From the NCBI GenBank assembly GCA_023819375.1, contig JAMWDI010000001.1, positions 107,685 to 171,684 of the forward strand: a DNA stretch of 64,000 bases, written 5' to 3'. Made by a program: the position numbers and the translations under genes. This document shows, one piece after another, positions 1-64,000 of this stretch. Numbering within the stretch: the first letter of the stretch is position 1; each line of letters opens with the position of its first letter. This DNA is from Candidatus Omnitrophota bacterium. GTDB lineage: Bacteria > Ratteibacteria > UBA8468 > B48-G9 > JAFGKM01. The notes below the pieces were generated by a model. It saw only the letters and a list, made by a program, of their open reading frames with translations, did no database searches and was not told where the DNA came from.

Positions 1-985
1 ATTTAAAAGTTCTCAAAATTAAAAACAACAAAAGTATAGAAGCAATATTTTTTACCTCTACCGGTATAAATTTACTTTGATGGTGGTGAATAACATTAAA
101 ATTATAATTAGAGTAAATTTTATCAATAATCAATCCGAAAATAATAGCCCACAAAATAATTGAGGATATATAAATTAAAAAATTTCTTTTACCAAATTTA
201 CCAAAAATAAAACTCAAAGTGACAGAATTTGTAGCAGGTCCCGCAAACAAAAAAACAAGACCTGCTCCTGGGGACATACCTTTTGATATCAACGAAGAAG
301 TAATTGGAATTGAACCAGTTGCACATACATACATAGGAATACTGATTATTAACATTAAAAAATAAGAAAACAACCTGTTGCCGAAATATTTCAATATTAT
401 ATTTTTAGGTATAAAAACTGAAATAAAAGCCCCTATAACAATACCAATTAAAATCCACTTACCTGTATCTTCAATTAATTCAAAAAATCCATAGTTAATC
501 ACTGTTTTTATTTTTTTAATTAACGATAATTTTTTAATCTCCTTATTGCAATTTTTACAAACTATTTTTTCTGAATAATGTTTCTTACTTTTATCAAAAA
601 TATTCACAATACTTCCTGCAAAAATTCCTGAAAAAAAAGAAGAGACAGGACGTATTATTGCAAAAACAGGACCCAAAAGTGAATAAGTTGCAAAAATTGA
701 ATCAATACCAGTTGTAGGAGTTGAAATTAAGAATGAAATTGTTGCTCCTTTACTTGCTCCCTCTCTATCCAGATGATTTGCAACAGGAATAACTCCGCAG
801 GAACACAAAGGGAGTGGAATACCAATAATTGCAGATTTTAAAACTGAACTTAAAGATGGTAATGACAAATAATTATAAATTTTTTCTTTTGGTATAATAA
901 TTTTCAAAATTCCAGAAATTAAAAAACCAAAAAGTAAATAAGGGCTCATTTCATTTAAAAGTCGCCAAAACTCAAAAAATAAATT
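1..985 (-). CDS. Permease, DUF318/ArsP-like family (partial; C-terminus lies beyond window start)
   Basis: Minus-strand ORF absent from the supplied track because it runs off the window edge. ATG at 985, 6 nt after the fur stop. Translation MIKNLFFEFWRLLNEMSPYLLFGF... is hydrophobic and multi-TM, with a PLCSCG motif typical of DUF318/ArsP permeases and an extra CKNC motif. Confidence 0.5.
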
Positions 986-990
986 TTTGA

Positions 991-1410
991 TCATTTTTTT
1001 GTTTTCAAAAGACATTCTTTGCAAGTTCCAATTAAATATATATGATGTTCTTCTACTTTATGCCCATTCACTTCTTTACATTTTATAATTGAACACATCT
1101 TAAAAATGTCATAGATTTTTTCACATTTTTTACATTTAAAATGTATGTGTGGTTTTTCAATAAAATCAAATTTAATTTGGTTTTCTTCAATTAAAATCTC
1201 TGAAAGTAATTTTTTTTGACAAAAAAGTTTTAAAGTATTGTAAACCGTTGTAATTGAAAGTGTTGGAATCTTTTTTACTAAATGTTTAAATATTTCATCA
1301 ACAGAAGGGTGAGTTTTATTCTCAATAAAATATTTAAAAACCTCAACTCTTTGGAAAGATGGTTTTATACCTTTCTCTTTGAATAACTTTAAAATTTCTT
1401 CTTTTTTCAT
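991..1410 (-). CDS. Fur-family metal-responsive transcriptional regulator (Fur/Zur/PerR not distinguished)
   Basis: 139 aa. N-terminal winged-helix region with SFQR motif, C-terminal His/Cys-rich metal sites (HIHFKCKKCEK, CKEC). Immediately upstream of the permease. Confidence 0.85.
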   Translation of the reverse strand: MKKEEILKLFKEKGIKPSFQRVEVFKYFIENKTHPSVDEIFKHLVKKIPTLSITTVYNTLKLFCQKKLLSEILIEENQIKFDFIEKPHIHFKCKKCEKIYDIFKMCSIIKCKEVNGHKVEEHHIYLIGTCKECLLKTKK

Positions 1411-1447
1411 ATTGTTTTAATTTTGTACTAATTACAATTTTAAAATA

Positions 1448-1475
1448 ATTTTATCTTTTTAAAAATTTTTGTCAA
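1448..1475 (-). promoter_or_regulatory. Sigma70-like promoter for the fur-permease operon (TTGACA, 16 nt, TAAAAT)
   Basis: On the minus strand, TTGACA at 1475..1470 and TAAAAT at 1453..1448, about 38 nt upstream of the fur ATG. GATAAAATTAT overlapping the -10 is a weak Fur-box-like sequence. Confidence 0.45.
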
Positions 1476-1492
1476 GTTAAATTTATAAAACC

Positions 1493-2293
1493 TTATTTTT
1501 CAAGGACTTCATTCATACTACCTGTTCTATATCCTTCAAGGTCAACTGTTATATATTTATAACCAAGCCTCTTAAATTTTTCTATAATCTTCTTTCTATA
1601 TTTAATCAACTTACTAATCTGATTCCTATCAACTTCAATTCTCGCCAATTCATTATAATCTCTTACTCTTACAATTTTAAATCCCAATGAATATAAAAAT
1701 CTCTCCCCTTTTTCAATTCTTTTCAACTTTTCCTCTACTATTTTTTCTCCATATGGTATTCTTGAAGCAAGGCAAGCCATTTGTGGTTTATTCCATGTTG
1801 GTAAATTTAACTTTTTTGAAATTTCTCTTATTTCCCTTTTTCCTATACCACAATCTTTAAAGGGAGAAATAACATTATAAATCTTTTTGGCCTTCTCCCC
1901 AGGTCTATAATCTTTTTCATCATCTTTATTTGTTCCATCAACAATAAATTTAAAATTATATTTCTTTTTTACTTCTTCAATTTTGCTGAATAATTCTTTT
2001 TTGCACCAAAAACATCTGTCAGGTGGGTTGTTGATAAAATTTCTATTTTTAAATTCCTCTGTTTTTAACTCAATTAATTTAACACCAAGTTTTTTACAGA
2101 AATCTTTTGCAAATTTCCTCTCTTCTTCTGGATAAACTGGAGAAATACCACAAACTGCAATTACATTATCTTTACCAAGAGTATCAACAGAAATTTTTAA
2201 CAAAAGAGAACTATCAACACCTCCAGAATATGCAACAATAATTTTTTCTAATCTTTTTATATATTCTTTTAACTTTTTAATTTTATCTACCAT
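1493..2293 (-). CDS. PP-loop ATP pyrophosphatase, LarE-like (TIGR00268-type) sulfurtransferase
   Basis: 266 aa. SGGVDSS PP-loop at the N-terminus, CxxC (DRCFWCKK) plus a conserved Cys in PQMACLASR. Last gene of the Fe-S/sulfur operon, start overlapping the nfu stop. Confidence 0.6.
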   Translation of the reverse strand: MVDKIKKLKEYIKRLEKIIVAYSGGVDSSLLLKISVDTLGKDNVIAVCGISPVYPEEERKFAKDFCKKLGVKLIELKTEEFKNRNFINNPPDRCFWCKKELFSKIEEVKKKYNFKFIVDGTNKDDEKDYRPGEKAKKIYNVISPFKDCGIGKREIREISKKLNLPTWNKPQMACLASRIPYGEKIVEEKLKRIEKGERFLYSLGFKIVRVRDYNELARIEVDRNQISKLIKYRKKIIEKFKRLGYKYITVDLEGYRTGSMNEVLEK

Positions 2294-2523
2294 TAATCTT
2301 CAACTTCGACAACTTCTTTTACTTCAGGAACTCTATCTTTTATAATAGCCTCTATTCTCATCTTCAAAGTTATTTGAGAAAAAGGACACCCTCTACAAGC
2401 ACCTGTTAATTTCACTTTAACAATTCCATCTTTTGCTTCAACTATTTCACAATCGCCACCTTCTGCTTGCAAAAAACCTCTTACATCTTCAATTGCTTTT
2501 TCAACCTTTTCTTTTAAATCCAT
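2293..2523 (-). CDS. NifU C-terminal domain (Nfu-type) Fe-S carrier protein
   Basis: 76 aa with the CxxC motif (TGACRGCP) characteristic of Nfu/NifU C-terminal domains. Confidence 0.75.
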   Translation of the reverse strand: MDLKEKVEKAIEDVRGFLQAEGGDCEIVEAKDGIVKVKLTGACRGCPFSQITLKMRIEAIIKDRVPEVKEVVEVED

Positions 2524-2542
2524 TTGGCCTCCTTTTATTCTA

Positions 2543-3277
2543 TTATTCTATGTCTTTCCCTAAAATTCCATTTTTTGTTAAATTTATATCTGGATATCCA
2601 TCATTTGCTGGTAAAATTTCTTTTGCTTTTCTAAATTCAACATGACCATCAACAAATAAATAATTTCTACTTCCTTCCCAACTCCACCATCCATTATTCC
2701 CACCTGTGTGATTATCAAGCCATTCTGCAATTATTATTTTTTTGGTAGGATATGCAACCTGTGAAATTTTTTGACCTACTGTAGGAAAAATTTTATTTTT
2801 ATCATATGTATAACTTTTGTCATCCATCTGGTTAATCTGTTCTGGAGAGTGATAAAAACTCATTGAATATCCATATGAAGTAGATTCCCATTTAGTTGGT
2901 GCAGTTTTATCAGAAGGACAGTGAAAAATATCTTTTGGTCTTGAAAATCTCTTTTTAATTTTGTCATAAGAATATGGATTTATATTTACAAAATAAGGGC
3001 CTATAAGAATTCTCCATCCACGTCCCATCCATAGCCAGTAACCTTCAGGAAATGGATCTTGATATGCAGGGAAAAAACCTTCATAATCATCCGTATACAT
3101 TGAAAACGCAATATATATCTGTTTTAAATTATTCATACATACTGCCTGTCTTGCCCTTTCTCTTGCTTTACTTAACGCAGGCAAAATTAAACTTGATAAA
3201 ATTGATACTATCATAACTACTACTAATAATTCAATTAAAACAAAACCATTACTTTTTATTTTTCTTTCTATAGTCAT
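2543..3277 (-). CDS. Prepilin-type N-terminal cleavage/methylation domain protein with DUF1559-like C-terminal region
   Basis: 244 aa. Short basic leader then G-FVLIELLVVVMIVSILSSLILP (class III signal). C-terminal NYLFVDGHVEF resembles the DUF1559 signature. Overlaps iscU by 29 nt. Confidence 0.65.
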   Translation of the reverse strand: MTIERKIKSNGFVLIELLVVVMIVSILSSLILPALSKARERARQAVCMNNLKQIYIAFSMYTDDYEGFFPAYQDPFPEGYWLWMGRGWRILIGPYFVNINPYSYDKIKKRFSRPKDIFHCPSDKTAPTKWESTSYGYSMSFYHSPEQINQMDDKSYTYDKNKIFPTVGQKISQVAYPTKKIIIAEWLDNHTGGNNGWWSWEGSRNYLFVDGHVEFRKAKEILPANDGYPDINLTKNGILGKDIE

Positions 3278-3638
3278 TAATTGCTGCTTTTAATCCTTCT
3301 TCTGCAAGTAATGAGCAATGTTTTTTTATTGGTGGAAGACCTCCAAGGAATTCAACCACATCTTTATTTGATATTTTTTCTGCTTCAGACAATGTCTTTC
3401 CTTTTGCAAGTTCAGTAACAACTGAACTTGTTGCAATTGCTGCAGCGCAACCAAAAGTTTCAAATTTTATATCCTCAATTATCTCTTCTCCCTTTTCATT
3501 TTTTCTAACTTTTATATATATCCACATTACATCACCACAAACAGGATTTCCAACTTTACCTATACCATCTGCATTTTCAATTCTTCCCATATTTCTTGGA
3601 TTTCTAAAATATTCAAGTACTTTTTCTGTATAGTCCAT
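3249..3638 (-). CDS. iscU: Fe-S cluster assembly scaffold IscU/NifU-N
   Basis: 129 aa. Three conserved Cys contexts (PVCGD, FGCAAAIATSS, KKHCS) as in IscU. Confidence 0.8.
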   Translation of the reverse strand: MDYTEKVLEYFRNPRNMGRIENADGIGKVGNPVCGDVMWIYIKVRKNEKGEEIIEDIKFETFGCAAAIATSSVVTELAKGKTLSEAEKISNKDVVEFLGGLPPIKKHCSLLAEEGLKAAINDYRKKNKK

Positions 3639-3673
3639 TTTTTATTTCCTGCTTTGAAGTTGGAATTTTGAAA

Positions 3674-4585
3674 TTAAACATATTCAAGCATCCTCTCAAG
3701 CGATACTTTTGCTTTCTCTAAAATATCTGGTTTTAAATTTATCTCATATTTTTCTTCTTTCAAAGATAAATATAATTTTTCAATTGTTATCTTTTTCATA
3801 TTTGGACATATTTTACCAGAACCAAGCGAATAAAATTCTTTCTCAGGATTTTCTTTTTTAAGTCTATGCAATAATCCTTCTTCTGTTCCTATTATAAATA
3901 TTTTTGAGTTTGACTCTTTTGCTCTTTTTAACATACCAGAAGTTGAATATATACCATCTGCAAGTTTTTGAATTTCTGGGTCACATTCAGGATGAACAAT
4001 TATTTCAGCATTTGGATATTTTTCCCTTGCTTTTTTTACCTCTTCTACAGTAAATTTTCTATGAACAAAACAATAACCATCCCAACATATTATCTCTTTT
4101 TCAGAAACTTTTTGCTTCACATACCAACACAGGTTTTTATCAGGCAAAAATATAATTTTCTTTGCAGGAACATTTCTTACAACTATATCAGCATTTGCAC
4201 TTGTACAACAAACATCTGATATACTTTTAACATCTGCATTTGTATTTACATAGGAAACAATCCAGGCATCAGGATATTTTTCTTTCATCTTTAAAACATC
4301 TTGGTATTTTGCCATATCTGCCAAAGGACATCCAGCATCTAAATCTGGAAGTAAAACTTTTTTATCAGGTGATAATATTTTTGCTGTTTCAGCCATAAAT
4401 TTAACTCCACAAAATACAATAATTTTTGCATCTTTAACTTGGCTTGCCTTTCTTGCAAGTTCAAGAGAATCACCAACAAAATCAGCCAAATCCTGAATTT
4501 CTGGAATTTGATAATTATGGGCAAGAATTATTGCTTCTTTTTCTTTTTTTAATCTTAAAATTTCCTCAATCATTTCTTCTCCCAA
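3674..4585 (-). CDS. nadA: Quinolinate synthase
   Basis: 303 aa with NadA-typical length and conserved blocks (ILAHNYQ, VHPEC, Cys ligands). Confidence 0.8.
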   Translation of the reverse strand: MGEEMIEEILRLKKEKEAIILAHNYQIPEIQDLADFVGDSLELARKASQVKDAKIIVFCGVKFMAETAKILSPDKKVLLPDLDAGCPLADMAKYQDVLKMKEKYPDAWIVSYVNTNADVKSISDVCCTSANADIVVRNVPAKKIIFLPDKNLCWYVKQKVSEKEIICWDGYCFVHRKFTVEEVKKAREKYPNAEIIVHPECDPEIQKLADGIYSTSGMLKRAKESNSKIFIIGTEEGLLHRLKKENPEKEFYSLGSGKICPNMKKITIEKLYLSLKEEKYEINLKPDILEKAKVSLERMLEYV

Positions 4586-5739
4586 AATGGACTCATTTTT
4601 CTTAATTTTTCAACTATCTTTGGTAATACATCAAGAACTTTATCAACATCTTCTTCTTTATTATATTTACCAAGGGAAAACCTTAAAGAACCATGCGCGA
4701 TTTCAGGTGGAATTCCAATTGCAAGTAAAACATGACTTGGTTCAAGTGAACCAGATGTACATGCAGAACCACTTGAAGCATAAATTTTTTCAAAATCAAG
4801 ATTTAAAAGAATACTTTCTCCTTCAACATATTTAACACACAAATTTAATGTATTATATAAGCGATTTTCAGGATGTCCATTTATAATAATTTCAGGTATA
4901 TTTTCCATTATTCCTTTTTCAAGTTTATCTCTTAAATATTTCACCTTCTTTGCCTCTTCTTCCATTTCTTCTTTTGCTATCTCGCAGGCTTTTCCAAGAC
5001 CTATAATACCTGGAACATTATAAGTCCCTCCTCTTTTTCCTTTCTCCTGTTCTCCACCGTGAATAAATGTCTCAATTTTTGTTCCTTTTTTTATATAAAT
5101 TGCTCCAACTCCTTTGGGACCATAAAATTTATGTGCAGATAAAGAAATTATATCAACTCCAAGTTTTTTCACAGAAACAGGAATTTTGCCAACTGTCTGA
5201 ACACAATCTGAGTGAAAATATATACCATTTTCTTTTGCTATTTTTGCTATTTCTTCAATTGGCTGGATTGTTCCTATCTCATTATTTGCATGCATTATTG
5301 TTATTAAAATTGTTTCTTTTTTAATTGATTTTCTTATAAAATCAACATCAACAACTCCATATTTATCAACTGGTGCATATGTAATTTCATATCCAATTTT
5401 ACTTAAAAATTTACAGGTATTCAAAACAGCATGATGCTCTATCTGACTTGTAATTATATGATTTCCTTTATTTTTTAAAGCAAAAGATATTCCCTTTATA
5501 GCCCAGTTATCACTTTCTGTCCCTCCAGAAGTAAAGAATATTTCTTCTGGTTCTGCATCAATCAATTCTGCAACTTTCTGCCTTGCTTTTTCTATTTCTT
5601 TTTTATTTTCTCTTGCTATTTCATAAATTGAACTGGGATTTCCAAATTTTTCAAAAAAATAATCTTTCATAACTTCTAAAACCCTCGGATCCGTTGGTGT
5701 TGTCGCATTATAGTCCATATAAATTGTTTTATTTTCCAT
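4570..5739 (-). CDS. iscS: Cysteine desulfurase (NifS/IscS class, PLP-dependent)
   Basis: 389 aa. PLP-lysine region SLSAHKFYGPKGVGAIYI and active-site loop SSGSACTSG. Overlaps nadA by 16 nt. Confidence 0.85.
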   Translation of the reverse strand: MENKTIYMDYNATTPTDPRVLEVMKDYFFEKFGNPSSIYEIARENKKEIEKARQKVAELIDAEPEEIFFTSGGTESDNWAIKGISFALKNKGNHIITSQIEHHAVLNTCKFLSKIGYEITYAPVDKYGVVDVDFIRKSIKKETILITIMHANNEIGTIQPIEEIAKIAKENGIYFHSDCVQTVGKIPVSVKKLGVDIISLSAHKFYGPKGVGAIYIKKGTKIETFIHGGEQEKGKRGGTYNVPGIIGLGKACEIAKEEMEEEAKKVKYLRDKLEKGIMENIPEIIINGHPENRLYNTLNLCVKYVEGESILLNLDFEKIYASSGSACTSGSLEPSHVLLAIGIPPEIAHGSLRFSLGKYNKEEDVDKVLDVLPKIVEKLRKMSPFWEKK

Positions 5740-5748
5740 TTTTAAATT

Positions 5749-6153
5749 TTAAATGGTTGATATCATTGCATTCGTTGGACATCCCTTTATGCATAATTCA
5801 CATGCAATACATTTTTCTGGTTCAAATTTAACTTCATATGTATTTCTATTAAGGTATAAAGCCCCTGTTGGACACAAAGCAATACAAACTGAGCAATCCG
5901 TACATCTTTCTTTTATCATTCTTATATCACTCTCTATTAGTTGAATTTTTACTCCTTTACTTTTTAATTCTTCTACCGCATCAAAAACATTTTTTTCTTC
6001 TCCTGAAAAAGCAATTACAAGTGTTCCTTCCTCTTCAGGAGAGACAAAGGCTTTTAAAATGTTAAATTCAAGATTGTATTTCCTCACAATAGTTGAAATT
6101 ATTGGCTTATCAACTAAAACTGGCGGGAAATGCATTACAAATTTTTTTTCCAT
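5749..6153 (-). CDS. NIL-domain / 2x[4Fe-4S] ferredoxin fusion protein (homocysteine biosynthesis partner type)
   Basis: 134 aa. N-terminal NIL domain (LEFNILKA) followed by two CxxCxxCxxxCP ferredoxin motifs. Sits directly downstream of the DUF39 gene, the classic pairing. Confidence 0.7.
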   Translation of the reverse strand: MEKKFVMHFPPVLVDKPIISTIVRKYNLEFNILKAFVSPEEEGTLVIAFSGEEKNVFDAVEELKSKGVKIQLIESDIRMIKERCTDCSVCIALCPTGALYLNRNTYEVKFEPEKCIACELCIKGCPTNAMISTI

Positions 6154-6154
6154 A

Positions 6155-7348
6155 TTATACCTCCTTCATTGGTTTAAATTTATATCCTGATTCTGGACCA
6201 GGGAAATAGAAAATTGGTTCAGTTAATAAAAATTCACCACTTTCAATCCACTTTTTTAAAATTTCTGCTATTTCTTTTGCCTTTTTATAACTTGACAGAG
6301 AACCGGTTGGAATTTCTTTTCCCATCAATTTTATCTTCCCACTTTTCAGTTGTGAGTAATTTACATAATCTAAAATATTTCCTGTTGAATTTGGATAATC
6401 ATAACTGTAATCAACTACAGGTGCATAAATCTCTTCATCAGGTATACTTACCCAATTTAATATTTCTTCATTCAAAATTGGTATTGGAATACCAACACCA
6501 ACTATTAAACTCGTTCCATATCCTGTTAAACTTGCTCCTTTTAAAAATTCTACTTTCATCTGTTTTAAATCACCAATTAAAGCAAGCGTTGCTCCAGGAA
6601 TAGTAGGTACTCCATTTTCCCTTCGTTTTACACCTGGATTATATTGAGTCCCCCACCAACAAACATACCCAATCCCTCCTCCAAGAAAAATCCTTGTCCC
6701 AAATCCAATAGTTTTCAAATATGGATCTTTTAAAAGTGGTGATAATTGCCCTGCTGAACAATAATTTGCATTTCCGAGATTTGGTTTTAAGACTCCCATG
6801 TAAGTATAAATTGTTTTATTTGAAAGATTGACTGCAACATTATAATTCTGATAACAATTTCTTGGATTAAAAAGTATTGCTTCATTTATATCATTTATTG
6901 TAATTTTTGTCTTTAAATATTTTTTTGGATAACAGTCAGTGCCATATGCATAGGCAACAAGTTCAATTTCTTTTCCACTTACTAAATCTTCAATTACATG
7001 TCCACCACCATATTTAAACTCGCCTGGATATTTAGTATTCCTTGGATCATCATCTGGCAAAGCAGTCGCTCCAAGATAAACATCAACAGCAGCAAGTCCA
7101 GAATAAGCAGGGACATTATTTAAATATACTCTTCCTCCACCCATTTTGATTTTTTCTTTTGAATGACCAAAATTTAAAAATACACCAGAAGAACACATAG
7201 GGCCAAAAGTTCCAGTTGTTACAACATCTACCTCTTTTGCGAGTTTTTTAACATTTGTAGATTTTTTTAATTCAATTATTTCATCTGCTGTTAAAACTAC
7301 TACTTCTCCTCTTTTTATTTTTTCATTTATTTCTCTTATCGTTTTCAT
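6155..7348 (-). CDS. DUF39/COG1900 homocysteine biosynthesis protein (putative aspartate-semialdehyde sulfurtransferase)
   Basis: 397 aa. GTFGPMCSSG-type glycine-rich core. Adjacent to a NIL-ferredoxin gene and between cysK and the cysteine desulfurase. Confidence 0.6.
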   Translation of the reverse strand: MKTIREINEKIKRGEVVVLTADEIIELKKSTNVKKLAKEVDVVTTGTFGPMCSSGVFLNFGHSKEKIKMGGGRVYLNNVPAYSGLAAVDVYLGATALPDDDPRNTKYPGEFKYGGGHVIEDLVSGKEIELVAYAYGTDCYPKKYLKTKITINDINEAILFNPRNCYQNYNVAVNLSNKTIYTYMGVLKPNLGNANYCSAGQLSPLLKDPYLKTIGFGTRIFLGGGIGYVCWWGTQYNPGVKRRENGVPTIPGATLALIGDLKQMKVEFLKGASLTGYGTSLIVGVGIPIPILNEEILNWVSIPDEEIYAPVVDYSYDYPNSTGNILDYVNYSQLKSGKIKLMGKEIPTGSLSSYKKAKEIAEILKKWIESGEFLLTEPIFYFPGPESGYKFKPMKEV

Positions 7349-7360
7349 TTTTAACTCCTT

Positions 7361-8272
7361 TTAAAAAACTGATAGATACCTTTCACCTGTGTCTGGCAAA
7401 ATAACAACTATTATTTTACCACTATTTTCTTTTCTTTTCCCAATCTTTATTGCAGCAAAAGTAGCAGCACCTGATGAAATTCCACATAATATCCCTTCTT
7501 CTCTTGCTAATCTTTTTGCTGTCTCTATTGCATTCTCGTCGGATACTTTTATTATTTCATCAATTACTTTTAAATTCAATACATCTGGTATAAAACCAGC
7601 ACCGATACCTTGAATTTTATGTCTTCCTGAAAACCCTCCAGATAAAACAGGAGATTTTTCTGGTTCAACAGCAACAATTTTTACATCTTTTTTCCTCTGT
7701 TTTAGCACCTCTCCTACGCCAGTTATTGTTCCTCCAGTCCCTACCCCAGCCACAAATATATCAATTTTCCCATCTGTATCTCTCCATATTTCTTCTGCGG
7801 TTGTCTTTCTATGTATCTCTGGATTTGCTGGATTTTTAAACTGTTGCGGCATAAACGAATTTTTATATTTTTTTAACAATTCTTCTGCTTTTTTTACTGC
7901 TCCTGTCATACCTTCATCTGCTGGTGTTAATACAATTTCAGCACCAAACAAAGATAATAATTTCCTTCTCTCTATACTCATACTCTCTGGCATTGTTAAA
8001 ATTAATTTATATCCTCTTTGTGCACATACAAAAGCAAGACCAATCCCAGTATTTCCACTTGTTGGTTCAATTATAACTGTATCTTTATTTATAAGTCCTT
8101 TTTTTTCAGCATCTTCAATCATACTTACTGCAATCCTATCTTTTACTGAACCACATGGGTTAAAAAATTCAAGTTTTGCATAAATCTCTGCGTAACATCC
8201 TTTCACAACTTTATTCAATTTTACAAGTGGAGTATTCCCAATCAATTCTGTTATATCCTTTGCAAATTTCAT
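7361..8272 (-). CDS. cysK: Cysteine synthase / O-acetylserine sulfhydrylase family (PLP-dependent)
   Basis: Track ORF 7361..8326; I prefer the ATG at 8272 ([19 protein letters not shown]), which has a GGGGAG Shine-Dalgarno 6-10 nt upstream. PLP-binding SVKDR, glycine loop [10 protein letters not shown]. Confidence 0.8.
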
Positions 8273-8288
8273 AAATTTCTCCCCATTT

Positions 8289-8738
8289 TTAGATTTCGTA
8301 AAAGATAACTTTTTTGTCTCTTTCATTCAATTCTTTTTGCTTTTTTATTAATTCATCTAGAGTTATATTATCAAGATATTCCAAAATTTTTTCTTTTATA
8401 TTACACCATAATTTTCTCGCCACACATATTTCACTTCTTTCACATATTTTGCTTTTTTCAACACATTCCGTTGGAGATATTGTGCCTTCAAGGATTTCAA
8501 TTATTTCTTTAATTTTAATTTCTGATGGATCTCTCAAAAAAGCATATCCTCCCTTGCCACCTTTTGCACTTCTTAAAATTCCTGCTTTTTTCAATGTAAG
8601 CATAATATGCTCAAGATATCTTTCTGATAAATTCTGCCTTTTTGCAATATCTTTAACAAAAATTGGTTTTCCTTTATAATAAACTCCAAGATCTATTAAT
8701 GCTCTTAATCCATACCTTGTTCTTGTTGAAATTTTCAT
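8289..8738 (-). CDS. Rrf2-family transcriptional regulator (IscR/NsrR-like, probable Fe-S sensor)
   Basis: 149 aa. N-terminal HTH ([11 protein letters not shown]), C-x6-C-x5-C cluster ([14 protein letters not shown]) matching the cluster-ligand spacing of Fe-S Rrf2 proteins. First gene of the operon. Confidence 0.85.
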
Positions 8739-8744
8739 TTTAGT

Positions 8745-8804
8745 TATTTATTATTTTTGTTATCATATTACTAATATTATACTTAAAATTTTAAAAAATG
8801 TCAA
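8745..8804 (-). promoter_or_regulatory. Consensus promoter (TTGACA, 17 nt, TATAAT) plus candidate operator for the Rrf2-led operon
   Basis: Minus strand: TTGACA (8804..8799), 17-nt spacer, TATAAT (8781..8776), then ATTAGTAATATGATAACAAAAATAATAAA. Contains the inverted repeat ATATTA-G-TAATAT. The same block recurs upstream of hcp. Confidence 0.55.
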
Positions 8805-9033
8805 ATTTTTTTCTTCCAATTAATTCCTTCCATTTTTTCTCGCCTATACATTCTTTTGCATATTTACACCAGTCAATACAGGATGGCATTTCTCTATAAA
8901 CATAACTTTTACACTTTGGACATCTTGTTCTTACTTCATCACTAAATATTTCAACTTCATATCCACATTTTTCACATTTTTTAACTTCAACTTTTAAAAA
9001 TCTTGGGTCTATTCCAGGACATTTCATAACCAA
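8791..9033 (-). CDS. Small Cys-rich zinc-ribbon/rubredoxin-like protein
   Basis: 80 aa with 8 Cys including CEKCGY and CPKC pairs. Overlaps the upstream ferredoxin-domain gene by 10 nt; last gene of the hcp operon. Confidence 0.4.
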   Translation of the reverse strand: MVMKCPGIDPRFLKVEVKKCEKCGYEVEIFSDEVRTRCPKCKSYVYREMPSCIDWCKYAKECIGEKKWKELIGRKKFDIF

Positions 9034-9854
9034 CCTTCCTCTAATATTTCTCCCTTTAAACTTATTACAACTTTTTTTATAGGAATTTTCTTACCACTTT
9101 TTTTAACCCCTTCTTCAACTATTTTCAAAAGACCACTGCAACAAGGAACTTCCATTATAGCAACTGTTATTGTATTTATATTGTTATTAGTAACTATTTG
9201 ACTTATTTTTTCTATATATCTATCAATACCTGTATCAAGTTTAGGGCAGGCAATTATAATTGTTTTCCCTTTTATAAAATCATTATGAAAATTACCATAT
9301 GAATATGCGGTGCAGTCAGCAGCAAAAAGCAAATCCACCTTTTTAAAATATGGAGCAGATGGACTTACAAGATGAAGTTGTATTGGCCATTGTTTAAGTT
9401 GAGATTTAATTTCTACATTTGGTTTACTCTCTTCAGTTTCTTCTCTTCTATCAACAATTTTCACTCCGGGACAACATGAAACTTCAAAAATTTCTGATAT
9501 GTCTATCTCAATATTTTTTTCTTTTAATACCTCAAGTGCCTGTTTTAGATATTCTGTTTCACCATGTTCTTTCAAATGTTTTAAATGAGCAATAATCGTA
9601 TTTTTCCCTTTTTTTATTATATTTTCCATTGTCTTTTTCTCATCATACTCTTCTGCTTCTTTTTCAACAATTTTTATTGCACCAACCGGACAACTACCGA
9701 TACAAGCACCAAGTCCATCACAAAATAAATCACTTATAAGTCGTGCTTTTCCATCTATAATCTGTAATGCACCTTCTGGACAATTGGGGATACACTTTCC
9801 ACATCCAGTACATTTTTCCTCATCAATTTCAATAATTTTTCTTTTCATAAACAC
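9024..9854 (-). CDS. 4Fe-4S dicluster ferredoxin-domain protein (putative Hcp redox partner)
   Basis: 276 aa. N-terminal CTGCGKCIPNCP and CDGLGACIGSCP motifs; C-terminal domain with CCPG and CCSG pairs. Immediately downstream of hcp. Confidence 0.55.
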   Translation of the reverse strand: MFMKRKIIEIDEEKCTGCGKCIPNCPEGALQIIDGKARLISDLFCDGLGACIGSCPVGAIKIVEKEAEEYDEKKTMENIIKKGKNTIIAHLKHLKEHGETEYLKQALEVLKEKNIEIDISEIFEVSCCPGVKIVDRREETEESKPNVEIKSQLKQWPIQLHLVSPSAPYFKKVDLLFAADCTAYSYGNFHNDFIKGKTIIIACPKLDTGIDRYIEKISQIVTNNNINTITVAIMEVPCCSGLLKIVEEGVKKSGKKIPIKKVVISLKGEILEEGWL

Positions 9855-9857
9855 CCC

Positions 9858-11162
9858 CTATTTTAAAATTTCCTTTAAATCCTTTTCTGGTTCTTCAACA
9901 AGTTTTAAATTAAATTCACTTACCAAATATTTTAAAATTTCTTCATTTATCCATGCAGGTATAATTGGACCTATTCTAATCCCTTTAATTCCAAGATATA
10001 ATAAAGACCATAAAATCGCTACTGCTTTCTGTTCCATCCACATTAAAAAATAAGAAACAGGTAAATCATTAATATCTTTAACATTAAAAAGTTCTGCCAA
10101 AGAAGAGATTATATCTATTCCAACTATTGCATCATTACACTGGCCTATATCTATAAGTCGTGGTACCCCTTCAATATCACCAAGAGCCAAATCATTAAAT
10201 CTAAATTTTCCACAAGCAAGAGTTATTACAATTGTATCCTTTGGTAATATTTCAACAAGTTTTCTAAAATATTCATTTTTATTTGTAGGACTATCACATC
10301 CTCCAATAACAAAAACTCTTCTTATTTTACCGTTTTCTATCAGTTCCTTTATTTTTTCTTTTGAAGACAAAATTGATGATAAAGAAAAACCAGTTGTTAA
10401 AATAGTATCTCCATTTTTTTCAGGTAAATCAGGTAATGTTTTTGCTTTTTCAATGACCTCTGAAAAATCATATCCAGTTATATGTTTAACTTCTGGAAGT
10501 CCTACAATGCCTGTTGTAAAAATTCTATCTTTATATTCATCTTTTGGAATTAAAACACAATTGGAACTTCCAACAATACAAGCAGGAATTTCTGAAAATA
10601 ATTTTTTCTGGTCATACCATGCCTTTCCCAAATTTCCAATAAGATTATCATATTTTCTTATGCCTGGATATCCATGAGCAGGTAAAAGTTCTGAATGAGT
10701 ATAAACATTTATTCCTTTATCTTTGGATTGTTTTAAAATTTCCTCAAGAACTTTTAAACTATGACCTGTAACTATTATACCTTTCCCTTTTCTTGTTCCT
10801 GTAAATACTTCAACTGACTCTGGTTCTCCATATGTTTCAATATGTGCTTTTTTTAACAATTTCATTGTTTCTATATTTATTTTTCCAATATCAAGGGCAA
10901 GTTTAATAAATTTTTCAGTATCAAAATTCACATTTGTTAATGTTGAATATAAAGTTTCAACAAGAAATTTCTCAAGTTTACTGTTTCTATATCCAAGTTC
11001 AGATGCATGATAAAGATAAGCACTTATACCTTTAAGACCAAAAATTAAATTATCCTGCAATCTTGATAATGTTGGACTTTTACCACATACACCATAATTT
11101 ATACATCCTTTTCCCTGACTTGTTTGACTACACTGATAACAAAACATTTTAAAATCTGCCAT
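9858..11162 (-). CDS. hcp: Hybrid cluster protein (prismane; hydroxylamine reductase)
   Basis: 434 aa. Hallmark N-terminal MFCYQCSQT...GC motif and multiple conserved Cys/His/Glu ligand blocks. GGAGG Shine-Dalgarno upstream. Confidence 0.85.
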
Positions 11163-11167
11163 ATTTC

Positions 11168-11228
11168 CTCCTTTTATTACTTTTATTATCGTTTTACTAA
11201 TATTACATTAAATTTATTTTTTTGTCAA
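11168..11228 (-). promoter_or_regulatory. Promoter (TTGACA, 17 nt, TAATAT) plus candidate Rrf2-type operator upstream of hcp
   Basis: Minus strand: TTGACA (11228..11223), 17-nt spacer, TAATAT (11205..11200), then TAGTAAAACGATAATAAAAGTAATAAA and GGAGG. The downstream block matches the Rrf2-operon element at 29 of 33 aligned positions. Confidence 0.5.
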
Positions 11229-11239
11229 GTGAATTTTTT

Positions 11240-11782
11240 TCAACATGTAAATAAAATTTTAAAACCAATGAGAATTAAAATTATTCCGGCAAAAAGTTCA
11301 AGTTTATTTCCAAAAAACTTTTTAATTTTCTCTCCAATATAAAAACCAATCAAACAGACAATGAAAGTTGTAAGACCAATTATTAAAGAAGGAGTTAAAA
11401 CCTGTATTTTTAAAAGAGAAAAGGTAAGGCCCACAGCATAAGCATCAAAACTTGTTGCCAAAGAGAGAAAGAATAAAACAGATAATTTTGCAATATCAAT
11501 TGTTTTTTTTAATTTACCCGATTCGTAAATTATTTTTATTCCAATTATAAATAAAATTAAAAAAGCAACAAGATGATCAAACTCAGAAATATATCTCAAA
11601 AATTTTATACCTGTTAAATATCCTAAAATTGGCATAAAAAATTGAGAAAAGCCAAATGAGAAGGATATTTTAAAACTATTAAGAATTTTCCTTTTAGCAA
11701 TTAATGTTCCAGAAATTACAGAAACAGAGAAAGCATCTATAGAAAGAGAAAGACCAATTAAAAAATTTATAAAAATGTTCAT
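11240..11782 (-). CDS. mntP: Manganese efflux pump MntP-like (DUF204 repeat membrane protein)
   Basis: 180 aa, hydrophobic, two DUF204-type repeats (LSIDAFSVSV and ATSFDAYAVG). Confidence 0.6.
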   Translation of the reverse strand: MNIFINFLIGLSLSIDAFSVSVISGTLIAKRKILNSFKISFSFGFSQFFMPILGYLTGIKFLRYISEFDHLVAFLILFIIGIKIIYESGKLKKTIDIAKLSVLFFLSLATSFDAYAVGLTFSLLKIQVLTPSLIIGLTTFIVCLIGFYIGEKIKKFFGNKLELFAGIILILIGFKILFTC

Positions 11783-11784
11783 TT

Positions 11785-12795
11785 GTGATAAAATATTTTA
11801 ATTTAAAATTTAGGAATTTAAAAATGATTTTCATTTTTACTCTTCTTTTTTCTTTTTATATGGGTTGGTCAATGGGGGCAAATGATGCAGCAAATTGTGT
11901 TGGTGCTGATATTGGTTCTGGTGTTATGAAAGTCAGAGAAGGAATAATCATAACAATCTTTTTCTCATTTCTTGGAGCAATTTTACTTGGCTCTAACGTA
12001 ATAAAAACAATAGGTAAAGGTGTTGTTCCTTTAGATATTTTACCTTATGATGTAGCAATTCTAATAAGTTTAACTGCACTATTTGGAGCAAGTACATGGG
12101 TTACAATAGCAACTTATAAAAAAATTCCTGTTTCAACAAGTCATTCAATAGTTGGTGCAGTTGCGGGAGCAGGACTTGCTTTTTCTACACCAATTTATTG
12201 GTATAAAATAGTTCAAATTGTAATATGTTGGATTTTAACACCAGTTGGTTCAGCAATAATTTCTTTTCTGATTTTCCCGATTATTAAATTTATTTTTAGT
12301 CTAAAACCTGTTAAAAAAATTGAAAAACAACTTGTAATTATTTTTATTTATCTTACAAGTGCTTATCTGGCTTTTTCTTGGGGGGCAAATGATGTTGCCA
12401 ATGCAACAGGAGTCTTGATTGGAACAGGTAGAATTACTCCAAAACTTGCAAGTTTAATTGGAGCAATTGCTATAGCAATAGGAGTTTCAACTTGGGGATA
12501 TAAAGTAATAGAAACAGTTGGTTTTAATATTATAAGATTATCACCCTTAATGACAATCGCAGCAGAAATTGGTTCTTCTTTAAATGTTCATCTTTATACA
12601 CATCTTGGTATCCCAGTTTCAACCTCTCATTCAATTGTTGGTGCAATATGGGGAATAGGTTTATATCAGGGTATAAAAGCAATAAATTTGAAGATAGCAA
12701 AAGAAATTATTTTGACATGGGCTATAACACCTTTGTTTTCAGGTATAATATCTTATGTGGTCACAAAATTAATTTTAATTTTTATAGGAGGTTAA
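11785..12795 (+). CDS. Inorganic phosphate transporter, PiT family
   Basis: 336 aa. Duplicated PHO4 signature GANDAAN / GANDVANATG, polytopic membrane protein. True start may be a downstream Met (about 11824). Confidence 0.8.
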   Translation: MIKYFNLKFRNLKMIFIFTLLFSFYMGWSMGANDAANCVGADIGSGVMKVREGIIITIFFSFLGAILLGSNVIKTIGKGVVPLDILPYDVAILISLTALFGASTWVTIATYKKIPVSTSHSIVGAVAGAGLAFSTPIYWYKIVQIVICWILTPVGSAIISFLIFPIIKFIFSLKPVKKIEKQLVIIFIYLTSAYLAFSWGANDVANATGVLIGTGRITPKLASLIGAIAIAIGVSTWGYKVIETVGFNIIRLSPLMTIAAEIGSSLNVHLYTHLGIPVSTSHSIVGAIWGIGLYQGIKAINLKIAKEIILTWAITPLFSGIISYVVTKLILIFIGG

Positions 12796-12797
12796 AA

Positions 12798-13466
12798 ATG
12801 GAAAAAACAAGAAATATTTTATTCTGGCTTGGACAAAAAGAGGAAAGAGAAATACTCAATGATGAACTTAAACATGTTGAAATATCTTTAAAATGTGTAG
12901 AAGAAATGAAAAATGCGGTTGAATGCTTTGTTAAAGGGAAAATAGAGGAAAAGAATACACATATAGCAAATGTAAAAAATTTTGAACATCTGGGAGATGA
13001 TATAAGAAAAAAAATTACACTTGAATTGTCAAAGGGCTTACTTTTTCCTCCGGATAGAGAAGACCTCTTAATTTTAAATGAAGGACTAAATGATATTGCT
13101 GATGGGGCAAAGGGAATTGCAAGATTACTTGAATTTTTTGAGGAAAAAATAACAGAAGATATGGGAAATTCTTTACTTTCATTTTCTATAATTACATTGA
13201 AAGCAGGAGAAAAACTCAAAGATGCAATTGATTCATTAATAAAAAATGATATTCAGAAATTACTTGAAGATTGTGCTAATATTGAAACACTTGAAGAAGA
13301 GGGAGATGACAGAAGACGAGAACTTATCAGAGAATTAATTAAAGAAAATTTATCTGCTCCAAAAGCAATTCTCCTTTATGAAATTATTGATACTATGGAA
13401 AATTTGACAGATAGTATAAAAAAAGCAGGTGATTTGGTTAGAATCTTAGGTATAAAATCAAAATGA
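12798..13466 (+). CDS. DUF47/PhoU-like phosphate transport regulator (Pit accessory protein)
   Basis: Track ORF 12648..13466; I place the start at ATG 12798 (MEKTRNILFWLG), 3 nt after the pit stop. Helical bundle with DUF47-like blocks; typical partner of PiT. Confidence 0.65.
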   Translation: MEKTRNILFWLGQKEEREILNDELKHVEISLKCVEEMKNAVECFVKGKIEEKNTHIANVKNFEHLGDDIRKKITLELSKGLLFPPDREDLLILNEGLNDIADGAKGIARLLEFFEEKITEDMGNSLLSFSIITLKAGEKLKDAIDSLIKNDIQKLLEDCANIETLEEEGDDRRRELIRELIKENLSAPKAILLYEIIDTMENLTDSIKKAGDLVRILGIKSK

Positions 13467-14314
13467 ATTCTTTTAATCCAGAAAGTTATAAAAAGAAAAT
13501 TTACAAAATAATTTCAAAATATAAACTAGTTCAAGAAAATGACAAAATCTTCATAGGGCTTTCCGGAGGAAAAGATAGTGGTTGTGCATGTTTTGTTTTA
13601 TCTGAATATATTAGAGAAAAAAAATTGAAATGTGAGTTAGTTGCTTTTTATATTAAACTTGGAGATTTTATACCTGAGAGAGTAATTGAAACAATTAAAA
13701 AACAAACTGAAGTAGCACAAATTCCTTTAAAAATTTATGATATTAAGGATTTTGGAATATCCTATAAAAAAATAGGAACACTTAATAGACCTATATGTAG
13801 TAGTTGTGGAACAATTAAAAGGTATCTCATGAATAAAATAGCAAGAGAAGAAGGTGCCACAAAATTATGTACAGGACATCATGGAGATGATTTTATTGTT
13901 TTTTTTATGAAAAATATTCTTGGAAAAAATATTGAATGGATCTCAAAATTTACTCCATTACTTGAAGGAAAAGGAAAACAACTTACAAGAATAAGGCCAT
14001 TATTTTTTGGCAATGGAGAAGATAATAAAAACTTCTGTGATTTTATAAATTTCCCTTATATTCAAGAAGATGTTTGTCCTCATTTTTTCCTGAAACAAAA
14101 AATTGATAAAAGAAGAGAAAAATGGTATGAAGTCATAAGAGAAATATCAAAATGGCAACCAAATTTTAGAGAATATTTTTTAGAAGGAATTATAGAAATT
14201 GCAAAAATTTTATCTTTAAATCAGAAAGAACCCTTGGAATGTAAAATATGTGGAGAACCAACGAATAAAGAAATATGCTCTTTTTGCAGGTTATTAAAAT
14301 TTCATAAAGATTAA
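13463..14314 (+). CDS. PP-loop ATPase of the TtcA/TtuA (tRNA thiolation) type
   Basis: 283 aa. SGGKDS PP-loop, CSSCG and GHHGDD motifs, C-terminal CxxC...CxxC zinc finger. ATGA overlap with the DUF47 gene. Confidence 0.55.
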   Translation: MNSFNPESYKKKIYKIISKYKLVQENDKIFIGLSGGKDSGCACFVLSEYIREKKLKCELVAFYIKLGDFIPERVIETIKKQTEVAQIPLKIYDIKDFGISYKKIGTLNRPICSSCGTIKRYLMNKIAREEGATKLCTGHHGDDFIVFFMKNILGKNIEWISKFTPLLEGKGKQLTRIRPLFFGNGEDNKNFCDFINFPYIQEDVCPHFFLKQKIDKRREKWYEVIREISKWQPNFREYFLEGIIEIAKILSLNQKEPLECKICGEPTNKEICSFCRLLKFHKD

Positions 14315-14367
14315 TTTTTGTCAAGTCTTTTGAAATTGTTGTAAATTAATGCAATATTAAAATTTTT

Positions 14368-14396
14368 TTATTAATTAAGTAATAAAATGATATAAT
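14368..14396 (+). promoter_or_regulatory. Extended -10 promoter (TGaTATAAT) for the subtilisin gene
   Basis: TG at 14388-14389 and TATAAT at 14391-14396, weak -35 TTATTA, strong AGGGGG Shine-Dalgarno before the ATG at 14421. Confidence 0.4.
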
Positions 14397-14420
14397 ATTA
14401 AAGTTTAAAAAGGGGGTAAA

Positions 14421-16415
14421 ATGAAAAAAATAAAAGATTTAATTTTCTTTAGTTTCTGGATTTTTATTTTGCTTTTCCTTGGAAATTTAAATGGTTCTGA
14501 TACTTGGATTCCTGTAAAAGGAAAAGATTTATTTGTTCCAGGAGAATTTATTGTACAATATCGCCCAGAAAAAACATCTTTAACTGAAATTAAAAGTTTT
14601 TTTATTTCCAAAAATTTAGAGATAAAAAAGGTAGGAGTATATGCTCCAATAGTTGTATGTAAAGGAAGAAATTTAGAAGAGGTCAAATCTAAATTACTTC
14701 CAAATCCAAATATTGTAAGTATAGAACCTAATTACATAGCATATTTACCAGAACCATGTTACTCTGGAGAACTTAAACAAAATGAAAATATTGAAATTTT
14801 AACTCAAACATCTGATTCGCTTTTATCATATCAGTGGGGATATTATAAAATATGGGCACACTTAACAAAAGATGTCCCTTCTAATGCTCCTACCATTGCC
14901 ATTTTAGATACAGGTGTCTGGTATGACCATCCTGATTTAAAAGGTAAAGTTATAAAAGGACCAGATTTTGTAAATGGAGACAATGACCCTCTTGATGACC
15001 ATGGACATGGAACTCATGTTGCAGGAATTGCTGCTGCTATATCAAATAATGGAATAGGAATTGCTGGAATTTCACCAAAAAGTAAAATTTATGCTGTAAA
15101 AGTTATAACTGCCCAAGGATGGGCAACATATGCAGATATTGTTGATGGTATTTATCATGTTTCAAATAGGTCTGATGTCAAAATTATTAATATGAGTTTC
15201 GGAGGGCCACATTCACAGATTCTTGAAAATATGATAAATTATGCATTCAGTAAAGGAAAAATATTAGTTGCAGCAGCAGGTAATGAAAATACTTCAATTC
15301 CTTCTTATCCTGCAGGTTATGACTGTGTAATTGCTGTTGCTGCTTCCGACGAATATGATTGGAAGGCAGATTTTTCAAATTATGGCAACTGGGTTGATAT
15401 TGCTGCTCCTGGTGTAGATATAATTTCAACAGTCCCTGGATATATTTATGGAATAGATTATGGAATTTGGGATGGAACTTCAATGGCTGCACCTTTTGTT
15501 TCAGGTGCCTGTGCAAGAATTCTTGCTCAATATCCAAATCTTACAAATATTCAAGTTGAACAAATATTAAAAAATAATGGAGATAATTTACCTCCGTTAA
15601 GATGGCCAGAAGGAACCAATTTCAAACGATTAAATCTTTATAAATCTCTGAGTGGAACTTCAAGTCCAGATGCTTCTGTAAGTGCTTATATTACAGATGC
15701 AATAACAGGACTTCCTCTTGTGGGAGCAAAATTCAGTGCCTATTTAGGGAATACACTGGTTGCTTATGATTACGTACCAGTTGAAGGATATTCTTTTTTT
15801 GTTATAGAAGATTTGGTTGAAACAGGAAATTATATTTTTAAAATTACAAAACCGAAATATGCTAACTTTCAAACTCCACCTAAAAATTTATCTTATGGAA
15901 GTAATTATTTAGGAATAATTCCTGTTCCACCTTCAACAGGAGGCTGGCAACTTGTTATATCTTGGGATATGACAGAAGAACTACCAGATTTTGATTTATA
16001 CTTATGGTTGCCTTCCTCTCAACCATACATTGTTGGACCAGAATTTCCAGGAAGTACCCGTTTCTTCCCTTGGGCAAGATATAATAGAGATTCTGCTCTT
16101 GATTATATACCTGTGGAATCAATAAGTGTCAAAAAAACTCTTCAAGGTACTTATACTATTGCTGTTTACAATACAGAAGGGGGAAATAATTTTAAAATTT
16201 CTAATATGCGTGCATTTATTTATTACAATAATAGTTTGAAATATATTATTGAAGCACAAAATGGTTTTGGAAATGGCACAGAAGATTGGTGGGTTATAGG
16301 TAGTTTTTCAGGTAGTACCTTTATACCTTTTAATTATTTTACAAATGAATGGCCAGGCCCTTATAATTTGAAACATAAATTCTCAATACAGAAAAAAGAA
16401 AAAATTATAAAATAG
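14421..16415 (+). CDS. Secreted subtilisin-like serine protease (peptidase S8) with C-terminal extension
   Basis: 664 aa. N-terminal signal peptide; catalytic triad motifs AILDTGV (Asp), HGTHVAG (His), GTSMAAP (Ser); about 250 aa of additional C-terminal domain. Confidence 0.9.
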   Translation: MKKIKDLIFFSFWIFILLFLGNLNGSDTWIPVKGKDLFVPGEFIVQYRPEKTSLTEIKSFFISKNLEIKKVGVYAPIVVCKGRNLEEVKSKLLPNPNIVSIEPNYIAYLPEPCYSGELKQNENIEILTQTSDSLLSYQWGYYKIWAHLTKDVPSNAPTIAILDTGVWYDHPDLKGKVIKGPDFVNGDNDPLDDHGHGTHVAGIAAAISNNGIGIAGISPKSKIYAVKVITAQGWATYADIVDGIYHVSNRSDVKIINMSFGGPHSQILENMINYAFSKGKILVAAAGNENTSIPSYPAGYDCVIAVAASDEYDWKADFSNYGNWVDIAAPGVDIISTVPGYIYGIDYGIWDGTSMAAPFVSGACARILAQYPNLTNIQVEQILKNNGDNLPPLRWPEGTNFKRLNLYKSLSGTSSPDASVSAYITDAITGLPLVGAKFSAYLGNTLVAYDYVPVEGYSFFVIEDLVETGNYIFKITKPKYANFQTPPKNLSYGSNYLGIIPVPPSTGGWQLVISWDMTEELPDFDLYLWLPSSQPYIVGPEFPGSTRFFPWARYNRDSALDYIPVESISVKKTLQGTYTIAVYNTEGGNNFKISNMRAFIYYNNSLKYIIEAQNGFGNGTEDWWVIGSFSGSTFIPFNYFTNEWPGPYNLKHKFSIQKKEKIIK

Positions 16416-16424
16416 TTTTGAAAT

Positions 16425-17630
16425 TTAAGAAGTTATTTTATATTTTTTCAAAACACCTATTTCTGGTAATTTCCCAACAAGTGGTTTTGCATATTCAATA
16501 AATTTTTCAGTTACCCAGTTCCCTTCTACATTTATGAACTCATCTGGCATACTCCTTGTCTCTTTTGCAACACTTTCAAGAGGAACAAGTTCATAATAAA
16601 CTTTATATTTTTTCCCTTTTTCTCTTTTTATTGAAACAGAACCACTTTCATATTTTCCAACTGCATATTTCACTGCAAGTTCACCAACTTTATATGCTTC
16701 TTTTACATCAACCTCTGAATAAATTCCTGGAAAAGATCTCTGTAAATATCCAAATGTATCTGCTCTAACTCTACTTATTTTAAGTTCTCTCCTAACCAAA
16801 TCAGCAAGCAAGTCACCTAAAGCACCTGTTCCACTTAATTGAATATTTCCATGAGAATCAACTTCTTTTGTAAATTTTGCAACAATAGGTTCACCCTTTT
16901 CATCTGCAATACCTTCTGAAACAGCAACGAGACATCTTCCATATTTTTTATAAACTTCATCAACATCCTTTAAAAATTTCTCAACAATAAAGGGTCTTTC
17001 TGGAAAATAGATTAAATGAGGAGCATCATCCTCATAAATTTTTGCCAATGCACTCGCAGCAGTTAAAAATCCTGCGTGTCTTCCCATAATAACATCTATT
17101 TTAACGCCTGGAAGTGATTTGTTATCAAGATTATCGCCAATTATAGCCATAGCAACAAATTTTGCTGCAGAGCCATATCCTGGTGTATGGTCATTTTCCT
17201 TTAAATCATTATCAATTGTTTTAGGAATATGAAAACATTTAAATTCATAACCAACCTTTTTTGCATTTTCATTTAAAATATAAGCAGTTTCTGCTGAATC
17301 ATTTCCACCGATATAGAAAAAGTATCTTATATTATATTTCTGCATATTTTTAAAAATTTCTTCACACTCCTCTTCAGTAGGTTTTTTTCTTACACTTCCA
17401 AGAGCAGCACAAGGAGTATATGCAACCTTTCTCAAATCAGAAATCCTTTCTTTTCTTAAATCAATAATATCTCCCTGCAAAATGCCTTTTATTCCAAACA
17501 ATGAACCATAAATTCCCTCTATTTCTTTATGTTTTTTTGCTTCTAAAATTGCTCCAACTAAACTCTGATTTATCACAACAGTTGGTCCTCCACTTTGTGC
17601 TATTAACATATTTCCTTTCAATTTAGCCAT
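16425..17630 (-). CDS. pfp: 6-phosphofructokinase, probably pyrophosphate-dependent type
   Basis: 401 aa PFK fold (GGPTVVIN, PKTIDNDL, MGRHAGF). GGNDS in place of the ATP-type GGDGS suggests PPi dependence. Confidence 0.75.
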   Translation of the reverse strand: MAKLKGNMLIAQSGGPTVVINQSLVGAILEAKKHKEIEGIYGSLFGIKGILQGDIIDLRKERISDLRKVAYTPCAALGSVRKKPTEEECEEIFKNMQKYNIRYFFYIGGNDSAETAYILNENAKKVGYEFKCFHIPKTIDNDLKENDHTPGYGSAAKFVAMAIIGDNLDNKSLPGVKIDVIMGRHAGFLTAASALAKIYEDDAPHLIYFPERPFIVEKFLKDVDEVYKKYGRCLVAVSEGIADEKGEPIVAKFTKEVDSHGNIQLSGTGALGDLLADLVRRELKISRVRADTFGYLQRSFPGIYSEVDVKEAYKVGELAVKYAVGKYESGSVSIKREKGKKYKVYYELVPLESVAKETRSMPDEFINVEGNWVTEKFIEYAKPLVGKLPEIGVLKKYKITS

Positions 17631-17652
17631 TAAAAACCTCCTTTTAATAAAA

Positions 17653-17681
17653 ATTATAACATAAACTGCAGAAAAATTGAA
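17653..17681 (-). promoter_or_regulatory. Putative promoter for the phosphofructokinase gene
   Basis: Minus strand: TTCAAT (17681..17676), 17-nt spacer, TATAAT (17658..17653), then AAGGAGG Shine-Dalgarno before the ATG at 17630. The -35 lies in the first copy of the tandem repeat. Confidence 0.4.
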
Positions 17682-17716
17682 AGTTTTCTTTAAAAAATTG
17701 AAAGTTTTCTTTAAAA
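17675..17716. repeat. Perfect 2 x 21-bp tandem direct repeat (AATTGAAAGTTTTCTTTAAAA), each unit a near-palindrome
   Basis: Read directly: 17675-17695 and 17696-17716 are identical. Each unit is TTGAAAG-TTTT-CTTTAAA, with the arms matching as an inverted repeat at 6 of 7 positions. In the PFK/GGDEF divergent intergenic region. Confidence 0.8.
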
Positions 17717-17726
17717 GAGGTATTAT
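17698..17726 (+). promoter_or_regulatory. Promoter for the GGDEF gene (TTGAAA, 17 nt, TATTAT); near-leaderless
   Basis: TTGAAA at 17698-17703 (inside the second repeat copy), TATTAT at 17721-17726, ATG at 17736, so a predicted leader of only a few nt and no Shine-Dalgarno. Confidence 0.4.
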
Positions 17727-17735
17727 ATCTTTTAA

Positions 17736-18980
17736 ATGGAGGAAAGAAAATTAATAATAAGATTGAGTGAAATTTTATTATTTATAGTATTTACTACTGT
17801 TCTATTTTATGCTTTTGCTTTTTCTGAGCCTTTAAAACCATTGAAATTAATTTTAAAAGAGATGTTGCCCTCCTTAGGAATTACTCTGTTTTTTCTTTTT
17901 TTATGTTTTAGAACTATTGAATACTATCATAATCAGATTTTAAAACAAAAAAAATTGAATGAGGAATTAAACGATTCTTTATTCAAATTAAGTTCAGATT
18001 TAAAAATTGAGAAACTGCTTCAAAATTCACTTGAAATTCTAATGAAGTTTTACGAAGGAGATATTGGAATATTATCAATAATTGGGGATGATCTAAAAAA
18101 ATTTGTTTCGACAGATGTAATTACAATAAACATTAATAATAAGTCAAATATTGAAAGGTTTGAAAAAAATAAAAATTGTGTTTATGTGACAATTTCGCCA
18201 GATAAAATTTCGGTTAAAGAAGAAAATTTAATAAAAAAATTAATTAATGAGTATGGATTACAAAGTTGTATGGGTATAATTGTTTTTCCCATTTATACAG
18301 AAAAAGTGACAAAAGCAATAGGTATTATAGGGATTTACAAGAAGAAAAAGAAAGAAATTTTAAGAGATATTAGTAAAATCAAAATAATTAGTGAAGTTTT
18401 TATGCAACATTTAAATCTTGAAATTGAAAATTCTCTTTTAAATGAAAAATTGAATTATGCTTCAATAACAGATGCTTTAACAGAAGTTTATAACAGAAGA
18501 TATTTTAATATAAGATTGAAAGAAGAATTTGCAAGAGCAAAAAGAGAGGGATATCCTGTCTCAATAATGATTTCAGATCTTGATAATTTCAAAAAATATG
18601 TTGATACTTATGGCCATCCTATGGGAGATATTATTTTAAAAGAACTTGCCAATTTACTTAAATATTCTATCAGAGAAACAGACATACTTTGTAGATTTGG
18701 TGGAGATGAATTCGCTTATATTCTACCTTTTACTCCAAGTAAAGAAGCCCAGATAGTTGCAGAAAGATTAAAATCAAATGTAGAAAACTATAGATTTTTG
18801 AAAGAATATATAAATGATAAAGATGTAAAATTAACATTAAGCATTGGAATTGCAACTTTTCCAGAACATGGAAATACTGAAGAAGAAATTTTGTCAAAAG
18901 CAGATAATGCTCTTTTTCAAGCAAAAAATATAGGAAAAAATTTAGTTATAGTTTATAGTGAAAATGGAGGAACAAAATGA
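17736..18980 (+). CDS. Diguanylate cyclase (GGDEF domain) with N-terminal membrane/sensor region
   Basis: 414 aa. N-terminal TM helices, central sensor-like region, C-terminal GGDEF domain with RFGGDEF active-site motif. Confidence 0.85.
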   Translation: MEERKLIIRLSEILLFIVFTTVLFYAFAFSEPLKPLKLILKEMLPSLGITLFFLFLCFRTIEYYHNQILKQKKLNEELNDSLFKLSSDLKIEKLLQNSLEILMKFYEGDIGILSIIGDDLKKFVSTDVITININNKSNIERFEKNKNCVYVTISPDKISVKEENLIKKLINEYGLQSCMGIIVFPIYTEKVTKAIGIIGIYKKKKKEILRDISKIKIISEVFMQHLNLEIENSLLNEKLNYASITDALTEVYNRRYFNIRLKEEFARAKREGYPVSIMISDLDNFKKYVDTYGHPMGDIILKELANLLKYSIRETDILCRFGGDEFAYILPFTPSKEAQIVAERLKSNVENYRFLKEYINDKDVKLTLSIGIATFPEHGNTEEEILSKADNALFQAKNIGKNLVIVYSENGGTK

Positions 18981-19540
18981 TCAAGGAAATTCCGTTACTT
19001 TTATATTTGAATTCACTAACTTTTATAATTTGGATAATTACAACTATTCTTTTCAGAATTAAAAAAGTAAAAGGATTTGTTGCATTAATTCTATCATTGA
19101 TATTTACATTTTTTGTTTTTTATTATAATTATCTCATTTTGTTTGAAAAACCAACCTTACAAAGTTTTGAAAAATATGAAAATATGGGAAAAATAATTTT
19201 AAAACCACGAGTTGAAGAACATAAAGAAAGCCCTGAAATTTTTCTATTTGTAAAAATAAATGATAGTGTAATTAAAATAGGACTTGGTGATGAAATTGAA
19301 ATCAAAAAAAATACTACTTTTACAATTGAAGATGTTGAAGGAATTGATAAAGAAAATTTAAAAGTAAATTTTGTTGGTTTTGTTGGAAATCAAAAATATA
19401 ATGATGGTCAAGATATTGGATATAAAATTAATTATAAAGATTTGAGAAAAAATAAAGCAATTGAAAAGGATAAATATGAAATTGAGATTAAAAAGAAAGA
19501 TAAAAAAATTGGATCTGTTTTCGTTAAATTTGTAGATTGA
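18977..19540 (+). CDS. Hypothetical membrane-anchored protein
   Basis: 187 aa. Two N-terminal hydrophobic helices then a Lys/Glu-rich soluble domain. ATGA overlap with the GGDEF gene. No recognisable family. Confidence 0.4.
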   Translation: MIKEIPLLLYLNSLTFIIWIITTILFRIKKVKGFVALILSLIFTFFVFYYNYLILFEKPTLQSFEKYENMGKIILKPRVEEHKESPEIFLFVKINDSVIKIGLGDEIEIKKNTTFTIEDVEGIDKENLKVNFVGFVGNQKYNDGQDIGYKINYKDLRKNKAIEKDKYEIEIKKKDKKIGSVFVKFVD

Positions 19541-19541
19541 A

Positions 19542-20450
19542 ATGGTTTCTTATCTTATGTTAGAGTTGTCTGAAATTGAAAAACGTTCTTTTTTGCTTTT
19601 TGAAAAGTTGAAAAATTGTAATTTATGTGGTTGGGAATGTAATATTGATAGATATTCTAAAAAATCTCATTGCAGAAGTGGGATTGAACTTAAAATTTCA
19701 AGTTATGGACCACATTTTGGAGAAGAAAGGATAATTTCTGGAAAAAGAGGATCAGGAACCATATTTTTCACAAATTGCTCATTAAAATGTGTTTACTGTC
19801 AAAATTATGATATAAGCCAACTTGGAAATGGATATGTAATTTCAGAAGAGGATCTTTCAAATATAATGCTTAAATTACAAAATTTAGGATGTCATAATAT
19901 TAATCTTGTCACACCAACTCATTTTTTGCCTCAGATTTTAAAGGGAATTTTTCTTGCAATAAAAAAGGGCTTGAAAATTCCATTTGTGTATAATTGTGGC
20001 GGATATGAAAATGTAGAAACACTAAAAATTCTGGATGGTATAATTGATATTTATATGCCAGATGCAAAATATGGAGATAACGAAAAAGGTAAAAAATACT
20101 CTGGAATCCCTGATTATTGGGATAAATGCAAAAGGGCCTTGATTGAAATGAAAAGACAAGTTGGAGATATAGTTTTAAATGAAGAAAAAGTTGCAATAAA
20201 AGGACTTTTAATAAGACATCTTATTCTTCCAAATGATATTTCCTCAACAGAAAAAGTTTTAAAATTTATTAAAGAAGAACTTGGTGAAAATACCTGGATA
20301 AGTTTACTAAGTCAATACCATCCTGAATATAAAGCCTATATGTATCCAGAAATAGATAGAAGAATTACTTACGAAGAATATTATAAATCTGTTGAAATTG
20401 TTGAAAAAATTGGTTTGAAAAATGTTATTTATCAGGGATTTTTAATATGA
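19542..20450 (+). CDS. Radical SAM protein, PflX/COG1313-like (putative activating enzyme)
   Basis: 302 aa. CxxxCxxC radical SAM motif (CSLKCVYCQN), N-terminal Cys cluster (CNLCGWECN), ISSYGPHFGEE block. Confidence 0.55.
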   Translation: MVSYLMLELSEIEKRSFLLFEKLKNCNLCGWECNIDRYSKKSHCRSGIELKISSYGPHFGEERIISGKRGSGTIFFTNCSLKCVYCQNYDISQLGNGYVISEEDLSNIMLKLQNLGCHNINLVTPTHFLPQILKGIFLAIKKGLKIPFVYNCGGYENVETLKILDGIIDIYMPDAKYGDNEKGKKYSGIPDYWDKCKRALIEMKRQVGDIVLNEEKVAIKGLLIRHLILPNDISSTEKVLKFIKEELGENTWISLLSQYHPEYKAYMYPEIDRRITYEEYYKSVEIVEKIGLKNVIYQGFLI

Positions 20451-21118
20451 AAAAAAGCATAATTATAAGTTTTGAAGGTATTGATGGTTGTGGAAAAACG
20501 ACAATTGTTAAAAAATTTTATAAATATTTAAAAAAGAAAAAATTAGATGCAATAGTTCTTCACGAACCAGGTTCTACGCATGTTGGAGAAAAAATAAGAA
20601 GAATTTTACTTAATAAAAATATAAGCATAAACAAATACTGTGAATTATTTCTATATCTGGCAAGTAGAATACAATTAATTGAAGAAAAAATTAAAAAATA
20701 TTTTGACAAAAATAAAATTATTATTTTAGATAGATACATTGATTCTACTTTTGCCTATCAAGGATATGGAAGAAAAATCCCATTGAAATTTATTGAAAAA
20801 ATACACAAAAAACTTATTTCTCCAAAATTTATTCCTGATATTACATTTTTAATTGATGAGAAACCAGAAAACTTAATAAAAATTCTTAAAAACAAAAAGG
20901 CTGATAGAATAGAAAAGGAATCTATTGAATTTCAGAAAAGAGTAAGAAAGGGGTATTTAAAACTTGCAACGAAAAACAAAAGGATCAAAATAATAAGAAG
21001 AGAAGATGAAGAAACAACTTTTAAAAAAGTTTTAAAGGAATGGGAGACTTTCTTAAATGAAAACAGAGGAAATAAAAAAATTTTTTCTAAAATCAAAGGA
21101 AAAAAACAGAATATTTAA
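20447..21118 (+). CDS. tmk: Thymidylate kinase
   Basis: 223 aa. P-loop FEGIDGCGKTT, DRY-like block LDRYIDS, lid region. Confidence 0.85.
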   Translation: MKKSIIISFEGIDGCGKTTIVKKFYKYLKKKKLDAIVLHEPGSTHVGEKIRRILLNKNISINKYCELFLYLASRIQLIEEKIKKYFDKNKIIILDRYIDSTFAYQGYGRKIPLKFIEKIHKKLISPKFIPDITFLIDEKPENLIKILKNKKADRIEKESIEFQKRVRKGYLKLATKNKRIKIIRREDEETTFKKVLKEWETFLNENRGNKKIFSKIKGKKQNI

Positions 21119-21908
21119 TGCATATATAATTTATGGGGGGAACAAAAAAGAAAGAGAAGAAATTGCTCTTTTTTTTGCTGGTGTTTTGAATTGTAAAAAT
21201 GAAAATTACTGTGAAAGTTGTGAAAATTGTAAAAAAATAAAAAATAAAAGCCATCCAGACATAAGATGGGTTATTCCAGAAAAAAGCATTCTTTCAATTG
21301 ATGATGTGAGGGAAATCAAAAAAGATCTTTTTATTCAGCCATATTCAGGTAAATATAAAATTTATATTTTTCAAATTGAATATATAAAAGAAGAAGCAAG
21401 CAGTGCTTTTTTGAAAATTTTAGAAGAACCACCTCCTTATGGAATTTTAATTCTTCTTGTTCCAAATATAAATTTCCTACTTCCCACAATTATTTCAAGA
21501 TGTTTTAAAATTTATTTAAATTATAAATTACCAGATTATAATAAAGAAATGGAAAAGGCAAAAGAAGAATTCTGGGAACTGATAAAAGATGTTGAAAATA
21601 AAAATTTCTTTGATTTTTTCAAAAAAATAGATTTTATGAGCAAAAACAAAGAAAGAGAAGAAGTGGAAAAATGGATAGAGGATATATTGTATTACATAAG
21701 AGATTTATTTTTACAACTGAATAATTTCCCTCAAAGTTTTTTAATAGATAAAAATTTAAAGAATGAAAAACATTGGACCTTTGAAATTTCTTTAATAGAA
21801 AAGATATGGAATATAAAACAAAGAATAAGGTATAATATAAACGTAAAACTTGCACTGGAAAATATAGTATTTCAAGTTATTTTAAATAGTTTAAAATTTG
21901 ACAAATAA
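21057..21908 (+). CDS. holB: DNA polymerase III delta-prime subunit
   Basis: 283 aa. AAA+-like N-terminus (NAYIIYGG), Cys-rich zinc module (CKNENYCESCENC), typical position after tmk. Overlaps tmk by 62 nt; start uncertain. Confidence 0.7.
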   Translation: MKTEEIKKFFLKSKEKNRIFNAYIIYGGNKKEREEIALFFAGVLNCKNENYCESCENCKKIKNKSHPDIRWVIPEKSILSIDDVREIKKDLFIQPYSGKYKIYIFQIEYIKEEASSAFLKILEEPPPYGILILLVPNINFLLPTIISRCFKIYLNYKLPDYNKEMEKAKEEFWELIKDVENKNFFDFFKKIDFMSKNKEREEVEKWIEDILYYIRDLFLQLNNFPQSFLIDKNLKNEKHWTFEISLIEKIWNIKQRIRYNINVKLALENIVFQVILNSLKFDK

Positions 21909-21911
21909 AAT

Positions 21912-21995
21912 GCCGAAGTGGCGGAATGGAAGACGCGCCAGGTTCAGGACCTGGTGAGGTAAAACCTCGTAGGGGTTCAAATCCCCTCTTCGGCA
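21912..21995 (+). tRNA. tRNA-Leu (anticodon CAG), class II with long variable arm
   Basis: Manual cloverleaf: acceptor GCCGAAG/CTTCGGC, D-stem GCG/CGC, anticodon stem CCAGG/CCTGG with loop TTCAGGA (anticodon CAG, G37), variable arm TGAGGTAAAACCTCGTA, T-arm AGGGG-TTCAAAT-CCCCT, discriminator A. No encoded 3' CCA. Confidence 0.8.
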
Positions 21996-22006
21996 ATAAT
22001 TAATTT

Positions 22007-23389
22007 CTAACAATCTTCAAAAGTAAAACCTCTTTTGAAAATTTTTAAAGTTTTCTTTACGACTTCGCCATCATAAAGTATATTAGAATTATTTTTTATT
22101 TCTTCCAATGCTCTTTCCAGTAAAAGTTTTGGTCTATAAGGTCTATGAGAACTCATTGCCTCAACAACATCTGCAACAGACAGAATTCTTGATTCCAAAA
22201 TAATCTCTTCACCCTTCAATCCAAACGGATATCCACTACCATTTAATCTTTCATGATGTTGAATAATAATCTTAGCGATATCCCATGGAAATTCTATATT
22301 TTTAACGATATTAGCACCATATTCAGGATGCATTTTTATAAAATCCCATTCAATATTATTTAATTTACCAGGTTTGGCAAGAATATCTGTTGGGATATAA
22401 ATTTTTCCTATATCATGTAACAAAGAAACAATCTTCATTCCTTCAATCAAACTCCCTGAAAATCCTAATTCTTTTGCAATTTCTACTGACAATTTTGCCA
22501 CTCTTTTTTGATGATTAAAAGTATATGGATCCCTTTGTGTTAACGTTTCAGACAAAGCCATCACTGCTTGATTTAACATCCTTTTTGTACTATTTATAGC
22601 CTCCCTCAAATTTTCAATCATCATTTTCCTTTCGGTAACATCTCTAAAACATAATAGAATACCTTCTTCATTAATAAAATTAATTTTTTTCCCTATTGTT
22701 TCTATAAAAAATCTTGCTCCTTTACTATCTCTTATTTCATGTTCTATAAAATAACCACTTTTATTTTTATTTACAAGTTTCAGATTCTGCTCAAATTCTT
22801 CTTTATTTATAATAAAATCAAAAAGATTTTTTCCGATAAAGTTTTCAACTTTATCATACCCAAATAAATTTGCTCCTATAAAATTTGAAAAAAGAACCCA
22901 GCCTTCTTTATCAATAACGACTATTCCATCAAGAAGTGTTTCTGTTAAAATCTTATATTTCTCTTCAGATTCTTTTATTTTCAAAAAAGAAACTTTTTCC
23001 TCTGTAATATCTCTTACTATTGCTACTCTTAAAGTTTTATCTTTATATTTAATATTCTTAACTTTAACCTTAAGAATAATTTCCAAGCCATCCTTTCTGG
23101 TACATCTTGTCTCAAATTCGCCTTCCTTTTCTTCTTTTAATATTTCCAACCAAAAATTTTTTTCACTTTCACTACATAAATCCCATATTTTTTTCCCAAT
23201 TATCTCATTTTTCTCATATCCAAAAATTTCTGCATATTTTTCATTGCAATATATAATTTCTCCTCTATAATTAATACTGAACCCCTCTCCAATCATCAAA
23301 CATATATTTTTCAAAATTTCATTATTTAAAAACCCCTTCTCTATTTCTTTTCTCAATATTTCTAACTCATCTTTATTATTCTTTTTCAT
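22007..23389 (-). CDS. PAS-domain sensor with HD-GYP domain (putative c-di-GMP phosphodiesterase)
   Basis: 460 aa. Two PAS-like regions, C-terminal HD domain (LLHDIGK) and HHERLNGSGYP HD-GYP signature. Confidence 0.8.
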   Translation of the reverse strand: MKKNNKDELEILRKEIEKGFLNNEILKNICLMIGEGFSINYRGEIIYCNEKYAEIFGYEKNEIIGKKIWDLCSESEKNFWLEILKEEKEGEFETRCTRKDGLEIILKVKVKNIKYKDKTLRVAIVRDITEEKVSFLKIKESEEKYKILTETLLDGIVVIDKEGWVLFSNFIGANLFGYDKVENFIGKNLFDFIINKEEFEQNLKLVNKNKSGYFIEHEIRDSKGARFFIETIGKKINFINEEGILLCFRDVTERKMMIENLREAINSTKRMLNQAVMALSETLTQRDPYTFNHQKRVAKLSVEIAKELGFSGSLIEGMKIVSLLHDIGKIYIPTDILAKPGKLNNIEWDFIKMHPEYGANIVKNIEFPWDIAKIIIQHHERLNGSGYPFGLKGEEIILESRILSVADVVEAMSSHRPYRPKLLLERALEEIKNNSNILYDGEVVKKTLKIFKRGFTFEDC

Positions 23390-23400
23390 TTTTGTAAAGA

Positions 23401-24345
23401 TTATATTTTAACATAATTGAAACTTGCATCAAACATATTTTCAAGTAAAAAACTGCTTATTGTTATTCCTCTAATTTCATTTATTTCAATTTCTTTTGGT
23501 ATTAAAATTTTAATTTCTTCATCCCTTTTTTCTTTTATAATTCCCAAAACTATATCCTCAAAAAATTTATTTTTTAAACAACATAGAAAACCTTTTAAAT
23601 CAATTTCAAAGACATCAGAAAATTTATTTAAATTCTTAAAATTTATCATTTTTATTGAAACTTCATTCAGTTTAATAATCAATTCTTTCAAGTTTTGAAA
23701 ATATTTACTAAATATTTTCTTTCTATAATTTGCTCTTTCTTCCATACTTTTTACAGGAATATTTTCTATTTTAATCCTTTCATATTTCATACCAGAATAC
23801 TTCAAAAATCTTACAATTTCTTCAAGTTCATTTTCTTTTTCAAGAAGAATAATAAAATCAGGTTTTAAAATTTCAATTTTATTAATTTTCAAAGATATTG
23901 CAAGTTTATCTCTTATATACCCAGTTGTATCAACTAAAATTTTCCCATTTTTATTTTCAAGATAATTGTTTATTTTAATCACACCTGTCAAAAATTCATT
24001 AATTGAAAAAGATGGTGCAATTATTCCTGTAAAATATAATTTTTCTGGATTTAAATAAAAATCATCTCCAATTTTTTCTTTCAATTTTGCATAACCAATT
24101 GTTGTTGGAGGACCAACATGAGATTGTCCTATATCACAATCAAAAATATATACTTCCTCTTTTTCAAATAAAAAATTTGCAATATTTTTTATTAAAGTTG
24201 TTTTTCCTGTATCACTTCCACCTATAAACATTATTTTTTTTATTTCTTTTTTAAGAAATATTTCAAATTCTTCTTTTTTTAAAACTTCAAATTCTTCCAT
24301 TTTGCAACTAAATACCCTATTATTTTGTAAATTAATTTTCCACAC
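23401..24345 (-). CDS. Clp1/Grc3-like P-loop polynucleotide kinase family protein
   Basis: 314 aa. Walker A GGSDTGKTT followed by FDCDIGQSHVGPPTTIGYA, matching the Clp1 D-x-D-x-GQ 'clasp'. Start uncertain; overlaps the agmatinase gene. Confidence 0.5.
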   Translation of the reverse strand: MWKINLQNNRVFSCKMEEFEVLKKEEFEIFLKKEIKKIMFIGGSDTGKTTLIKNIANFLFEKEEVYIFDCDIGQSHVGPPTTIGYAKLKEKIGDDFYLNPEKLYFTGIIAPSFSINEFLTGVIKINNYLENKNGKILVDTTGYIRDKLAISLKINKIEILKPDFIILLEKENELEEIVRFLKYSGMKYERIKIENIPVKSMEERANYRKKIFSKYFQNLKELIIKLNEVSIKMINFKNLNKFSDVFEIDLKGFLCCLKNKFFEDIVLGIIKEKRDEEIKILIPKEIEINEIRGITISSFLLENMFDASFNYVKI

Positions 24346-25172
24346 ATTAAAGAAGAGGAAGTAAATATCTTTGAGGGAGAAAGTTCTACAAGATCAAAAC
24401 CACAAATTTCAATGTCTTTCCTAAAAATTAAATTTTTCAAAAATTCATTTGTTTCCTCCCAGTAAAAGCCCCCAGGTTCAGGTGTTCCAGTTTCTGGAAT
24501 TAGTGATGGATCAAAAAAATCAACGTCAATTGAAAGATAATATTTTCCAGACGGTATCTCATTTATTATCTTCTCCATCCATTTTTCTTTTTTCATTTGA
24601 TAAGAATAATAAATTTTTATTTTTCTATTACCTTTTAAAAACTCAAATTCCTCTTTACTTATACTTCTAACCCCTAAAATGTAAAGACTGCAATTCTCTT
24701 CATAAATTCTTTTGTTAACACAGGCATGGGAATATTTTGTTCCATTATATTTTTCTCTTAAGTCAGAATGGGCATCAAGACATATATAATTTAAATCATT
24801 AAAATACCTTTTATATGCTCTGAATAATCCCAAAGTTATTGTGTGTTCTCCTCCAATTCCAATAACAAATTTATTTTTTTTCAAATAAGAAGATATTTTT
24901 TTTTCTATTTTCTTGATCATTTTCTCAGGAGAAGAAAAATCAATTTCAAGTTCGTCTTCAGTTTTTATCCCTATTTCATAAGGTTCAATTTCAAGTTCTT
25001 CATCAAAAAGTTCAAAATTTCTTGAAGAGTAAATTATACTGATAGGAGCAAATTTTGTTCCTGAATTACCAGTAAGTGTACATTCATATCCAATAGGAAA
25101 AATTATAAATTTTGCTTTTTCAAAAGACACTTCTGGTATAGAAAGAAAATTAAAAGGAATTTTGTTCTCCAT
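24279..25172 (-). CDS. speB: Agmatinase / arginase-family ureohydrolase
   Basis: 297 aa. Mn-binding motifs GGEHTIT, DAHSDLR, SIDVDFFDP. Confidence 0.75.
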   Translation of the reverse strand: MENKIPFNFLSIPEVSFEKAKFIIFPIGYECTLTGNSGTKFAPISIIYSSRNFELFDEELEIEPYEIGIKTEDELEIDFSSPEKMIKKIEKKISSYLKKNKFVIGIGGEHTITLGLFRAYKRYFNDLNYICLDAHSDLREKYNGTKYSHACVNKRIYEENCSLYILGVRSISKEEFEFLKGNRKIKIYYSYQMKKEKWMEKIINEIPSGKYYLSIDVDFFDPSLIPETGTPEPGGFYWEETNEFLKNLIFRKDIEICGFDLVELSPSKIFTSSSLMCGKLIYKIIGYLVAKWKNLKF

Positions 25173-25212
25173 TTTACTTTTATTTTTTTTATGTTAATAT
25201 TATACAATAAAT

Positions 25213-26880
25213 ATGGAAAGAAAAGAATTAGGACAGATTTTACTTGAAAAGGGTTTAATTACGCTTGAACAATTAAATGAAGCACTTGAATTACAAAATG
25301 AAACAAAAAAATTTCTGGGAGAAATACTTATTGAAAAAGGTTATATAAAAAAAGAAGATATCTGGCAAGCATTAACTGAACAAAAAAAAGCAGATTCTGT
25401 GTCTCTATCAAAACTAAAAGGTTTAAAGCCAGAAATTGTAAAAATTATAGATGAAAATATAGCAAGAAGGTTTATTTGTATTCCAATAGCAAAAGAAGAT
25501 GATATTTTGGTAGTTGCAATGAAAGATCCAGCCGATATAGTTGCAATAGATACTTTAAGAAGACTAACAGGATATAAAATTAAAGTAGTTAAAGGTGATG
25601 AAAAAGAAATAATTGAGTTTTTAGATAAATTTTTCTCTAGTTTTGACACTTTTCCAGAAACAATTTCAGAACTTGAAGAAATTTCAGAAGAAAAAGAAGA
25701 ATTAGACGTAGATCAACTTAAAGTTGCTGCTGAAGATGCACCTGTGATTAAATTTGTCAATTCTTTATTTGCAAATGCTATTGAAAAAAGAGCCACGGAT
25801 ATTCATCTTGAACCAGGTGAAAGAAATGTTTATATAAGATTCAGAATAGACGGTGTCCTTTATAATTTTACTTCACCTCCAAAAAGTTCATATCCTGCAA
25901 TTGTAACAAGAATTAAAATTTTATCAAATCTTGATATTGGAGAAAGAAGATTACCACAGGATGGAAGATTTAAGATAAAATTAAGAGAAAAAGAAGTTGA
26001 CGTAAGAGTTTCAACTCTACCTACTATTTATGGGGAAAAGGTAGTTTTAAGATTATTAGATAAAGAAAAACTTGTTTTAGATTTAGAAATGCTTGGATTT
26101 GAAAAAGAAGAATTAGAAAAATTCAAAAAAGCATTGAAAAGACCATATGGAATGATAATAGTAACAGGACCAACTGGAAGTGGGAAAACAACAACTTTGT
26201 ATTCTGGATTGAGTTTTATAAACACCCCTGAAAAAAATATAATTACAATTGAAGATCCTGTTGAATATCAACTTGAAGGAATAAATCAGGTTCAGGTTAA
26301 ACCTAAAATAGGATTAACATTTGCAAATGTATTAAGACATATTTTAAGACAGGACCCAGATGTAATTATGGTTGGCGAAATAAGAGATTTAGAAACTGCT
26401 CAAATAGCAATTCAAGCCTCTTTAACTGGACATCTTGTTATAACTACTTTACATACAAATGATACTGTATCTACAATTTCTAGACTTTATTATATGGGCG
26501 TAGAACCATATCTTATAGCAGACGCAGTGACTATTGTTATTTCACAAAGATTGGTAAGAAAAATTTGTAGTGAGTGCAAAATAATTGATAAGAAAGATAC
26601 AGAAACACTTAAAAATTTAGGATATAAAGAATTTATTGCATATAGAGGGAAAGGATGCTCTTTTTGTAATTACACAGGGTATTATGGAAGAATAGGAATT
26701 TTTGAAGTTTTAGAATTTACAGAAGGGATAAGAGAAATGATTCTTAATAAAAAAAGTGATGACGAAATACGGGATTATGCTATAAAACTTGGCATGAAAA
26801 CTTTAAAAGAATCTGCTATAAAAAAGGTCATTGATGGAATTACATCTCTTCCTGAAGCAATGACGGTAACAATTATATGA
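25213..26880 (+). CDS. pilB: Type IV pilus assembly ATPase PilB (GspE family)
   Basis: 555 aa. N-terminal T2SE_N domain, Walker A GPTGSGKTT, Asp and His boxes, C-terminal CxxC...CxxC tetracysteine. Confidence 0.9.
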   Translation: MERKELGQILLEKGLITLEQLNEALELQNETKKFLGEILIEKGYIKKEDIWQALTEQKKADSVSLSKLKGLKPEIVKIIDENIARRFICIPIAKEDDILVVAMKDPADIVAIDTLRRLTGYKIKVVKGDEKEIIEFLDKFFSSFDTFPETISELEEISEEKEELDVDQLKVAAEDAPVIKFVNSLFANAIEKRATDIHLEPGERNVYIRFRIDGVLYNFTSPPKSSYPAIVTRIKILSNLDIGERRLPQDGRFKIKLREKEVDVRVSTLPTIYGEKVVLRLLDKEKLVLDLEMLGFEKEELEKFKKALKRPYGMIIVTGPTGSGKTTTLYSGLSFINTPEKNIITIEDPVEYQLEGINQVQVKPKIGLTFANVLRHILRQDPDVIMVGEIRDLETAQIAIQASLTGHLVITTLHTNDTVSTISRLYYMGVEPYLIADAVTIVISQRLVRKICSECKIIDKKDTETLKNLGYKEFIAYRGKGCSFCNYTGYYGRIGIFEVLEFTEGIREMILNKKSDDEIRDYAIKLGMKTLKESAIKKVIDGITSLPEAMTVTII

Positions 26881-27947
26881 GCATTATAAATATCAATGAT
26901 ATTCTTAAATTCGCTGTTGAAAAAAAAGCATCAGATATTCATATTCTTGCAAAGTTAAGACCTCACATAAGAATAAATGGAGAATTGCAACCAACTCCCT
27001 TTCCAGTTTTATCAAATGAAGAATGTAAAAACCTTGTTTATTCTATTTTAAATGAGGAGCAAATAAAAATATTTGAAAAAACAAAAGAACTTGATTTTTC
27101 TTATGGAATAGAAGGTATTGGGAGATTTAGAATAAATTTGCATTACCAGAGAGGAACTATAGGAATAGCAATAAGACCGATAAAGGATACAATTCCAACT
27201 TTTGAAGAACTTGGGCTTCCTTCCGATGTTATAATAAAAATGCTATCAAATCCTTATGGATTGATTCTAATTTGTGGACCAACAGGAAGTGGCAAGTCAA
27301 CTACTCTTGCCTCAATGATAGAATATTTAAACGAAACAAAACCACTTCACATAATTACAATTGAAGATCCCATAGAATATCTTTTTAAATACAAAAAATC
27401 TATAGTAGAACAAAGAGAACTCGGACAGGACACATATTCCTTTGCAGAGGCATTAAAAAGAGTTTTAAGGCAAGATCCAGATGTTGTTTTAATTGGAGAA
27501 ATGAGAGATAAAGAAACAATTGAATCTGCTTTGAGAATAGCAGAAACAGGACATCTCGTTCTTTCTACCTTACACACAGGAGAAGTTGTTCAAGCAATGG
27601 GAAGAATTGTAAATGTTTTTCCGGGTGAGCAACAATTAACAATAAGAACACAACTTTCACTTGTGCTAATAGGTGTAATTGTTCAACAATTAATTCCGCG
27701 GAAAGATGGAAAAGGCAGAGTTCTTGCAACTGAAATTATGGTTGTAACACCAGCAATTAGGAGTTTAATCAGGGAAGGGAATTTTGCTCAGATTTATTCA
27801 CAAATTCAACTTGGAGGAGAATATGGAATGAAAACAATGAATTCTTCTTTAATTTCACTTTATAAAAAGGGTTTAATTTCTAAGGAAGACATGATAAGTA
27901 GAAGTCCGAATATAAAAGAGTTAAAATTATTGTTAGGAGAAAAATAA
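26877..27947 (+). CDS. pilT: Type IV pilus retraction ATPase PilT
   Basis: 356 aa. Walker A GPTGSGKST, TIEDPIEY, GEMRD, HLVLSTLHT motifs. ATGA overlap with pilB. Confidence 0.9.
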   Translation: MSIININDILKFAVEKKASDIHILAKLRPHIRINGELQPTPFPVLSNEECKNLVYSILNEEQIKIFEKTKELDFSYGIEGIGRFRINLHYQRGTIGIAIRPIKDTIPTFEELGLPSDVIIKMLSNPYGLILICGPTGSGKSTTLASMIEYLNETKPLHIITIEDPIEYLFKYKKSIVEQRELGQDTYSFAEALKRVLRQDPDVVLIGEMRDKETIESALRIAETGHLVLSTLHTGEVVQAMGRIVNVFPGEQQLTIRTQLSLVLIGVIVQQLIPRKDGKGRVLATEIMVVTPAIRSLIREGNFAQIYSQIQLGGEYGMKTMNSSLISLYKKGLISKEDMISRSPNIKELKLLLGEK

Positions 27948-29173
27948 TGGCAAAATATTTCTATATTGCAAGGGATATTTCAGGTAGTAAGAAAGAAGGT
28001 ATTATTGATGGAGATTCAACAAGTAAAGTTATTTCTCTTTTAAGAAATCAAAATTTATATCCTGTTGAAATAAAATTAATTGGAGAAAAAGGCCTTGATG
28101 AAATTATAACAAAAGAAGAAAAAATAAGTAAAAAAGGAAGGGTATTATTAGGAGAACTAGCAATTTTTTCAAGACAACTTGCCGTTATGCTTGATGCTGG
28201 AGTTCCAATAATAGATGCTATTTCAGACCTTAAAGAGCAAACAAGCAATAGATATTTTGCTTACATTCTTGAGAATATAAAAAAAGATATTCAAACAGGA
28301 AAAAGTTTTTCAAGTGCAATAAGTAAATATCCTAAAATCTTCTCTCCTTTATATGTTGCTCTTGTTAAAAGTGGCGAAGAAAGTGGCAATCTTGTAGGAG
28401 TAATGTCAGAACTTTCATCTTATATAGAAGATCAAATTATTTTATTAAGAAAATTAAGACAGGCTTTAAGTTATCCAACTGTAATTTTTATATTTTTTAT
28501 TGGTGTAATTTCTTTTGTTTTCTTGTTTTTAATACCTAAATTTCAATCAATTTTTTCAAGTTTTGGAGCAAAACTTCCAGGATTAACCTTGTTTATTTTT
28601 AAAATAAGTGGTTTATTTTTAAAGTTTTTACCAATTTTTATTTTTTTCCTTTTCTTTCTTGGAGTTTTTTTATACTTTTATAAAAATACTAAAATTGGAA
28701 GGAAACAAATAGATACTGTCAAATTAAAATTTCCTTTTCTTGGAAAACTTATGTTGAAAATTTCTCTTGCAAGATTTTCAAGTTCGCTTGCCACTCTTCT
28801 TGCAGGAGGAATAAGTATAACAAATGCTCTTGAAATAGTCGCAAAAGTCAGTGGTAACGTTATAATTGAAAATATTATAAACAAAGTAAAAAAAGGAATT
28901 ATTGAAGGAAGGGTATTAAATGAAGAATTAAAAAAACATAAAATTTTCCCATCAATTTTAATCCGAATGGTTCGTGTGGGAGAAGAAACAGGAAAATTGG
29001 AAGAAATGTTGCTCAGAGTTTCAAGATTTTTTAAAGACGAGGTTGACGCTACTATTAATATTCTTACCACCATAATTGAACCAATTTTAATAATAGGACT
29101 TGGTATTGTTGTAGGTATTGTGGTTCTTGCAATTTACTTGCCTATATTTAAACTTGCAGGAACTTTAAGATAA
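27947..29173 (+). CDS. pilC: Type IV pilus inner-membrane platform protein PilC (GspF family)
   Basis: 408 aa. Duplicated GspF domains, three TM segments, conserved EETG motif. Confidence 0.85.
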   Translation: MAKYFYIARDISGSKKEGIIDGDSTSKVISLLRNQNLYPVEIKLIGEKGLDEIITKEEKISKKGRVLLGELAIFSRQLAVMLDAGVPIIDAISDLKEQTSNRYFAYILENIKKDIQTGKSFSSAISKYPKIFSPLYVALVKSGEESGNLVGVMSELSSYIEDQIILLRKLRQALSYPTVIFIFFIGVISFVFLFLIPKFQSIFSSFGAKLPGLTLFIFKISGLFLKFLPIFIFFLFFLGVFLYFYKNTKIGRKQIDTVKLKFPFLGKLMLKISLARFSSSLATLLAGGISITNALEIVAKVSGNVIIENIINKVKKGIIEGRVLNEELKKHKIFPSILIRMVRVGEETGKLEEMLLRVSRFFKDEVDATINILTTIIEPILIIGLGIVVGIVVLAIYLPIFKLAGTLR

Positions 29174-29182
29174 GTGTATAAT
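29154..29182 (+). promoter_or_regulatory. Putative promoter for the pilin genes (TTGCAG, 17 nt, TATAAT)
   Basis: TTGCAG at 29154-29159 inside the pilC 3' end, TATAAT at 29177-29182, AGGAGGTG Shine-Dalgarno at 29201-29208 before the ATG at 29214. Confidence 0.4.
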
Positions 29183-29213
29183 AAAAATATAAAAGAAGAA
29201 AGGAGGTGAAAGA

Positions 29214-29588
29214 ATGAAAAAAAATAAAAAGAAAGGTTTTACTTTGATTGAATTGATGACAGTGGTAATTATTGTTGGAATTTTAGCGTCAGTTGCTGTT
29301 CCTCTTTATAGAGGACAAGTCAAAAGAGCAATGGCAGCAGAAGGAGCAGCATTACTTGGTTCTGTAAGAACTGCTGAAAGAGTCTATTATGCTGAACATG
29401 GAAAATATACAGATGATAAAACAAAACTGGGGATAGATACAACTGGAAACAAATATTTTAAAGATTATACGATTACACTTACAGGTGGAGGCACTGGATT
29501 TATCGCAACAACAACTGGAGAAGGAGATGCTGCAGGAATTACTGTATCCATTGACCAGGATGGAAATTTAACTTATTCTGGAATTTAA
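29214..29588 (+). CDS. pilA: Type IV major pilin (copy 1)
   Basis: 124 aa. Leader MKKNKKKG then FTLIELMTVVIIVGILA (class III signal, Glu at +5); small Gly/Thr-rich C-terminal domain. Confidence 0.85.
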   Translation: MKKNKKKGFTLIELMTVVIIVGILASVAVPLYRGQVKRAMAAEGAALLGSVRTAERVYYAEHGKYTDDKTKLGIDTTGNKYFKDYTITLTGGGTGFIATTTGEGDAAGITVSIDQDGNLTYSGI

Positions 29589-29608
29589 ATTAAAGGGAGG
29601 GACAAAAA

Positions 29609-29983
29609 ATGAAAAAAAACAAAAAGAAAGGTTTTACTTTAATTGAGTTGATGACAGTGGTAATTATTGTTGGAATTCTTGCTGCTATTGCTGTTCCTCT
29701 TTATAGAAGCAATGTCAAAAGAGCAATGGCAGCAGAAGGAGCAGCATTACTTGGTTCTGTAAGAACTGCTGAAAGAGTCTATTATGCTGAACATGGAAAA
29801 TATACAGATGATAAAACAAAACTGGCAGTAGATACAAGTGGAAACAAATATTTTAAAGATTATACGATTACACTTACAGGTGGAGGCACTGGATTTGTCG
29901 CAACAACAACTGGAGAAGGAGATGCTGCAGGAATTACTGTATCCATTGACCAGGATGGAAATTTAACTTATTCTGGAATTTAG
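29609..29983 (+). CDS. pilA: Type IV major pilin (copy 2, tandem paralogue)
   Basis: 124 aa, same architecture as copy 1, own AGGGAGGG Shine-Dalgarno, TAG stop instead of TAA. Confidence 0.85.
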   Translation: MKKNKKKGFTLIELMTVVIIVGILAAIAVPLYRSNVKRAMAAEGAALLGSVRTAERVYYAEHGKYTDDKTKLAVDTSGNKYFKDYTITLTGGGTGFVATTTGEGDAAGITVSIDQDGNLTYSGI

Positions 29984-29993
29984 AAATAAAAAT

Positions 29994-30911
29994 ATGATTT
30001 TAAAAACATGTATTGATTTTAATGAGAAATTTATTAAGATCATTGAAGGTTTTGAAAAAAAATCAAATTTATATATAACAAATATTGGAAAAATTGAAAG
30101 CCCTATTGAAGATCTAAAAAAAATAACAAGTGAAGATGTTGAAATTTTAGGGAATTTTTTAATAGATTATTTCAAAAAAAATAAATTTAAAGGGAAATTT
30201 GGAATATTTACAGTAAATGATGTTGATACAATTTATCATTATTTTGAATTACCTAATCTACCCGAAAATGAAATTGAAAATGCAATAAAATATGAAGGTG
30301 TTCAGTTAATACCAGATTTTATTGAAAATTATGAATATGATTATATTTCCTTTCATATAAACAATAAAAGAAATATTACACTTATTGCCTACCCTAAAAA
30401 TAAAGTTGATTTATACTGTCAAATATTAACAAAAGTAAAGTTGAAACCAATTATAATGGATGTTGCAGGAATTGCACTTTTAAATAGTTTTTTATATTTC
30501 AATCAAACTAAAGATATTGTTTGTTTTCTCAACTTTGGTTTTTCAATTACAAATTGTGTTATTTATTTAAAAGATAAATTTCTGTTCCTCAGAGATATTC
30601 CTGTTGGATTAAAAAACTTAAAAGATAAAGAGTTAATAGAGGAACAGATAAATGAGTTAAGCGAAGAAATAAATATTTCTATAAAATATTTCCAGAATAA
30701 AGTTGGTATTCCTGTTAAAAAAATTTATCTTACAGGATTGGAAAACCAAATTCCTGAAATTAAAGAAAAAATTGAAAGAAATTTAGAACTTCTATGTGAA
30801 TATTATAATCCATTTTTTTATCTTCCAGAAAACGCAATACTTTCTGAGATAAAAAAAGAAGGATCATTTTATTCTACGTGTTTTGGATTATTAACACGAA
30901 AAATAATATGA
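29994..30911 (+). CDS. pilM: Type IV pilus assembly protein PilM-like (actin-fold)
   Basis: 305 aa, position and sequence pattern consistent with PilM; ATGA overlap with the following gene. Confidence 0.6.
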   Translation: MILKTCIDFNEKFIKIIEGFEKKSNLYITNIGKIESPIEDLKKITSEDVEILGNFLIDYFKKNKFKGKFGIFTVNDVDTIYHYFELPNLPENEIENAIKYEGVQLIPDFIENYEYDYISFHINNKRNITLIAYPKNKVDLYCQILTKVKLKPIIMDVAGIALLNSFLYFNQTKDIVCFLNFGFSITNCVIYLKDKFLFLRDIPVGLKNLKDKELIEEQINELSEEINISIKYFQNKVGIPVKKIYLTGLENQIPEIKEKIERNLELLCEYYNPFFYLPENAILSEIKKEGSFYSTCFGLLTRKII

Positions 30912-31498
30912 TTGAAATAAATATTTTGAAAAAGAGATGGGAAAAATATAGAAAAAAATTTTTAATTGTTAAAATAGTTATTTATTATTTTGCAGGTTTA
31001 ATTTTAATTTTTTTCTTATGTTCGGTCATATTTTTTTCAAATAAATTTATAATAAATGGCATTAAAAAAGAAATTAAAACTCTCGAAAACAAAATAGCGG
31101 CAGAAAAAAATCTCATTGAAAACATAAAAGAAATTAATGCAAAATTACAGACTCTTTGTAAAAAATGCTCTTTATATGAAGATGAATATAAAAATAGGTT
31201 ATTATGGAGTAAAAATTTAGCGGTAATTTCTGAATCAGTACCATCTGGTATGTGGATAAGTAAACTTTCCTACCAAAGGGCATTCTCTGAAAGCGAAAAG
31301 AATATTACAATTATTGTTGAAGGCTTTATTTCTCCTTATTATATCAAACCAGAAAAAGGTTGTTTAATTTTTATCAATAATTTAAAAGCAAATGGAAAGA
31401 ATCTTTTTGACAAAGTATTACTTAGTGAAATAACAAAAGGATTAAAAGAAGATAATGAGGTTTATTATTTTAAATTTGAAATTAAGGTAAAAAAATGA
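30908..31498 (+). CDS. pilN: Type IV pilus assembly protein PilN-like
   Basis: Start placed at ATG 30908 (MIEINILKKR), overlapping the pilM stop. Single N-terminal TM helix then coiled-coil/periplasmic domain. Confidence 0.5.
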   Translation: MIEINILKKRWEKYRKKFLIVKIVIYYFAGLILIFFLCSVIFFSNKFIINGIKKEIKTLENKIAAEKNLIENIKEINAKLQTLCKKCSLYEDEYKNRLLWSKNLAVISESVPSGMWISKLSYQRAFSESEKNITIIVEGFISPYYIKPEKGCLIFINNLKANGKNLFDKVLLSEITKGLKEDNEVYYFKFEIKVKK

Positions 31499-32025
31499 AA
31501 GGATCACCAACTTTTATTAAAAAATGGGTTTTATGGATAATTTTAAGTTATGTTTTTTTTATAAGCCTATTTTTGGTTTTTGTTTTTATTCCTCAAAGAA
31601 ATCAAATTTTCAAATATAAAACCGAGAAAAATTTACTTGAATATAATTATTTAAAATTAAAAAATAATCCACAATTTTTACGATCAATAAAAGATTTAGT
31701 TGAAATTGCAGAAAATAAAATTTACAATTTTGAGTGGTTTACTTTTTATGACGATCCCAATATTGCTCTATATGATTATTTAGAAAATCTATCCTCACAA
31801 GCAGGAATTGAAATTATTTCCATAAAAGGCATTCCAGATAAAAATGAGTTATATTATCTCTGGGAAGTAAAATTACAAGGAGATTTCAAAAATTTTGTCT
31901 CTTTTGTTTATCTTATTGAAACTGGAAAAAAATATTTGAAAATTGAAGAAATAGAAATTATTTCAGGAGAAAAAGGCGAAAGTTTTTATAATTTAAAACT
32001 TGCAGGGCTGAGAGGAATAAAATAA
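31495..32025 (+). CDS. pilO: Type IV pilus assembly protein PilO-like
   Basis: 176 aa, single N-terminal TM helix, ATGA overlap with pilN, conserved position in the pilMNOPQ order. Confidence 0.5.
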   Translation: MKGSPTFIKKWVLWIILSYVFFISLFLVFVFIPQRNQIFKYKTEKNLLEYNYLKLKNNPQFLRSIKDLVEIAENKIYNFEWFTFYDDPNIALYDYLENLSSQAGIEIISIKGIPDKNELYYLWEVKLQGDFKNFVSFVYLIETGKKYLKIEEIEIISGEKGESFYNLKLAGLRGIK

Positions 32026-32029
32026 AAAA

Positions 32030-32539
32030 ATGGAGAGAAAAAAACTAACTTTACTTGTTTTAACTATAGTTTTAATACTTCTTTGGGCATGGCAATTAAA
32101 ACCAAAAAAGAAGAAAATAAATATTGAACCTATAATTGAAGAAAAAGAAATTATTGCTGGAATTAATTTAAGAGAAATAGAAGAAAATTTTTCAGAAATA
32201 AAGAAAAAAATAGTTGAAATTGAAAATATTAATAAAGCCAACATTGGAAAGATTACAATTCAAAAAAATCCATTGAAACCCTGGATTTTAAGAAAAGAAT
32301 CTCTAACAAAAGAGGAGAAAGAACCTGAAAAACCCAATTTTAAAATATCTGGAATTGTTCAAGGTAGCAAAAAATCTTATGTAATAATTGATAATGAAGT
32401 AAAAGAAGAAGGAGAAACAATTGGAAATTTTATAATTTTTAAAATCTACCCCGAAAAAGTTATTTTGAAAGATATGACTGGAAATTTTTTTACCTTAAAT
32501 TTTGAATTTGAACAAGGAGGAAACAATGAAAAACAGTAA
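32030..32539 (+). CDS. PilP-like pilus assembly protein
   Basis: 169 aa, N-terminal hydrophobic anchor, C-terminal beta-rich region (FKISGIVQGSKKSYVIIDNE). Positioned before the secretin. Confidence 0.4.
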   Translation: MERKKLTLLVLTIVLILLWAWQLKPKKKKINIEPIIEEKEIIAGINLREIEENFSEIKKKIVEIENINKANIGKITIQKNPLKPWILRKESLTKEEKEPEKPNFKISGIVQGSKKSYVIIDNEVKEEGETIGNFIIFKIYPEKVILKDMTGNFFTLNFEFEQGGNNEKQ

Positions 32540-33848
32540 GAAATTAACCCTTTTTATTCTTTTTTTATTGATAGGAATCCTTTGTTATTGTGAAGAAAAA
32601 TTAACAATTACTTTTTATCAAACAAAACTTGCTCATGTTTTACAGATATTGAGTAAAAAAACAGGTATAAAAATAATAACAAGTAGTGAATTAGGAGAAA
32701 AACCAATAAGTGCATATCTGGAAAATGTAACAGGAGAAGAAGCAATTGATTCTATATTAAAAGCAAATGGATTATATAAAGAAAAACTTCCAGATAGTGA
32801 TGTTTATATAGTTAAGGAATTTAAAGAAACGCCAAAATTAATATCTGAAGTTATATTTTTACAATATTCAAAAGCAGAAGATCTCGGAAAAGTTTTGACA
32901 CCACTGTTAAGTAAAAATGGGAAAATAATAATTGATACAAGAACAAATAGTTTAACAATTCAAGATACAGAAGAAAATTTGAATGATTTGAAAAGAGTTA
33001 TAAGTTTACTTGACAGAAGTATTCCCTGTGTCCAGATTGAAGCGGTTTTAGTTGAATTGACAGAAGACGGGCTTAAAGATCTTGGAATTAAATGGAATGT
33101 TGAAGCCACTTTGACAGGAGGGGCAAAAGATGTAACTTTTCCATGGATGGGACCTTCTTTAGAACATGAAATTGTGAATCCAAGACAAGGCACAATAACT
33201 GGACAAGGAGCTGTCGTTTCTACTGGACCTCAATTTATTCTTGGTACTTTATCTTTTCAAGCACTTACTGCTACTTTAAAATTACTTGAGGTTAAAGGAG
33301 AGGCAAACATTCTTGCAAATCCAAGAGTGACGACTTTAAATGATACACCTGCAACAATAAAAATAACAAAAAATATGGCAGTTGCTGAAAAAGTCATTTA
33401 CACATATGCAACAGCAGGAACAATGGCTCCTACTACAAAAGAACCAATTTTTGCTGAAGTAGGTGTGACATTAATTGCAACACCTCATGTAAATGAAAAA
33501 GGAGATATAATTTTAGAAGTTGAACCAACAGTTTCTTCAGCAGAAAGATCGCCATTTTTTGCTGAAGCAGTTGACACAAATATAAGAACTGCAAAAACAA
33601 AAGTTAAAGTAAAAGATGGAGAAACAATTGTAATAGGAGGACTTTTAAGAACAGAAAAGACCAAAAACAGCACAAAAGTTCCAATCCTTGGGGATATTTT
33701 TCCTTTCCTTTTTAAAAACAAAACACAAACAAATAAAAAAACAGATCTTGTAATATTCTTAACTCCAAAAATAATAACGGAAAAAGAGTTAAAAGAAATA
33801 GTGGAAAAAGAGAAACAAAGATTTGAAGAGAAAGATGAAAAAAAATAG
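32526..33848 (+). CDS. pilQ: Type IV pilus secretin PilQ
   Basis: Start placed at ATG 32526 (MKNSKK) with GGAGG upstream. Secretin C-domain motifs (GETIVIGGL, VPILGDIFPFLF, LVIFLTPKII). Confidence 0.85.
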   Translation: MKNSKKLTLFILFLLIGILCYCEEKLTITFYQTKLAHVLQILSKKTGIKIITSSELGEKPISAYLENVTGEEAIDSILKANGLYKEKLPDSDVYIVKEFKETPKLISEVIFLQYSKAEDLGKVLTPLLSKNGKIIIDTRTNSLTIQDTEENLNDLKRVISLLDRSIPCVQIEAVLVELTEDGLKDLGIKWNVEATLTGGAKDVTFPWMGPSLEHEIVNPRQGTITGQGAVVSTGPQFILGTLSFQALTATLKLLEVKGEANILANPRVTTLNDTPATIKITKNMAVAEKVIYTYATAGTMAPTTKEPIFAEVGVTLIATPHVNEKGDIILEVEPTVSSAERSPFFAEAVDTNIRTAKTKVKVKDGETIVIGGLLRTEKTKNSTKVPILGDIFPFLFKNKTQTNKKTDLVIFLTPKIITEKELKEIVEKEKQRFEEKDEKK

Positions 33849-34227
33849 TGGATATTCACTTGTTGAAATTTTAGTTTCAATTTTAATTTTAACAATAGGA
33901 ATTTTTGGAACCCTTTATTATTTTTTTTACAGTCAAACAAATTTAAACTTAGAAAGGCACAGAAGAACAGCATTGCAAATTGCTCATTCAAGAATTGAAT
34001 TCCTTAGAACTGTAAATTATAATAATCTTATGGATTATGTTGAAAATGGGGTAGAAGTTGATATAGATGAAATTAAAGGAAGAAGATTTACAATAATTGA
34101 AGATATTAATGATCCTGAAGATGCAGATACTAATCCTGATTATAAAAAAATAACAGTTAAAGTTGTCTGGTATGAAAATAAAAGAAATAATGAAGTAGTT
34201 TTACGAACTTTAATAGCGCCATGGTAA
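33823..34227 (+). CDS. Minor pilin / pseudopilin (prepilin-type N-terminal methylation domain)
   Basis: 134 aa with G-YSLVEILVSILILTIGIFG class III signal. Confidence 0.6.
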   Translation: MKRKMKKNSGYSLVEILVSILILTIGIFGTLYYFFYSQTNLNLERHRRTALQIAHSRIEFLRTVNYNNLMDYVENGVEVDIDEIKGRRFTIIEDINDPEDADTNPDYKKITVKVVWYENKRNNEVVLRTLIAPW

Positions 34228-34469
34228 AAAAAAGTGGATTAACTATTATTGAAATGATTGTTGCATTAGTAAGTGGAATTGTTATTATCTTAACTGTTGG
34301 ATATATTCTTTATTATAGTAATAAAACATATAGAAGAGAAGAGAAAATTATGGAATTAAAAAGAGAAGCAGTGTTTGGTGTCAGATTTATAGAAAGGAAA
34401 ATAAGAGAAAAGAAACCAGAACAAATTGAAATTCAGGAATCAGGAAGAAAATTAATTATTAAAAAATAA
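34221..34469 (+). CDS. Minor pilin-like protein (prepilin-type N-terminus)
   Basis: 82 aa with G-LTIIEMIVALVSGIVII class III signal. Confidence 0.5.
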   Translation: MVKKSGLTIIEMIVALVSGIVIILTVGYILYYSNKTYRREEKIMELKREAVFGVRFIERKIREKKPEQIEIQESGRKLIIKK

Positions 34470-34473
34470 AATA

Positions 34474-34502
34474 TTGACAAAATAATTTCAGTAGGGTATT
34501 AT
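34474..34502 (+). promoter_or_regulatory. Internal consensus promoter (TTGACA, 17 nt, TATTAT) within the pilus locus
   Basis: TTGACA at 34474-34479, TATTAT at 34497-34502, AGGGGGAA Shine-Dalgarno at 34511-34518, TTG start at 34521. Confidence 0.5.
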
Positions 34503-34520
34503 TTTTAAAAAGGGGGAAAT

Positions 34521-35009
34521 TTGAAAAAAAGTTATTTATTTTTAACTGAAATATTATTACTTACTTTTATACTTGCAGGATGTGAATGTGGTCCTGGAAT
34601 ACCAGAAGAACCAATTGATAGACCTGAACCAGAATTACCACCACCTTCTCCACCTACTCCACCACCTTCTACTACTCAAGATGAATATTTCCAACTTGAA
34701 GGGAATAATCTTGTTTATTTTGATGGAAAAAATAAATATTATTTAATAAAAGGAAAAGTTGAAAGTGTAAAATTTGAAAAAGTAAAAGGAGATGGGAATT
34801 CTTATTATATAAGTGTAAATTTAAAACTAAAGGATGGACAAATAATAACCAATCTGGATTCAATAATTGCCTTAAGGAACATAAACAGAACTGTAAATTC
34901 GGGAACATCTTCAGGTGGTTCAGTTGATCCAGGTGGAGGTACTTCTCCACCACCTAATTTTGAACCAATAGAACCACCAGAAGTTGGCCCAGTAATACCA
35001 CCATATTAA
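34521..35009 (+). CDS. Lipoprotein with proline-rich linker (pilus-locus associated)
   Basis: 162 aa, TTG start. Lipobox LAGC, Pro-rich tracts (PPPSPPTPPPS; C-terminal PPPNFEPIEPPEVGPVIPP). Confidence 0.5.
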   Translation: MKKSYLFLTEILLLTFILAGCECGPGIPEEPIDRPEPELPPPSPPTPPPSTTQDEYFQLEGNNLVYFDGKNKYYLIKGKVESVKFEKVKGDGNSYYISVNLKLKDGQIITNLDSIIALRNINRTVNSGTSSGGSVDPGGGTSPPPNFEPIEPPEVGPVIPPY

Positions 35010-35010
35010 A

Positions 35011-36009
35011 ATGAAAAAAGGGATTGCTTTAATTTCAGTAGTAATGATTGTTATGATACTTACATTAATGGGTCTTGCTTTTTTGAATATGTCTGGTCTT
35101 GAAAATATATTATCTAAAAGACAAAATTTTTATTTAAAAGCCCTTAATATTGCAGAAGCAGGACTTGAAAGAGCCTTGTGGAAATTAACGAAACAGCCTA
35201 ATTGGAGAAGTGGATGGAATAACATTTCTTTTGATGATGGGTATTATAAAGTAACTCTATCAGATCAATCAGATGGAACAATCTTAATAATTTCTACTGG
35301 ATATTGTAAAAATATAAGTAAGACAGTAAAAGCAACTGTAAGAGTTTCGTCTTCCTCATCTTCTCCTTCGATATCTTTTACATTAGGAACATCTTTGGGT
35401 AATCTTGGAGATTTTCCAGGATCTTATGGAGACATAGGACAAAGTTTTACAACTGGCTCATCTCAAATAAAGGTTGCAAGAGTGGAAATGCAAATAAAAA
35501 AGGACAACCCAAACGTAAGTGATATTTATATGACTATAAGAAGTGGAAGCACAGTTGGTCAAATTTTAGGAACAAGCAATATAATACCAAATTCTCAAAT
35601 TCCTTCTGGAAATGCTTTATGGATTTCTTTTAATTTTGATCCCCCTGTTTTACTTCAACCAAATACAAAATATTATTTAAGATTATCTTCAATTCCGCCT
35701 TCTACAAATCCATATTCAGGAGCACAAGGTAAGATACACCTTGTCTATGCAAATCCTTCATATAGAAGAGTTGGAGGAGGACATACGAGTAGTGATATAG
35801 GAGATGGATTACCAAGTTATGATGAACCTGGTTTTGTTGAAGTAAGTCCGTATGTATATGGTGAAGCATATAGATATATAGGAAGAAACAATAATCCATC
35901 ATATCCAGGTGAAGTTTTAAATCATGATTTTAATTTCAGGATTTTTAGTACTTCAAGTGGAAGCGTAAACATAATAAACTGGACTGAAGAACCATACAAT
36001 AATTTTTAA
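35011..36009 (+). CDS. PilX-like minor pilin / pilus-associated protein
   Basis: 332 aa. N-terminal PilX_N-like hydrophobic segment (GIALISVVMIVMILTLMGLAFL), Ser-rich tract. Confidence 0.5.
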   Translation: MKKGIALISVVMIVMILTLMGLAFLNMSGLENILSKRQNFYLKALNIAEAGLERALWKLTKQPNWRSGWNNISFDDGYYKVTLSDQSDGTILIISTGYCKNISKTVKATVRVSSSSSSPSISFTLGTSLGNLGDFPGSYGDIGQSFTTGSSQIKVARVEMQIKKDNPNVSDIYMTIRSGSTVGQILGTSNIIPNSQIPSGNALWISFNFDPPVLLQPNTKYYLRLSSIPPSTNPYSGAQGKIHLVYANPSYRRVGGGHTSSDIGDGLPSYDEPGFVEVSPYVYGEAYRYIGRNNNPSYPGEVLNHDFNFRIFSTSSGSVNIINWTEEPYNNF

Positions 36010-36011
36010 TT

Positions 36012-37148
36012 ATGTTTACTATTTTCATTCCATATAGAATTTGTCCACTTGGGGCTCATATTGATCATCAAAAAGGGAAAGTCCTTGGAATTACTATTGA
36101 TAGAGGAACTATTCTGAAATTTGAAAAAATAGAAGGAAAGATAAAATTAAAAAGTATAAATTTTAATGAAGAAGTTGAATTTGAAATCAATGAAGAATTG
36201 GATAAAGAGGGAAAATGGTTTGATTTACTTAAAGGTTGTGTTTATATATTAAGAGATACTTTCAAAATTAAGAATGGAATTAAAGGAGAAATTCTGGGTC
36301 AACTTCCAAGTGGTGGCATTGGTTCCTCAGCAAGTTGTGGTCTTGCTTATCTGCTTGCTCTTGAATATGTAAATAACTTAAATATTCCTAAAGAGGAAAA
36401 CATTTTTTTATTTCAAAAAGTAGAAAATGAATATCTTAATGTTAAAAGTGGAATTCTTGACCAGTCAACAATTTTATTAAATAATAGTGACAAAAATTCA
36501 ATACTCTATCTTGATTGTAGAGATATAAAATATGAAAACGTTAAATCCAAAAATGAGATTGATTATTCTATTGTTATGGTCTACTCAGGGATTGAGAAAG
36601 TATTGCATGATACAGGCTATAACAAAAGAGTTGAAGAATGTAAAATGGCAGGGAAGCAAATTTTAGAATTTTTGGGCAAAAATTATGAAGGAGATATTTA
36701 TTTGAGAAATATTGATAAAGAGGTTTTTTTAAAATATAAAGAACAATTGCCAGAAAATTTAAGAAAAAGGGCTGAACATTTTTATAGTGAAATGGAAAGA
36801 GTTGAAAAGGGAATAGAATTTTGGAAATCAGGAGAAATAAAAGAATTTGGGAAATTAATTAAAGAATCTGGAGAAAGTTCAATAAAAAATTATGAGTGTG
36901 GAGGAAAAGAATTGATTAAAATTTATGAAATTCTAAATTCAATTAGGAATGTTTATGGGGCAAGATTTTCAGGGGCAGGGTTTCGTGGCTGGTGTTTTGG
37001 ATTTATTAAAAATGAAGAAAATGTAAAAAAAGAAATTAAAGAAATATTAGAAAATGAATATTTAAAGATTTTCCCACAATATAAGGAAAAATTTAAGATT
37101 ATTTTTGTGGATAAAAAACTTTCAATAGATATTAAGTCATTTATCTAA
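36012..37148 (+). CDS. GHMP kinase, galactokinase-like
   Basis: 378 aa. Galactokinase-type N-terminal signature (RICPLGAHIDHQKG), GHMP ATP-binding motif PSGGIGSSASCGLA. Confidence 0.7.
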   Translation: MFTIFIPYRICPLGAHIDHQKGKVLGITIDRGTILKFEKIEGKIKLKSINFNEEVEFEINEELDKEGKWFDLLKGCVYILRDTFKIKNGIKGEILGQLPSGGIGSSASCGLAYLLALEYVNNLNIPKEENIFLFQKVENEYLNVKSGILDQSTILLNNSDKNSILYLDCRDIKYENVKSKNEIDYSIVMVYSGIEKVLHDTGYNKRVEECKMAGKQILEFLGKNYEGDIYLRNIDKEVFLKYKEQLPENLRKRAEHFYSEMERVEKGIEFWKSGEIKEFGKLIKESGESSIKNYECGGKELIKIYEILNSIRNVYGARFSGAGFRGWCFGFIKNEENVKKEIKEILENEYLKIFPQYKEKFKIIFVDKKLSIDIKSFI

Positions 37149-38147
37149 TAAGATTTTTGGAACAACTTCTGAATTTTCAATAAACTCTGGAAATTTCCTT
37201 TCAACAAAAACTCTTCTTAAATTATTAACTGTAAAGTCCCCCATTTTTTTAATTGTCTCATAAGTATACCTTCCTAAATGAGGCATAATTATTACATTTT
37301 TAAACTTCAAAAGTGGATTATCTTTTAATATTTGTTTCATCTCAATTGCATCTTCTGCATATCCCCCGATTTTTCCTGATTTGAGATACTTTATAAGACT
37401 TTTTTCATCTATTAAATCTTTATGAGACGTATTAACAATTATAACTCCCTCTTTCATAATTTCAAATTCTTTTTCTCCTATCATATGATAGGTTTTTTCA
37501 TTTAAAGGGCAATGAAAAGAAATAATATCACAATTTTTACAGATATTTTCTAAACTGGAAGGCATTGCACTTCTTTTTATAATTTCTTCTTCTGTAAGTA
37601 ATGGATCATACGCATAAACATTCATTCCAAAGCCATTTTTTAAAATTTCACAAACTCTTGTTCCAACATTGCCTATCCCCAAAAGTCCTACGTTTTTATC
37701 TTTTAATTCAATTCCAACCAGTTCTATTCTTCTTCCCCATATTTCATTTTTCATAAACTCATAATTTTGATTTAATTTCCTTGCCATTAAAAGTATTAAT
37801 CCCACTGTATATTCAGCCATGGCATTTCTTTGTATCTCAAGTGGAAATCTACAAACTATTATTCCAAATTCTGTTGCAGATTTTATGTCAATATTTGAGT
37901 CTGCTATACCATGTCTTGAAATAATTACAAGTTTTTTCAAATTTTCAAGAATATTTCTGGAATAATAAGGTGAAAGTCCTATAATTAATCCATCAAAGTC
38001 AGATAATTCTTCAATTATTCTTTTTTCAGAAACATCGGAAGGAAAATTAATTCTTTCAACTTCTGAAAATTCTTTTAATTTTTCAATATGCTCAGGATAA
38101 ATTATCCCAAAACTTGTAGAATTAACTATTGCAATTTTATACTTCAT
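37137..38147 (-). CDS. D-isomer-specific 2-hydroxyacid dehydrogenase family protein (NAD-binding)
   Basis: Track ORF 37137..38174; start placed at ATG 38147 (MKYKIAIVNS) with AAGGAG Shine-Dalgarno. Rossmann GLLGIGNVG; overlaps the LarA-like gene. Confidence 0.7.
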   Translation of the reverse strand: MKYKIAIVNSTSFGIIYPEHIEKLKEFSEVERINFPSDVSEKRIIEELSDFDGLIIGLSPYYSRNILENLKKLVIISRHGIADSNIDIKSATEFGIIVCRFPLEIQRNAMAEYTVGLILLMARKLNQNYEFMKNEIWGRRIELVGIELKDKNVGLLGIGNVGTRVCEILKNGFGMNVYAYDPLLTEEEIIKRSAMPSSLENICKNCDIISFHCPLNEKTYHMIGEKEFEIMKEGVIIVNTSHKDLIDEKSLIKYLKSGKIGGYAEDAIEMKQILKDNPLLKFKNVIIMPHLGRYTYETIKKMGDFTVNNLRRVFVERKFPEFIENSEVVPKILLDK

Positions 38148-39405
38148 TTTTATCTCCTTTTTTATAAAGTTCATCTATGTCAGGGATATAACCATCTTTT
38201 CTTCTATACAGAATTTCTCCTGCATTTTTTACAACTAAAATTCCCTCATTTTCTTTATTTTCAAATTCTTCTATTTTTATAAGGTTGTAATCCATGTAAC
38301 CCAAGTTAACTTTTTTACAAATTTCTTCAGAAATTGAGGTTGCAAGTATAACTTCAATCCTTGGTTTTTCAATTCCATTAATATATGTTCCTATCCCTTT
38401 CACATGAGTTGAATGAGCAAGTATACATCCCGGATAATTTTTAAACTTATTCCATTGTTTCAAAAAATAATCTCTCGTGTGATATCCAATTTTCATTAAA
38501 TCTTTTCCATGGGTATACGAAATTTCCTTTACATGGGGTGCATAAATTATTAACTTCCCTCCATCTTCTACAACAGGTTCAAGTTTATACATACATTTTC
38601 CAGCAGTCCATATGTCTTCATACATTTCTGGTGCTATTGAAATTACAAAATTATAACTTCTATCAACATATTTGATATTAATCTGACTTGACAAATCTGC
38701 TGCTTTTTCCCATGCATCTACTTCTCCAATGAATAATCCCATTACTTTTTTTCCCTTTATAACACTACAAATTAACGTCTTTGGGATTTTTATAAAATTT
38801 GCTGCAATATTCAATAAATCTCTTACCGGTGTCTTTTTGAAGCCATTTATTTTTGGATTTGTAATTAATGCTCCAAGCCAGTGAAATTTATTTAGAAATT
38901 TTGGTCCAGAAATTCCCGGAAAAAAATATTTGTATCCACCAGAAAAGCCGACTACCTCGTGAGGAAATACAGGACCGTAGATAATAATTTCATCATAATT
39001 TAAAATCAAGGAATTAATTTCTATTTCTATTTTTTCATCCATTAACCCATTTGTTATTCTTTTCACATCTAATCTTTCAATAACTCCTATTTTGATTAAT
39101 TTTTCTGTTTTATTCCATTCATGTTGATAAATATTAAAATACTTTTCTTCACCATTTAGATGTAAGAAATTTTTTACTTTTTCCTCCGACATAATAGGAT
39201 GTGTCCCAAGTGCAATTAGGAAATCAAGTTTTTTAACTTTTGATGATAAAATATCAATCAAAAATTTAAAGAATAGATATGTTGGACCTGAACGAGTATT
39301 ATCTGGAATTATTACAATTATCTTTTTGTTTTTTAAATCCCTTTTATTAAGTTCTTTTTGGCAGATTTCATATATTTCTTTTTCAGAAAGTTCTTTTGTA
39401 TTCAT
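38137..39405 (-). CDS. LarA-like nickel-pincer-nucleotide (NPN) cofactor-dependent 2-hydroxyacid racemase/epimerase family protein
   Basis: 422 aa. PDNTR motif, ALGTH block, GFSGGYK with a His 17 residues later, consistent with the cofactor-tethering Lys and Ni-ligand His of LarA. Confidence 0.6.
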   Translation of the reverse strand: MNTKELSEKEIYEICQKELNKRDLKNKKIIVIIPDNTRSGPTYLFFKFLIDILSSKVKKLDFLIALGTHPIMSEEKVKNFLHLNGEEKYFNIYQHEWNKTEKLIKIGVIERLDVKRITNGLMDEKIEIEINSLILNYDEIIIYGPVFPHEVVGFSGGYKYFFPGISGPKFLNKFHWLGALITNPKINGFKKTPVRDLLNIAANFIKIPKTLICSVIKGKKVMGLFIGEVDAWEKAADLSSQINIKYVDRSYNFVISIAPEMYEDIWTAGKCMYKLEPVVEDGGKLIIYAPHVKEISYTHGKDLMKIGYHTRDYFLKQWNKFKNYPGCILAHSTHVKGIGTYINGIEKPRIEVILATSISEEICKKVNLGYMDYNLIKIEEFENKENEGILVVKNAGEILYRRKDGYIPDIDELYKKGDKNEV

Positions 39406-39436
39406 TTTTGAATTCTTAGAATTTAGTTATTTTATT

Positions 39437-39847
39437 TTACCTCTTTTTAGCCGCCATATCCACTATTTCGTTAATTAGATAAATTATCTCTTCTATTTTA
39501 GGATCTAAAATTATCCCCAAATCTTTTGGAATTTCTCCATATCTTTTAAGTTTCTCACTTTTTAAGTCATTCAAAATTTCCCATATTTTTGCACATCTGG
39601 AATTGACAATTGCAGTTTCTGCCATTTCTTCTTCTTTAATATTAAATTCTTTTTTTAAATCTTTAAGGACTTTTTTTATTTTACTTATTTTTAACATCAC
39701 TTCTTTTTCGTCAATTTGCTTTTTAATTTTCAAAAAAATTCTTTCCCTTTTCTCAAATATCAATTCAATCTCAATTAAAAGTTCCTCAACTGTTGATAAA
39801 TTGGACAAAAAAACATTTTTAATTAAATCAACTTTTGCCTTTTTCAC
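39437..39847 (-). CDS. Hypothetical coiled-coil protein
   Basis: 136 aa, Lys/Glu-rich heptad-like sequence, no recognisable motif. Confidence 0.35.
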   Translation of the reverse strand: MKKAKVDLIKNVFLSNLSTVEELLIEIELIFEKRERIFLKIKKQIDEKEVMLKISKIKKVLKDLKKEFNIKEEEMAETAIVNSRCAKIWEILNDLKSEKLKRYGEIPKDLGIILDPKIEEIIYLINEIVDMAAKKR

Positions 39848-40428
39848 TGTTTTATTGCTATCAAAAATATTGCTTTTATAAATGAAAATAAAATATATAA
39901 AAATAAAAAAGTCGAAAAAATGTAAAAAGGATTCTTTTGTTTTTTAAATGAAACAATAAAAGGAGTTTCTTTTTTATAAAGCCAATATTCATTTCCAAAT
40001 CTTCTTAAAAGAATTTTTTCTTCAATCATTTTAGAATAAAGAAAAATAAAAATTATTACACCAAAAGAAAGAAAAAGAAAAGAAATATTTTCAAAAAGAA
40101 AACTAAAAGCAAAAAATAAAAATGAATATCCAAGATACATTGGATTTCTACAAAAAGAATAAACCCCTTCTTTTACAAGCATTTGAGGTGGATCATTAGG
40201 CATCATTGTTCCTTTCCCAAATACATGAAGACAATAAATTGAAGAAATTGTAAAGTATAATCCGAAAAACAGATATATTAAAGATACTAATAACTTTATT
40301 ATAATATTTTGAGGAAACAAAAATTGAAATTTTTCTCCTGTAGGAAAAACAACATAAAATAAAATAGGGATAATTACCCATTCCCATAAAACACCAAGAA
40401 AAATATTAAGAATCCTTATTTTTTTCAT
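39844..40428 (-). CDS. Isoprenylcysteine carboxyl methyltransferase (ICMT)-family membrane methyltransferase
   Basis: 194 aa polytopic membrane protein with CRNPMYLGY motif typical of the ICMT/PEMT family. Confidence 0.55.
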   Translation of the reverse strand: MKKIRILNIFLGVLWEWVIIPILFYVVFPTGEKFQFLFPQNIIIKLLVSLIYLFFGLYFTISSIYCLHVFGKGTMMPNDPPQMLVKEGVYSFCRNPMYLGYSFLFFAFSFLFENISFLFLSFGVIIFIFLYSKMIEEKILLRRFGNEYWLYKKETPFIVSFKKQKNPFYIFSTFLFLYILFSFIKAIFLIAIKQ

Positions 40429-40882
40429 TTTTAAATTTTAATATTAAAATATATGAAATTAAAAAAGTCAAAATTCCTCCACAAAAAGCACAAAAAAAAC
40501 ATCCTGTTACAAGTGGTTTTCCAAAAGTTATAATTGAATAATATACAAAACTTTTAATATTTTTAAAATCATGAATAGTAAAATTTGTTTTTGTGTTTAA
40601 AATAAATGACCCAACTTTATAACAAAAATAATAAGTAAAAGGAATTTGATAAGGAATACCTGTGGGTATTGAACCTCCAATGAATGTTGCAATAAAACTT
40701 AAATTAAATAATTTTGAGAATAAATAACATAAAATTGTTTGAAAACCAATTGTTGGGGTAAAACCAATGAAAACTCCTATAGATAAAGAAATAGCAAGTT
40801 TTAAGGGTTGATTTTTAAAAATATTTAATTCTTTTCTCCATTCTTTTTTTAAATAAGATAAACTCACTCTTTTAATATTCAA
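40406..40882 (-). CDS. DUF2062-like small membrane protein
   Basis: 158 aa with Gly/Pro-rich TM segments (GVFIGFTPTIGFQT); often linked to glycosyltransferase loci. Confidence 0.4.
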   Translation of the reverse strand: MNIKRVSLSYLKKEWRKELNIFKNQPLKLAISLSIGVFIGFTPTIGFQTILCYLFSKLFNLSFIATFIGGSIPTGIPYQIPFTYYFCYKVGSFILNTKTNFTIHDFKNIKSFVYYSIITFGKPLVTGCFFCAFCGGILTFLISYILILKFKNEKNKDS

Positions 40883-42179
40883 CTTTTATAACCTCCCATG
40901 GTATAAAATCATAATTTATTCCTCCAATTTTTATGTTTGATGAAAAAAATAGATATTCAGGATATTTTAATTCAGAAATTTTTATTTTAAAACTGACCTT
41001 ATCTTTCAACTTTTCATACTTGAGATCCTTATAAAAATTTGAATTTACAGAGGTTATAAATTCATTTTTTCTTTTTAAGTTTATTTTAAGTTTAGGCATT
41101 TTAGAAAATTCAATGTTCTTTTTAAATGGAAAGAAGTAAAAAACATACTCTGTTGGGCCTAATATTTTAATTTTGTGAATAAATTCGATTTTTAAAAATT
41201 CATCATCTTTTATTAAATTTATATAAAATGGATAAGATAAATTTTTGTAATTCTCAAATTCGGCTTCTTTTTCACTCTCAAAAACAAGATTTTTTGTTAA
41301 AATCAAGTCATTTTTTGTATAAAATATTTCATTTTTTTTAACAAAAGAAAAAAACCATTTTTTTCTAAACATCATTTGAGAAGTAAAACATTCAAGAGAT
41401 ATCTTCTTTTTTTTAACTTCTTCATTACTCAATGGAACAATATATGTTTTAAATAGTAAGAAAATCTCTGGAAGAAATAATTTTTCTGAGTTTTTTAAAG
41501 GATAATTTCTAAAATGAATTAAATAAATGTAAACTTCAGGATTTAACCCTTCTATTTCTAAAAGAGATGCTCTAACAAAATTATAAAGTGCTCTATGATC
41601 AACATTTGTATCAAAAGGAGAAGTTATAAATATTTTAGAAGGCCTAATCTCATTTATTATCTTCTTTATATCTTCTAAAATACTTTCACCTTTATAAGGT
41701 TTCCCAAAAGAGTAATTTTCTTTATAAGGGACATAACTTGCTTTTGTTAAAAAACTTCTAAAAGGTTTTTTATTTTCACCCCAGTAATTTTCCCATATTT
41801 TAAGAGTCCCAAAATCAGGGTAACCAAGAAAAATTAAGTTATTCTCCGAAACTCCGAGAATTTTTGTTGCTTTTATAGATTCCTTTCTTCTAATTTCTCC
41901 TAATTTTATATAATCAGAAGGGTTTAAAATTATCTTTTTTTCATAAATCCTGTAAGGTAATTGATTATGATCTCCATTTGTTAAATAAACAATATAAACT
42001 TCGCCTTTCTTTTTTATTACTTTTTGAATTAACCCTCCACAACCTAAAATTTCATCATCAGGATGGGGAGCAAAAATAATAATTTTTTCATTTTCATTAA
42101 TTTGCAAATTTCTAATACTTCCCCAGCAAAGAGAAATCAATGTTGAAATTAACATTAATATTTTTTTAAAATTTTTCAT
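40872..42179 (-). CDS. PIG-L/LmbE-family N-acetylglucosaminyl deacetylase with C-terminal extension
   Basis: 435 aa. Signal peptide, PIG-L motif FAPHPDDEILGCGG, HxxH-type metal site; about 200-aa C-terminal domain of unknown function. Confidence 0.6.
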   Translation of the reverse strand: MKNFKKILMLISTLISLCWGSIRNLQINENEKIIIFAPHPDDEILGCGGLIQKVIKKKGEVYIVYLTNGDHNQLPYRIYEKKIILNPSDYIKLGEIRRKESIKATKILGVSENNLIFLGYPDFGTLKIWENYWGENKKPFRSFLTKASYVPYKENYSFGKPYKGESILEDIKKIINEIRPSKIFITSPFDTNVDHRALYNFVRASLLEIEGLNPEVYIYLIHFRNYPLKNSEKLFLPEIFLLFKTYIVPLSNEEVKKKKISLECFTSQMMFRKKWFFSFVKKNEIFYTKNDLILTKNLVFESEKEAEFENYKNLSYPFYINLIKDDEFLKIEFIHKIKILGPTEYVFYFFPFKKNIEFSKMPKLKINLKRKNEFITSVNSNFYKDLKYEKLKDKVSFKIKISELKYPEYLFFSSNIKIGGINYDFIPWEVIKVEY

Positions 42180-42181
42180 TT

Positions 42182-43738
42182 TTACTTATGCCTTCCATTT
42201 TTACTTATATCTTCTAAAAATCTCTTCGCTAAAGTAAATCCAGGGTCTATTTCTAATGTTTTATACAAGTATTCAAGCATTTTCTGTTTATCTCCCATAT
42301 CATAATAAACAAGAGCCATTAAAAAATTACTTTTTGGGTCATTTGGTAAAATTTTTAAGTAATCCAATGCCTTTTTATATGCCTCTTTAATTTTTCTTTC
42401 TCTTAAATCTTTTTCTATCCCTTTTGCACTTAAATATCCGAAAATTTTTTTACTCTCTTCAGGAAGTAAATCTCCTGGAATTACATTAAAAAAATAAGCG
42501 AAAAGAAAAGAAAAAATAAAAAATAGAAATGGTTTTAATAGTTTTTTATTATTAAATATCTCCCTTTTAGACCACACAATTAAATAGGAAGAAGTAATAA
42601 AAAAACAGGCTACAGCAGGAAATCTATATCTGTCTGTGATGAAAAATAAAACAACCCATAAAATGTTTGATAATGTAAAAAATATAAAAAGTGAATTTCT
42701 CCTAAAATTTTTAAAAAATAAAAACAATCCAGAAATGCCTAATGGAAAAACAAAACCCAATTTTATAAATGCTATCTTTAAAAAAGGAATTAATTCTTCC
42801 ATTAAATAAACATTCATATTTTGAGGCCACTCATAACTTGTAAAAAAAAGATGAATTTTTCTTAAAAAAAGTTTCCAAAATTGAATAGAAGATGGCGAAA
42901 GAAGATGTCCCTTGGGATAGTGAAAAAGTCCTATTGAATCTGAACTATTACCAATTCTCCAATTTTCAGGACCATTTGAACATATCGGAACAAAAACTTT
43001 TCCAATATACCAATTTCTTATGGTTATAGGTAGTATTACACAACCACTTATAAAAATTAGAATAAAAAATATGAAAATTTTATTTTTAATAGATGACATT
43101 TTTCCAGATATTAATTTTGTTTCAGGATATATTAAAAGCCCTATAAATAAAAATGGTATAAAAATTCCAATTGTAGGTTTAGCAAGAGCAGAAAATCCGA
43201 GTAAAACACCAGATATAATCCACCAGAGAAGATTTTTTTTCTGAAGAGCAATATAAATTGAGGTTATAAAAGAAATATAAAGAAGTGTTATTAAATTATC
43301 ACTTAAAATTGAAGAAGAATAAACTACAAAAGTTCTGTAAAATGCACATAGAAAACATGCAACGATTCCTGTCAAATCATCAACTAATAGTTTACCTAAT
43401 AAATATATAATAAAGCATAAGAAAACATCAAGCAAAATCTGAATAAAATAAATTCCAAATAAGTTTCCTTGAACAAAAAAATAAACCATTGATAAAAAAT
43501 AAGGATAAAATGGAGCCATATAGAATACTTTTCCATCGACATAAAAAGGATGCCTTAATATATCTTCTGCCCATAATATGAATGTTTTTTGGTCATGCTT
43601 ATCCATTATATAGGGGTCAAAATAAACTGTATTTTTTAAGAATATCAAATAAACTAATCTAATAATAAATCCACAAAACAATATTACCCCTACCAATATT
43701 TTTTTCCCATTTCCTATTTTTCTTATCCTTTTAACCAT
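42182..43738 (-). CDS. Polytopic membrane glycosyltransferase (ArnT/PMT, GT39/GT83-like) with C-terminal TPR repeats
   Basis: 518 aa, more than 10 predicted TM helices in the N-terminal two thirds, C-terminal TPR-like repeats. Confidence 0.5.
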   Translation of the reverse strand: MVKRIRKIGNGKKILVGVILFCGFIIRLVYLIFLKNTVYFDPYIMDKHDQKTFILWAEDILRHPFYVDGKVFYMAPFYPYFLSMVYFFVQGNLFGIYFIQILLDVFLCFIIYLLGKLLVDDLTGIVACFLCAFYRTFVVYSSSILSDNLITLLYISFITSIYIALQKKNLLWWIISGVLLGFSALAKPTIGIFIPFLFIGLLIYPETKLISGKMSSIKNKIFIFFILIFISGCVILPITIRNWYIGKVFVPICSNGPENWRIGNSSDSIGLFHYPKGHLLSPSSIQFWKLFLRKIHLFFTSYEWPQNMNVYLMEELIPFLKIAFIKLGFVFPLGISGLFLFFKNFRRNSLFIFFTLSNILWVVLFFITDRYRFPAVACFFITSSYLIVWSKREIFNNKKLLKPFLFFIFSFLFAYFFNVIPGDLLPEESKKIFGYLSAKGIEKDLRERKIKEAYKKALDYLKILPNDPKSNFLMALVYYDMGDKQKMLEYLYKTLEIDPGFTLAKRFLEDISKNGRHK

Positions 43739-43759
43739 TTAACCAATTGTTCAATTGAT

Positions 43760-44077
43760 TCAAAACTTTTTATCTTTTATCTTTTCTACATATTTTTCTA
43801 AAGTATTGAAAATTTTCACAACTGCTTTATCTTTAATAAAATACTTTTTTACATAACTTTCTGTTTCATATCTAACCAAATCTATCTGTCTAAGATTCCT
43901 AAGAGTTTTTGAAATACTCGCAATTGTAAGGCCAAGTTTTTTACTCATTCCAGTAGGAGTCATTTTTCCTTCTATTATTAGCATTTTCATTATCTGATAT
44001 GCTGTTGGATTTCCCAAAACTCTACATATTCTTGATGCTCTATATTCTTTTTCTGGCATTCTTCTTTTCTTTCCCAT
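43760..44077 (-). CDS. ArsR/SmtB-like winged-helix transcriptional regulator
   Basis: 105 aa, wHTH pattern (ASRICRVLGNPTAYQIMKML...LGLTIASISKTLRNL). Confidence 0.55.
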   Translation of the reverse strand: MGKKRRMPEKEYRASRICRVLGNPTAYQIMKMLIIEGKMTPTGMSKKLGLTIASISKTLRNLRQIDLVRYETESYVKKYFIKDKAVVKIFNTLEKYVEKIKDKKF

Positions 44078-44089
44078 TTTACCAATTGG

Positions 44090-45106
44090 TCAAATAATTA
44101 AATCATTGACACAAAGAAAATCAGTTTTATAGTAAGTTACTACGTCTGCAATAATATCTTTTATTGAGTAATTTAAATGGAAATCAACAATTTTTTTTAT
44201 TTTGCTTAAATCAGGAATTCTCTTCATCATGTCTTCAAATCCCTTTTTATAAATATTTTCAGGATTTATAAATTTAATCTCTGATTCACTTTTGGTTATT
44301 TCTTTTATAAGTAAGGCCAGATCCTTTATTTTAATTTCATTTTCACTCCCTATATTAAATACTTCTCCATAACTTTCATCTTTGTAAATTAATTTCAATA
44401 TTATTTCGACTACATCTTTCACATGGATAAAACATCTTGATTGTTCACCATCCCCAAAAACAGTTATAGGTTGTCCTGTTAATGCCTGTTTAACAAAACG
44501 TGGTATAACCATACCATATCTATCTGTCTGCCTTGGGCCAACAGTGTTAAATAACCTTACTATAATAACTGGTAACCCAAATTCTTCCTGAAAAGCAAAG
44601 GCAAGAAATTCATCAATTGCCTTTGCGCAAGCATATGACCATCTTTTCTTTTTTGTTGAACCAATAACTATATCTGCTTCTTCATTAAAAGGAACATTTA
44701 AATTTTTTCCATAGATTTCAGATGTTGATGTTATTAAAATTCTTTTTTTATATTTTGCACATAACTTTAAAACATTACATGTTCCCTCAATATTTACAAG
44801 AATCGATTCAATTGGATTTTCTATAACTTTTTTCACACCTACAATTGCAGCAAGATGGAAAACAAAATCAACTTTTTTTATAAGTTCTTCAAGTATATAT
44901 TCATTTAAAATTGTATCAATGAAAAGAAAAAATTTAGGATTGTCTAAAAGTGTTGAAATGTTTTTTAACCTTCCTGTTGAAAGATCATCTATAACAAAAA
45001 CAGTTTTTCCTTGATTTATAAGTTCCTCTGCAAGATGAGAACCAATAAAGCCACATCCTCCTGTTATTAAAAATCTCTCCATTTTATTCAGATTTTCTAA
45101 CTTCAA
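44090..45106 (-). CDS. NAD-dependent nucleotide-sugar epimerase/dehydratase (extended SDR)
   Basis: 338 aa. Rossmann [11 protein letters not shown], catalytic YxxxK (YACAKAI). Confidence 0.85.
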
Positions 45107-45848
45107 TGCCCTTTGATTTTAAATAATTTTTAATTTCTTGAATTGTAAGGATTCTAAAATGCAGAAGAGATGCAAGTAAAATTGCACTTGCTTTCCCTTC
45201 TACAATCGCTTCATATAAATGTTCAAGTTTTCCTGCTCCTCCAGAAGCAATTACAGGAATATTCACAGATTCACTAACTTTTTTCGTCAATTCTATATCA
45301 TATCCCTCTTGAGTTCCGTCTCTATCTATACTGGTTAAAAGTATCTCGCCTGCTCCTAAATCTTCAACTTTTTTCGCCCACTCAATAACATCAAGTCCGG
45401 TTGGTGTTTTTCCACTTTCAATGTAAACTTCCCATTTATCCTTGTCTATTTTTTTCCCATCAATAGCAACAACTATACATTGACTTCCAAATCTTTTTGC
45501 TCCTTCTTCAATAATTTTAGGATTTCTTACAGCAGAAGTATTTATTGATACCTTATCTGCACCGTTTGAAAGTAAATCTTCTATATCTTTTATTGTGGAA
45601 ATTCCTCCACCAACAGTAAATGGAATAAACACAACATCAGCAACTTTTTTAACAACTTCAACCATAGTTTTTCTGCCTTCAATTGTAGCACTTATATCAA
45701 GAAAAACAATTTCATCTGCTCCTTCTTTGCAATAATAAGAGGCATTTTCAACAGGGTCGCCTGCAATTCTTAAATTTTCAAATTGTACTCCTTTCACAAC
45801 TTTGCCATTTTTTACATCTAAACAAGGAATAATTCTCACTGCAACCAT
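45084..45848 (-). CDS. hisF: Imidazole glycerol phosphate synthase cyclase subunit HisF (or sugar-pathway paralogue)
   Basis: 254 aa (beta/alpha)8 barrel with [16 protein letters not shown] start and phosphate-binding SGGAG, TSID blocks. Confidence 0.8.
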
Positions 45849-46444
45849 TTTCCCTCCAATAAATTTTTTAAAAATAATAAACCAATTTTTCCACTTTTTT
45901 CTGGATGAAATTGAACTCCAACAATATTTTCTTTTGAAATGACTGACGGAAAATTTATTCCATATTCTGTTTCTCCTATAATTAAACTTTTATTGGTTTT
46001 AACATAATATGAGTGTGCAAAGTAAAAATAGGAATTATCTTGAATATTTTCAAAAAAATTCTCTCTTTTTAAAATTTTAACTCTATTCCAACCCATATGA
46101 GGAACTTTCAAATTTTTATCCTTAAATTTAATTACTTTTCCTTTTAAAATTCCCAATCCTTCCTTATTGCCTTCTTCACTCCATTCAAAAAGTAATTGAA
46201 ATCCAAGACAAATGCCAAGAAAGGGCATTCCTTTCTCTATCCATTTTTTTATTTCATTTCTCAAATCTGTTTCTTCTAAATATTTCATTCCTGAAGCAAA
46301 ATGTCCGACTCCAGGAAGAATCAAAAATTTTATTTTATTTAAAACTCTAAGATTTTCAATTAAAATAACCTCTTTGCCAAGATATCTTATTGCTGAAATT
46401 ACACTATAGATATTTCCTACATTATACTTTACAATCCCAACCAT
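45836..46444 (-). CDS. hisH: Imidazole glycerol phosphate synthase glutaminase subunit HisH (class I GATase)
   Basis: 202 aa. LPGVGHF, catalytic GICLGFQ, VPHMGWN and HPE motifs. Overlaps hisF. Confidence 0.8.
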
Positions 46445-46459
46445 TATCTTTTTTAAAAA

Positions 46460-47398
46460 TTATACATACTCAATTGTACTTGGTGGTTTTGGAGTTATAT
46501 CATATAAAACTTTAACAACACCAGGAACTTCTTTTAATATTCTATCTCTAATTTTAAATAATCTATCCCAAGGAATTTTTACTACCTCTGCAGTTAAAGC
46601 ATCTTCTGAAATAACTGCTCTAATACTTATTATATCTCCAAGTAATCTTTTACCTTCAACAATTCCTGTTGCTTTATCAGAAAAAAGGACAGGAAATGCT
46701 TGAAAGATTTCTTTTTCTTTAAGTTCTTCTTCTACTATTTTTGTCGCTTTTCTTATTTTTTCTACCCTATCTCTTGTAACTTCACCTAAAATTCTCGTTG
46801 CAAGTCCTGGACCTGGAAAAGGTTTTCTTTCATATACTTTTTTGGGTAACCCCAACTCTTTTGCAACCTCTCTCACTTGAGGTTTAAAAAGTTCTTTCAA
46901 GGGTTCTATAATGGTAAGACCAAAAAAAGCAGGATTTAAGCCTATTTGAGAAAGGACATTATGTTGTGTTTTTATCCCTTTTTGAGTTTCAATAATATCT
47001 GCTGCAATTGTTCCTTGAATTAAAAAATCTGCAGAATAACTCCTCACTGCTTGGCCAAGAATTTTGTAAAAAGTTTCTCTAAATGCCTTCCTTTTTTCTT
47101 CTGGATCTATTTTTCCTTTTAAAGAGTCAAAAAAATTATCCTCAACATCCCATACTTCAAGTTCAATTTCATATTTTTTCAATACCTCTTTTACTTCTTC
47201 TGCCTCATTTTCTCTCATTAAACCATCATTTATAAATAAAACTACAAGATTATCCCCTATTGCTTTTTTGGTAAGAACTGCACAAACGGTACTGTCTACT
47301 CCTCCAGATGTTGCAACTAGTGCTTTTTTATCCTTAATTTTTTTCTTCAGTTCTTCAATTTTTTCTTTTATAAACTTTTTTGGACTAAATTTCGCCAT
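46460..47398 (-). CDS. guaA: GMP synthase ATP-pyrophosphatase subunit (GuaA subunit B type; no fused GATase domain)
   Basis: 312 aa. PP-loop SGGVDS, QGTIAADIIE, EPLKELFK, PFPGPGLATR, DITPKPPSTIEY motifs of the GMP synthase C-terminal domains. Confidence 0.8.
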   Translation of the reverse strand: MAKFSPKKFIKEKIEELKKKIKDKKALVATSGGVDSTVCAVLTKKAIGDNLVVLFINDGLMRENEAEEVKEVLKKYEIELEVWDVEDNFFDSLKGKIDPEEKRKAFRETFYKILGQAVRSYSADFLIQGTIAADIIETQKGIKTQHNVLSQIGLNPAFFGLTIIEPLKELFKPQVREVAKELGLPKKVYERKPFPGPGLATRILGEVTRDRVEKIRKATKIVEEELKEKEIFQAFPVLFSDKATGIVEGKRLLGDIISIRAVISEDALTAEVVKIPWDRLFKIRDRILKEVPGVVKVLYDITPKPPSTIEYV

Positions 47399-47624
47399 TT
47401 ATTTCCCCTCCTTTCTATATTAAAAATTTTTCGAATCTGTCCCTTTCTTTTTTCTATTTTTATCTTTTAAAATAATTTACCCCAGATTTCATGTCAAAAA
47501 GATACTATTGGATTATCTTTATTTTATCATACAAATTAAGAAGTTCAAATTTATATACATTTAAATATTTTTTGTAAAAATAGGGAATTTTACTTTTTAC
47601 ATTGCTAAACTACTTGTTAATATC

Positions 47625-48845
47625 TTAAAATAATGTCATTTCTTCAAAATTATTCCTATCCTCAATTTTAATTTCTATTTTCCCAAACTCTCCATCATAA
47701 CCAGGTTTTATTATCACATTGCCATCTCTCACTTTTTTTATACCCCCAAATATTTTCTCATCAATTTTACTCCTCAGTTCCTCCTCATCTGCTTCGAGAA
47801 GAACATATAATTCTGTTCCAATTTTATTTATAATATCAAAATAACTTTTTTGAACTATTTGAGAAGTTATTTCTTTATTCAAAACACAACTTATTATTTG
47901 ATCAAGTGGAACAAGTTTCTTAAATGGAACATATTTTTGTGGCTTTTCGTCTAATTTCCTATCTGCAAGTTCTTCAACTCTATGCATTACTCCAACAGTA
48001 ACTTTTTTCCCACAAACAGGACAGAGATAATTATTTTTTTTTGTTTCTTCTGGGGAAAGACAAACTCCACAATTTCTGTGGCCGTCATAGTGATATTTCC
48101 CTTCTTCTGGAAAATATTCAATAGTCATTTTAAAATTTTTATTTTTTAGTATTTCTATAAGTTGTTTAAAATCAAATTTATCAAAAAAAACATTTGCTTC
48201 TCTCCCTATCTTTGAAGGCGAATGAGCATCAGAATTTGAAATTAAAGAATATCTGTCTAACCTTGACAATCTCCAGTTCATTTCAGGATCGCTACTTAAA
48301 CCTGTTTCAAGAGCAAAAATTTCACTCGTTAAATCTCCAAAACAATCTTCAATTCTATCAAAACCAGAATTAGAACCAAAAAGAGAAAAATGTGGTGTCC
48401 AAATATGGGCAGGAACAACAAAACCAAATTCATCCACTTCTTTTAAAATTTCTAAAAGTTCTCTTGCAGAAAGTTGTAAAGTTGGACGTCCATCAGCATT
48501 TAAATCACCATACTTTTCAATATTTCTATTGAATTTTTCAACTTTTTCAATAGTTGAGATAAATATTATATTATGAACCTTTTTTGTAACACCTTTATAC
48601 TCAAAAATATTGCATACCTCTCCTGTCAGAATAAAATCAATTCCACCATACTGATAAATGCCAAATCGTTCTGTTTCTTTAAGATTTCTTTTTAACTCAT
48701 GAAACCAGTAAAAATGTGTAATATCTCCCGTTCCAAGGAGATTAATACCCTTATATTTTGCCCACTTCACAAGCCCATCAAGTTCCATATCTTTACTTGT
48801 TGCTCTACTATATTTTGAATGAATATGGAAATCAGCAATATACAT
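47625..48845 (-). CDS. PHP-domain nuclease, endonuclease Q (EndoQ/TIGR00375)-like
   Basis: 406 aa. N-terminal PHP motif YIADFHIHSKYSRATS, further His/Asp metal-ligand blocks, C-terminal zinc finger (CPVCGKK). Confidence 0.55.
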   Translation of the reverse strand: MYIADFHIHSKYSRATSKDMELDGLVKWAKYKGINLLGTGDITHFYWFHELKRNLKETERFGIYQYGGIDFILTGEVCNIFEYKGVTKKVHNIIFISTIEKVEKFNRNIEKYGDLNADGRPTLQLSARELLEILKEVDEFGFVVPAHIWTPHFSLFGSNSGFDRIEDCFGDLTSEIFALETGLSSDPEMNWRLSRLDRYSLISNSDAHSPSKIGREANVFFDKFDFKQLIEILKNKNFKMTIEYFPEEGKYHYDGHRNCGVCLSPEETKKNNYLCPVCGKKVTVGVMHRVEELADRKLDEKPQKYVPFKKLVPLDQIISCVLNKEITSQIVQKSYFDIINKIGTELYVLLEADEEELRSKIDEKIFGGIKKVRDGNVIIKPGYDGEFGKIEIKIEDRNNFEEMTLF

Positions 48846-48847
48846 TG

Positions 48848-49336
48848 TTAAATTTCCTTTTTAAATTCTTTTTTCAAAATTTTGGCAAGTTGGTCAAGTG
48901 ATTGAGGTATTATTTTTGTATTTGATATTACAGGCATAAAATTTGTATCTCCTTGCCACCTTGGAACAATATGAATATGTATATGATCTTCAAGACCTGC
49001 TCCTGATACCTTACCAAGATTTAATCCTATATTGAATCCTTCTGGATTTAGAATTTTCTTTAAAACTTTTACTGATTTCTGTAATAATAAAATCAACTCA
49101 TTAATCTCTTCTTCCTTTAAATCTTCTATTTCTTTAATATGTCTGAAAGGAGCAAGCATTATGTGACCATTATTGTAAGGGAAAATATTCATTATGATAA
49201 AATTATTTTTCCCTTTATAGACAACATACTTATTTTTTTTTAAGTTTACACTTTCACAGAGAAAACACTTATTTTTTTTGACTTTAATGATGTAACCAAT
49301 TCTCCAAGGAGCCCATATTATATCTCTGAAATTCAT
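48848..49336 (-). CDS. HIT-family nucleotide hydrolase/transferase
   Basis: Track ORF begins at a TTG (49372); first ATG is at 49336 (MNFRDIIWAPWR). Histidine triad HIHIHIV. Confidence 0.6.
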   Translation of the reverse strand: MNFRDIIWAPWRIGYIIKVKKNKCFLCESVNLKKNKYVVYKGKNNFIIMNIFPYNNGHIMLAPFRHIKEIEDLKEEEINELILLLQKSVKVLKKILNPEGFNIGLNLGKVSGAGLEDHIHIHIVPRWQGDTNFMPVISNTKIIPQSLDQLAKILKKEFKKEI

Positions 49337-49381
49337 TTTTAAAATTTTAATCCATATAAAAAAATTTTTCAAAAAACTCTT

Positions 49382-50521
49382 TTAACTTAATTCCTTATAA
49401 ATTTCTAAAGTTCTTTTTGCTGTATTTTCCCATGTAAACATTTCACTTCTTTTTAATCCTTTCTCTATTAATTTTTTTCTTAATTCATTATCTTCTATTA
49501 ATTTCAATATAGCCCACCCTATCTCTTCTTCATCTCTTGGATTAACAAGTAAAGCAGCATCTCCTGCCACCTCAGGCATAGATGATACATTTGAAGTTAT
49601 AACTGGAACTCCGCATCTCATTGCTTCAAGTATCGGAAGTCCAAAGCCTTCATATAAAGAAGGATAAATAAATATATCAGAACCACTATAAAGTAAAGGC
49701 AGATCTTGATAAGGAACATAATTTGTAAGAACAATGTCTTTTCTGACTCTCACCGGTAACTCATTCAATTTTTTTAAAAACTCCTTTTTTTTCCATCCCA
49801 ATTTACCACAAATAACAAGTTGATAATCAGGTATCTTTTCTTTAATTTTTGCAAAAGTATTTACCAACCTTATATGATTTTTCTTGGGTTCAACAGTACA
49901 AACACACAACAAGTATTTTTTATAAATTCCGTATTTTCTTTTAATATTTTCAATTCTTTCTTTATCTTCAACTCTATGAAAAAAGTCATCAACTCCTTCA
50001 TAAACAACACTTATTTTTTCTGGTTTAACATTAAAATAATTTATTAAATCTTCTTTTGTTGAATTTGAAACAGTAATTATTTTATCTGATTTTCTTATGG
50101 CACGTATAACAGCAAATTTAAATGTTTCAACTTCTAAGGGATGAAACCAAGAAGGAAAAATGATATATCCTAAATCATGAAAGGTTATAATTTGTTTACC
50201 ATAAATATTTAAACAATAATAAGGCTGAACAAGTATGTGAATTAAATCAAATTTTCCATGTAAAATTTCAACTGGAAAAATCATTTGAAGTGAAGAAACT
50301 AATTTATTTGGAAGTATTTTAACAGATATATAAAAGTTTTCTGATTTAATTTTTCTTTGTAGATAAAATTTTTCTTTATATTTTTCAATACTACATCCAA
50401 ATAGAATATAAAGATTTTCCTTGTCTATCTTAGCAAGATTAGTTACAAGATAATAAGCATACCAACTAATGCCGGTTTTTCTTTTTACAAGAAAACATGA
50501 TATATCAATCCCTATTTTCAT
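49382..50521 (-). CDS. Glycosyltransferase family 4 (GT-B, group 1)
   Basis: 379 aa. E-x7-E region YEGFGLPILEAMRCGVPVITS. Confidence 0.85.
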   Translation of the reverse strand: MKIGIDISCFLVKRKTGISWYAYYLVTNLAKIDKENLYILFGCSIEKYKEKFYLQRKIKSENFYISVKILPNKLVSSLQMIFPVEILHGKFDLIHILVQPYYCLNIYGKQIITFHDLGYIIFPSWFHPLEVETFKFAVIRAIRKSDKIITVSNSTKEDLINYFNVKPEKISVVYEGVDDFFHRVEDKERIENIKRKYGIYKKYLLCVCTVEPKKNHIRLVNTFAKIKEKIPDYQLVICGKLGWKKKEFLKKLNELPVRVRKDIVLTNYVPYQDLPLLYSGSDIFIYPSLYEGFGLPILEAMRCGVPVITSNVSSMPEVAGDAALLVNPRDEEEIGWAILKLIEDNELRKKLIEKGLKRSEMFTWENTAKRTLEIYKELS

Positions 50522-51194
50522 TTTTTATTTGATTTTTAGCCATATAAAGCCAGATAAAAAAAATATTAGGGACTTTTAAGAATATCTGTAAATACATTTT
50601 ATAAAATGCAATTGCTCCTTTTATTCTACTTTTCATCTTTTCTCTTTTTGATATAAATCTTAATCCTTTACACCTTACATTCATAAATTTTAATCTGTTT
50701 TTAACAATGTATTTATCAATTAATGCTTCAACAGCAAAACGAGAATTTTCCAGTCCTTTTATATTTTCAAAAATTTCCCTTTTTATTGCTCTTTCACCCG
50801 AAAAAATATCTATTTTAAAAAATGGTTCGTTACTGTTATCCCTATAAGAAATAGTCATATCAACTTTTCCTTCAATTACTGGTAATAACAAATCTTCAAT
50901 ATGTTTACATGTTAAGCCCTGAAGATCTGCATCTAAAAATAAAATTATGTTGCCTCTTGAATTTTCCACTCCAATCTTCATTGCTTTGCCCTTTCCATAA
51001 TTTCTATCCAGATTAATCACCTTTGCACCTGCTTTTAAGGCTATTTCACTTGTTCTATCATTTGAACCATCATTAACAACTATTATTTCATCAACAAAAT
51101 TACTTTTCTTTACGACATTCAAAACATTTAAAATCCTATATTCCTCATTATAAGCAGGAATCACAACGCTCACCATGTAATCTTTTCTCTCCAT
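50505..51194 (-). CDS. Glycosyltransferase family 2 (polyprenyl-phosphate sugar synthase-like)
   Basis: 229 aa. VVIPAYNEE, NDGSNDRT, DADLQ (DxD) motifs. Confidence 0.8.
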   Translation of the reverse strand: MERKDYMVSVVIPAYNEEYRILNVLNVVKKSNFVDEIIVVNDGSNDRTSEIALKAGAKVINLDRNYGKGKAMKIGVENSRGNIILFLDADLQGLTCKHIEDLLLPVIEGKVDMTISYRDNSNEPFFKIDIFSGERAIKREIFENIKGLENSRFAVEALIDKYIVKNRLKFMNVRCKGLRFISKREKMKSRIKGAIAFYKMYLQIFLKVPNIFFIWLYMAKNQIKNENRD

Positions 51195-52578
51195 TCTTTA
51201 ACGAAAGCAACTTTTCTTTATTTTCTATTATATATTTTTTAAGTATTTTTTTCTTGTTTGGTAATTTATTTTCTACTACAAGATTTTCAAGATGCTCCTT
51301 TATTATACCAACTTTTTTACCTTGTGGGATTTTTAAAATTTCCATAATATCAAATCCATTTATTGCAAGTTTAAAAGATGAAAGTTTATCTTTTTTATTA
51401 ATCTCTTTAATTCTTTCTTCTAATTTTGCCAATCTTGTCAATGCTTCCTTAATTTTTTGAGGATTCCTACTTGTCAAATCACTTTTTGCGATTATAAAAA
51501 GGGCTTTCATATCTTTACCAACTTCTCTTATAAATCTTCTTATTGCACTATCTGTTGGATTTTCTTTTGCAAGAAGATGGGGTCTTAAATGAAATCTTAT
51601 AAGTTTCCCTATAAATCTTGAATTTTCTTCTCCAATTTTCAATCTTTTACAAATATTATAAGCCAATTTTTCTCCTACAAATTCATGTCTATGAAAACTA
51701 ACTTTTCCTTTTTCAATCTTTAAAGTGTAGGGTTTTCCTATATCATGGAGTAAAGCAGAAAGTCGTATATAAACATTTTTTGTAAGTTTTGAAGTATTAT
51801 CAAGTGTTTTTAAAGTATGAGAAAACAAATCTTTACAAGGATGGTCAGTCCTTTGCTCTTTTAAATTGGCTATTTCTGGAAGAATAATTTCAAGAAGGCC
51901 TATTTTATCCATTAATTCAAAACCAATTGAAGGATGAGAACATTCAAGTATTTTCATAATTTCATCTGCAATTCTTTCTTCACTAACAATCTTTATTCTT
52001 TCCTTATTTTTCTTCATTCCCTCCAAAGTATTTGGTTCAACTTCAAATTTAAATTTTGTTGCAAATCTTACTCCTCTTAAAATTCTTAAAGGGTCATCAT
52101 AGAAAGTTTTATCTGGATCTATAGGAGTTCTTATAATTTTCTTTTTTATATCAATTCTACCATTAAAGGGATCAAGTATCTCCCCTGTTATTAAATTCTG
52201 GGCTATTGCATTTATAGTAAAATCCCTTCTTTTAAGATCTTCATAAATTGATGCTTTTTCTACAAAAGGTTTTCTAGAATCCTCAGGATAACTCTCTTTT
52301 CTGGCAGTTGCAAATTCAAGTTTAATATCATTTACTTCTATCATTGCAGTCCCAAATCTACCGTAAAATATTGGTGATGGCAGACTAAACATTTCCGCAA
52401 ATTCCTTTGCAATTTGTAAAGCATCTTCTTCCATTACAAAATCTATATCTTTACTTTTTCTCTTCAAAATTTTATCTCTAATATATCCCCCAACAAGATA
52501 TATTTGAATGTTTTTCTTTAAAGCAAACTCCCTCATTTTTTCTATTATTTCTTCTGATTCAATTCTTTTCTTTTTCAT
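51148..52578 (-). CDS. cca: tRNA nucleotidyltransferase (CCA-adding enzyme) with HD domain
   Basis: 476 aa. Pol-beta-type head (YLVGGYIRD, DIDF), RRDFTINA, C-terminal HD domain (LLHDIGK). Confidence 0.8.
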   Translation of the reverse strand: MKKKRIESEEIIEKMREFALKKNIQIYLVGGYIRDKILKRKSKDIDFVMEEDALQIAKEFAEMFSLPSPIFYGRFGTAMIEVNDIKLEFATARKESYPEDSRKPFVEKASIYEDLKRRDFTINAIAQNLITGEILDPFNGRIDIKKKIIRTPIDPDKTFYDDPLRILRGVRFATKFKFEVEPNTLEGMKKNKERIKIVSEERIADEIMKILECSHPSIGFELMDKIGLLEIILPEIANLKEQRTDHPCKDLFSHTLKTLDNTSKLTKNVYIRLSALLHDIGKPYTLKIEKGKVSFHRHEFVGEKLAYNICKRLKIGEENSRFIGKLIRFHLRPHLLAKENPTDSAIRRFIREVGKDMKALFIIAKSDLTSRNPQKIKEALTRLAKLEERIKEINKKDKLSSFKLAINGFDIMEILKIPQGKKVGIIKEHLENLVVENKLPNKKKILKKYIIENKEKLLSLKNGEKRLHGERCDSCL

Positions 52579-52937
52579 CTTTCAATTCCATATATAACTT
52601 CTTCTATTTCAATAAAGTCAACCTTATAACCCTTTAAAAGTTTTTTCAAATTGCCTTTACCAATTGAATTAATTGGAACTATTAAATTTTGAGAAATTAA
52701 GAAATTCTTTCCAACTTTTACATATCCACCATTTTTACCAGACAATAATACACCTATGTATCCTTTTTCATCCTTGCATAAATAACCATTTACTGGTGTA
52801 TTTGTGAAGTTTGAAAAATTGCCCCACACACTACAAACCCTCATTCTTCTTATTTTTCCTATTTCATCCCTTATTTTTATACTTTTTATCTCAACCTTAT
52901 TTAATCCTATTTCAAATTTACCTATTTTTTTCCACAT
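52575..52937 (-). CDS. Hypothetical protein
   Basis: 120 aa, ATGA-type overlap with cca, Gly/Lys-rich, no recognisable motif. Confidence 0.3.
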   Translation of the reverse strand: MWKKIGKFEIGLNKVEIKSIKIRDEIGKIRRMRVCSVWGNFSNFTNTPVNGYLCKDEKGYIGVLLSGKNGGYVKVGKNFLISQNLIVPINSIGKGNLKKLLKGYKVDFIEIEEVIYGIER

Positions 52938-54108
52938 TTTTCATATTTATTTTTTGTAAATATAAAAAAATCAAAGAAATGATTTCTACAATGAAAACAT
53001 AAAACCAAATAATTTTAAAATTTCTTTCATATAAAAAGCCAACAATTCCACTGCCAATAAAAAGTCCAAATCCATAAATAGTATTGAAAATTCCATATAC
53101 AAATCCTCTTTGACTAATTCTTACTAAATCTGCAATAACTGCCCTTAAAATCGTTTCATGACACCCTATAATTATACCCAAAATTATTACTCCTAATAGA
53201 GGAAAATTGAGATTAAAAATTAAAACAGGGATAAATATTGTAAAAACTGGAACAACAATCAAAGTTTTAAATTTTATTCTATCATATAAATTTCCTATAA
53301 TTAACGCGATAATTCCATCGATTGCCATAGAGAGTGTATAAAAAAGAGGAATGTTAGAAAGAGGGATAGTATTTTTAATATGATAAGCAATAATTGGAAA
53401 GTTTACAAGACCCACTATTGAAAAAAATATAAAAAATAAATAGAAAATCAGTGAATAATTTGGACTTTCTTTATCCTGTTTAATTTCTTTTATCTCAACA
53501 GCAAAACTGTAAATTTTTTTTAAGATAATAATTACGCAAACAAGAAAAAAACATGGAAACCACATCAAATGAAAGGCAAAAGAATAGTTTCCAAATTTTT
53601 TAAGTGAATAAAAGAATATAAATGGACCTAAAAATGCTCCAATCTGATCCAGTACCTCGTGAATACCAAAACTTTTTCCATATCCAATATTCTTACCAAC
53701 AATTGAAATTAAAACATCTCGTGCAGGTGTTCTAATAGCCTTTCCAGTTCTTTCAATTAGTAGCAATAAAACTGCAATTTCCCAACTTTTTGCAAAAGCG
53801 AGCAATGGAAGAAAACAAATTGAAAGATATCCTATAATTGTAAATAACCAATATGACTTTTTTTTGTCAGAAAAATATCCAGTAAAAAATCTTAAAGAAT
53901 ATGTTAAAAACTCACCTAATCCAGAAAAAAAGCCAATTATGAAAGCACTTGCCCCAAGAGAAGCAAGAAAAGGGCCATTTATACTTCTTATTCCTTCATA
54001 AACAATATCACCGAATAAACTTACTAAACCAAAAAGTAGTATTATATAAAATGCTTGATTTCTCATAAAGTAAAGTTTACTATACTTGACATTTAAAGAC
54101 AAATCCAA
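52918..54108 (-). CDS. Major facilitator superfamily transporter
   Basis: 396 aa with about 12 hydrophobic segments in two six-helix halves. Confidence 0.7.
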   Translation of the reverse strand: MDLSLNVKYSKLYFMRNQAFYIILLFGLVSLFGDIVYEGIRSINGPFLASLGASAFIIGFFSGLGEFLTYSLRFFTGYFSDKKKSYWLFTIIGYLSICFLPLLAFAKSWEIAVLLLLIERTGKAIRTPARDVLISIVGKNIGYGKSFGIHEVLDQIGAFLGPFIFFYSLKKFGNYSFAFHLMWFPCFFLVCVIIILKKIYSFAVEIKEIKQDKESPNYSLIFYLFFIFFSIVGLVNFPIIAYHIKNTIPLSNIPLFYTLSMAIDGIIALIIGNLYDRIKFKTLIVVPVFTIFIPVLIFNLNFPLLGVIILGIIIGCHETILRAVIADLVRISQRGFVYGIFNTIYGFGLFIGSGIVGFLYERNFKIIWFYVFIVEIISLIFLYLQKINMKNVEKNR

Positions 54109-54136
54109 TAAAATTAAAATTATGGAGGTATAGGAA

Positions 54137-55114
54137 ATGAAAAAAGAGATTGTTGCTTTATTAGAATACTGGGAAAAAGAAAAAGGGATTGAAAAAAGTT
54201 ATTTAATAGAATCTCTTGAGGATGGACTTTTGACTGTTTATAGAAAAAAAGCAGGACTTCCTGAAGATATCAGAATAAAAATAGATTGTGAAAGTGGAGA
54301 TATAAAATTCATTAATGAAAAAGGCGAAGAAGTTCCTCCACCTAATTTCCCATGGGCAAGAATCGCTGCTCAAACTGCAAGACAAGTTTTACTTCAAAAA
54401 ATAAGAGAAGCCGAAAAAAATACTATATACAAGGAATTTAAAAAACTTGAAGGAGAAATTATAAGCGGAATTGTTGAAAGATTTGAAAATGAAAATATTG
54501 TTGTTACTATTGGGAAAAAGGCAGAAGGACTTCTTCCTCATCATCACAGACTTGCAAATGATCACTTTAGAATTGGTGATGGAATAAAATGTTATCTTCT
54601 TGAAGTTAGACCACCTTCTAAAGGAAATTATCAGTTAATACTTTCAAGAACACATCCAGATTTTGTAAGGAAACTACTTGAAAATGAAATACCTGAAATA
54701 AAGGAGAAAATTGTTGAAATAAAGGCACTGGCAAGATTTCCAGGAGATCTTACTAAAGTTGCTGTATATTCAAATAATGAAAAGGTTGATCCTGTAGGAA
54801 CGTGCATAGGAGATAAGGCAGCAAGAATTAAAAATATAGTAAAAGAATTGAAAGGAGAGAAAATAGAAGTTATTCCGTGGGATGAGAATATAGTTAATTT
54901 TATAAAAAATTCCTTAGCACCAGCCAAAACAAAGGAAGTTTATATAAATGAAGAAAAAAAAGAGGCAATTGTAATTGTTGATGATGACCAATTATTCCTT
55001 GCAATTGGCAAAAAAGGACAAAATGTTCGTCTTGCTTCAAAATTGACTGGCTGGAACATTAAAGTCTTTAAAACATCTGAATATAAAAAGGAAACTGCTG
55101 AAAATTTAAAATGA
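54137..55114 (+). CDS. nusA: Transcription termination/antitermination factor NusA (short form, no C-terminal AR repeats)
   Basis: 325 aa. S1 domain ([11 protein letters not shown]), two KH domains ([27 protein letters not shown]). Immediately upstream of infB. Confidence 0.85.
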
Positions 55115-57051
55115 GAATATACGAATTATCTAAACAATATAATAAGCCGATAAAAGAAATTTTAGAAATTTTAGAAAAGATTGGAATTAAAGGCAAAAAG
55201 TCTTTAAGTTCTCTAAAAGATGAAGAATTAAAAAAAGTTGAAGAAGTTTTTAAAAAAGAAGAATTAAAAAAAGTTGAAGAAAAACCTGTTGAAGAAAAAA
55301 AGAAAATTATTTTTAAAGGAAATGAAACAGTTAAAGAAATCGCTGAAAAAATACAAATTCCACCAAATGAAATCTTGAAATATTTATTAAATTTAAAAAT
55401 TGTTGTCAATGTAAATCAAAAACTTGAAAAAAGTGTAATTGAAAAAATCTGTGAAAAATTTAATATATTACCTGTTTTTGAAGAAGAAAAAATAATATTA
55501 CCTGAAAAAAAGAAAGAAGAACCAGAACCAATTTTTGTTAAAAGAGCTCCAGTAGTTACAATTATGGGACATGTTGATCATGGGAAAACAACAATACTTG
55601 ATAAAATACGCAAAAGTAGAATTGCTGAAAAGGAAGTTGGACAAATAACCCAAAAAATAGGTGCTTATAAAGTCAATCTTCCCGAGGGTTCCATCGTTTT
55701 TCTTGATACACCAGGACACGAAGCATTTACAGCAATGAGAGCAATGGGTGCTAAAGTAACAGATATTGTAGTTCTTGTTGTAGCTGCTGATGAAGGTGTA
55801 AAACCTCAAACTATTGAAGCATTAAATCATGCAAAATCAGCAAATGTCCCTATAATAGTTGCAATAAATAAAATTGATAAACCGAATATAAATCCTGAAA
55901 TAATTAAACAACAACTTTCTGAACACGGATTAATTCCAGAAGAATGGGGCGGAGACACTGTTTATGTAAAAGTTTCTGGATTAACAGGCGAGGGAATTAA
56001 TGAACTTCTTGAAATGATACTTCTTGTTGGAGAAATGCTTGAATTAAAAGCCCAAATAAATTGCAAAGGAGAAGGAACAGTTATTGAATCATCTTTGGAT
56101 AGATTTAGAGGACCTGTAATAAGTGTAATTGTTGAAAAAGGAAAATTAAAAGTCGGAGACCCATTTATAGCAGGAACTACTTGGGGAAAAATTAGAGCAA
56201 TGTTTGATGACTGGGGAAATCGTTTAGAAGAAGCAGACCCCTCTACTCCTGTTGAAATATTGGGTGCACACGATATTGTGGTTCCAGGAAGTAAATTTAA
56301 AGTTGTTGACTCAGATAAAGAAGCAAAAGAATTTGCAGAAAGGATTGAAGAAGAAAGAAAAAAAACAGTTATACCTGTCAAAAGATTAAGTTTGAAAGAT
56401 CTGTATGAAGAGATTAAAAAGGGAGAAGTTAAAGAATTAAATATAATTCTTAAAACTGATTTTTATAATTCCATAGATGCAATCAAAAATGTAATAAGCA
56501 AAATTCCTCAAAATGAAATAAAAATTAATATTCTTCATGCTGGAACTGGACCAATAAGTGAATCGGATGTTCTACTTGCTTCAGCCTCCAATGGTATTAT
56601 TCTTGGATTTAAAGTACCTGTAGATCCTAAAGCAAAAGAAATAGCCAAAAAAGAAAATGTTGAAATAAGAACTTATGAAATTATCTATGATATTGGAGAT
56701 GAACTTGTTAAAGCAATTGAAGGAATGCTTGAACCAGAAATTAAAGAAGAATTACAAGGACAAGCCCTTGTAAAAAAGGTGTTTAAACTTTCAAAAAATT
56801 TAGTTGTAGCAGGATGTCTTGTTGTTGATGGTAAAGTAATAAAAAATTCAAAGGTTAAAATTGTAAGAAATGGAAAAATAATCTTTGAAGGCGTTCTTTC
56901 AAGTTTAAAAAGATTTAAGGAAAGTGTAAATGAAGTAAGTTATAACAATGAATGTGGAATAGGAATTGATAATTTTTATGATTTTCAAGAAGGGGACATA
57001 ATACAATGTTATGCCCTTGTTGAAGTTCCTAGAAAACTAAAAGGAGTTTAA
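55111..57051 (+). CDS. infB: Translation initiation factor IF-2
   Basis: 646 aa. G-domain motifs [22 protein letters not shown] overlap with nusA. Confidence 0.95.
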
Positions 57052-57053
57052 AA

Positions 57054-57389
57054 ATGGATTGTGTATTTTGTAAAATAATAAAAAATGAGATAAAAAGTGA
57101 AAAAATTTACGAAGATGAGGATGTCATATGTATAAGAGATATAAATCCACAGGCACCAATCCATATTTTAATAATTCCTAAAAAACATATTGAAAAACTT
57201 TATCAAACAGATGAAATTGAACTTCTTGGAAAAATGTTAAAAATTGCATGCTTAATGGCAGAAAAAGAAAAAATCAAAGAGTCAGGATTCAGAATAGTTA
57301 TAAATACAAACAGAAATGCAGGCCAAAGTGTAGAACATATTCATTTTCATCTTTTAGGTGGAAGGGTAATGCTTTGGCCACCTGGTTAA
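57054..57389 (+). CDS. Histidine triad nucleotide-binding protein (HINT-like)
   Basis: 111 aa with HIHFHLLGG histidine triad. Confidence 0.8.
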   Translation: MDCVFCKIIKNEIKSEKIYEDEDVICIRDINPQAPIHILIIPKKHIEKLYQTDEIELLGKMLKIACLMAEKEKIKESGFRIVINTNRNAGQSVEHIHFHLLGGRVMLWPPG

Positions 57390-57415
57390 AAAATATAATA
57401 TGAATTTTTATAAAA

Positions 57416-57979
57416 ATGAAAAAGAAACTTTTTTATTTTTTACTGTTTTTTTTGTTTTTCCTAACATCTTGTGGAAAGAAAGAAGAAAAGGATGTTAAAA
57501 GTTCAGAAGAAGAAAAACTTTCAGAATTTTCTTTAAAACAATTTTCACATAAATATCTTCTCATTGTTAATGGGGAAAGTGCAGAAATTTTAGAAAATAA
57601 GAATATAAAAGTTTCTTCTCCTTCTTTTTCACTGAAGACTTCAGACGAAATAATTGAAATAAAAACGGATAAATTGGGAAAAGGAGAAATTAAAGTTGAA
57701 CCTGAGACAAAGCAAATTAAAGAAATAACAATAACTGGAAAGATTTTAATTTTATATAAGGACAAAAAGGAAGAGAAAATAACAATGGAAATATCATGCG
57801 AAAAATTAACTTATATTGATGAAAAAAAAGAAATGATATTTGAAGGAAATCCTCTTATTAAAAGAGGAAAAAATAAATTTTCAGGTGATAGGATTATTTA
57901 CAATATTGAAAAAAATATCATAGAAATAAAGGGAAATGTGAATGTTGAAATATTTCCTGAAGAAAAATCTGGTAAATAG
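57416..57979 (+). CDS. Lipoprotein, possibly LptC/OstA-like
   Basis: 187 aa. Lipobox LTSCG, beta-rich Lys/Glu-rich body ending in a GNV motif. Family assignment tentative. Confidence 0.35.
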   Translation: MKKKLFYFLLFFLFFLTSCGKKEEKDVKSSEEEKLSEFSLKQFSHKYLLIVNGESAEILENKNIKVSSPSFSLKTSDEIIEIKTDKLGKGEIKVEPETKQIKEITITGKILILYKDKKEEKITMEISCEKLTYIDEKKEMIFEGNPLIKRGKNKFSGDRIIYNIEKNIIEIKGNVNVEIFPEEKSGK

Positions 57980-58838
57980 TTTGGTTTTAATTATTTTTTC
58001 TGTTTTTTATGCGTTTTCACAGAATTTATATATTAAACTACTTGATGGTGAAGTTATAAAAGAAATTGAACTTGAGGAATATATTGCAGGAGTTGTTTCA
58101 GAAGAAATGAGTGATAAATATCCAATAGAAGCGTTAAAAGCACAAGCAGTTATCTCAAGGACTTATTTGCTCTGGAAAATAAAAACAAATAAAAACAATA
58201 GTTATGACATTGAAAATTCAGTCTATAATCAAGTTTATAAGCCTTGTAGAAGTGAAAAAATAAAACATGCTATTGAAGAAACAAAAGGAGAAATTTTAAC
58301 AACTTTTAATGGTGAAATAATGCCTGTCTTTTTTCATGCCTGTTGTGGCGGCAAAACAGCAATTCCTTCAGATGTCTGGAGTGGAAATTATAATTTTATT
58401 TCTTCAATTGAAGATCCATATTGTAAAAATTCTAAATATACTCACTGGGAAAAGAAAATTCCAAAAGATTATTTATCTCAACTTTTTGGGTTTAAAATTT
58501 TAAAAGTAGAAATAATAGAAAGAGATATTTCTGGAAGAGCAAAATTTTTGCAAATTATTGGAGAAAATGGTATAATTAAAAAATTTAAAGGGAATGAATT
58601 TAGATTAAAGATAAATGGAAGAAAATTTTATTTCCACAATCCATATATAATTCCAAGTACTTTATTTGATATTGAAGACAATGGCAATATTATAATTATG
58701 AAAGGGAAAGGATATGGCCATGGTGTTGGAATGTGTCAGGAAGGTGCAAAAAAAATGGCTGAAATTGGATTTAATTATAAAGAAATATTAAAATTTTATT
58801 TCCCTGAACTGGAAATAAGGAATTTTTATAAGAATTAA
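57942..58838 (+). CDS. SpoIID/LytB-domain protein (peptidoglycan remodelling)
   Basis: 298 aa. Signal peptide, SpoIID-family blocks (AQAVISRTYLL, FHACCGGKTA, GHGVGMCQ). Confidence 0.75.
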   Translation: MLKYFLKKNLVNSLVLIIFSVFYAFSQNLYIKLLDGEVIKEIELEEYIAGVVSEEMSDKYPIEALKAQAVISRTYLLWKIKTNKNNSYDIENSVYNQVYKPCRSEKIKHAIEETKGEILTTFNGEIMPVFFHACCGGKTAIPSDVWSGNYNFISSIEDPYCKNSKYTHWEKKIPKDYLSQLFGFKILKVEIIERDISGRAKFLQIIGENGIIKKFKGNEFRLKINGRKFYFHNPYIIPSTLFDIEDNGNIIIMKGKGYGHGVGMCQEGAKKMAEIGFNYKEILKFYFPELEIRNFYKN

Positions 58839-58852
58839 AAAGGAGTAAGAAT

Positions 58853-59149
58853 ATGGATATTAAAATCCATTCAGAAGTTAAAATAGACAAAGTATTTGAG
58901 GATTATATAAAAGAAAAAATTGAAAAACTGCAAAAGTTTATTTTTGATAATGGCTACGTAGAGTTTCATATAAGAAAAGATGGTTCTTTATTTTTAACTG
59001 AATTTTATTTGCATTCAAAAAATTTAAAGGTTTTTTTAACAGAAAAAAGCAACGATCTTAATAGAAGTGTTGAAATTTTACTTGACAGAGCAAAAGAAAA
59101 AGTGAGAAAACTGCATGATAAAATTGTAAACAAAAAGGGGGAAAAATGA
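58853..59149 (+). CDS. hpf: Ribosome hibernation promoting factor / RaiA family
   Basis: 98 aa with typical size and fold pattern; followed by ptsN as in the conserved hpf-ptsN arrangement. Confidence 0.75.
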   Translation: MDIKIHSEVKIDKVFEDYIKEKIEKLQKFIFDNGYVEFHIRKDGSLFLTEFYLHSKNLKVFLTEKSNDLNRSVEILLDRAKEKVRKLHDKIVNKKGEK

Positions 59150-59619
59150 AAATTGTTGATTATCTTAAAGAGGACCGAATAATAATTAATTTAAAAAGTA
59201 GAGACAAAAAGGGAGTTTTGAAGGAATTGATAAGTTTATTAGAAAAAAATGGTTATGTTAAAGATGGAGAAAAGATACTTGAAACTGTGATGGAAAGAGA
59301 AAAACTTGGCTCAACAGGAATTGGACAGGGAATAGCAATACCACATGCTAAAACAGACCAAATTAACGATATTATTTGTGCTCTTGGAATATCAAAAAAT
59401 GGTGTTGATTTTGATTCCCTTGATGGAGAACCAGTTTATATTATATTTTTAGTCCTTGCACCAATAAAATCTATAGGACAACATTTAAAAACCCTTGCCA
59501 AAATTGCAAGACTTTTAAAAGACAAAGTTTTTAGAACTTCACTAAGAAATTGTAAAACCCCTGAAGAAGCATTAAAAATTATTAAAGAAGATGAAGAAAA
59601 ACTAAATAGTTTGACTTAA
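59146..59619 (+). CDS. ptsN: PTS EIIA-Ntr type regulatory protein (PtsN)
   Basis: 157 aa. EIIA-2 fold with GSTGIGQGIAIPHAK phospho-His region. ATGA overlap with hpf. Confidence 0.8.
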   Translation: MKIVDYLKEDRIIINLKSRDKKGVLKELISLLEKNGYVKDGEKILETVMEREKLGSTGIGQGIAIPHAKTDQINDIICALGISKNGVDFDSLDGEPVYIIFLVLAPIKSIGQHLKTLAKIARLLKDKVFRTSLRNCKTPEEALKIIKEDEEKLNSLT

Positions 59620-59620
59620 A

Positions 59621-61330
59621 ATGAAAAAATTAAAAGGTTTCGGAGCATCTCCAGGAATTGGTATTGGAAAGGCAGAAAAAATAATAAGTGATACTTTTTC
59701 TGTTTATGAAGGAAAAAAAATACACAGTAGCAAAGTAGAAGAGGAAATAAAAAGATTTTATGATGGAATTAAAAGAACCCAAGAAGAAATTTTAAAAATA
59801 AAACAGGCGACAGAAAAACTAGCAGGAAAAGAATATTCAGAGATATTTTCTTTTCATATTTCAATACTTCAGGATAAAAATTTAATAGAAAAAATTGAAA
59901 AAATAATAAAAGAAGAGAAAGTATCTGCTGAAAGCGCCTTGAAAAAATTTGTTATAAATTTAAACAGGGATATTTCAGAAAGTAAATTTCTAAAAGAAAG
60001 AAAAAAAGAATTGCTTGATATTTTTGAACAGATACTTATAAACCTTACAAATAAAGACGAAGAAATAAAATTATTAAAAAACAAAATAATAGTTGCTAAT
60101 GACCTTTCTCCTACTCAAACAGTTTCAATAAATAAAAAATACATAAAAGGATTTGTAACTTCTATTGGAACAGAAACTTCACATACAGTTATCATAGCCA
60201 AAGCACTTGAAATACCTGCTGTTGTTGGAGTTGAAAATGCTATGGAAGTTATAAAAGAAAATGATACATTATTAATTGATGGTTATGAAGGTATTGTAAT
60301 AGTCAATCCAACACCTTCTGAAATTGAGAAGAGAAAATTAAAAGAAAAAAAGATTGCGCAAATAAAAAAGAAGATATATATATTAAAGAATTTAGAAACT
60401 TCCACACTTGATAAAAAGAAGGTTGAACTTTATGCAAATATTGAACTTCCTGAAGAAATTGAATCTGTTATAAAATATGGAGCAGAAGGAATAGGTCTTT
60501 TTAGAACTGAATATTTATATTTAAAAAGGAAGGATTTACCATCTGAAGAGGAACAATTTCTTTCTTATATGAAAATAATTGAAAAAATGGGGAAAAAACC
60601 TATCATTATAAGAACAATTGATGTAGGTGGAGACAAATTTATATCTTCTTTTAAAGGCCCGGAAGAGTTGAATTCCTTTTTAGGATTAAGAGGTATAAGA
60701 TTCTGCCTTGTTAAAAAAGAGATTTTTTTAACACAATTAAAGGCAATTTTAAGAGCAAGTTATTATGGAAATTTGAAAATTATGTTTCCTATGATAACAA
60801 CAAAGGAAGAAGTTATTGAAGCTAAAAAAATAGTAGAAATTGCAAAACAAGAATTGAGAGAAAAAGGAATTAAATTTAATGATAACATTGAAATAGGGAT
60901 TATGATTGAAACACCATCTGCTGCTTTAATTTCTGATGAACTTAGTAAAGAAGTAAATTTTTTCAGCATTGGTTCTAATGATTTAATCCAATATACACTT
61001 GCAATTGATAGAGTAAATGAAAAATTATCTTATTTATATAAACCCTGCCATCCATCTATTCTTAAATTAATAAAATTAACTATTGAAAATGCAAAGAAAA
61101 ATAATATAAAAGTTGGAATATGTGGTGAAATGGCTTCTATTCCTGAAATTGCCTGTTTATTAGTTGGAATGGGAATAGATGAGTTAAGTATGGCTCCTGT
61201 TGCAATTCCAAATGTAAAAGAAAAAATTATTAAAAATTACTATGAAAAAATGAAAGAAGTGGCTGAAAAATCTTTAAACTTTAATTCACATGAAAAAATA
61301 ATAGAATTTCTGAAGGAAAGTTTAAATTAA
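59621..61330 (+). CDS. ptsI: Phosphoenolpyruvate-protein phosphotransferase (Enzyme I)
   Basis: 569 aa. Phospho-His domain (GTETSHTVIIAKALEIPAVVG), PEP-utilising TIM barrel (GSNDLIQYTLAIDR). Confidence 0.9.
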   Translation: MKKLKGFGASPGIGIGKAEKIISDTFSVYEGKKIHSSKVEEEIKRFYDGIKRTQEEILKIKQATEKLAGKEYSEIFSFHISILQDKNLIEKIEKIIKEEKVSAESALKKFVINLNRDISESKFLKERKKELLDIFEQILINLTNKDEEIKLLKNKIIVANDLSPTQTVSINKKYIKGFVTSIGTETSHTVIIAKALEIPAVVGVENAMEVIKENDTLLIDGYEGIVIVNPTPSEIEKRKLKEKKIAQIKKKIYILKNLETSTLDKKKVELYANIELPEEIESVIKYGAEGIGLFRTEYLYLKRKDLPSEEEQFLSYMKIIEKMGKKPIIIRTIDVGGDKFISSFKGPEELNSFLGLRGIRFCLVKKEIFLTQLKAILRASYYGNLKIMFPMITTKEEVIEAKKIVEIAKQELREKGIKFNDNIEIGIMIETPSAALISDELSKEVNFFSIGSNDLIQYTLAIDRVNEKLSYLYKPCHPSILKLIKLTIENAKKNNIKVGICGEMASIPEIACLLVGMGIDELSMAPVAIPNVKEKIIKNYYEKMKEVAEKSLNFNSHEKIIEFLKESLN

Positions 61331-61344
61331 AAGGAGAAATAAAT

Positions 61345-62370
61345 ATGAATCTTATTGAAAAAAACATTAAAAAATATGATAAAAATGACATGTTTTCTCT
61401 TTTGAAAAACTTTCCTAAACATTGTTATGAAGGCTATAATGTTGAAACACCTTTAGTGGCAAAAAAATTTAAAAAAATCATATTTACAGGAATGGGGGGT
61501 TCTGGAATTAGTGGAGATATTATGAAAATTTTATTAGAAGAAAAAAATATTCCTGTTTTTGTTGTAAAAGATTATGTGTTACCCTCTTTTACAGATGAGG
61601 AAAGTTTGGTTATTGCTGAAAGTTATTCTGGAAATACTGAAGAAACATTGAATACATATAAAATTGCAAAGGAAAGAAAAAGTTTAATTCTATGTGTTTC
61701 AAGTAATGGAGAACTGGAAAAATTATGTCAAAAGGATAATATTCCAATAATTAAAATTCCCTTAGGATTACCCCCCAGATGTGCCTTTGGATATCTTTTT
61801 TTCACTGTATATAAATTTTTTGTAAATCTTAACATTTTGTCAAAACTCGACAATGGTTTTTTCAAAAAAATAGAGAACTGGACAAATGAATTTCTACCCT
61901 CAAATGAAAATAACAGAGGAATAGAAATTGCTGGTAAATTTTTTAAAAAAATACCATTGATTTATTCAGAAAATAGATTTTTACCCGGTATTTTAAGATG
62001 GAAAACTCAAATTGCTGAAAATTCTAAAAATTTTTGCTTCATAAATGTTTTGCCAGAAATGAATCATAATGAAATAATGTCTTTTTATTTTCCTAAATAT
62101 TTTTTGAAGAAGTTGATTGTTCTTTTTGTAATATCTGGACTTGAAAATGAAAGAATTAAAAAGAGAATTGATATAACAAAAGATCTTATTTCCAACAAAA
62201 TAAATGAAGTCTTGATGATAGAATTAAAAGGAGATACCATATTAGAAAAACTTTTATATTTAATAATATTTGGTGACTGGGTGAGTTTTTATCTCGCAAT
62301 CTTAAATAAAATAAATCCAACTGAAATTAGAGAAATTGATATATTAAAGGAAAAACTTAAAGGAGGTTAA
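61345..62370 (+). CDS. Bifunctional phosphoglucose/phosphomannose isomerase (SIS-domain)
   Basis: 341 aa. SIS phosphosugar-binding motif [13 protein letters not shown], second SIS-like half. Confidence 0.65.
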
Positions 62371-62372
62371 AA

Positions 62373-63515
62373 GTGAAAAATTACTATTATTTTACATCAG
62401 AATCGGTTTGCGAAGGACATCCAGATAAAATTTGTGACCAAATTTCTGATGCTATACTTGATGAAGTTTTAAAACAGGATAAAAATGGAAGAGTTGCTTG
62501 TGAAACTTTAACAACAAGAGGATTAATATTTGTTGCAGGAGAAATCACAACTACAGGATATGTTGATATTCCAGAAGTTGCAAGAAATTTACTAAAGGAA
62601 ATAGGGTATACAGATCCTTCTTATGGTTTCCAATATGAATCAGTTGGAGTAATTACTGCTATTCAAGAACAAGCACCAGAGATTGCTGCAGGTGTTGATA
62701 GAGGTGGTGCAGGAGATCAGGGAATGATGTTTGGATATGCAACAGATGAAACTCCTGAACTTATGCCTTTACCAATAACTCTTGCTCATAAACTTGTAAT
62801 GCGTTTGGCTGAAGTAAGAAAAAAGAAAATTATTGATTATTTAAGACCGGATGGAAAATCACAGGTAACAGTTCTATATGAAGATGGTAAACCTATAAGA
62901 GTAGAAAGTGTTGTTATTTCTGCGCAACATAATCCAGATGTTTCTCAGAAAAGAATAAAAGAAGATATCATAGAGATTGTTATAAATTATGTTATTCCAA
63001 AGGAAATGCGAAGCCCAACTATGAAAATATTTATAAATCCAACAGGAAGTTTTGTCATTGGAGGTCCAATGGCAGATACTGGTGTTACAGGAAGAAAAAT
63101 TATTGTTGATACATATGGTGGAGTTGGAAGTCATGGTGGTGGATGCTTTTCAGGGAAAGATCCCACTAAGGTTGATAGATCTGGTTCTTATATGGCAAGA
63201 TATCTTGCAAAAAATATTGTCGCTGCAGGAATTGCTAAAAAATGCGCTATTCAAATCGCCTATGTTATTGGACAAGTAGAACCTGTTTCTTTAATGGTAA
63301 ATACTTATGGAACTGGTATTATCCCTGATCACGAGATTTTAAATATAATAAAAGAAAATTTTGACCTTTCACCAAGAGGTATTATTAAAAAATTGGATCT
63401 TTTAAGACCTATTTACAAAAAAACTGCCTGTTATGGACATTTTGGAAGAAACGACGAAGATTTTACATGGGAAAAAACTGATTCTGTAGAGATTTTCAAG
63501 AAAAATATTAAATAA
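62373..63515 (+). CDS. metK: S-adenosylmethionine synthetase
   Basis: 380 aa, GTG start after GGAGG. Signatures [41 protein letters not shown]. Confidence 0.95.
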
Positions 63516-63516
63516 A

Positions 63517-64000
63517 ATGGATTATTCAATAAAAGACATAAATCTATTCAAAGAAGGTGAAAAAAAAGTTAGATGGGCATTTGATCATATGCCAGTTTTA
63601 AAAAAGTTAAGAGATATATATTCAAAAAATAAAATTTTTAAGAATTATAAAATAGGAGCATGTTTACATATAACATCTGAAACTGCAAATCTTGTCTTAA
63701 ATCTTAAAGAGGCAGGTGCTGAAGTTTTCTTATGCGCTTCAAATCCTTTAAGCACTCAAGATGAAATTGCAGCATATCTTGTAAAAATGGGAATTTCTGT
63801 TTTTGGTAAAAAGGGGGAAAGCAGTAAAGAATATTATAAAAATATTGAAGAAGTGAGCAAAAGATTACCACATTTCATAATTGATGATGGAGGAGATTTG
63901 ATTATCTTTATTCATCAAAATGAAAAATATATGAAAAATGTAATTGGAGCAACAGAAGAGACAACAACAGGGGTTATCAGATTGAAAAACTTACATAAAC
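63517..64000 (+). CDS. ahcY: S-adenosyl-L-homocysteine hydrolase (partial; 3' end beyond window)
   Basis: ATG at 63517, 1 nt after the metK stop. GACLHITSETANL, CASNPLSTQD, DDGGDL, EETTTGV motifs. Runs off the window end. Confidence 0.9.
   Translation, partial: MDYSIKDINLFKEGEKKVRWAFDHMPVLKKLRDIYSKNKIFKNYKIGACLHITSETANLVLNLKEAGAEVFLCASNPLSTQDEIAAYLVKMGISVFGKKGESSKEYYKNIEEVSKRLPHFIIDDGGDLIIFIHQNEKYMKNVIGATEETTTGVIRLKNLHK

Follow-up and report, generated by a model that had tools for sequence, protein, structure and literature searches.

We read three adjacent genes in the window (the whole 64-kb stretch of DNA analysed), which encode a class III hybrid cluster protein (Hcp), an iron-sulfur partner protein closely resembling FrdX and a mini-protein with eight cysteines, as an Rrf2-controlled cassette by which an Omnitrophota-type anaerobe would detoxify NO under nitrosative stress and which is supplied with its own electron-transfer module, and we put the probability of this reading at roughly 0.55. 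In the mechanism we propose, Hcp would perform the NO/hydroxylamine reductase step. The partner, which combines a ferredoxin domain with a four-cysteine alpha/beta domain and would probably hold three Fe-S clusters if C126 is the missing ligand, would serve as a dedicated low-potential electron relay to Hcp, a task for which class II systems use the NADH-dependent Hcr. The mini-protein, whose gene is coupled translationally to that of the partner, is a putative small metalloprotein in which a rubredoxin-like zinc ribbon would supply one metal site and four further cysteines a second Cys4 site. It may act as a subunit or adaptor of this FrdX-type protein, presumably in a physical complex, either as an extra point of electron entry or exit or as a stabilising metal module. 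Control would be exerted at an operator that overlaps the -10 region of the hcp promoter and recurs at the promoter of the three-cysteine rrf2 gene, such that NO or Fe-S damage would switch on Hcp, the reductase module and the genes for cysteine and Fe-S supply together. The features on which this reading is built are given below.

11200..11228, minus strand: predicted sigma-70-type promoter for the hcp operon (TTGACA, 17 nt, TAATAT; 10/12 consensus matches)
11181..11205, minus strand: candidate operator TAATATTAGTAAaacGATAAtAAAA, which overlaps the -10 box and continues past it in the downstream direction
9858..11162, minus strand: hcp, assigned to class III of the hybrid cluster proteins, 434 aa (Pfam, TIGR01703 and 7e0l matches)
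9024..9848, minus strand: FrdX-type Fe-S partner, 274 aa from the ATG at 9848 (ORF, homologs, AlphaFold2 model)
9651..9848, minus strand: N-terminal ferredoxin domain of the partner, residues 1-66 (Pfam, Foldseek, conservation)
9414..9650, minus strand: helical linker of the partner (67-122) and lower-confidence C125-C126-P-G loop (AlphaFold2, conservation)
9027..9413, minus strand: C-terminal alpha/beta domain of the partner, residues 146-274, PF27217 'AF_0155' in homologs
8791..9027, minus strand: eight-cysteine mini-protein of 78 aa, counted from the ATG at 9027 (homologs, profile, AlphaFold2 model)
8776..8804, minus strand: perfect sigma-70-type promoter of rrf2 (TTGACA, 17 nt, TATAAT; 12/12 consensus matches)
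8755..8779, minus strand: second copy of the candidate operator, TAATATTAGTAAtatGATAAcAAAA, upstream of rrf2
8289..8738, minus strand: Rrf2-family regulator, 149 aa, with C92x6C99x5C105 (Pfam Rrf2 PF02082, 133 bits)
4570..8326, minus strand: downstream cysK, HcyBio (COG1900), NIL/Fer4 and nifS genes (domain matches, synteny)

The operon and its putative control region

The three genes form a genuine operon. An ORF check of the window bore out the positions and minus strand of the three reading frames set out in an earlier note on this DNA, namely hcp (11162..9858, 434 aa), the partner (9854..9024, 276 aa, GTG start) and the mini-protein (9033..8791, 80 aa, TTG start), and they are not chance ORFs, with Hcp scoring 615 bits against TIGR01703 (cut-off 361) and the partner and mini-protein belonging to families of 656 and 2,327 clusters, respectively. 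For the partner, the ATG at 9848 (274 aa) is likelier than the GTG at 9854, because it is preceded by GGGGGTG and the nearest homologs are 274 aa long; for the mini-protein, the ATG at 9027 (78 aa) is likelier than the TTG, given that the database protein P0121, which is 100% identical, has 78 aa. The 3-nt gap and 10-nt overlap described previously are thus correct for the mechanical ORFs, and with the likelier ATG starts they become a 9-nt gap between hcp and the partner and a 4-nt partner/mini-protein overlap, in which an ATGA lies at the partner stop codon. A single predicted promoter lies upstream of the three genes, no terminator-like site was found inside the operon, and Rfam models run over the whole window gave neither a riboswitch nor any other RNA in this neighbourhood.

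Downstream of the mini-protein gene lies rrf2, whose promoter has its -35 box in the last codons of that gene, with no terminator-like site between the two. In all 64 kb of the window the 25-nt pattern of the candidate operator has just two matches, at the hcp and rrf2 promoters, against 0.04 occurrences expected, and a related element, TATAATATTAnnAAnnGATAAT[AG]AAAGTAATAAA, is found at both promoters in the relatives L169 and L170. The Rrf2 protein may bind this candidate operator, and cysK, HcyBio, NIL/Fer4 and nifS are probably co-regulated with the hcp operon through the shared motif. The synteny of these downstream genes is kept in L169/L170 and L173/L174, with the partner and mini-protein genes beside or inside the cluster. 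The regulator itself scores below the equivalog cut-offs of the named Rrf2 types (122 vs 195 bits for CymR, 112 vs 208 for IscR and 51 vs 182 for NsrR). As a separate observation, the layout of the hcp promoter is repeated upstream of hcp in L169.

Hcp and its ferredoxin-type partner

From its alignments, the window Hcp is assigned to class III. It matches Pfam Prismane PF03063 with 382 bits (cut-off 27), and the class III structure 7e0l aligns with residues 3-433, that is over its full length, at 605 bits; the alignments with class I structures begin only at query residue ~30, which corresponds to their residue 142, and the protein has the ~110-residue deletion relative to class I that marks class III. 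The N-terminal insertion of class II Hcp, the type encoded in hcp-hcr operons, is missing from the window protein. Its N-terminal cubane motif, C8x2C11x8C20x5C26, has the Cx2Cx8Cx5C spacing that we take to be of the class I/III type. Class III hybrid cluster proteins are established as NO/hydroxylamine reductases. Structurally they are homodimers resembling carbon monoxide dehydrogenase (CODH) (PMC10502027), and the electron donor of class I/III proteins is stated to be unknown (PMC10210160). The usual picture of class I/III hcp genes is one of isolation (PMC10210160; bioRxiv 10.1101/2025.09.14.676152), with 75% of class III genes being without neighbours (bioRxiv 10.1101/2025.09.14.676152).

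The partner is modelled by AlphaFold2 with a mean pLDDT of 92.8. Its N-terminal domain matches Pfam Fer4, Fer4_6 and Fer4_10 and is placed by Foldseek close to 2x[4Fe-4S] ferredoxin modules (e.g. 5t5i_G, rmsd 1.2 A). Two N-terminal 4Fe-4S motifs had been described for it, of which one is indeed canonical (C13xxC16xxC19xxxC23P) and the other has three cysteines only (C43x5C49x3C53P); seven cysteines are conserved in the domain. Helices at residues 70-121 follow, and pLDDT drops to 63-77 at residues 120-140, around the loop in which P127 is kept in at least 90% of homologs and is preceded by a cysteine in most. The CCPG and CCSG pairs noted before stand unequally: the pair C236-C237 (PCC) is conserved, whereas of CCPG only the second cysteine and the proline are widely so. 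Three cysteines of the C-terminal domain are invariant, C179 (ADC), C201 (CPKLD) and C237 (PCC), and C236 is nearly so; the AlphaFold2 model places C179, C201 and C236-C237 at the ends of three parallel strands.

That the C-terminal domain belongs to PF27217 (AF_0155) is near certain through its homologs, as those at 59-95% identity all carry a precomputed PF27217 match. Searches for a solved relative, by fold (Foldseek against the PDB) and by profile (PDB sequences), found none, and there is no second Pfam family, Pfam matches at E<=10 being scattered noise. Two kinds of candidate were set aside: beta-carbonic-anhydrase and SIS-like folds, which were weak Foldseek matches (TM 0.2-0.3), and LdpA_C, which gave one faint match (E 0.12, 1/30 members) and was rejected as unsupported. 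The latter had been considered because the partner N-terminus weakly matches LdpA_Fe-S-bd.

The observation that the locus differs from hcp-hcr holds. Hcr, the NADH:Hcp oxidoreductase that serves class II Hcp in E. coli and other gamma-proteobacteria, binds FAD and NAD and carries a [2Fe-2S] cluster, and in enterobacteria hcp-hcr is controlled by the Rrf2 regulator NsrR. Like hcp-hcr, the window locus would pair Hcp with a protein dedicated to electron delivery and place both under a regulator that responds to NO, but where Hcr has flavin and NAD domains the window partner would carry ferredoxin-type clusters and, almost certainly, the AF_0155 domain. Pfam and NCBIfam-type models returned Fer4-type domains only, with no FAD/NAD or [2Fe-2S] reductase domain, and neither an NAD(P)H or flavin site nor an ATPase or chaperone domain can be recognised in the protein.

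The eight-cysteine mini-protein

The mini-protein is the newer part of the locus, the partner being already of a known kind. The eight cysteines earlier ascribed to an 80-aa protein (C3, C18, C21, C36, C39, C50, C54 and C60), in a chain whose likelier length is 78 aa, are all invariant in 61 homologs; they include the zinc-ribbon/rubredoxin-like pair recognised at that time, C18xxC21...C36xxC39, together with C3(PG) and C50x3C54x5C60. AlphaFold2 predicts a four-strand ribbon followed by C-terminal helices (pLDDT 84.9). The 2,327 clusters retrieved by a profile search have no Pfam or NCBIfam family, comparison of the fold with the PDB returned only generic zinc ribbons, the rubredoxin model PF00301 gave no match and zinc-ribbon matches were sub-threshold. 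Rubredoxin, FmdB/Zn_ribbon_8, RpoP and eS27 likewise have a small beta ribbon that bears two CxxC knuckles, but nothing in rubredoxin or generic zinc ribbons corresponds to C3, C50, C54 and C60 or to the conserved SCIDWC motif.

In NCBI the protein is named 'phosphohydrolase', a name we reject for a protein of 78 aa with no HD match. It probably derives from rare fusions such as that in L097, where the mini-protein domain is joined to an HD-domain hydrolase (PF01966, 42 bits) directly upstream of a partner gene. The present account offers a first description, from gene context, of a fairly large unnamed family of ~2,300 clusters that has been misnamed and that tracks redox genes of NO/O2 stress.

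Among 80 metagenome loci, the mini-protein gene adjoins a partner gene on the same strand in at least 35 by a strict count and in 47 by clustering, and the pair is present in all close relatives. One protein, P0309, fuses the two, although this could be a gene-calling artefact. A specific link between the mini-protein and hcp did not survive these counts, as hcp is present in only 5/80 loci; the link is instead to the partner and to other redox genes of NO/O2 stress. A second common context has a Flavin_Reduct+Rubredoxin gene, then the mini-protein, then a flavodiiron protein; NifS is encoded nearby in 12/80 loci, and in Dehalococcoidales a NifU-domain gene follows the mini-protein. Partners with an adjacent mini-protein gene have a shorter linker than those without and carry CC[PS][GSA] more often (16/39 vs 1/77), differences that were discarded as evidence of partner-mini-protein contact since they are confounded by phylogeny.

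A bolder proposal, which we hold only tentatively and consider unlikely in full, is that the mini-protein represents a new class of small metalloprotein, with one rubredoxin-like Fe/Zn(Cys)4 site and a further Cys4 site, and an obligate subunit of FrdX-type proteins, that the resulting pair is the long-sought reductase on which class III (and class I) Hcp depends physiologically, and that the same subunit is also a shared adaptor plugging into Hrb/flavodiiron NO/O2 systems. If true, the mini-protein would be a shared electron adaptor of NO/O2 defence in anaerobes.

Gene neighbourhoods, known systems and other readings

The partner was at first regarded as unusual, a description that no longer fits: its family, in which PF27217 AF_0155 is combined with a ferredoxin domain, is large and widespread, with 656 clusters (50% identity, E<=1e-30) from many bacterial and archaeal phyla, and its context matches that of the known frdX. 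Its neighbourhoods were counted in 80 species genomes, the best 80 of 521 relatives. In 26 of these 80, spread over many phyla, hcp lies within 6 kb, nearly always adjoining the partner on the same strand, so that the linkage is conserved and non-random; the other 54 of the best 80 have no hcp within 6 kb. Recurrent neighbours in the same best 80 of 521 are Rrf2, hcp, Crp/Fnr and cupin genes, with an Rrf2 regulator beside the partner in 27 (24 of them with the three-cysteine motif) and a Crp/Fnr regulator in 18. A tighter count of the 26 hcp-linked loci (best 80 of 521) has Rrf2 with hcp in 16 and Crp/Fnr with hcp in 3, which points to Rrf2-type control being commoner than HcpR-type control for partner-hcp pairs. 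Seven loci have FNR/HcpR-like palindromes between -58 and -79 relative to the partner gene, on its upstream side; with all positions included, such palindromes occur in 9/77 partner loci against 2.1% of background windows. Since the partner is not an Hcr, is linked to hcp across genomes and has Rrf2 and Crp/Fnr regulators as neighbours, a dedicated role in electron delivery, as first suggested in the earlier note, is a reasonable reading; domains and context together suggest that electrons would pass from the partner to Hcp.

The gene referred to as frdX was named in 2004/2005 by Rodionov et al. as an hcp-associated, ferredoxin-like gene; in delta-proteobacteria and Clostridium it is tied to hcp and to HcpR sites (PMC545781, PMC1274295). 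The hcp-frdX pairs of the HcpR regulon occur in Desulfovibrio, Desulfuromonas and Clostridium, in C. difficile in the order frdX-hcp-hcpR (2026). In C. difficile, frdX is induced ~220-fold by NO and its knock-down causes NO sensitivity (PMC12915319), and induction by NO/nitrite or a role in NO tolerance is on record for C. difficile and D. vulgaris only (PMC12915319, PMC1274295). The window partner closely resembles FrdX, a likeness drawn from domains and gene context rather than from alignment with the named sequences DVU2544 and CDR20291_2075. Neither the best 80 of 521 relatives nor ten cluster representatives include Desulfovibrio or Clostridioides members, and the nearest proxy is a Roseburia locus in which hcp, a Crp/Fnr gene and a homolog of the partner follow one another (41% identity, 88% query coverage). 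Culturable carriers of the partner include Holophaga foetida and Roseburia sp. 831b.

The window operon and hcp-frdX share a ferredoxin-like Fe-S gene adjoining hcp and, for the window presumably, co-regulation of the two by an NO-related transcription factor. They differ in that the regulator is of Rrf2 type in the window rather than the Crp/Fnr protein HcpR, the hcp is of class III rather than class I, a third gene (that of the mini-protein) is added, and genes of cysteine/Fe-S biogenesis are clustered with the operon. There is no Crp/Fnr gene beside the operon, and no HcpR-like palindrome stands out, by reading rather than by pattern scan, in the 77-nt region upstream of hcp. The locus refines the known hcp-frdX association without overturning current views, and offers, as a compact and translationally coupled cassette that could be expressed as it stands, a candidate FrdX-type donor for class III Hcp.

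Two further systems bear comparison. In CooS-CooF, that of Ni,Fe-CODH, a gene for a polyferredoxin-type protein likewise adjoins that of the enzyme, and CODH is itself a homolog of Hcp; the two systems are unlike in substrate, metal site and regulation, and CooF is a 4-cluster ferredoxin without an AF_0155-type domain. In the Moorella-type Hrb-FprA system (high-molecular-weight rubredoxin plus flavodiiron NO/O2 reductase), which the second common context of the mini-protein resembles, the reductase again adjoins the terminal NO/O2 reductase, but none of its genes lies in the window, and we know of no third small cysteine-rich component described for it.

Strict dependence of the partner and mini-protein on hcp is contradicted by close relatives that carry the pair without hcp in cysteine/Fe-S or methionine clusters, and the pair is thus not strictly Hcp-specific. 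In L173/L174 the order is Rrf2-partner-mini-protein-cysK-HcyBio-NIL/Fer4-NifS-NadA-NifU; in L171/L172 the pair sits between a peroxiredoxin gene and O-acetylhomoserine sulfhydrylase-cysK-metX-metW. Both arrangements would suit a pair that serves sulfur and Fe-S metabolism in general, as the redox module of a regulon under an IscR/CymR-like Rrf2 protein, passing electrons, for example, to a HcyBio/NIL-ferredoxin homocysteine pathway or to NifS/NifU assembly, with hcp as a lineage-specific passenger. The NifS and NifU neighbours of the mini-protein point the same way, as do the best scores of the window Rrf2, which are with the CymR and IscR models. We nevertheless consider this account unlikely, as cysK and nifS each occur in fewer than 5 of 80 partner loci (best 80 of 521), the association with sulfur genes is confined to the Omnitrophota lineage of the window, and the phenotype of the C. 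difficile frdX knock-down is NO sensitivity (PMC12915319).

That same phenotype would fit a loss of Hcp maturation equally well (PMC12915319), and the partner, with or without the mini-protein, could be imagined to work in maturation or repair rather than in electron transfer, as a scaffold or carrier for hybrid [4Fe-2S-2O] or NO-damaged Fe-S clusters, given its C-terminal Cys4 alpha/beta domain without a solved relative and its Fe-S biogenesis neighbours. This is improbable for a protein whose N-terminus is a classical electron-transfer ferredoxin module and which lacks an ATPase or chaperone domain, and Hcp works where it is encoded alone, as most class III genes are (bioRxiv 10.1101/2025.09.14.676152). 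Doubtful to a similar degree is a mini-protein that stays outside the electron path and modulates its neighbours as a redox- or NO-sensing metal-thiolate switch. The HD-domain fusion upstream of the partner gene in L097, the occurrence of the domain in several stress clusters (FrdX-type or Hrb-flavodiiron-rubrerythrin) and the Crp/Fnr or Rrf2 regulators adjoining its gene could be taken as signs of signalling, but the mini-protein itself carries neither a DNA-binding nor a signalling output domain, it is coupled translationally, and once fused, to a redox protein, and its eight invariant cysteines, in two groups of four, fit fixed metal sites.

A chance meeting of unrelated genes in a compact, gene-dense genome, where short gaps and overlaps are common, is scarcely credible and is contradicted by the conserved linkage, to which the fusion protein P0309 and the promoter motif common to hcp and rrf2 may be added. 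The linkage recurs in distant phyla with the gene order shuffled, the order being hcp-partner-mini-protein-rubredoxin in Caldiserica and partner-mini-protein-hcp in other Omnitrophota (L026, L076).

Gene layout and the class of Hcp

Three consecutive ORFs lie on the minus strand exactly where the earlier note had put them, followed downstream by a run of genes for sulfur and Fe-S metabolism:

11181-11205, minus: 25-nt element TAATATTAGTAAnnnGATAAnAAAA at the hcp promoter, overlapping the -10 box
11162-9858, minus: hcp, ORF of 434 aa
9854-9024, minus: partner gene, mechanical ORF of 276 aa with GTG start
9033-8791, minus: mini-protein gene, mechanical ORF of 80 aa with TTG start
8755-8779, minus: TAATATTAGTAAnnnGATAAnAAAA again, at the rrf2 promoter, overlapping the -10 box
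4570-8738, minus: Rrf2 regulator (3-Cys), cysK, HcyBio (COG1900 homocysteine synthesis), NIL/ferredoxin protein and nifS, downstream of the mini-protein gene

The ORF positions stand, but the junction sequences suggest other starts. The partner gene most likely begins at the ATG at 9848 (274 aa), since GGGGGTG precedes it and the nearest homologs have 274 aa, and the mini-protein gene at the ATG at 9027 (78 aa), because the databases have an identical protein (100%) of 78 aa, encoded on a 368-kb contig of a Candidatus Omnitrophica MAG. These starts would leave a 9-nt gap between hcp and the partner gene, and an ATGA start/stop overlap, of a kind typical of translational coupling, between partner and mini-protein. 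A TTGACA-17-TAATAT promoter is matched upstream of hcp, and no terminator-like site was found within the three genes or directly 3' of them. A tRNA gene (21912-21995, plus strand) is all that Rfam matches in the window at gathering threshold.

Hcp reaches 615 bits with TIGR01703, whose cut-off is 361, and 382 bits with Pfam Prismane. By sequence it belongs to class III: it matches the solved structure 7e0l of that class over the full length (605 bits), its alignments to class I and II structures hold only from about residue 30 to their residue 142, and its cysteine motif is C8x2C11x8C20x5C26.

An FrdX-type partner with a conserved link to hcp

The two 4Fe-4S motifs earlier ascribed to the N-terminus of the partner hold as far as a ferredoxin domain goes, with Fer4-type matches and, by Foldseek, a resemblance at 1.2 A to modules of the 2x[4Fe-4S] kind, but the second motif has three cysteines only (C43x5C49x3C53P). 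Next come a helical linker and a loop with C125-C126-P-G, and finally an alpha/beta domain in which three parallel strands end in conserved C179, C201 and C236-C237. AlphaFold2 models the protein with confidence (pLDDT 92.8). The C-terminal domain of homologs is assigned to the recent Pfam family PF27217 'AF_0155'; it has no other Pfam match and no convincing solved relative, by fold or by profile. The conserved cysteines (7 + 1 + 4) are compatible with three four-Cys clusters. Two database variants, P0305 (659 aa) and P0264 (395 aa), depart from this plan: in one the partner is preceded by a hydrophobic region and by a RING-H2-like finger, a layout that looks eukaryote-like, and the other holds a long Cys/His/Asp-rich repeat insert (ECDCHDTSDE...) in the linker.

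Searched exhaustively, 1.84 billion cluster representatives yielded 656 clusters of the family at E<=1e-30. When a single genome per species was scanned, 521 relatives came up, and in the best 80 of these, from Bacteroidota, Chlorobiota, Omnitrophota, Planctomycetota, Acidobacteriota, Spirochaetota, Bacillota, methanogens and other archaea, hcp was searched for and all neighbouring ORFs were clustered. In 26 of the 80 loci hcp lies within 6 kb, nearly always directly adjacent and on the same strand; judged by size, 19 of these are class I and 7 class III. Rrf2 regulators sit directly upstream in 27/80 (24 of the 27 with a three-Cys cluster motif), Crp/Fnr regulators in 18/80 (nearly all upstream, on the opposite strand) and a small cupin downstream in 17/80; the cupin adjoining hcp in D. 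desulfuricans (Ddes_1828) is also NO-induced (PMC5701242). By the tighter count of regulator and hcp together, Rrf2 recurs in 16/80 and Crp/Fnr in 3/80. A palindrome of FNR/HcpR type (TTGAY-N4-RTCAA) lies 58-79 nt upstream of the partner gene in seven loci; with all sites counted it occurs in 9/77 loci versus 2.1% of background windows.

This context matches that published for frdX, a hypothetical ferredoxin-like gene of delta-proteobacteria and Clostridium with positional linkage to hcp and upstream HcpR sites, for which a functional link to Hcp was proposed, as for Hcr (PMC545781, PMC1274295). In C. difficile, NO induces frdX and hcp about 200-fold and knock-down of either confers NO sensitivity, the function of FrdX still being called unclear (PMC12915319). 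In the Clostridial Roseburia sp. 831b, RefSeq annotates hcp followed by Crp/Fnr and a '4Fe-4S binding protein', the last of which matches the partner across both domains. We therefore call the partner FrdX-type, by context and through this proxy rather than by alignment to any named FrdX. Of the possible alternative electron-delivery module proposed earlier, a real, conserved, non-Hcr partnership thus survives; its description as unusual does not, since its counterpart, the pairing of hcp with frdX, is already known. The electron donor of class I and III HCPs is stated to be unknown and their genes to be mostly isolated (PMC10210160), and 75% of class III hcp genes lacked neighbours in a recent survey (bioRxiv 10.1101/2025.09.14.676152), so that pairing class III hcp with an FrdX-type gene is a less common situation, not a new principle.

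The mini-protein family

All eight cysteines of the mini-protein are kept in 61/61 homologs (C3(PG), C18xxC21, C36xxC39, C50x3C54x5C60), with a conserved SCIDWC motif. Its model (pLDDT 84.9) is a four-strand zinc ribbon followed by helices, and the matches are to generic zinc ribbons only, every one sub-threshold. A profile search found 2,327 clusters at 90% identity, almost none with a Pfam match; their source names disagree (RpoP, S27E, NudC, Nop10, 'phosphohydrolase'), and so reflect recognition of the generic ribbon alone.

The mini-protein occurs in just 3 of the 80 best partner loci, all Omnitrophota, two of them in the order partner-mini-hcp. For the reverse count, the mini-protein was used to collect 80 metagenome loci: the partner is immediately adjacent on the same strand in 35 by a strict criterion (47 by clustering) and hcp is near in 5. 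Other neighbours are a flavin-reductase+rubredoxin fusion (Hrb-like; 27/80), flavodiiron protein (25/80), Crp/Fnr (18/80), ferritin-like protein (16/80), rubrerythrin-like protein (12/80), NifS (12/80) and Rrf2 (11/80). A second recurrent context is Hrb-like fusion, mini-protein, flavodiiron protein (L128, 4296-6431, and some 25 further metagenome loci), where ferritin-like or rubrerythrin genes are often present too. A Caldiserica contig reads MarR-hcp(class III)-partner-mini-rubredoxin. In P0309 (342 aa) a mini-domain (residues 2-70, E 3e-15) is joined to a complete partner in a single protein, which may be either a Rosetta-stone fusion or an artefact of gene calling; in L097 (4995-5768) it forms the N-terminal part of a fusion with an HD domain (PF01966, 42 bits), with an FrdX-type gene directly next, which probably explains the NCBI name 'phosphohydrolase' for stand-alone 78-aa proteins. 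Judged by genomic context and these fusions, the mini-protein is not hcp-specific; it accompanies FrdX-type proteins as an accessory and, in a wider sense, the NO/O2-defence redox clusters of anaerobes.

In most partners adjoining a mini-protein the helical linker is shortened and two cysteines stand ahead of the loop P[SG]; CC[PS][GSA] occurs in 16/39 of them versus 1/77 partners without a mini-protein, a comparison confounded by phylogeny.

Regulation and function of the locus

The window's Rrf2 regulator has the motif C92x6C99x5C105, and its gene a perfect TTGACA-17-TATAAT promoter. TAATATTAGTAAnnnGATAAnAAAA occurs only twice in the 64 kb (expected 0.04), at the hcp and rrf2 promoters, and in a relative whose partner is 81% identical a related element, TATAATATTAnnAAnnGATAAT[AG]AAAGTAATAAA, is again common to both. 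This is good comparative evidence for a shared candidate operator, which the adjacent Rrf2 may bind.

We favour, at a probability of roughly 55%, an Rrf2-controlled nitrosative-stress cassette with its own electron relay. Class III Hcp would act as NO/hydroxylamine reductase, the FrdX-type multi-cluster protein would serve it as dedicated low-potential relay, and the mini-protein would be a small subunit or adaptor that binds metal and associates tightly; all three would be co-regulated with cysteine and Fe-S supply genes, whose products are required after NO damage.

Relatives keep the Rrf2-cysK-HcyBio-NIL/ferredoxin-NifS synteny, followed by NadA and NifU. One has the partner+mini pair inside an Rrf2-cysK-HcyBio-NifS-NifU cluster that lacks hcp, and another has the pair, also without hcp, beside peroxiredoxin and methionine-biosynthesis genes. 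Such loci favour a general redox module within an IscR/CymR-like regulon for sulfur and Fe-S metabolism, with hcp as an add-on, but the neighbour counts across the whole family, together with the phenotype in C. difficile, make this rather unlikely. Less probable still are a maturation or repair role for the partner, possibly with the mini-protein, and a sensing role for the mini-protein. What is new is modest: the triad of class III hcp, FrdX-type gene and mini-protein, the shared candidate operator of Rrf2 type, and a first account of the mini-protein family by its genomic context.

Follow-up and report, generated by a model that had tools for sequence, protein, structure and literature searches.

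Between two genes transcribed away from each other, in the DNA of an uncultured bacterium, a 21-bp sequence is found twice, head to tail and without a single mismatch. The question raised by this locus is what such an array represents: a pair of operators recognised by a regulator, as held in an earlier note on the same DNA, or the trace of a mutational event. The data presented below indicate that the 42 bp are probably, though by no means certainly, a young and lineage-specific tandem duplication of the core of a compact divergent sigma-70-type promoter, which would have provided each of the two opposed promoters with a private hexamer at its −35 position. Throughout the text "the window" designates the whole stretch of DNA that was analysed, which is 64 kb (64,000 nucleotides) long and has a G+C content of 27.8%.

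The repeat and the genes on either side

Two copies of AATTGAAAGTTTTCTTTAAAA are indeed present back to back, as had been reported in the earlier note, and both are perfect (Table 1). Tandem Repeats Finder places the array at 17672-17716 (period 21, 2.1 copies, 100% matches, score 90), and shifting the register by the AAA that precedes copy 1 yields two segments, 17672-17692 and 17693-17713, that are likewise 100% identical. No other perfect tandem duplication with a period between 12 and 40 is found in the 64 kb; in 100 shuffles that preserved dinucleotide frequencies, such duplications occurred with a mean of 0.04, the longest period being 13 and none reaching 18 or more. When a degenerate form of the unit, AATTGAAAKWTTTYTTDAAAA, was scanned across the genome-contig collection, what appeared among the matches listed were single chance matches in unrelated genomes.

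Table 1. Features of the repeat, of the two promoters and of the transcription units that they face (window coordinates)
Feature	Position	Strand	Remarks
PPi-dependent 6-phosphofructokinase (PFK) gene	16425..17630	-	Monocistronic, 401 aa; NF010675, 485.9 bits (cut-off 273)
PFK Shine-Dalgarno, GGAGG	17637..17641	-	CCTCC in all orthologs; alignment shift of 1-3 columns in several
PFK -10, TGTTATAAT (TATAAT plus extended -10 TG)	17653..17661	-	TG unique to this lineage
AAA microhomology	17672..17674	.	Also ends each unit, giving a 45-nt array of 2.1 copies
Copy 1 of the 21-bp unit	17675..17695	.	Extra with respect to all sampled relatives; gap of at least 22 columns in 11/11 orthologs
PFK -35 position, TTTCAA on the minus strand	17677..17682	-	3/6 match to TTGACA; 18 bp from the -10
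Copy 2 of the 21-bp unit	17696..17716	.	GGDEF-operon promoter: -35 hexamer and spacer nt 1-13
GGDEF-operon -35 hexamer, TTGAAA	17698..17703	+	Promoter scan and 11/11 orthologs
GGDEF-operon -10 hexamer, TATTAT	17721..17726	+	9 nt before the ATG at 17736
Five-gene operon, frames overlapping or abutting	17736..21908	+	Same gene order in relatives

The repeat lies, in agreement with the earlier description, between two divergent genes, PFK (16425-17630, minus strand) and GGDEF (17736-18980, plus strand), which leave between them a spacer of 105 bp (17631-17735). The phosphofructokinase is of the reversible, PPi-dependent type, and the plus-strand operon encodes, in addition to a membrane GGDEF diguanylate cyclase (TIGR00254), a 187-aa protein, a radical-SAM protein, thymidylate kinase and the δ′ subunit of DNA polymerase III. 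The promoter on this side thus drives a mixed operon that goes beyond GGDEF alone and includes housekeeping replication genes. The regulatory link between glycolysis and c-di-GMP synthesis that had been read into the locus is not supported, and among the reasons are the presence of thymidylate kinase and DNA polymerase III δ′ in the promoter's operon and the reversible, PPi-using nature of the phosphofructokinase.

To place the locus among its relatives, full-length orthologs of the GGDEF protein (59-71% protein identity) were collected and the surrounding DNA was retrieved for eleven distinct ones (L083/L084, L085, L086/L087, L088, L209/L210, L211/L212, L213/L214, L215, L216, L217 and L003). 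All these relatives are uncultured bacteria carrying Omnitrophica/Ratteibacteria labels, and the sources of the identical GGDEF protein and of its relatives are metagenome-assembled genomes (MAGs) named "Candidatus Omnitrophica bacterium" and "Candidatus Ratteibacteria bacterium". A search of metagenome contigs with the GGDEF alignment returned 80 loci, mostly generic GGDEF domains, with about eight full-length relatives; among the loci of this search, the PFK neighbour is kept in L003 only.

The wider neighbourhood is more variable. In this lineage only, a gene for a 664-aa S8 subtilisin-like peptidase (14421-16415) is interposed between PFK and a TtuA/TtcA-like tRNA thiolation gene; an ATP_bind_3 gene directly abuts PFK in L083, L085, L211 and L215, and a DsbD-like gene takes the place of the peptidase gene beside PFK in L086, L209, L213 and L216. 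The radical-SAM gene of the operon (19542-20450 in the window) is absent in L085, L211 and L217, in which the gene for a 187-190-aa protein is followed directly by that of thymidylate kinase. Downstream, a tRNA-Leu(CAG) gene (21911-21996) separates the end of the GGDEF operon from a convergent PAS-PAS-HD_5 gene (22007-23389, minus strand), which is of the HD-GYP type and encodes a probable c-di-GMP phosphodiesterase; the same PAS/HD_5 neighbour is found in L211. Farther away, at 29209-29990, two adjacent 124-aa genes make up a 395-bp tandem repeat (2.0 copies, 94% identical); they encode type IV pilin-like proteins with an N-terminal KGFTLIELM motif and represent a recent gene duplication within a larger plus-strand gene cluster.

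A −35 position common to two back-to-back promoters

PFK is divergent from the GGDEF operon in all eleven relatives, whose spacers measure 70-93 bp, as opposed to the 105 bp of the window. Each of the 11 contains a single copy of the unit, in the form AATTGAAA[G/T/A][T/A]TTTTTT.AAAA, and in the alignment of the 12 spacers the extra copy of the window appears as one clean gap of at least 22 columns in every relative. Since 11/11 relatives are single-copy and the gap is clean, the tandem state must be derived and specific to this lineage; which copy is called new is arbitrary, as either copy 1 or copy 2 could be regarded as the extra one. The aligned spacers are 65-79% identical between lineages, compared with 46-60% at the fourfold-degenerate sites of the adjacent PFK gene, which are essentially saturated, and this difference indicates that the spacer is under constraint. 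Furthermore, the two copies being identical at 21/21 positions while neutral sites have diverged, the duplication must long postdate the divergence from the closest relative sampled.

The constraint has a recognisable form. The block AAAAATTGAAA is strongly conserved, and the elements follow one another in a fixed order, CCTCC, ATTATA-16..18-TTGAAA-16/17-TAnnAT-6..10-ATG, the ATTATA spacing holding in 10/11 relatives. Because one and the same hexamer is found at −35 distance from both −10 elements, two back-to-back promoters share a single −35 position in these 10/11 relatives. Read on the plus strand this shared hexamer is TTGAAA, on the minus strand TTTCAA; an A run borders it on one side, a T run on the other. 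These non-hexamer parts of the unit, the A run before TTGAAA and the T run after it, are also conserved, and would occupy the position of the upstream A tract of each promoter in turn, an arrangement that would account for the rough symmetry of the unit.

Regarding the plus strand, the assignment of copy 2 as the −35 element of GGDEF proved sound: a consensus promoter scan recognised TTGAAA-17-TATTAT at this copy, a 10/12 match to sigma-70, and the corresponding layout, TTGAAA-16/17-TAnnAT, is present in 11/11 orthologous spacers. The GGDEF operon therefore has a predicted sigma-70-type promoter, with both hexamers at a distance within 16-18 bp and conserved in the orthologs. The ATG follows the −10 by just 6-10 nt in the orthologs, so that the GGDEF-operon mRNA is predicted to be leaderless or nearly so, and no Shine-Dalgarno sequence precedes the GGDEF ATG in the orthologs. 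A riboswitch or leader RNA was considered and rejected, since the two leaders would measure only some 0-3 nt and 17 nt, respectively; Rfam applied to 17300-18100 gave only a sub-threshold sxy match (22 bits vs a gathering score of 70).

Promoters of similar appearance are found elsewhere. Four distant GGDEF orthologs that do not have PFK upstream (L004, L010, L011 and L012) display, by eye, TTGnnn-17-TAAnAT located 6-7 nt before the ATG; indeed, the −10 ends 6-10 nt before a conserved ATG in every ortholog, these four (35-50% identity) included. Five other intergenic regions of the window contain, again by eye, TTGACA-16/17-TAnnAT with similar A/T-run spacers, which suggests that this type represents the ordinary promoter form of the organism. 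The motif TTGAAA-N16-18-TAnnAT is not significantly enriched in the window (12 observed vs 7.3 ± 2.8 expected).

The minus-strand promoter is less canonical. Its TATAAT is located at 17658-17653, and the corresponding plus-strand ATTATA is invariant in 12/12 sequences; this conserved −10, upstream of a Shine-Dalgarno sequence and an ATG, points to a putative sigma-70-type promoter for PFK. The attribution of the PFK −35 to copy 1 is correct as far as position is concerned, the hexamer being 18 bp from TATAAT, but not as far as the consensus is concerned: TTTCAA matches at 3/6 positions, no −35 with a match of at least 4/6 exists at 16-18 bp, and on this strand the consensus scan returned no promoter. 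The distance between ATTATA and TTGAAA, 18 bp in the window, is 16-18 bp (mostly 17) in 10/11 relatives; it was scored in nine of them (8/9 at 16-18 bp) and read from the alignment for L216 and L217. The PFK promoter may rely mainly on its TG-extended −10, in which case sharing a −35 may matter little. At 17659-17671, between the PFK −10 and the hexamer, the T/A run of the relatives is replaced by ACATAAACTGCAG; with it came CTGCAG, a G+C-rich palindrome, and one inserted nucleotide, to which the TG of the extended −10 and the spacer length of 18 bp are due.

Within this layout the duplication has a precise geometrical consequence. In the window the hexamer of copy 1 (17682-17677) is located 18 bp from the PFK −10 and that of copy 2 (17698-17703) 17 bp from the GGDEF −10, so that each −10 now faces a hexamer of its own; the two hexamers are 21 bp, i.e., two helical turns, apart, and the distance between the two −10 elements rises from about 46 bp to 68 bp. 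The possibility that the duplication had created a second tandem promoter was discarded, as no −10-like hexamer is found 16-18 bp past the TTGAAA of copy 1, the sequence at 17 bp being GAAAGT. A hexamer for each promoter has also been attained in L215, by a different route: its spacer (L215:2147-2222) contains a perfect 17-bp palindrome, AATTGAAATTTTCAATT, so that both promoters find a complete TTGAAA 17 bp from their −10, one per strand. Among the scored loci, L215 alone has a full minus-strand TTGAAA at 17 bp from the PFK −10.

Origin of the second copy and competing explanations

The proposed sequence of events starts from an ancestor-like state in which one hexamer would have occupied the −35 position of both the PFK and the GGDEF-operon promoters. 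The A runs on either side of the unit would then have allowed slipped-strand mispairing, by which the hexamer and its flanks were copied once; thereafter copy 1 would serve PFK and copy 2 the GGDEF operon, the shift by 21 bp, or two helical turns, leaving the rotational phase unaltered. A slipped-strand origin fits the data, since the copy is perfect and head to tail, AAA is found at both borders and the relatives are single-copy. On the other hand, neither a transposon target-site duplication nor an att site is a suitable candidate, nothing being present between the copies and 21 bp being, by this reasoning, too long for a typical target-site duplication.

As to the consequences, two RNA polymerases would no longer compete for the same 6 bp, and PFK and the GGDEF operon may interfere less with each other at their promoters. 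This expectation is drawn by analogy with other systems in which overlapping divergent promoters interfere with each other, a bound RNA polymerase occluding the other site (Bendtsen et al. 2011, PMC3167631). The strength of the coupling in the relatives is uncertain, the PFK −35 matching at just 3/6 positions, and the effect of the duplication on transcription could be nil.

The duplication is seen in one population, represented by two assemblies that agree over 7.2 kb. The second of these, assembled independently within Logan (run SRR21619497), reproduces the 42 bp and matches the window without a difference along 7,245 bp; it derives from the same population and is not a second strain. The repeat is therefore not the artefact of one assembler.

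The most serious competitor accepts the same duplication of promoter DNA but attributes to it no meaningful effect, the second copy being a transient product of neutral slippage destined to be lost or to decay. That the copies are perfect, just two, confined to one population and flanked by microhomology is what such an event would leave behind; in addition, no new complete promoter has arisen, as seen from the GAAAGT at 17 bp from the TTGAAA of copy 1, and the spacers between −10 and hexamer stay legal (18 and 17 bp). Yet the spacer is otherwise constrained, both in sequence (65-79% vs 46-60% identity) and in length (70-93 bp in 11 lineages), so that 21 bp inserted into its core have probably not been wholly without effect, and a length of 21 bp, which keeps the helical phase, fits either tolerance or selection. 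None of these points is decisive, and wholly neutral slippage, although the less favoured reading, retains an appreciable minor share of the probability.

Less likely still is the reading of the earlier note, according to which each 21-bp unit is a dyad operator and a dimeric transcription factor, bound to the adjacent sites, co-regulates PFK and GGDEF. Several features seem to invite it: the units are identical and cover both −35 positions at a mutual distance of exactly two helical turns, the AAAAATTGAAA block is strongly conserved, and the divergent PFK-GGDEF arrangement is maintained in 11 relatives. The imperfect inverted repeat that had been described, TTGAAAG-TTTT-CTTTAAA, is also present inside each unit, with 6/7 positions complementary, but it does not rise above the level expected by chance from base composition. 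In fact, 7-4-7 inverted repeats with at most one mismatch number 230 in the window vs 294 ± 16 in shuffles, being rarer than expected, and in the same register the dyad has 2-3 mismatches in 7/9 relatives scored, the G...C positions by which it is improved in the window changing without compensation. A hairpin or cruciform was likewise rejected, the DNA fold z-scores (−0.34 and −0.07 for the plus strand, +0.30 for the minus strand) being no better than those of shuffles.

The design with two operators is, moreover, not the conserved state, as a single unit is found in 11/11 relatives, and the hexamers of the two promoters, −35 and −10, together with the A/T runs, suffice to account for all the blocks that are conserved. 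No gene for a DNA-binding, HTH-type regulator was recognised among the 17 flanking genes scanned, and no further copy of the 21-mer was found in the 64-kb window at two or fewer mismatches, the lone extra match at up to three mismatches (a 3-mismatch one) being located inside the GGDEF coding region. With single-copy relatives and a dyad that is at chance level, unconserved and without a tendency to fold, the existence of two operators for a dimeric regulator is improbable; a regulator recognising the single conserved unit may exist, but nothing requires it.

A useful term of comparison is offered by tetO1/tetO2 of the tetR-tetA system, which are strong palindromes, conserved as a pair and located beside the regulator gene. 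The present locus resembles it in having two similar sites side by side over divergent promoters, but differs in that its dyad does not exceed chance, its relatives lack the pair and no regulator gene adjoins it.

A third inverted site was also considered. The 10 nt with which the repeat register opens, AAATTGAAAG, are found in inverted orientation in codons 3-6 of PFK (17615-17624), about 0.4 such matches being expected by chance, according to our estimate, in the region that was searched; this copy, which belongs to the MAKLKG codons, is perfectly complementary to both units. It is not conserved, the orthologs reading AAATTAAAAG and others, and the match is probably a coincidence.

It is very improbable that the 42 bp constitute a contingency (phase-variable) repeat, whose 21-bp copy number would toggle at high frequency between the shared and the separate −35 state. 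The repeat is perfect, head to tail and within a combined divergent promoter, and a precedent is provided by the divergent hifA/hifB genes of Haemophilus influenzae, in which, as van Ham et al. (1993) are said to have found, the length of a TA tract varies among cells and changes the −35/−10 spacing. Both cases thus have a repeat in a combined promoter region that touches two divergent units. Unlike that dinucleotide tract, however, the repeat of the window consists of a 21-bp unit present only twice, with the same copy number in both assemblies of the one population, with legal spacings and with no repeat in any relative.

Finally, an assembly or sequencing artefact, to which an AT-rich, low-complexity region (G+C 27.8%) might be prone, can be practically dismissed, since two assemblies produced by different software agree base for base and a typical sequencing read is longer than the 42-bp array.

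Related systems and biological meaning

Taken as a recent duplication of a promoter core, the 42 bp bring together an event and an element that are both of familiar types. As an event, it is like the microhomology-mediated tandem duplications of bacterial intergenic DNA, with its perfect head-to-tail copies, AAA borders and single-copy relatives; it is unlike generic slipped-strand duplications in that the unit is a promoter core and spans two helical turns exactly, the slippage itself being the putative mechanism. As an element, it is like the back-to-back divergent sigma-70 promoters (PMC3167631, PMC13644379), in which opposed promoters share an element within one short conserved spacer, torS/torT being a documented bidirectional promoter with a shared element (PMC13644379). 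The difference is that torS/torT and the bidirectional promoters of the Warman type share the −10, whereas here it is the −35 position that is shared, and that has been duplicated in this genome, as deduced from sequence.

A more general proposal concerns the clade as a whole. The shared −35 might tie PFK to the GGDEF/tmk/holB operon, transcription of the one excluding that of the other, and the present lineage might have escaped this bond by a two-turn duplication, as L215 might have done, in a similar manner, by its palindrome. We offer this proposal tentatively, as it is more likely to be wrong than right.

What the locus teaches with greater assurance is that a perfect repeat with an apparent dyad, however eye-catching, is not necessarily an operator when the DNA is AT-rich; here the comparison with relatives has recast the repeat as a dated mutational event in a well-defined promoter. 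For an uncultured Omnitrophica/Ratteibacteria-like lineage this provides a clear promoter architecture together with a conserved operon start that is predicted to be leaderless. If the effect of the duplication is real, the locus would represent a small natural rewiring of promoters, in which a slippage of 21 bp uncouples a divergent promoter pair with one −35 position in common; and, should the proposal made for the clade be true, this lineage and L215 would together form a natural series on how overlapping promoters are resolved.

Follow-up and report, generated by a model that had tools for sequence, protein, structure and literature searches.

The question raised by this locus is whether a short open reading frame in a bacterial genome, starting inside the end of an agmatinase gene, encodes a polynucleotide kinase of the Clp1 type, and what such an enzyme would do there. 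The gene lies on the minus strand at positions 23401..24300 of the window (the whole 64-kb stretch of DNA that was analysed) and encodes 299 aa, running from an ATG at 24300 to a TAA stop at 23401-23403. A longer version in the open reading frame list, with a GTG start, spans 23401-24345 (314 aa). Homologue N-termini (MEKFE...) support the ATG, and genes called independently on three further contigs likewise yield a 299-aa product with a 22-nt overlap with agmatinase; on these grounds we take ATG 24300 to be the true start. NCBI holds a 100% identical 299-aa protein, 'MAG: hypothetical protein NC926_06080 [Candidatus Omnitrophica bacterium]', which identifies the host as a bacterium, and the GC content of this Omnitrophota MAG is low (25-30%). 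The identical gene also occurs in a sample series covered by runs SRR21619491/97/98. Close homologues in NCBI already carry the name 'polynucleotide 5'-hydroxyl-kinase' or 'Clp1/GlmU family protein'.

In terms of family membership, the profile search proposed by the original prediction was run with Pfam and returned CLP1_P (PF16575) over the whole profile (1-188/188), with E=2.6e-31 and 109.3 bits versus a gathering score of 26.6, a match far beyond chance. All other P-loop families scored far worse, each below its own Pfam cut-off, and the search thus placed the protein in the predicted family rather than in a different P-loop family. Among NCBIfam models none reached its curated cut-off, the best being VirB11 (16.7 bits vs 250). 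When a profile built from 30 homologues was compared with solved structures, C. elegans Clp1 (E=2.8e-18) and human CLP1 (7.5e-18) came first, followed by NOL9 and Grc3; the best single-sequence match in the PDB was NOL9 (E 1.3e-5). The AF2 model (pLDDT 86.3, pTM 0.86) gave a consistent picture in Foldseek searches of the PDB, where the top 22 matches were all Clp1/Grc3/NOL9 structures (E 9e-17 to 2e-10, TMq 0.62-0.76) and the next family, the GPN/SRP54 GTPases, appeared only at E >=6e-4 and TM 0.26-0.33. The resemblance extends beyond the kinase domain to a C-terminal all-beta domain (about residues 203-290; 23431..23694, minus strand) with AF2 strands E205-285 at a pLDDT of mostly 72-95. Specifically, the profile can be aligned with C. 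elegans Clp1 as far as chain residue 421, and Foldseek gives a TMq of 0.75 across 299 columns.

The catalytic motifs agree with this assignment. The predicted Walker A motif GGSDTGKTT was found at residues 27-35 (24196..24222, minus strand), where it fits GxxxxGK[S/T] and corresponds in the alignment to GPTDVGKTT in C. elegans Clp1; G27, D30, G32, K33 and T35 are invariant in the 30 homologues. The second region originally quoted, FDCDIGQSHVGPPTTIGYA (residues 53-71; 24088-24144, minus strand), does contain the invariant D-x-D-x-GQ motif reported for it, but the name 'clasp' given to that motif was wrong: in Clp1 proteins D-x-D-x-GQ is Walker B ([D/E]hhQ), whereas the clasp is [T/S/L]xGW (PMC6777427). 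The Walker B sequence here is FDCDIGQS (residues 53-60; 24121..24144, minus strand), in which D54, D56, G58, Q59 and S60 are invariant; its aligned counterparts are VELDVGQN in C. elegans Clp1 and VELDVGQG in human CLP1. The clasp proper is DTTGY (residues 124-128; 23917..23931, minus strand), located within 'VDTTGYI' some 70 residues past Walker B; its aligned counterpart in both C. elegans and human Clp1 is INTCGW. Conservation is complete at D124 and G127 and at least 90% at T125 and T126, while the Trp position is occupied by Tyr128 in the window protein and by Y, F, L or M among bacterial homologues, so that it is non-aromatic in some. In C. elegans Clp1 this Trp stacks on the 5' base. 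Judged from these alignments, the clasp is kept in position, not to the letter of the [T/S/L]xGW consensus. Finally, the lid RANYR (23722..23736, minus strand) supplies R189 and R193, both invariant and aligned with the arginines of IRSKMR (C. elegans) and FRRECR (human), with an aligned spacing of R-x3-R (RxxxxR in the family description).

Overall, the four catalytic motifs show little or no variation in 30 homologues down to 26% identity, and profile, structure and motif evidence concur in bearing out the prediction of a Clp1-like P-loop protein in a bacterium. This conservation also bears on whether the protein might be a catalytically inactive nucleotide-binding scaffold. Degenerate family members of this kind do exist, as exemplified by S. 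cerevisiae Clp1 (PMC6777427). Yeast Clp1, however, became inactive by mutation of its kinase motifs, whereas those of the window protein are all intact and strongly conserved, which renders a scaffold extremely improbable.

With respect to known systems, the best structural matches are eukaryotic Clp1 proteins, namely C. elegans Clp1 (4ohv) and human CLP1 in TSEN (8hmy_E), with E values of 9e-17 and 1e-15 and TMq 0.73-0.75. These share all four motifs with the window protein, and both the kinase and C-terminal domains align. Nonetheless, identity in the structural alignment is ~14%, the clasp carries Tyr in place of Trp, and the ~100-residue N-terminal domain of C. elegans Clp1, which that enzyme needs for ATP binding (PMC6777427), is missing, with the alignment beginning at chain residue 103. 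Given this starting point and the presence of only 26 residues before the P-loop, the protein belongs to the prokaryotic type and falls outside eukaryotic Clp1 proper; the TSEN and cleavage-factor partners of eukaryotic Clp1 are not known from bacteria. Grc3/NOL9, a kinase that works alongside the nuclease Las1 to process ITS2 of pre-rRNA, has a PNK domain in common with the window protein, and its structures occupy Foldseek ranks 7-20. Grc3/NOL9 proteins are 600-750 aa long, however, and carry extra N- and C-terminal Las1-binding domains; no Las1-like HEPN nuclease was seen beside clp1 in the window or in the related loci examined. Archaeal Clp1 proteins of the P. horikoshii type (Methanosarcinales and Asgard MAG proteins P0098, P0156, P0169 and P0191) are 31-35% identical in the kinase domain, a value matched by most bacterial relatives, but are 399-437 aa long with an N-terminal extension of ~90 residues that is not found here.

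The closest correspondence, by description, is with the bacterial Clp1 proteins of Saito et al. (2019), with which the window protein shares a bacterial host, a single-copy gene, short length and conserved Walker A and Walker B motifs, along with a clasp that is kept in position. Its 26 residues before the P-loop place it in their 'short N' class (<60 aa), and, as in bacterial Clp1 and Thermus scotoductus Clp1 (Ts-Clp1), the lid is recognisable and the eukaryote-type N-terminal domain is absent. One difference, again by description, is that Ts-Clp1 (~27 kDa) is reported to have neither an N- nor a C-terminal domain, whereas the window protein has the latter. The window protein most likely belongs, as an unremarkable case, to the bacterial branch already known within the Clp1 RNA/DNA 5'-kinase family, and the overlap with the agmatinase gene is the sole mildly unusual feature of its gene.

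By analogy with these relatives, the open reading frame probably encodes a prokaryotic-type Clp1 family enzyme acting as an ATP-dependent polynucleotide 5'-hydroxyl kinase. On the model of C. elegans Clp1 and Ts-Clp1, ATP-Mg would be bound by the P-loop (K33/T34), while Walker B residues D56 and Q59 would position and deprotonate the 5'-OH of single-stranded RNA, or less well of DNA. The 5'-terminal nucleotide would be held by the clasp residues T126-G127-Y128, and the lid arginines R189 and R193 would stabilise the transition state, the predicted product being a 5'-monophosphate end. In the cell, such an enzyme may repair the 5'-OH ends that toxins or metal-independent RNases produce, after which the RNA would be open to 5'-P-dependent nucleases or religation.

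Whether RNA is indeed the main substrate can be addressed from the assayed bacterial enzyme and from gene neighbourhoods. Ts-Clp1 (UniProt E8PQM6) is a 5'-kinase that prefers RNA over DNA, with a Km(ATP) of 2.5 uM and activity on ssRNA, dsRNA and, at higher enzyme dose, ssDNA (PMC6777427). Both P. horikoshii Clp1 (O57936) and T. scotoductus Clp1 also phosphorylate ssDNA (PMC6777427), which speaks for an alternative in which the enzyme is chiefly a DNA 5'-kinase that prepares nicked or broken DNA for ligation by putting back 5'-phosphates, with RNA not its target. The neighbourhoods of Pirellulales lend this reading some weight, as nine loci there encode, 1-2 kb upstream of clp1 and on its strand, a PHP-domain DNA polymerase of the PolX type. 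In these Planctomycetota loci, however, where the order is nitroreductase-clp1-RtcA with PolX upstream, the immediate downstream partner of clp1 is the RNA-end enzyme RtcA. This RNA 3'-phosphate cyclase (383 bits vs 352 for the NCBIfam equivalog) directly follows clp1 in 9 of 45 loci. Furthermore, DNA required >5-fold more Ts-Clp1 than RNA did (PMC6777427), and no DNA-repair gene adjoins clp1 in the window, and we therefore regard a primarily DNA-directed role as unlikely. Searches of the 64-kb window by tblastn with queries from related loci gave no match for RtcA, PHP hydrolase, PolX, NTPase_1, nitroreductase, ArgJ or ArgC, so that a repair pathway cannot be assembled from the window. The neighbours of clp1 there are metabolic and signalling genes, which say nothing positive about RNA. 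A PHP protein encoded downstream of clp1 in Aerophobetes was considered as a possible RNase AM-like 5'-3' exonuclease; it scored 42.9 bits vs 375 with the RNase RNM model and reached only the CehA/McbA metallohydrolase domain model.

Turning to the neighbours themselves, the gene preceding clp1 (24279..25172, minus strand; 297 aa) is the first of its unit and encodes agmatinase (speB), as supported by TIGR01230 (213 bits vs an equivalog cut-off of 174.3), Pfam Arginase (E=3.4e-59) and the ureohydrolase motifs GGEH, DAHSD and SIDVDFFDP visible in the translation. Its 3' end overlaps the 5' end of clp1 at 24279..24300 (minus strand), the agmatinase stop TAA occupying 24279-24281 and the clp1 ATG being embedded in the Lys-Trp codons AAA TGG. 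The predicted overlap of at least 22 nt is thus exactly 22 nt from ATG 24300 (67 nt if counted from the GTG), and it probably couples translation of the two genes. The same AAATGG/AAGTGG arrangement occurs in loci L001-L005, with overlaps of 13-22 nt where a start was called, and gene calls give overlaps of 23 and 26 nt in L087 and L088.

On the other side, a PAS-PAS-HD-GYP protein of 460 aa (22007..23389, minus strand; Pfam HD_5 E=1.2e-35, and PAS_9 in two stretches) is encoded beginning 11 nt past the clp1 stop, an order repeated in L001 and L003. It is probably the third gene of the agmatinase-clp1 transcription unit, and, with co-transcription judged from spacing only, the three genes likely form a single unit. 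A scan of 21800-25400 found no terminator-like sites, and a promoter scan was at background, with 26 promoter-like sites vs 22.3 expected. The single Rfam match in the whole window is a tRNA-Leu (CAG) at 21911-21996, and the operon is therefore accompanied by neither a riboswitch nor another RNA element.

How far does the link to agmatinase extend? Across 80 genome loci surveyed, it was present in five, all from the closest clade, and a family-wide linkage was accordingly rejected. The genes upstream of clp1 in the family as a whole are nitroreductase (16), arginase-family (5), ArgJ (4) and AFOR (3), followed by singletons. Pairing with putrescine synthesis is thus a trait of the Omnitrophota/Ratteibacteria clade and not of the Clp1 family. 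Deeper members of that clade have the order arginine decarboxylase-agmatinase-clp1, with a pyruvoyl arginine decarboxylase directly upstream of agmatinase in L005, L087 and L088; none is encoded in the 64-kb window. In other clades clp1 follows argC-argJ (gaps of -3 to +6 nt), follows amidohydrolases or lies between nitroreductase and RtcA, and its contexts further include adenine deaminase/amidohydrolase, nitroreductase and aldehyde oxidoreductase genes. The nitroreductase-clp1-RtcA, arginine decarboxylase-agmatinase-clp1 and argC-argJ-clp1 arrangements provide testable leads on the physiology of bacterial Clp1.

These arrangements also invite the reading that the protein serves arginine or polyamine metabolism and not nucleic acids, either as a kinase of small molecules or, as an NTPase of the SIMIBI type, in the maturation or regulation of agmatinase, a binuclear-metal enzyme. 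For the latter, the closest parallel would presumably be the HypB-like accessory NTPase of a Ni-dependent guanidine hydrolase. In keeping with such a role, the agmatinase-clp1 overlap is kept across 46% to 100% identity despite changing flanking genes, and the deeper members add the pyruvoyl decarboxylase to the cluster. The argC-argJ-clp1 loci tie clp1 to arginine elsewhere, their proteins grouping with the window clade in 0 of 100 bootstrap replicates, and the nearest folds after Clp1/Grc3/NOL9 are SIMIBI NTPases. Against this, the Walker B D/Q, clasp and lid arginines, which in Clp1 contact RNA and carry out 5'-OH transfer, are as invariant here as in the RtcA-linked clade. ArgJ, the neighbour in the argC-argJ-clp1 loci, is not known to be a metalloenzyme, the contexts elsewhere are heterogeneous, as would fit a gene riding at the end of assorted operons, and a gene overlap in itself hinders separation by rearrangement. 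A G3E/SIMIBI metallochaperone of the UreG/HypB/CobW type was rejected: no Cys or His is found among the invariant or at least 90% conserved columns, the NKxD motif expected of G3E metallochaperones is absent, and Pfam and NCBIfam scores are far below cut-offs. We thus consider a role outside nucleic acid metabolism very doubtful. Slightly less so, and still quite improbable, is that a Clp1-like kinase was recruited into arginine/polyamine metabolism, both in the Omnitrophota/Ratteibacteria clade and, as a separate event, in the argC-argJ-clp1 loci, to act on a non-nucleic-acid substrate, to service pathway enzymes or to couple polyamine supply to RNA 5'-end healing. Such a recruitment, if true, would be the first physiological role for a bacterial Clp1.

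Returning to the favoured reading of a polynucleotide 5'-kinase, the family proves to be less rare in bacteria than the original prediction implied in describing it as mainly eukaryotic and archaeal. Clp1 has been catalogued in 144 bacterial species (Saito et al. 2019, PMC6777427), and the share of complete genomes with such genes was reported in 2019 as 0.9%. Our search found relatives in at least 523 species-representative genomes (523 confirmed among 600 pattern matches listed), from Omnitrophota, Planctomycetota, Nitrospirota, Thermodesulfobacteriota, Aerophobetes, Poribacteria and others, including phyla named by Saito et al. such as delta-proteobacterial lineages. At 50% identity the whole family falls into about 1,600 clusters. 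Among uncultured bacterial phyla, Clp1-type genes are commoner than the 0.9% figure of 2019 suggests, which weakens the case for a rare archaeal transfer as an explanation. With bacterial Clp1 kinases catalogued, one assayed and close relatives already annotated, the window protein is of little consequence for the family as such. The archaeal origin suggested for it found no support: mean identity to five archaeal sequences (31%) is about that to other bacteria (30%), and in a rough NJ tree that included these five sequences the window clade grouped with them in 0 of 100 bootstrap replicates, so that a recent archaeal origin is not supported. Its nearest neighbours were bacterial, the sister group being a Caldisericota-type clade in 58 replicates or Vulcanimicrobiota in 27.

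Matching Pfam CLP1_P along its entire profile (1-188/188, E=2.6e-31), the 299-residue window protein emerged from the profile search suggested alongside the original prediction as a bacterial homologue of the Clp1 family, in keeping with that prediction. Assignment to a different P-loop family was considered and rejected, as all other P-loop families score under their Pfam cut-offs and are far poorer structural matches. Specifically, a profile built from 30 homologues and searched against solved structures found C. elegans Clp1 best (E=2.8e-18, with an alignment spanning the kinase and C-terminal domains) and human CLP1 second (E=7.5e-18), followed by NOL9 and Grc3. When a confident AlphaFold2 model on the same 30-homologue alignment (pLDDT 86.3, pTM 0.86) was compared with the PDB by Foldseek, Clp1, Grc3 and NOL9 alone filled the first 22 ranks (E 9e-17 to 2e-10, TMq 0.62-0.76), and the next family, GPN/SRP54 GTPases, appeared at E 6e-4 or worse (TM <=0.33).

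In terms of catalytic motifs, both of the peptides originally quoted are present on the minus strand, GGSDTGKTT at residues 27-35 (24196-24222) and FDCDIGQSHVGPPTTIGYA at residues 53-71 (24088-24144). The DxDxGQ element had been labeled the clasp, a name that has to be corrected, as Saito et al. (2019, PMC6777427) define this element as Walker B. The protein contains Walker A (G27...K33-T34-T35), Walker B (D54-x-D56-x-G58-Q59), a clasp (T126-G127-Y128) with Tyr at the canonical Trp position, which is F, L or M in other bacterial members, and lid residues R189 and R193. Across the 30 homologues, to 26% identity, G27, G32, K33, T35, D54, D56, G58, Q59, D124, G127, R189 and R193 are invariant, and these residues align with their C. 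elegans and human Clp1 counterparts. With respect to domain architecture, the eukaryote-type N-terminal domain of Clp1 is absent, just 26 residues preceding the P-loop, whereas the β-rich C-terminal domain (about residues 203-290) aligns with that of Clp1. The latter distinguishes the window protein from the characterized bacterial enzyme, Thermus scotoductus Clp1 (Ts-Clp1), described as being without a C-terminal domain.

Ts-Clp1 phosphorylates ssRNA and dsRNA, and also ssDNA at higher enzyme dose, with a Km(ATP) of 2.5 μM (PMC6777427). Family, fold and motifs are shown here, and we infer kinase activity from Ts-Clp1 and the conserved catalytic residues; the best-supported reading is that the window protein would be a catalytically competent prokaryotic Clp1-type polynucleotide 5′-OH kinase. 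An inactive scaffold comparable to yeast Clp1 is highly improbable given the intact motifs, and a kinase acting on DNA ends is unlikely. As a 5′-OH kinase, the protein may, speculatively, serve in the cell to heal 5′-OH RNA ends, which would then enter 5′-P-dependent decay or ligation.

Saito et al. (2019, PMC6777427) had already counted 144 bacterial species with Clp1 family proteins; of the 1,543 complete bacterial genomes, 14 carried one. The rarity originally implied was overstated, and among uncultured bacteria we find the family to be not uncommon: at least 523 confirmed relatives occur among the first 600 pattern matches listed (one genome per species), and 1.84 billion cluster representatives, searched exhaustively with HMMER, yielded 1,635 matches at E<=1e-3 and 1,009 at E<=1e-10. 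Relatives among the matches listed fall in Omnitrophota, Ratteibacteria, Planctomycetota, Nitrospirota, Thermodesulfobacteriota, Actinomycetota, Aerophobetes, Poribacteria, Latescibacterota, Caldisericota and others. Close homologues are named ‘polynucleotide 5′-hydroxyl-kinase’ or ‘Clp1/GlmU family protein’ at NCBI and ‘GRC3/NOL9’ at JGI; the window protein itself is a newly noted, previously unannotated member of this known bacterial family. In the literature searched, nothing beyond the papers of the Saito group deals with what bacterial Clp1 does physiologically.

The window DNA is bacterial: NCBI records the identical protein, as hypothetical, from a Candidatus Omnitrophica MAG. Genes for type IV pili, holB, tmk and GGDEF genes are the neighbors, and the GC content is 25-30%. 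Archaeal Clp1 proteins (Methanosarcinales, Asgard MAGs) are 399-437 aa long with an N-terminal extension and, at 31-35% identity over the trimmed alignment, are no closer to the window protein than other bacterial proteins (mean 30%, maximum 37%). In a crude neighbor-joining (NJ) analysis of 80 sequences, five of them archaeal, rooted on eukaryotic Clp1, the window protein and its closest relatives (loci L001-L005) were monophyletic in 100/100 bootstrap replicates and grouped with archaea in 0/100; the sister was a Caldisericota-type clade in 58/100 and Vulcanimicrobiota in 27/100, and deep nodes lack resolution. Given so crude a method and no more than five archaeal sequences, this phylogeny, proposed earlier as a check on archaeal origin, argues solely against recent direct acquisition from archaea by the window lineage.

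The clp1 gene was listed as a GTG-start ORF of 314 aa (24345 to 23401, minus strand) behind a 297-aa agmatinase ORF (24279-25172, minus strand). All 29 homologue N-termini align a MEK/MEE... start with the ATG at 24300, and in three other assemblies, where the protein is identical, independent gene calls agree on 299 aa with an overlap of 22 nt; we therefore place clp1 at 23401-24300 (minus strand). The overlap with the agmatinase stop (TAA, 24279-24281), predicted to be at least 22 nt, is exactly 22 nt from this ATG. The upstream gene, with a TIGR01230 score of 213 bits (cut-off 174.3) and visible GGEH, DAHSD and SIDVDFFDP motifs, encodes a bona fide agmatinase. Downstream, a gene for a PAS-PAS-HD-GYP protein begins 11 nt past the clp1 stop; judging by spacing and the conserved overlap alone, clp1 probably shares a transcript with agmatinase and is probably coupled to it in translation, with this signaling gene following. 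Overlaps are frequent in the window (62 nt between tmk and holB at 21057-21118, plus strand, and several 4-nt ATGA-type overlaps at 18977-18980, 20447-20450 and 26877-26880), so that the 22-nt overlap fits a compact AT-rich genome and is unexceptional in itself.

Only 5/80 genome loci carry agmatinase directly upstream of clp1, each of them belonging to the closest clade (51-70% identity), and the link is a trait of this clade, not of the whole family. The junction is conserved there, with the clp1 start codon inside agmatinase Lys-Trp codons (AAATGG; AAGTGG in L004) and overlaps of 13-22 nt in L001-L005 where the start was called; gene calls at L087 and L088 give 23 and 26 nt. In the deeper-branching L005 (4598-6855), L087 (2593-4855) and L088 (470-2836), at 46-52% identity and with differing flanking genes, the order pyruvoyl arginine decarboxylase-agmatinase-clp1 (pdaD-speB-clp1) reads as a complete arginine-to-putrescine operon with clp1 last. 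Separately, argC-argJ-clp1 with gaps of -3 to +6 nt occurs in Aerophobetes and relatives (L006, L010, L017, L027, L084, L086); none of 100 NJ bootstrap replicates joined the two groups, and no argB was seen in these loci. This recurrence may reflect chance (mixed operons of small genomes) or a real link, and deserves mention as a small lead. That the protein works in arginine/polyamine metabolism, for instance as an NTPase that acts like a chaperone on the metalloenzyme agmatinase, is improbable, as the RNA-kinase residues are invariant and there is neither a conserved Cys/His nor an NKxD motif.

Elsewhere, clp1 follows adenine deaminase and amidohydrolase genes in a Caldisericota-type clade, and a nitroreductase gene lies upstream in 16/56 loci. 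RtcA, the RNA 3′-phosphate cyclase, is directly downstream in 9/45 loci, and this association is the sole context supporting RNA-end chemistry. In Planctomycetota (L011, L012, L020, L024, L028, L036, L045, L049, L054, L079) a conserved cluster, PolX(PHP) ... NTPase_1(THEP1-like)-SagB-like nitroreductase-clp1-RtcA, looks like an undescribed nucleic-acid end-healing module of Pirellulales and Phycisphaerae; our literature search found no paper describing it. The 64-kb window contains no gene for RtcA, PolX, PHP hydrolase, NTPase_1, nitroreductase, ArgJ, ArgC or arginine decarboxylase. In Aerophobetes-type loci, a PHP-domain metallohydrolase of ~298 aa lies directly 3′ of clp1 (L006:4864-5760, L084:5874-6770), with a CehA/McbA domain and weak similarity to RNase RNM/AM and 3′,5′-bisphosphate nucleotidase. 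Were it a 5′-3′ exonuclease, the two genes would form a kinase and exonuclease pair of interest, resembling Grc3-Rat1; so weak an annotation does not allow such a claim.

Within the window, a GGDEF diguanylate cyclase gene (17736-18980, plus strand) and the PAS-PAS-HD-GYP phosphodiesterase gene (22007-23389, minus strand) lie <5 kb apart, flanking a radical-SAM/tmk/holB block. HD-GYP genes recur near clp1 in L001, L003, L006, L014 and L084, probably by chance, because many paralogues are probable in these genomes. Rfam and ARAGORN searches across the 64 kb found nothing besides a tRNA-Leu(CAG) gene (21911-21996, plus strand), just past holB and convergent with the HD-GYP gene. Between pilC and pilM are two tandem, ~93% identical genes for 124-aa type IV pilins with an N_methyl leader (29214-29588 and 29609-29983, plus strand); L081, a related contig with a 100% identical clp1 protein, has a single pilin gene at the corresponding place, a difference reflecting either copy-number variation or assembly collapse.

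Follow-up and report, generated by a model that had tools for sequence, protein, structure and literature searches.

A type IV pilus is usually regarded as a polymer of a single major pilin. In the pilE/pilS system of Neisseria, the silent cassettes are 5'-truncated and lack promoters, a G4-forming element is present, and the pilin head is subject to diversifying selection. Paralogues of another kind, represented by tufA/tufB and the rRNA operons, predate speciation and are more similar within genomes because of recurrent gene conversion, and in concerted evolution of the tufA/tufB type the islands that resist homogenization mark functional differences. Omnitrophota is a poorly known uncultured phylum that is thought to include ultra-small, host-dependent cells. 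The PilE1 and PilE2 pilins of S. sanguinis, which are 78% identical, form one heteropolymeric pilus with a stochastic arrangement (PMC6497953, PMC10628169), and this pilus, the one heteropolymer that is well studied, is termed unusual by its authors. Of the adjacent pilin paralogues PilA1 and PilA2 of Legionella pneumophila, only PilA2 is detected in pili (PMC13170364). In the literature searched, no work was found that deals directly with tandem pilin paralogues evolving in concert or converting one another, and a survey of Omnitrophota mentions T4aP genes, but not pilin pairs.

The locus analysed here lies in a 64-kb stretch of DNA, which is called the window as a whole. The host genome has a GC content of 27.8% and is Omnitrophota/Ratteibacteria-like, as judged from the depositor labels of near-identical MAG proteins (Candidatus Omnitrophota/Omnitrophica) and of close relatives (Ratteibacteria). 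Two tandem genes encoding 124-aa pilins, pil1 and pil2, had been predicted at positions 29214-29983 of the window, and both open reading frames are present there. They are located between pilC and pilM in a cluster with the order pilB-pilT-pilC-pilA-pilA-pilMNO-pilQ. The features of the locus are listed in Table 1.

Table 1. Features of the pil locus, in positions of the window
Feature	Position	Strand	Basis
pilB-like assembly ATPase, MshEN N-terminal domain	25213-26880	+	Pfam T2SSE 2.4e-143, MshEN 2.3e-14
pilT-like retraction ATPase, 356 aa	26877-27947	+	Pfam T2SSE 5.7e-49
pilC platform protein	27947-29173	+	Pfam T2SSF 8.2e-58, two repeats
Candidate promoter of the pilin pair, TTGCAG-17 nt-TATAAT	29154-29182	+	Read by eye; overlaps the pilC stop codon
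pil1, Ser18 type, complete prepilin gene, 124 aa, stop TAA	29214-29588	+	ORF, Pfam, AlphaFold2 fold
Spacer between pil1 and pil2, ATTAAAGGGAGGGACAAAAA, 20 nt	29589-29608	+	Sequence; same junction in the independent contig L003
pil2, Ala18 type, complete prepilin gene, 124 aa, stop TAG	29609-29983	+	ORF, Pfam
pilM	29994-30911	+	Pfam PilM_2 1.3e-18
pilN, pilO and pilP positions, three small ORFs	30878-31498, 31495-32025, 32030-32539	+	Assigned by position only
pilQ secretin	32502-33848	+	Pfam Secretin 5e-37, Secretin_N 3.5e-14
Minor-pilin-like gene	33823-34227	+	Pfam N_methyl; prepilin motif at 33850
Gene among the downstream minor-pilin-like genes	34521-35009	+	No Pfam match
Minor-pilin-like gene	35011-36009	+	Pfam PilX_N

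The ORFs at the pilN, pilO and pilP positions have no significant Pfam match, and the gene order around them is conserved in relatives. A prepilin peptidase (PilD) is not recognized among the ORFs of the pil cluster and downstream of it that were scanned with Pfam. Each of pil1 and pil2 has its own start codon, leader and Shine-Dalgarno sequence, and the ribosome-binding sites are strong; GGGAGGG in the spacer is the Shine-Dalgarno-like site for pil2. The stop codon of pil2 lies 10 nt upstream of pilM. The two genes are probably co-transcribed, because the spacer contains no terminator, and a scan of positions 28900-30300 detects no terminator-like site. The TTGCAG and TATAAT sequences upstream of pil1 may possibly act as the promoter of the pair. 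They are absent from the consensus scan, the -35 sequence matches at only 3/6 positions, and TATAAT (29177-29182) is not a true extended -10. The promoter scan gives fewer promoter-like sites than are obtained with shuffled sequence. As a general observation, promoter matches of this kind are common in a genome of 28% GC.

Both proteins have a class III signal peptide, in which the leader MKKNKKKG, identical in the two copies, is followed by FTLIELM, with G-1, F1, E5, G14 and P22. Gly14 and Pro22 are present in 117/117 homologues. Both proteins match the Pfam N_methyl family above the cutoff (7.8e-9 for pil1 and 3.1e-9 for pil2), and the Pilin family is matched as well. The AlphaFold2 model of pil1 (pLDDT 88.8) has a pilin fold with a helix at residues 11-62 and strands at residues 85-90, 95-101, 110-114 and 119-122, which gives the predicted lollipop arrangement of a long α1 helix on a four-stranded antiparallel β-sheet. 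The best Foldseek match of this model is N. gonorrhoeae PilE (5vxx/1ay2, E 6e-5), followed by Thermus PilA4 (6xxd), and a PDB profile search gives matches to M. xanthus PilA, Neisseria PilE and Geobacter major pilins. PilB, PilT, PilC, PilM/N/O and PilQ, which constitute the T4aP machine, are encoded alongside, in an order that is conserved in relatives. Neither copy contains a cysteine, and neither has a C-terminal disulfide-bonded D-region, which is typical of many, but not all, T4a major pilins; since cysteine-free major pilins exist, this does not speak against the assignment. These results suggest that pil1 and pil2 encode pilins of the type IVa major-pilin type.

Two other assignments were considered. 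The Pfam ComP_DUS family is matched at 29.2 and 30.7 bits, barely above the cutoff of 27.3, probably because the general pilin fold is recognized, since Pilin and Pilin_GH match the same region. In ComP, a disulfide-stabilised DD-region forms the DNA-binding surface. Assignment to a ComP/DUS-receptor minor pilin is rejected on account of the borderline profile match, the absence of cysteines, and a gene position and matches that are those of a major pilin. The idea of a conductive e-pilin has been raised for Omnitrophota (PMC10066038). The aromatic density is 9.5% when His is counted, and stretches free of aromatic residues reach 26 residues at most. These values are borderline for an e-pilin, and the protein has the full length and the head domain of a pilin, so that this reading is not favoured.

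The pil1 and pil2 proteins are identical at 116 of 124 residues (93.5%), and the eight residues at which they differ, 26, 27, 34, 35, 73, 74, 77 and 97, are exactly those originally predicted. pil1 has Ser at codon 26 (mature residue 18), followed in mature numbering by Val19 and Gly26-Gln27; pil2 has, in codon numbering, Ala-Ile at 26-27, Ser-Asn at 34-35, Ala-Val at 73-74, Ser77 and Val97. The predicted near identity of the DNA over about 375 bp is likewise found, with 18 differences in 372 coding nucleotides besides the stop codon (TAA vs TAG). Codons 4, 11, 13, 24 and 25, all at the 5' end, differ synonymously only. The differences are significantly clustered: nucleotides 1-105 hold 13 of the 18 (binomial p = 1.4e-4), and the stretches without a difference reach up to 112 nt (permutation p = 0.024). 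The unit of the repeat measures 395 bp, and the homology ends upstream at the start codons and downstream at the stop codons. A third pilin copy or a partial cassette is not detected in the 64-kb window by blastn or tblastn.

The tandem arrangement is real and not a product of assembly. An independent 522-bp ENA contig (L003) extends from the end of pilC through pil1 and the 20-nt spacer, a unique sequence that follows the pil1 stop codon, and ends 22 nt into pil2, where the pil2-specific C at nt 12 is present. Four Logan assemblies, made from other sequencing runs, begin exactly 41 nt upstream of pilM, at the first 31-mer that holds the G of the pil2 TAG stop codon. This start point indicates that both the TAA and the TAG continuations exist in those reads, since a break at TAA/TAG is expected for a de Bruijn branch between two continuations. 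The NCBI MAG GCA_023819425.1 is broken at both repeat edges, and many independent relatives, from unrelated metagenomes, carry the same pair in this position. The possibility raised with the original prediction, that the duplication is an assembly artefact, either because two strain alleles of a single-copy pilin were joined in tandem or because a repeat was mis-resolved, is contradicted by the junction in L003, the TAG-specific breaks and the pairs of the relatives, and can be given next to no weight. It would agree with a Logan contig (L001/L164), in which a single hybrid gene, composed of the pil1 body, the pil2 stop codon and the downstream flank, lies between pilC and pilM. This contig is best read as an assembly collapse, because the pil2 gene of the strain has ATC at codon 97, so that a 3'-terminal stretch of at least 145 nt is the same in both copies; strains that are 99.8% identical differ at codon 97 of pil2 and codon 73 of pil1. 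It would also agree with the absence of a full-length exact pil2 sequence, as a called gene, from the database records, in which the exact pil1 protein is present in one NCBI MAG and in Logan/ENA contigs. However, the NCBI protein MCM8771614.1 corresponds to residues 40-124 of pil2; this C-terminal part lies on a 367,852-bp NCBI contig and is annotated from Met40 only.

Tandem pilins are encoded between pilC and pilM in at least 11 relatives. A total of 29 Ala18/Ser18 pairs was found. The family contributes 26 of these, and its pairs extend to pilin identities as low as about 55-60%. Mature residue 18, which is located in the N-terminal α-helix between Gly14 and Pro22, differs in 26/26 family pairs, one copy having Ser and the other Ala, and neither an Ala/Ala nor a Ser/Ser pair occurs among the family members examined. 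Mature residue 49 differs in 22 of these pairs, usually with Ile in the Ser18 copy and Val in the Ala18 copy. Among the 120 best database matches, 64 have Ala18 and 43 have Ser18. All six close genomes use TCA for the Ser, and synonymous states at codons 13 and 26 are common to each paralogue type, which suggests that the Ser and Ala types reflect shared ancestry rather than convergence. Five of the eight residues that differ in the window (26, 27, 35, 74 and 77) match paralogue-specific states elsewhere, including relatives (L008 and L089) of only about 75% identity; the genomes compared are phylogenetically non-independent, and this paralogue-type signal rests on few sites. The original prediction was correct in regarding differences in the N-terminal helix as unusual for antigenic variation, for they form a conserved paralogue signature. 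The Ala18 gene comes first in 22 pairs and the Ser18 gene in 7, and one relative (L101) has three copies in the order Ala-Ser-Ala. In six relatives, only one pilin gene lies between pilC and pilM, which is either real or collapsed; if these single-pilin loci are real, the pair would not be obligatory. The predicted change in copy number is plausible in view of the three-copy relative and the single-copy contigs, although the single copies could also result from assembly collapse.

The phylogenetic signal is not uniform along the genes. In quartets that contain the window pair, 29-93 sites group the copies by genome and 1-5 by paralogue type, and the latter are located only at codons 13, 26, 27, 35, 74 and 77. 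In the quartet with L004, sites that group by genome at codons 14, 18, 22 and 31 flank the type-grouping sites at codons 26-27. Among the close genomes L004, L084, L086 and L087, grouping by type is favoured in the 5' half (9-12 sites vs 0-6) and grouping by genome in the 3' half (2-18 sites vs 0-1), a contrast that is significant by Fisher's test (p = 1.5e-5 and 7e-7). In bootstrapped neighbour-joining trees, the Ser-type copies are monophyletic for codons 1-62 (81%), and the two copies of one genome are sisters for codons 63-124 (76-100%). In L084, the two copies have 3' halves of 100% identity. For 95% of 406 genome pairs, the heads are more alike within a genome than between copies of the same type from the two genomes. 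The dS value between pil1 and pil2 is 0.09 and that between pilins of different genomes 0.5-0.65, and the pS value between pil1 and pil2 is 0.27 in codons 4-25 and 0.015 in codons 36-124. These results indicate that the genes outside the signature, above all the part encoding the exposed head, have been repeatedly homogenised within each genome by gene conversion. The paralogues are evidently under concerted evolution of this kind: the duplication is older than speciation, the copies resemble each other within each genome, and the phylogeny is mosaic. The copies look recently duplicated in every genome, probably because gene conversion keeps homogenising them. Selection apparently holds the pair heterotypic and keeps the helix signature, because the Ser/Ala site survives although homogenization reaches to within a few codons of it on either side. 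The dS values of the pilins between genomes are lower than those of the neighbouring genes (0.7-1.9). This difference could be caused by codon bias or by exchange of pilin genes between lineages, and the latter would complicate the orthology argument.

A recent tandem duplication in the window lineage, with the eight differences as later mutations and without long-term maintenance of two types, would explain that the copies are 95% identical in DNA, that they are sisters in both gene halves, and that both have the lineage-specific residues K2, K5, K7, E103 and S112. It is nevertheless very unlikely, because at least 26 relatives have the same pair, with the same Ser/Ala (TCA/GCN) distinction, at this locus, because residues 26, 27, 35, 74 and 77 match paralogue-specific states in other genomes, and because the mosaic pS values are unexpected from a single date of duplication. 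For the window lineage taken by itself, it is conceivable that the gene was recently re-duplicated and that two or three codons then converged, since the copies of the window and of L006 group by genome in both gene halves. The high identity had been attributed originally to recent duplication or ongoing gene conversion; the grouping of the 5' half by paralogue and of the 3' half by genome argues for the latter, and the occurrence of the pair at so many related loci argues against the former. If the two copies served only to double the output, the Ser/Ala difference being neutral and persisting because conversion tracts seldom reach it, then the strong ribosome-binding sites of both genes, their apparent co-transcription, the homogenization, which is expected for dosage repeats, and the possible existence of single-copy relatives would all be explained. 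Such a neutral difference would, however, be erased in at least some lineages, and homotypic pairs are lacking, sites only 4-5 codons away on both sides of the Ser/Ala site are homogenised, and residue 49 (Ile/Val) co-varies with residue 18, all of which makes pure dosage improbable. A division of labour, in which one copy is the major pilin of the fibre and the other serves in a different fibre or acts outside a fibre, for example in priming, in regulation or as an antagonist of a pilus function, is rather unlikely for the window, because near-identical heads in its clade fit one shared lattice better than separate roles, and because the leader peptides are identical. It has precedents in L. 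pneumophila, in which PilA2 is on the surface and the adjacent, 72%-identical PilA1 is not (PMC13170364), and in Thermus thermophilus, which makes two different pili from PilA4 and PilA5, both of which are among the structure matches. It also fits the distant pairs L046 and L075, in which the heads of the Ala18 and Ser18 pilins are only 16-24% identical.

The proposal that recombination between the copies generates pilin variants must be weighed against the selection on the pilins. The dN/dS values of the pilins between genomes are 0.09-0.155, those of PilT are 0.08-0.11, and the pilins are 86-93% identical between genomes in which PilM/N/O are 52-60% identical. Both pilins are therefore evidently under strong purifying selection, and a hypervariable, positively selected surface region is not seen in these comparisons. 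It runs against usual experience that a pilin should be better conserved than most components of the machine that assembles it. The dN/dS value between the two copies is 0.42 overall and about 1.3 in codons 36-124, but this estimate is based on 5-6 substitutions and is not readable as positive selection. A system in which inter-copy recombination makes antigenic or phase variants, as in Neisseria pilE/pilS, could use near-identical tandem repeats as substrates; conversion between the copies clearly occurs, and the differences between the 99.8%-identical strains at pil2 codon 97 and pil1 codon 73 would fit as well. However, this conversion homogenises rather than diversifies, each copy is a complete, translatable gene that has a ribosome-binding site of its own, and the pilin head varies little from genome to genome. 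Promoterless 5'-truncated silent cassettes are not detected in the 64-kb window by blastn or tblastn, and a G4 motif (G3+N1-7 x4) is absent from both strands of the whole window. The eight differences, mostly conservative and partly located in a buried helix, would permit only a trivial repertoire. The predicted recombination-driven variation is thus not borne out, and it is extremely unlikely that the pair is a variation system.

The pair is apparently neither a fresh duplication nor an immune-evasion device. Probably, pil1 and pil2 are paralogous type IVa major-pilin genes that form an old and conserved pair, which is homogenised by gene conversion and kept heterotypic, and their products may be co-assembled. 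Of the functions considered, co-expression as two major subunits of a single pilus would be the most likely. They would be the Ser18 and Ala18 members of an ancient pair that spans an Omnitrophota/Ratteibacteria-like clade. In the window lineage, conversion has apparently swept nearly the whole gene, sparing the signature codons 26, 27 and 35, the older paralogue-specific codons 74 and 77, and private changes at codons 34, 73 and 97. The tandem repeat would permit unequal crossing-over, by which three-copy arrays, single hybrid copies and both gene orders may arise. With a chance that falls slightly short of even, a prepilin peptidase cuts both proteins and a single machine polymerises them into one mixed, heteropolymeric pilus. 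The outer surface of such a pilus would be uniform, since conversion keeps the heads alike, and its core would contain two helix variants that may tune packing, stability or extension and retraction.

It is a more speculative and rather doubtful proposal that Ser18/Ala18 represents an obligate two-subunit pilus design, with a uniform surface and a selected asymmetry in α1, across a large part of Omnitrophota and relatives. If it is correct, the one-residue polar/apolar asymmetry, together with Ile/Val49, would fall in the α1 segment that melts in assembled pili, and the fibre would have a property that neither homopolymer has, such as high-temperature stability, extensibility or a particular retraction behaviour. 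The design would be the reverse of that of the sole heteropolymeric T4P characterised so far, in which the core is identical and the surface a mosaic. As judged from the genomes compared, the two-pilin arrangement appears to be the rule across many genomes of this phylum, with one Ser18 and one Ala18 copy and never a homotypic pair. It provides a clear case of gene conversion with an island of divergence that is apparently selected, and a precise hypothesis that α1-core residues affect pilus assembly. Near-identical tandem genes should not be read as recent duplications, and the pilin copy number of MAGs is probably underestimated, because short-read metagenome assemblies routinely break or collapse such pairs.

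The S. sanguinis locus is similar to the locus of the window in that one pil locus contains two complete, highly similar major-pilin genes, with 78% identity there and 93.5% here. In S. sanguinis, stochastic co-polymerization of two major pilins by one machine is proven experimentally (PMC6497953, PMC10628169); for the pair of the window, it is a prediction. α1 is identical in both S. sanguinis pilins, and an 8-aa loop and the C-terminal tail, both on the surface, differ. The pair of the window shows the reverse, because its head is homogenised and its conserved difference is located in α1 (Ser18/Ala18). S. sanguinis also differs in being a monoderm without a secretin, and the available portions of the two papers report no evidence of gene conversion between PilE1 and PilE2. 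L. pneumophila resembles the host of the window in having an adjacent major-pilin-like pair in a diderm T4aP system, and this pair is conserved genus-wide. However, PilA1 and PilA2 are only 72% identical, with differences along the whole protein, and neither concerted evolution nor a single-residue signature is described for them (PMC13170364).

Thermus thermophilus has PilA4 for a wide pilus and PilA5 for a narrow one (PDB 6xxd, 6xxe and 8qqj). These are likewise small, cysteine-free pilins, from a thermophile, with two major pilins for one machinery, and PilA4 is the third-best structural match of pil1; but their sequences are dissimilar, their genes are no adjacent duplicates, and each builds a filament of its own. 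Neisseria shares with the window the non-reciprocal recombination between pilin copies, and the predicted fold is closest to that of gonococcal PilE. Unlike the Neisseria copies, both copies of the window are complete and look expressed, no G4 motif accompanies them, and the head, which evolves under purifying selection, is made uniform by conversion. Finally, the locus differs from tufA/tufB and the rRNA operons, which are dispersed housekeeping genes, in that the unit is a 395-bp tandem repeat, the product is the subunit of a surface fibre, and the homogenization is polar with a 3' bias.

At the sequence level, pil1 and pil2 are two intact, adjacent major-pilin-type genes within a complete type IVa pilus cluster, which is assigned by Pfam search. 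The features are listed in the table below.

Features of the type IVa pilus cluster in the window
Feature	Position	Strand	Remark
pilB	25213-26880	+	Pfam; with MshEN domain
pilT	26877-27947		Pfam
pilC	27947-29173		Pfam
pil1	29214-29588	+	complete ORF, 124 codons
pil2	29609-29983	+	complete ORF, 124 codons
pilM	29994-30911		Pfam
three small ORFs	between pilM and pilQ		placed as pilN/O/P
pilQ (secretin)	32502-33848		Pfam
minor-pilin-like gene	33823-34227		N_methyl
minor-pilin-like gene	35011-36009		PilX_N

The products of pil1 and pil2 are 93.5% identical and differ at residues 26 (S/A), 27 (V/I), 34 (G/S), 35 (Q/N), 73 (G/A), 74 (I/V), 77 (T/S) and 97 (I/V); the ORFs confirm the coordinates, the identity and every one of the eight residues of the original prediction. 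The genes differ at 18 of 372 coding positions and end with TAA (pil1) and TAG (pil2). The first 105 nt contain thirteen of these differences (binomial p = 1.4e-4), all five codon differences that are only synonymous lie within codons 4-25, pS is 0.27 for codons 1-35 and 0.015 for codons 36-124, and the longest stretch without a difference measures 112 nt (permutation p = 0.024). The similarity is bounded by the start and stop codons, the upstream regions are unlike, and each gene has a Shine-Dalgarno-like sequence, AAGGAGGTGA for pil1 and GGGAGGG for pil2. No third pilin copy or fragment is found in the 64-kb window. The G+C content of the window is 27.8%, and the nearest database proteins are from MAGs labelled by depositors as Candidatus Omnitrophota/Omnitrophica, with close relatives labelled Ratteibacteria.

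Both proteins have a class III signal peptide (MKKNKKKG, followed by FTLIELM), Glu5, Gly14 and Pro22, and no cysteine. AlphaFold2 predicts a canonical pilin (pLDDT 88.8) with a helix at 11-62, a short helix at 69-72 and four strands. The closest structures to the predicted fold are gonococcal PilE and Thermus PilA4, and the top sequence-profile matches are major pilins of M. xanthus, Geobacter and Neisseria. The Pfam match to ComP_DUS is borderline, and assignment as a DNA receptor is not adopted on this match. The alpha1 helix of the predicted fold contains residues 26/27 (mature 18/19) and 34/35 (mature 26/27); residues 73/74/77 fall in the alpha-beta loop, and strand 2 contains residue 97. 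In published type IVa filament structures, the Gly14-Pro22 stretch is unfolded in the core of the assembled fibre, and residue 18 of the mature protein would presumably fall in this stretch.

Several other features accompany the cluster. A gene for a PAS-PAS-HD_5/HD (HD-GYP-like) protein (22007-23389, minus strand) is located two genes upstream, and this arrangement with an MshEN-bearing pilB is also kept at the homologous loci L001, L002 and L004. The HD-GYP-like gene and the MshEN domain of PilB suggest cyclic-di-GMP control of pilus assembly. An ORF of the DUF5618 family (135 aa) is located between pilC and the pilin pair at L004 (5218-5625), and similar pilC-to-pilin gaps of 400-500 nt are present in L084, L087, L090 and L007; the gap in the window is 40 nt, without this ORF. 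The 244-aa protein encoded at 2543-3277 (minus strand) combines a prepilin-type motif at its N-terminus (weak N_methyl match) with a DUF1559/SBP_bac_10 domain, and the first ~70 nt of its gene are 74% identical to the 5' end of the pilin gene. This protein is pseudopilin-like, with kinship to the pilin pair limited to the leader/helix region. DUF1559-type pseudopilin-like proteins are abundant in genomes of the PVC group.

The possibility that the duplication is an assembly artefact that collapses to one copy is contradicted by four agreeing lines of evidence. An independent ENA contig of 522 bp (L003) spans the end of pilC, pil1, the 20-nt spacer and the start of pil2, where nt 12 is the C specific to pil2. 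Other sequencing runs contribute four Logan contigs that start precisely 41 nt upstream of pilM, at the first 31-mer that contains the G of the pil2 TAG stop; a de Bruijn graph of k = 31 must branch there if the reads contain both TAA-spacer-pil2 and TAG-pilM. In the NCBI MAG GCA_023819425.1, one contig stops at the pil1 stop and another begins 138 nt before pilM. Finally, MCM8771614.1 (85 aa, NCBI) is identical to pil2 residues 40-124. This 'hypothetical protein' (NC922_00850; 367,852-bp contig), which matches 29726-29983, starts at internal Met40, either because the start is misannotated or because the contig differs upstream; it is the sole database record of pil2, the full-length 124-aa protein being absent from the collections searched.

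An exact look-up of the window PilM yields 11 contigs. In short-read assemblies of the same species (L001/L164, L002, L165 and L166-L169), the pair is collapsed to one hybrid gene or the contig is broken at the repeat edges; this applies to 10 of the 11 contigs. One Logan contig (L001/L164) has a single gene, whose body is that of pil1 and whose stop and downstream flank are those of pil2. The pilM-adjacent copy of this strain has ATC at codon 97, instead of GTC in the window, which indicates that at least the last 145 nt are identical in the two copies of this strain. The simplest reading is that this single gene is an assembly collapse of the pair; a real one-copy recombinant is possible. 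Because the locus collapses or breaks in short-read assemblies, pilin copy number is likely under-reported systematically in MAGs of this group. Strains ~99.8% identical (window versus L001/L002/L003/L165) differ at sites distinguishing the copies: pil1 codon 73 is GGG in the window (29432) and GGA in the other strain, the I97V difference is missing there (GTC at 29897 in the window), and the pil1 leader region has a 1-nt indel. The differences at codons 73 and 97 reflect either a very recent conversion event or new mutation.

The original prediction attributed the high identity to recent duplication or to gene conversion. Recent duplication does not agree with the loci of relatives, which were taken from GTDB species representatives and JGI metagenomes. 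Most close relatives have two tandem pilins between pilC and pilM, and 29 adjacent Ala18/Ser18 pairs are present over all fetched loci, 26 of them within the family. Residue 18 differs in all 26 family pairs and residue 49 in 22 of them (Ser18 copies have Ile there, Ala18 copies Val/Thr); neither Ala/Ala nor Ser/Ser pairs are seen among family members of the fetched loci. Among the best 120 database matches, 64 have Ala18 and 43 have Ser18. The Ser codon is TCA in 6/6 closest genomes, and copies of the same type have common synonymous states at codons 13 and 26, which favors common ancestry over convergence. The window differences at 26, 27, 35, 74 and 77 match paralogue-specific states of other genomes (74 and 77 those of L008 and L089, ~75% identical); those at 34, 73 and 97 are private. 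These results indicate that the Ser18/Ala18 pair is ancient and predates these lineages. L046 (Omnitrophota NC_groundwater_94) and L075 (labelled Planctomycetia) also have adjacent Ala18/Ser18 pilins, but head identity in these pairs is only 16-24%. The Ser/Ala split may long predate the head-homogenised clade, or these pairs may be independent.

Gene conversion, in contrast to recent duplication, is borne out. In quartets of the window pair and a second pair, grouping by genome is seen at 29-93 informative sites and grouping by paralogue type at only 1-5. Among L004, L084, L086 and L087, 9-12 sites group by type and 0-6 by genome in codons 1-62, whereas 0-1 group by type and 2-18 by genome in codons 63-124 (Fisher p = 1.5e-5 and 7e-7 for two genome pairs). 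In bootstrapped NJ trees, the Ser-type copies are monophyletic at 81% for the 5' half, and copies from one genome are sisters at 76-100% for the 3' half; in L084, the two copies have 3' halves of 100% identity. Head identity within a genome exceeds same-type identity between genomes in 95% of 406 genome pairs, and dS is 0.09 between pil1 and pil2 versus 0.5-0.65 across genomes. These patterns show recurrent conversion between the tandem paralogues, most strongly over the 3' part, which codes for the head. For the window as for L006, both gene halves group by genome at 94-100%, and conversion appears to extend over almost the entire gene. By-genome sites at codons 14, 18, 22 and 31 closely flank the type-specific codons 26-27. 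The Ser18/Ala18 (and Ile/Val49) signature persists despite homogenising conversion. Because the Ser/Ala difference is kept in every pair, selection probably acts against homogenisation of residue 18 and keeps the pair heterotypic.

Recombination-driven pilin variation finds no such support. Both copies are complete, neither silent pilin cassettes nor a G4 motif is found in the window, and pilin dN/dS between genomes is 0.09-0.155, comparable to that of PilT (0.08-0.11), indicating strong purifying selection on pil1 and pil2. Thus, gene conversion stands as the part of the earlier interpretation that holds, and recent duplication and antigenic variation do not. When 25213-33848 is compared with L004, L006 and L084, conservation within the cluster is highest for the pilins (86-93% identity to the window, followed by PilT, 83-87%, PilC, 75-82%, and PilM/N/O, 52-60%), and their dS of 0.5-0.65 lies below the 0.7-1.9 of the neighbouring genes. 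The major pilin is usually the most variable pilus component. The high conservation and low dS could stem from codon bias, from lateral exchange of pilin genes or from a binding partner that is itself conserved.

Gene order varies among the 29 pairs, with Ala first in 22 and Ser first in seven, which include the window, L006, L097, L098, L114 and L117. L101 (JGI Ga0247841_10012875) has three tandem pilins, Ala18-Ser18-Ala18, starting at ~2571, 3019 and 3425. Such an array is the expected intermediate if unequal crossing-over alters copy number and is able to reverse the gene order; unequal exchange within the 395-bp repeat would yield this array, both gene orders and the possible forms with one copy.

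The pil1-pil2 spacer is 20 nt without a terminator, and the two genes are therefore probably co-transcribed. Both pilins may be built into the same fibre, whose surface would be uniform and whose core would contain two variants. A situation like that in Legionella, where only one of two adjacent pilin paralogues is piliated (PMC13170364), is the main functional rival. Tandem major-pilin paralogues in a type IVa locus and concerted evolution of duplicates are known already; the literature searched contains no description of their specific combination here, in which the Ser18/Ala18 rule holds across the clade, the head is homogenised and the pilin exceeds its machinery in conservation. The only characterised heteropolymeric type IV pilus, PilE1/PilE2 of S. 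sanguinis, shows that two similar major pilins can co-assemble stochastically; however, PilE1 and PilE2 have an identical alpha1 and differ at the surface, unlike the window pair (PMC6497953, PMC10628169).
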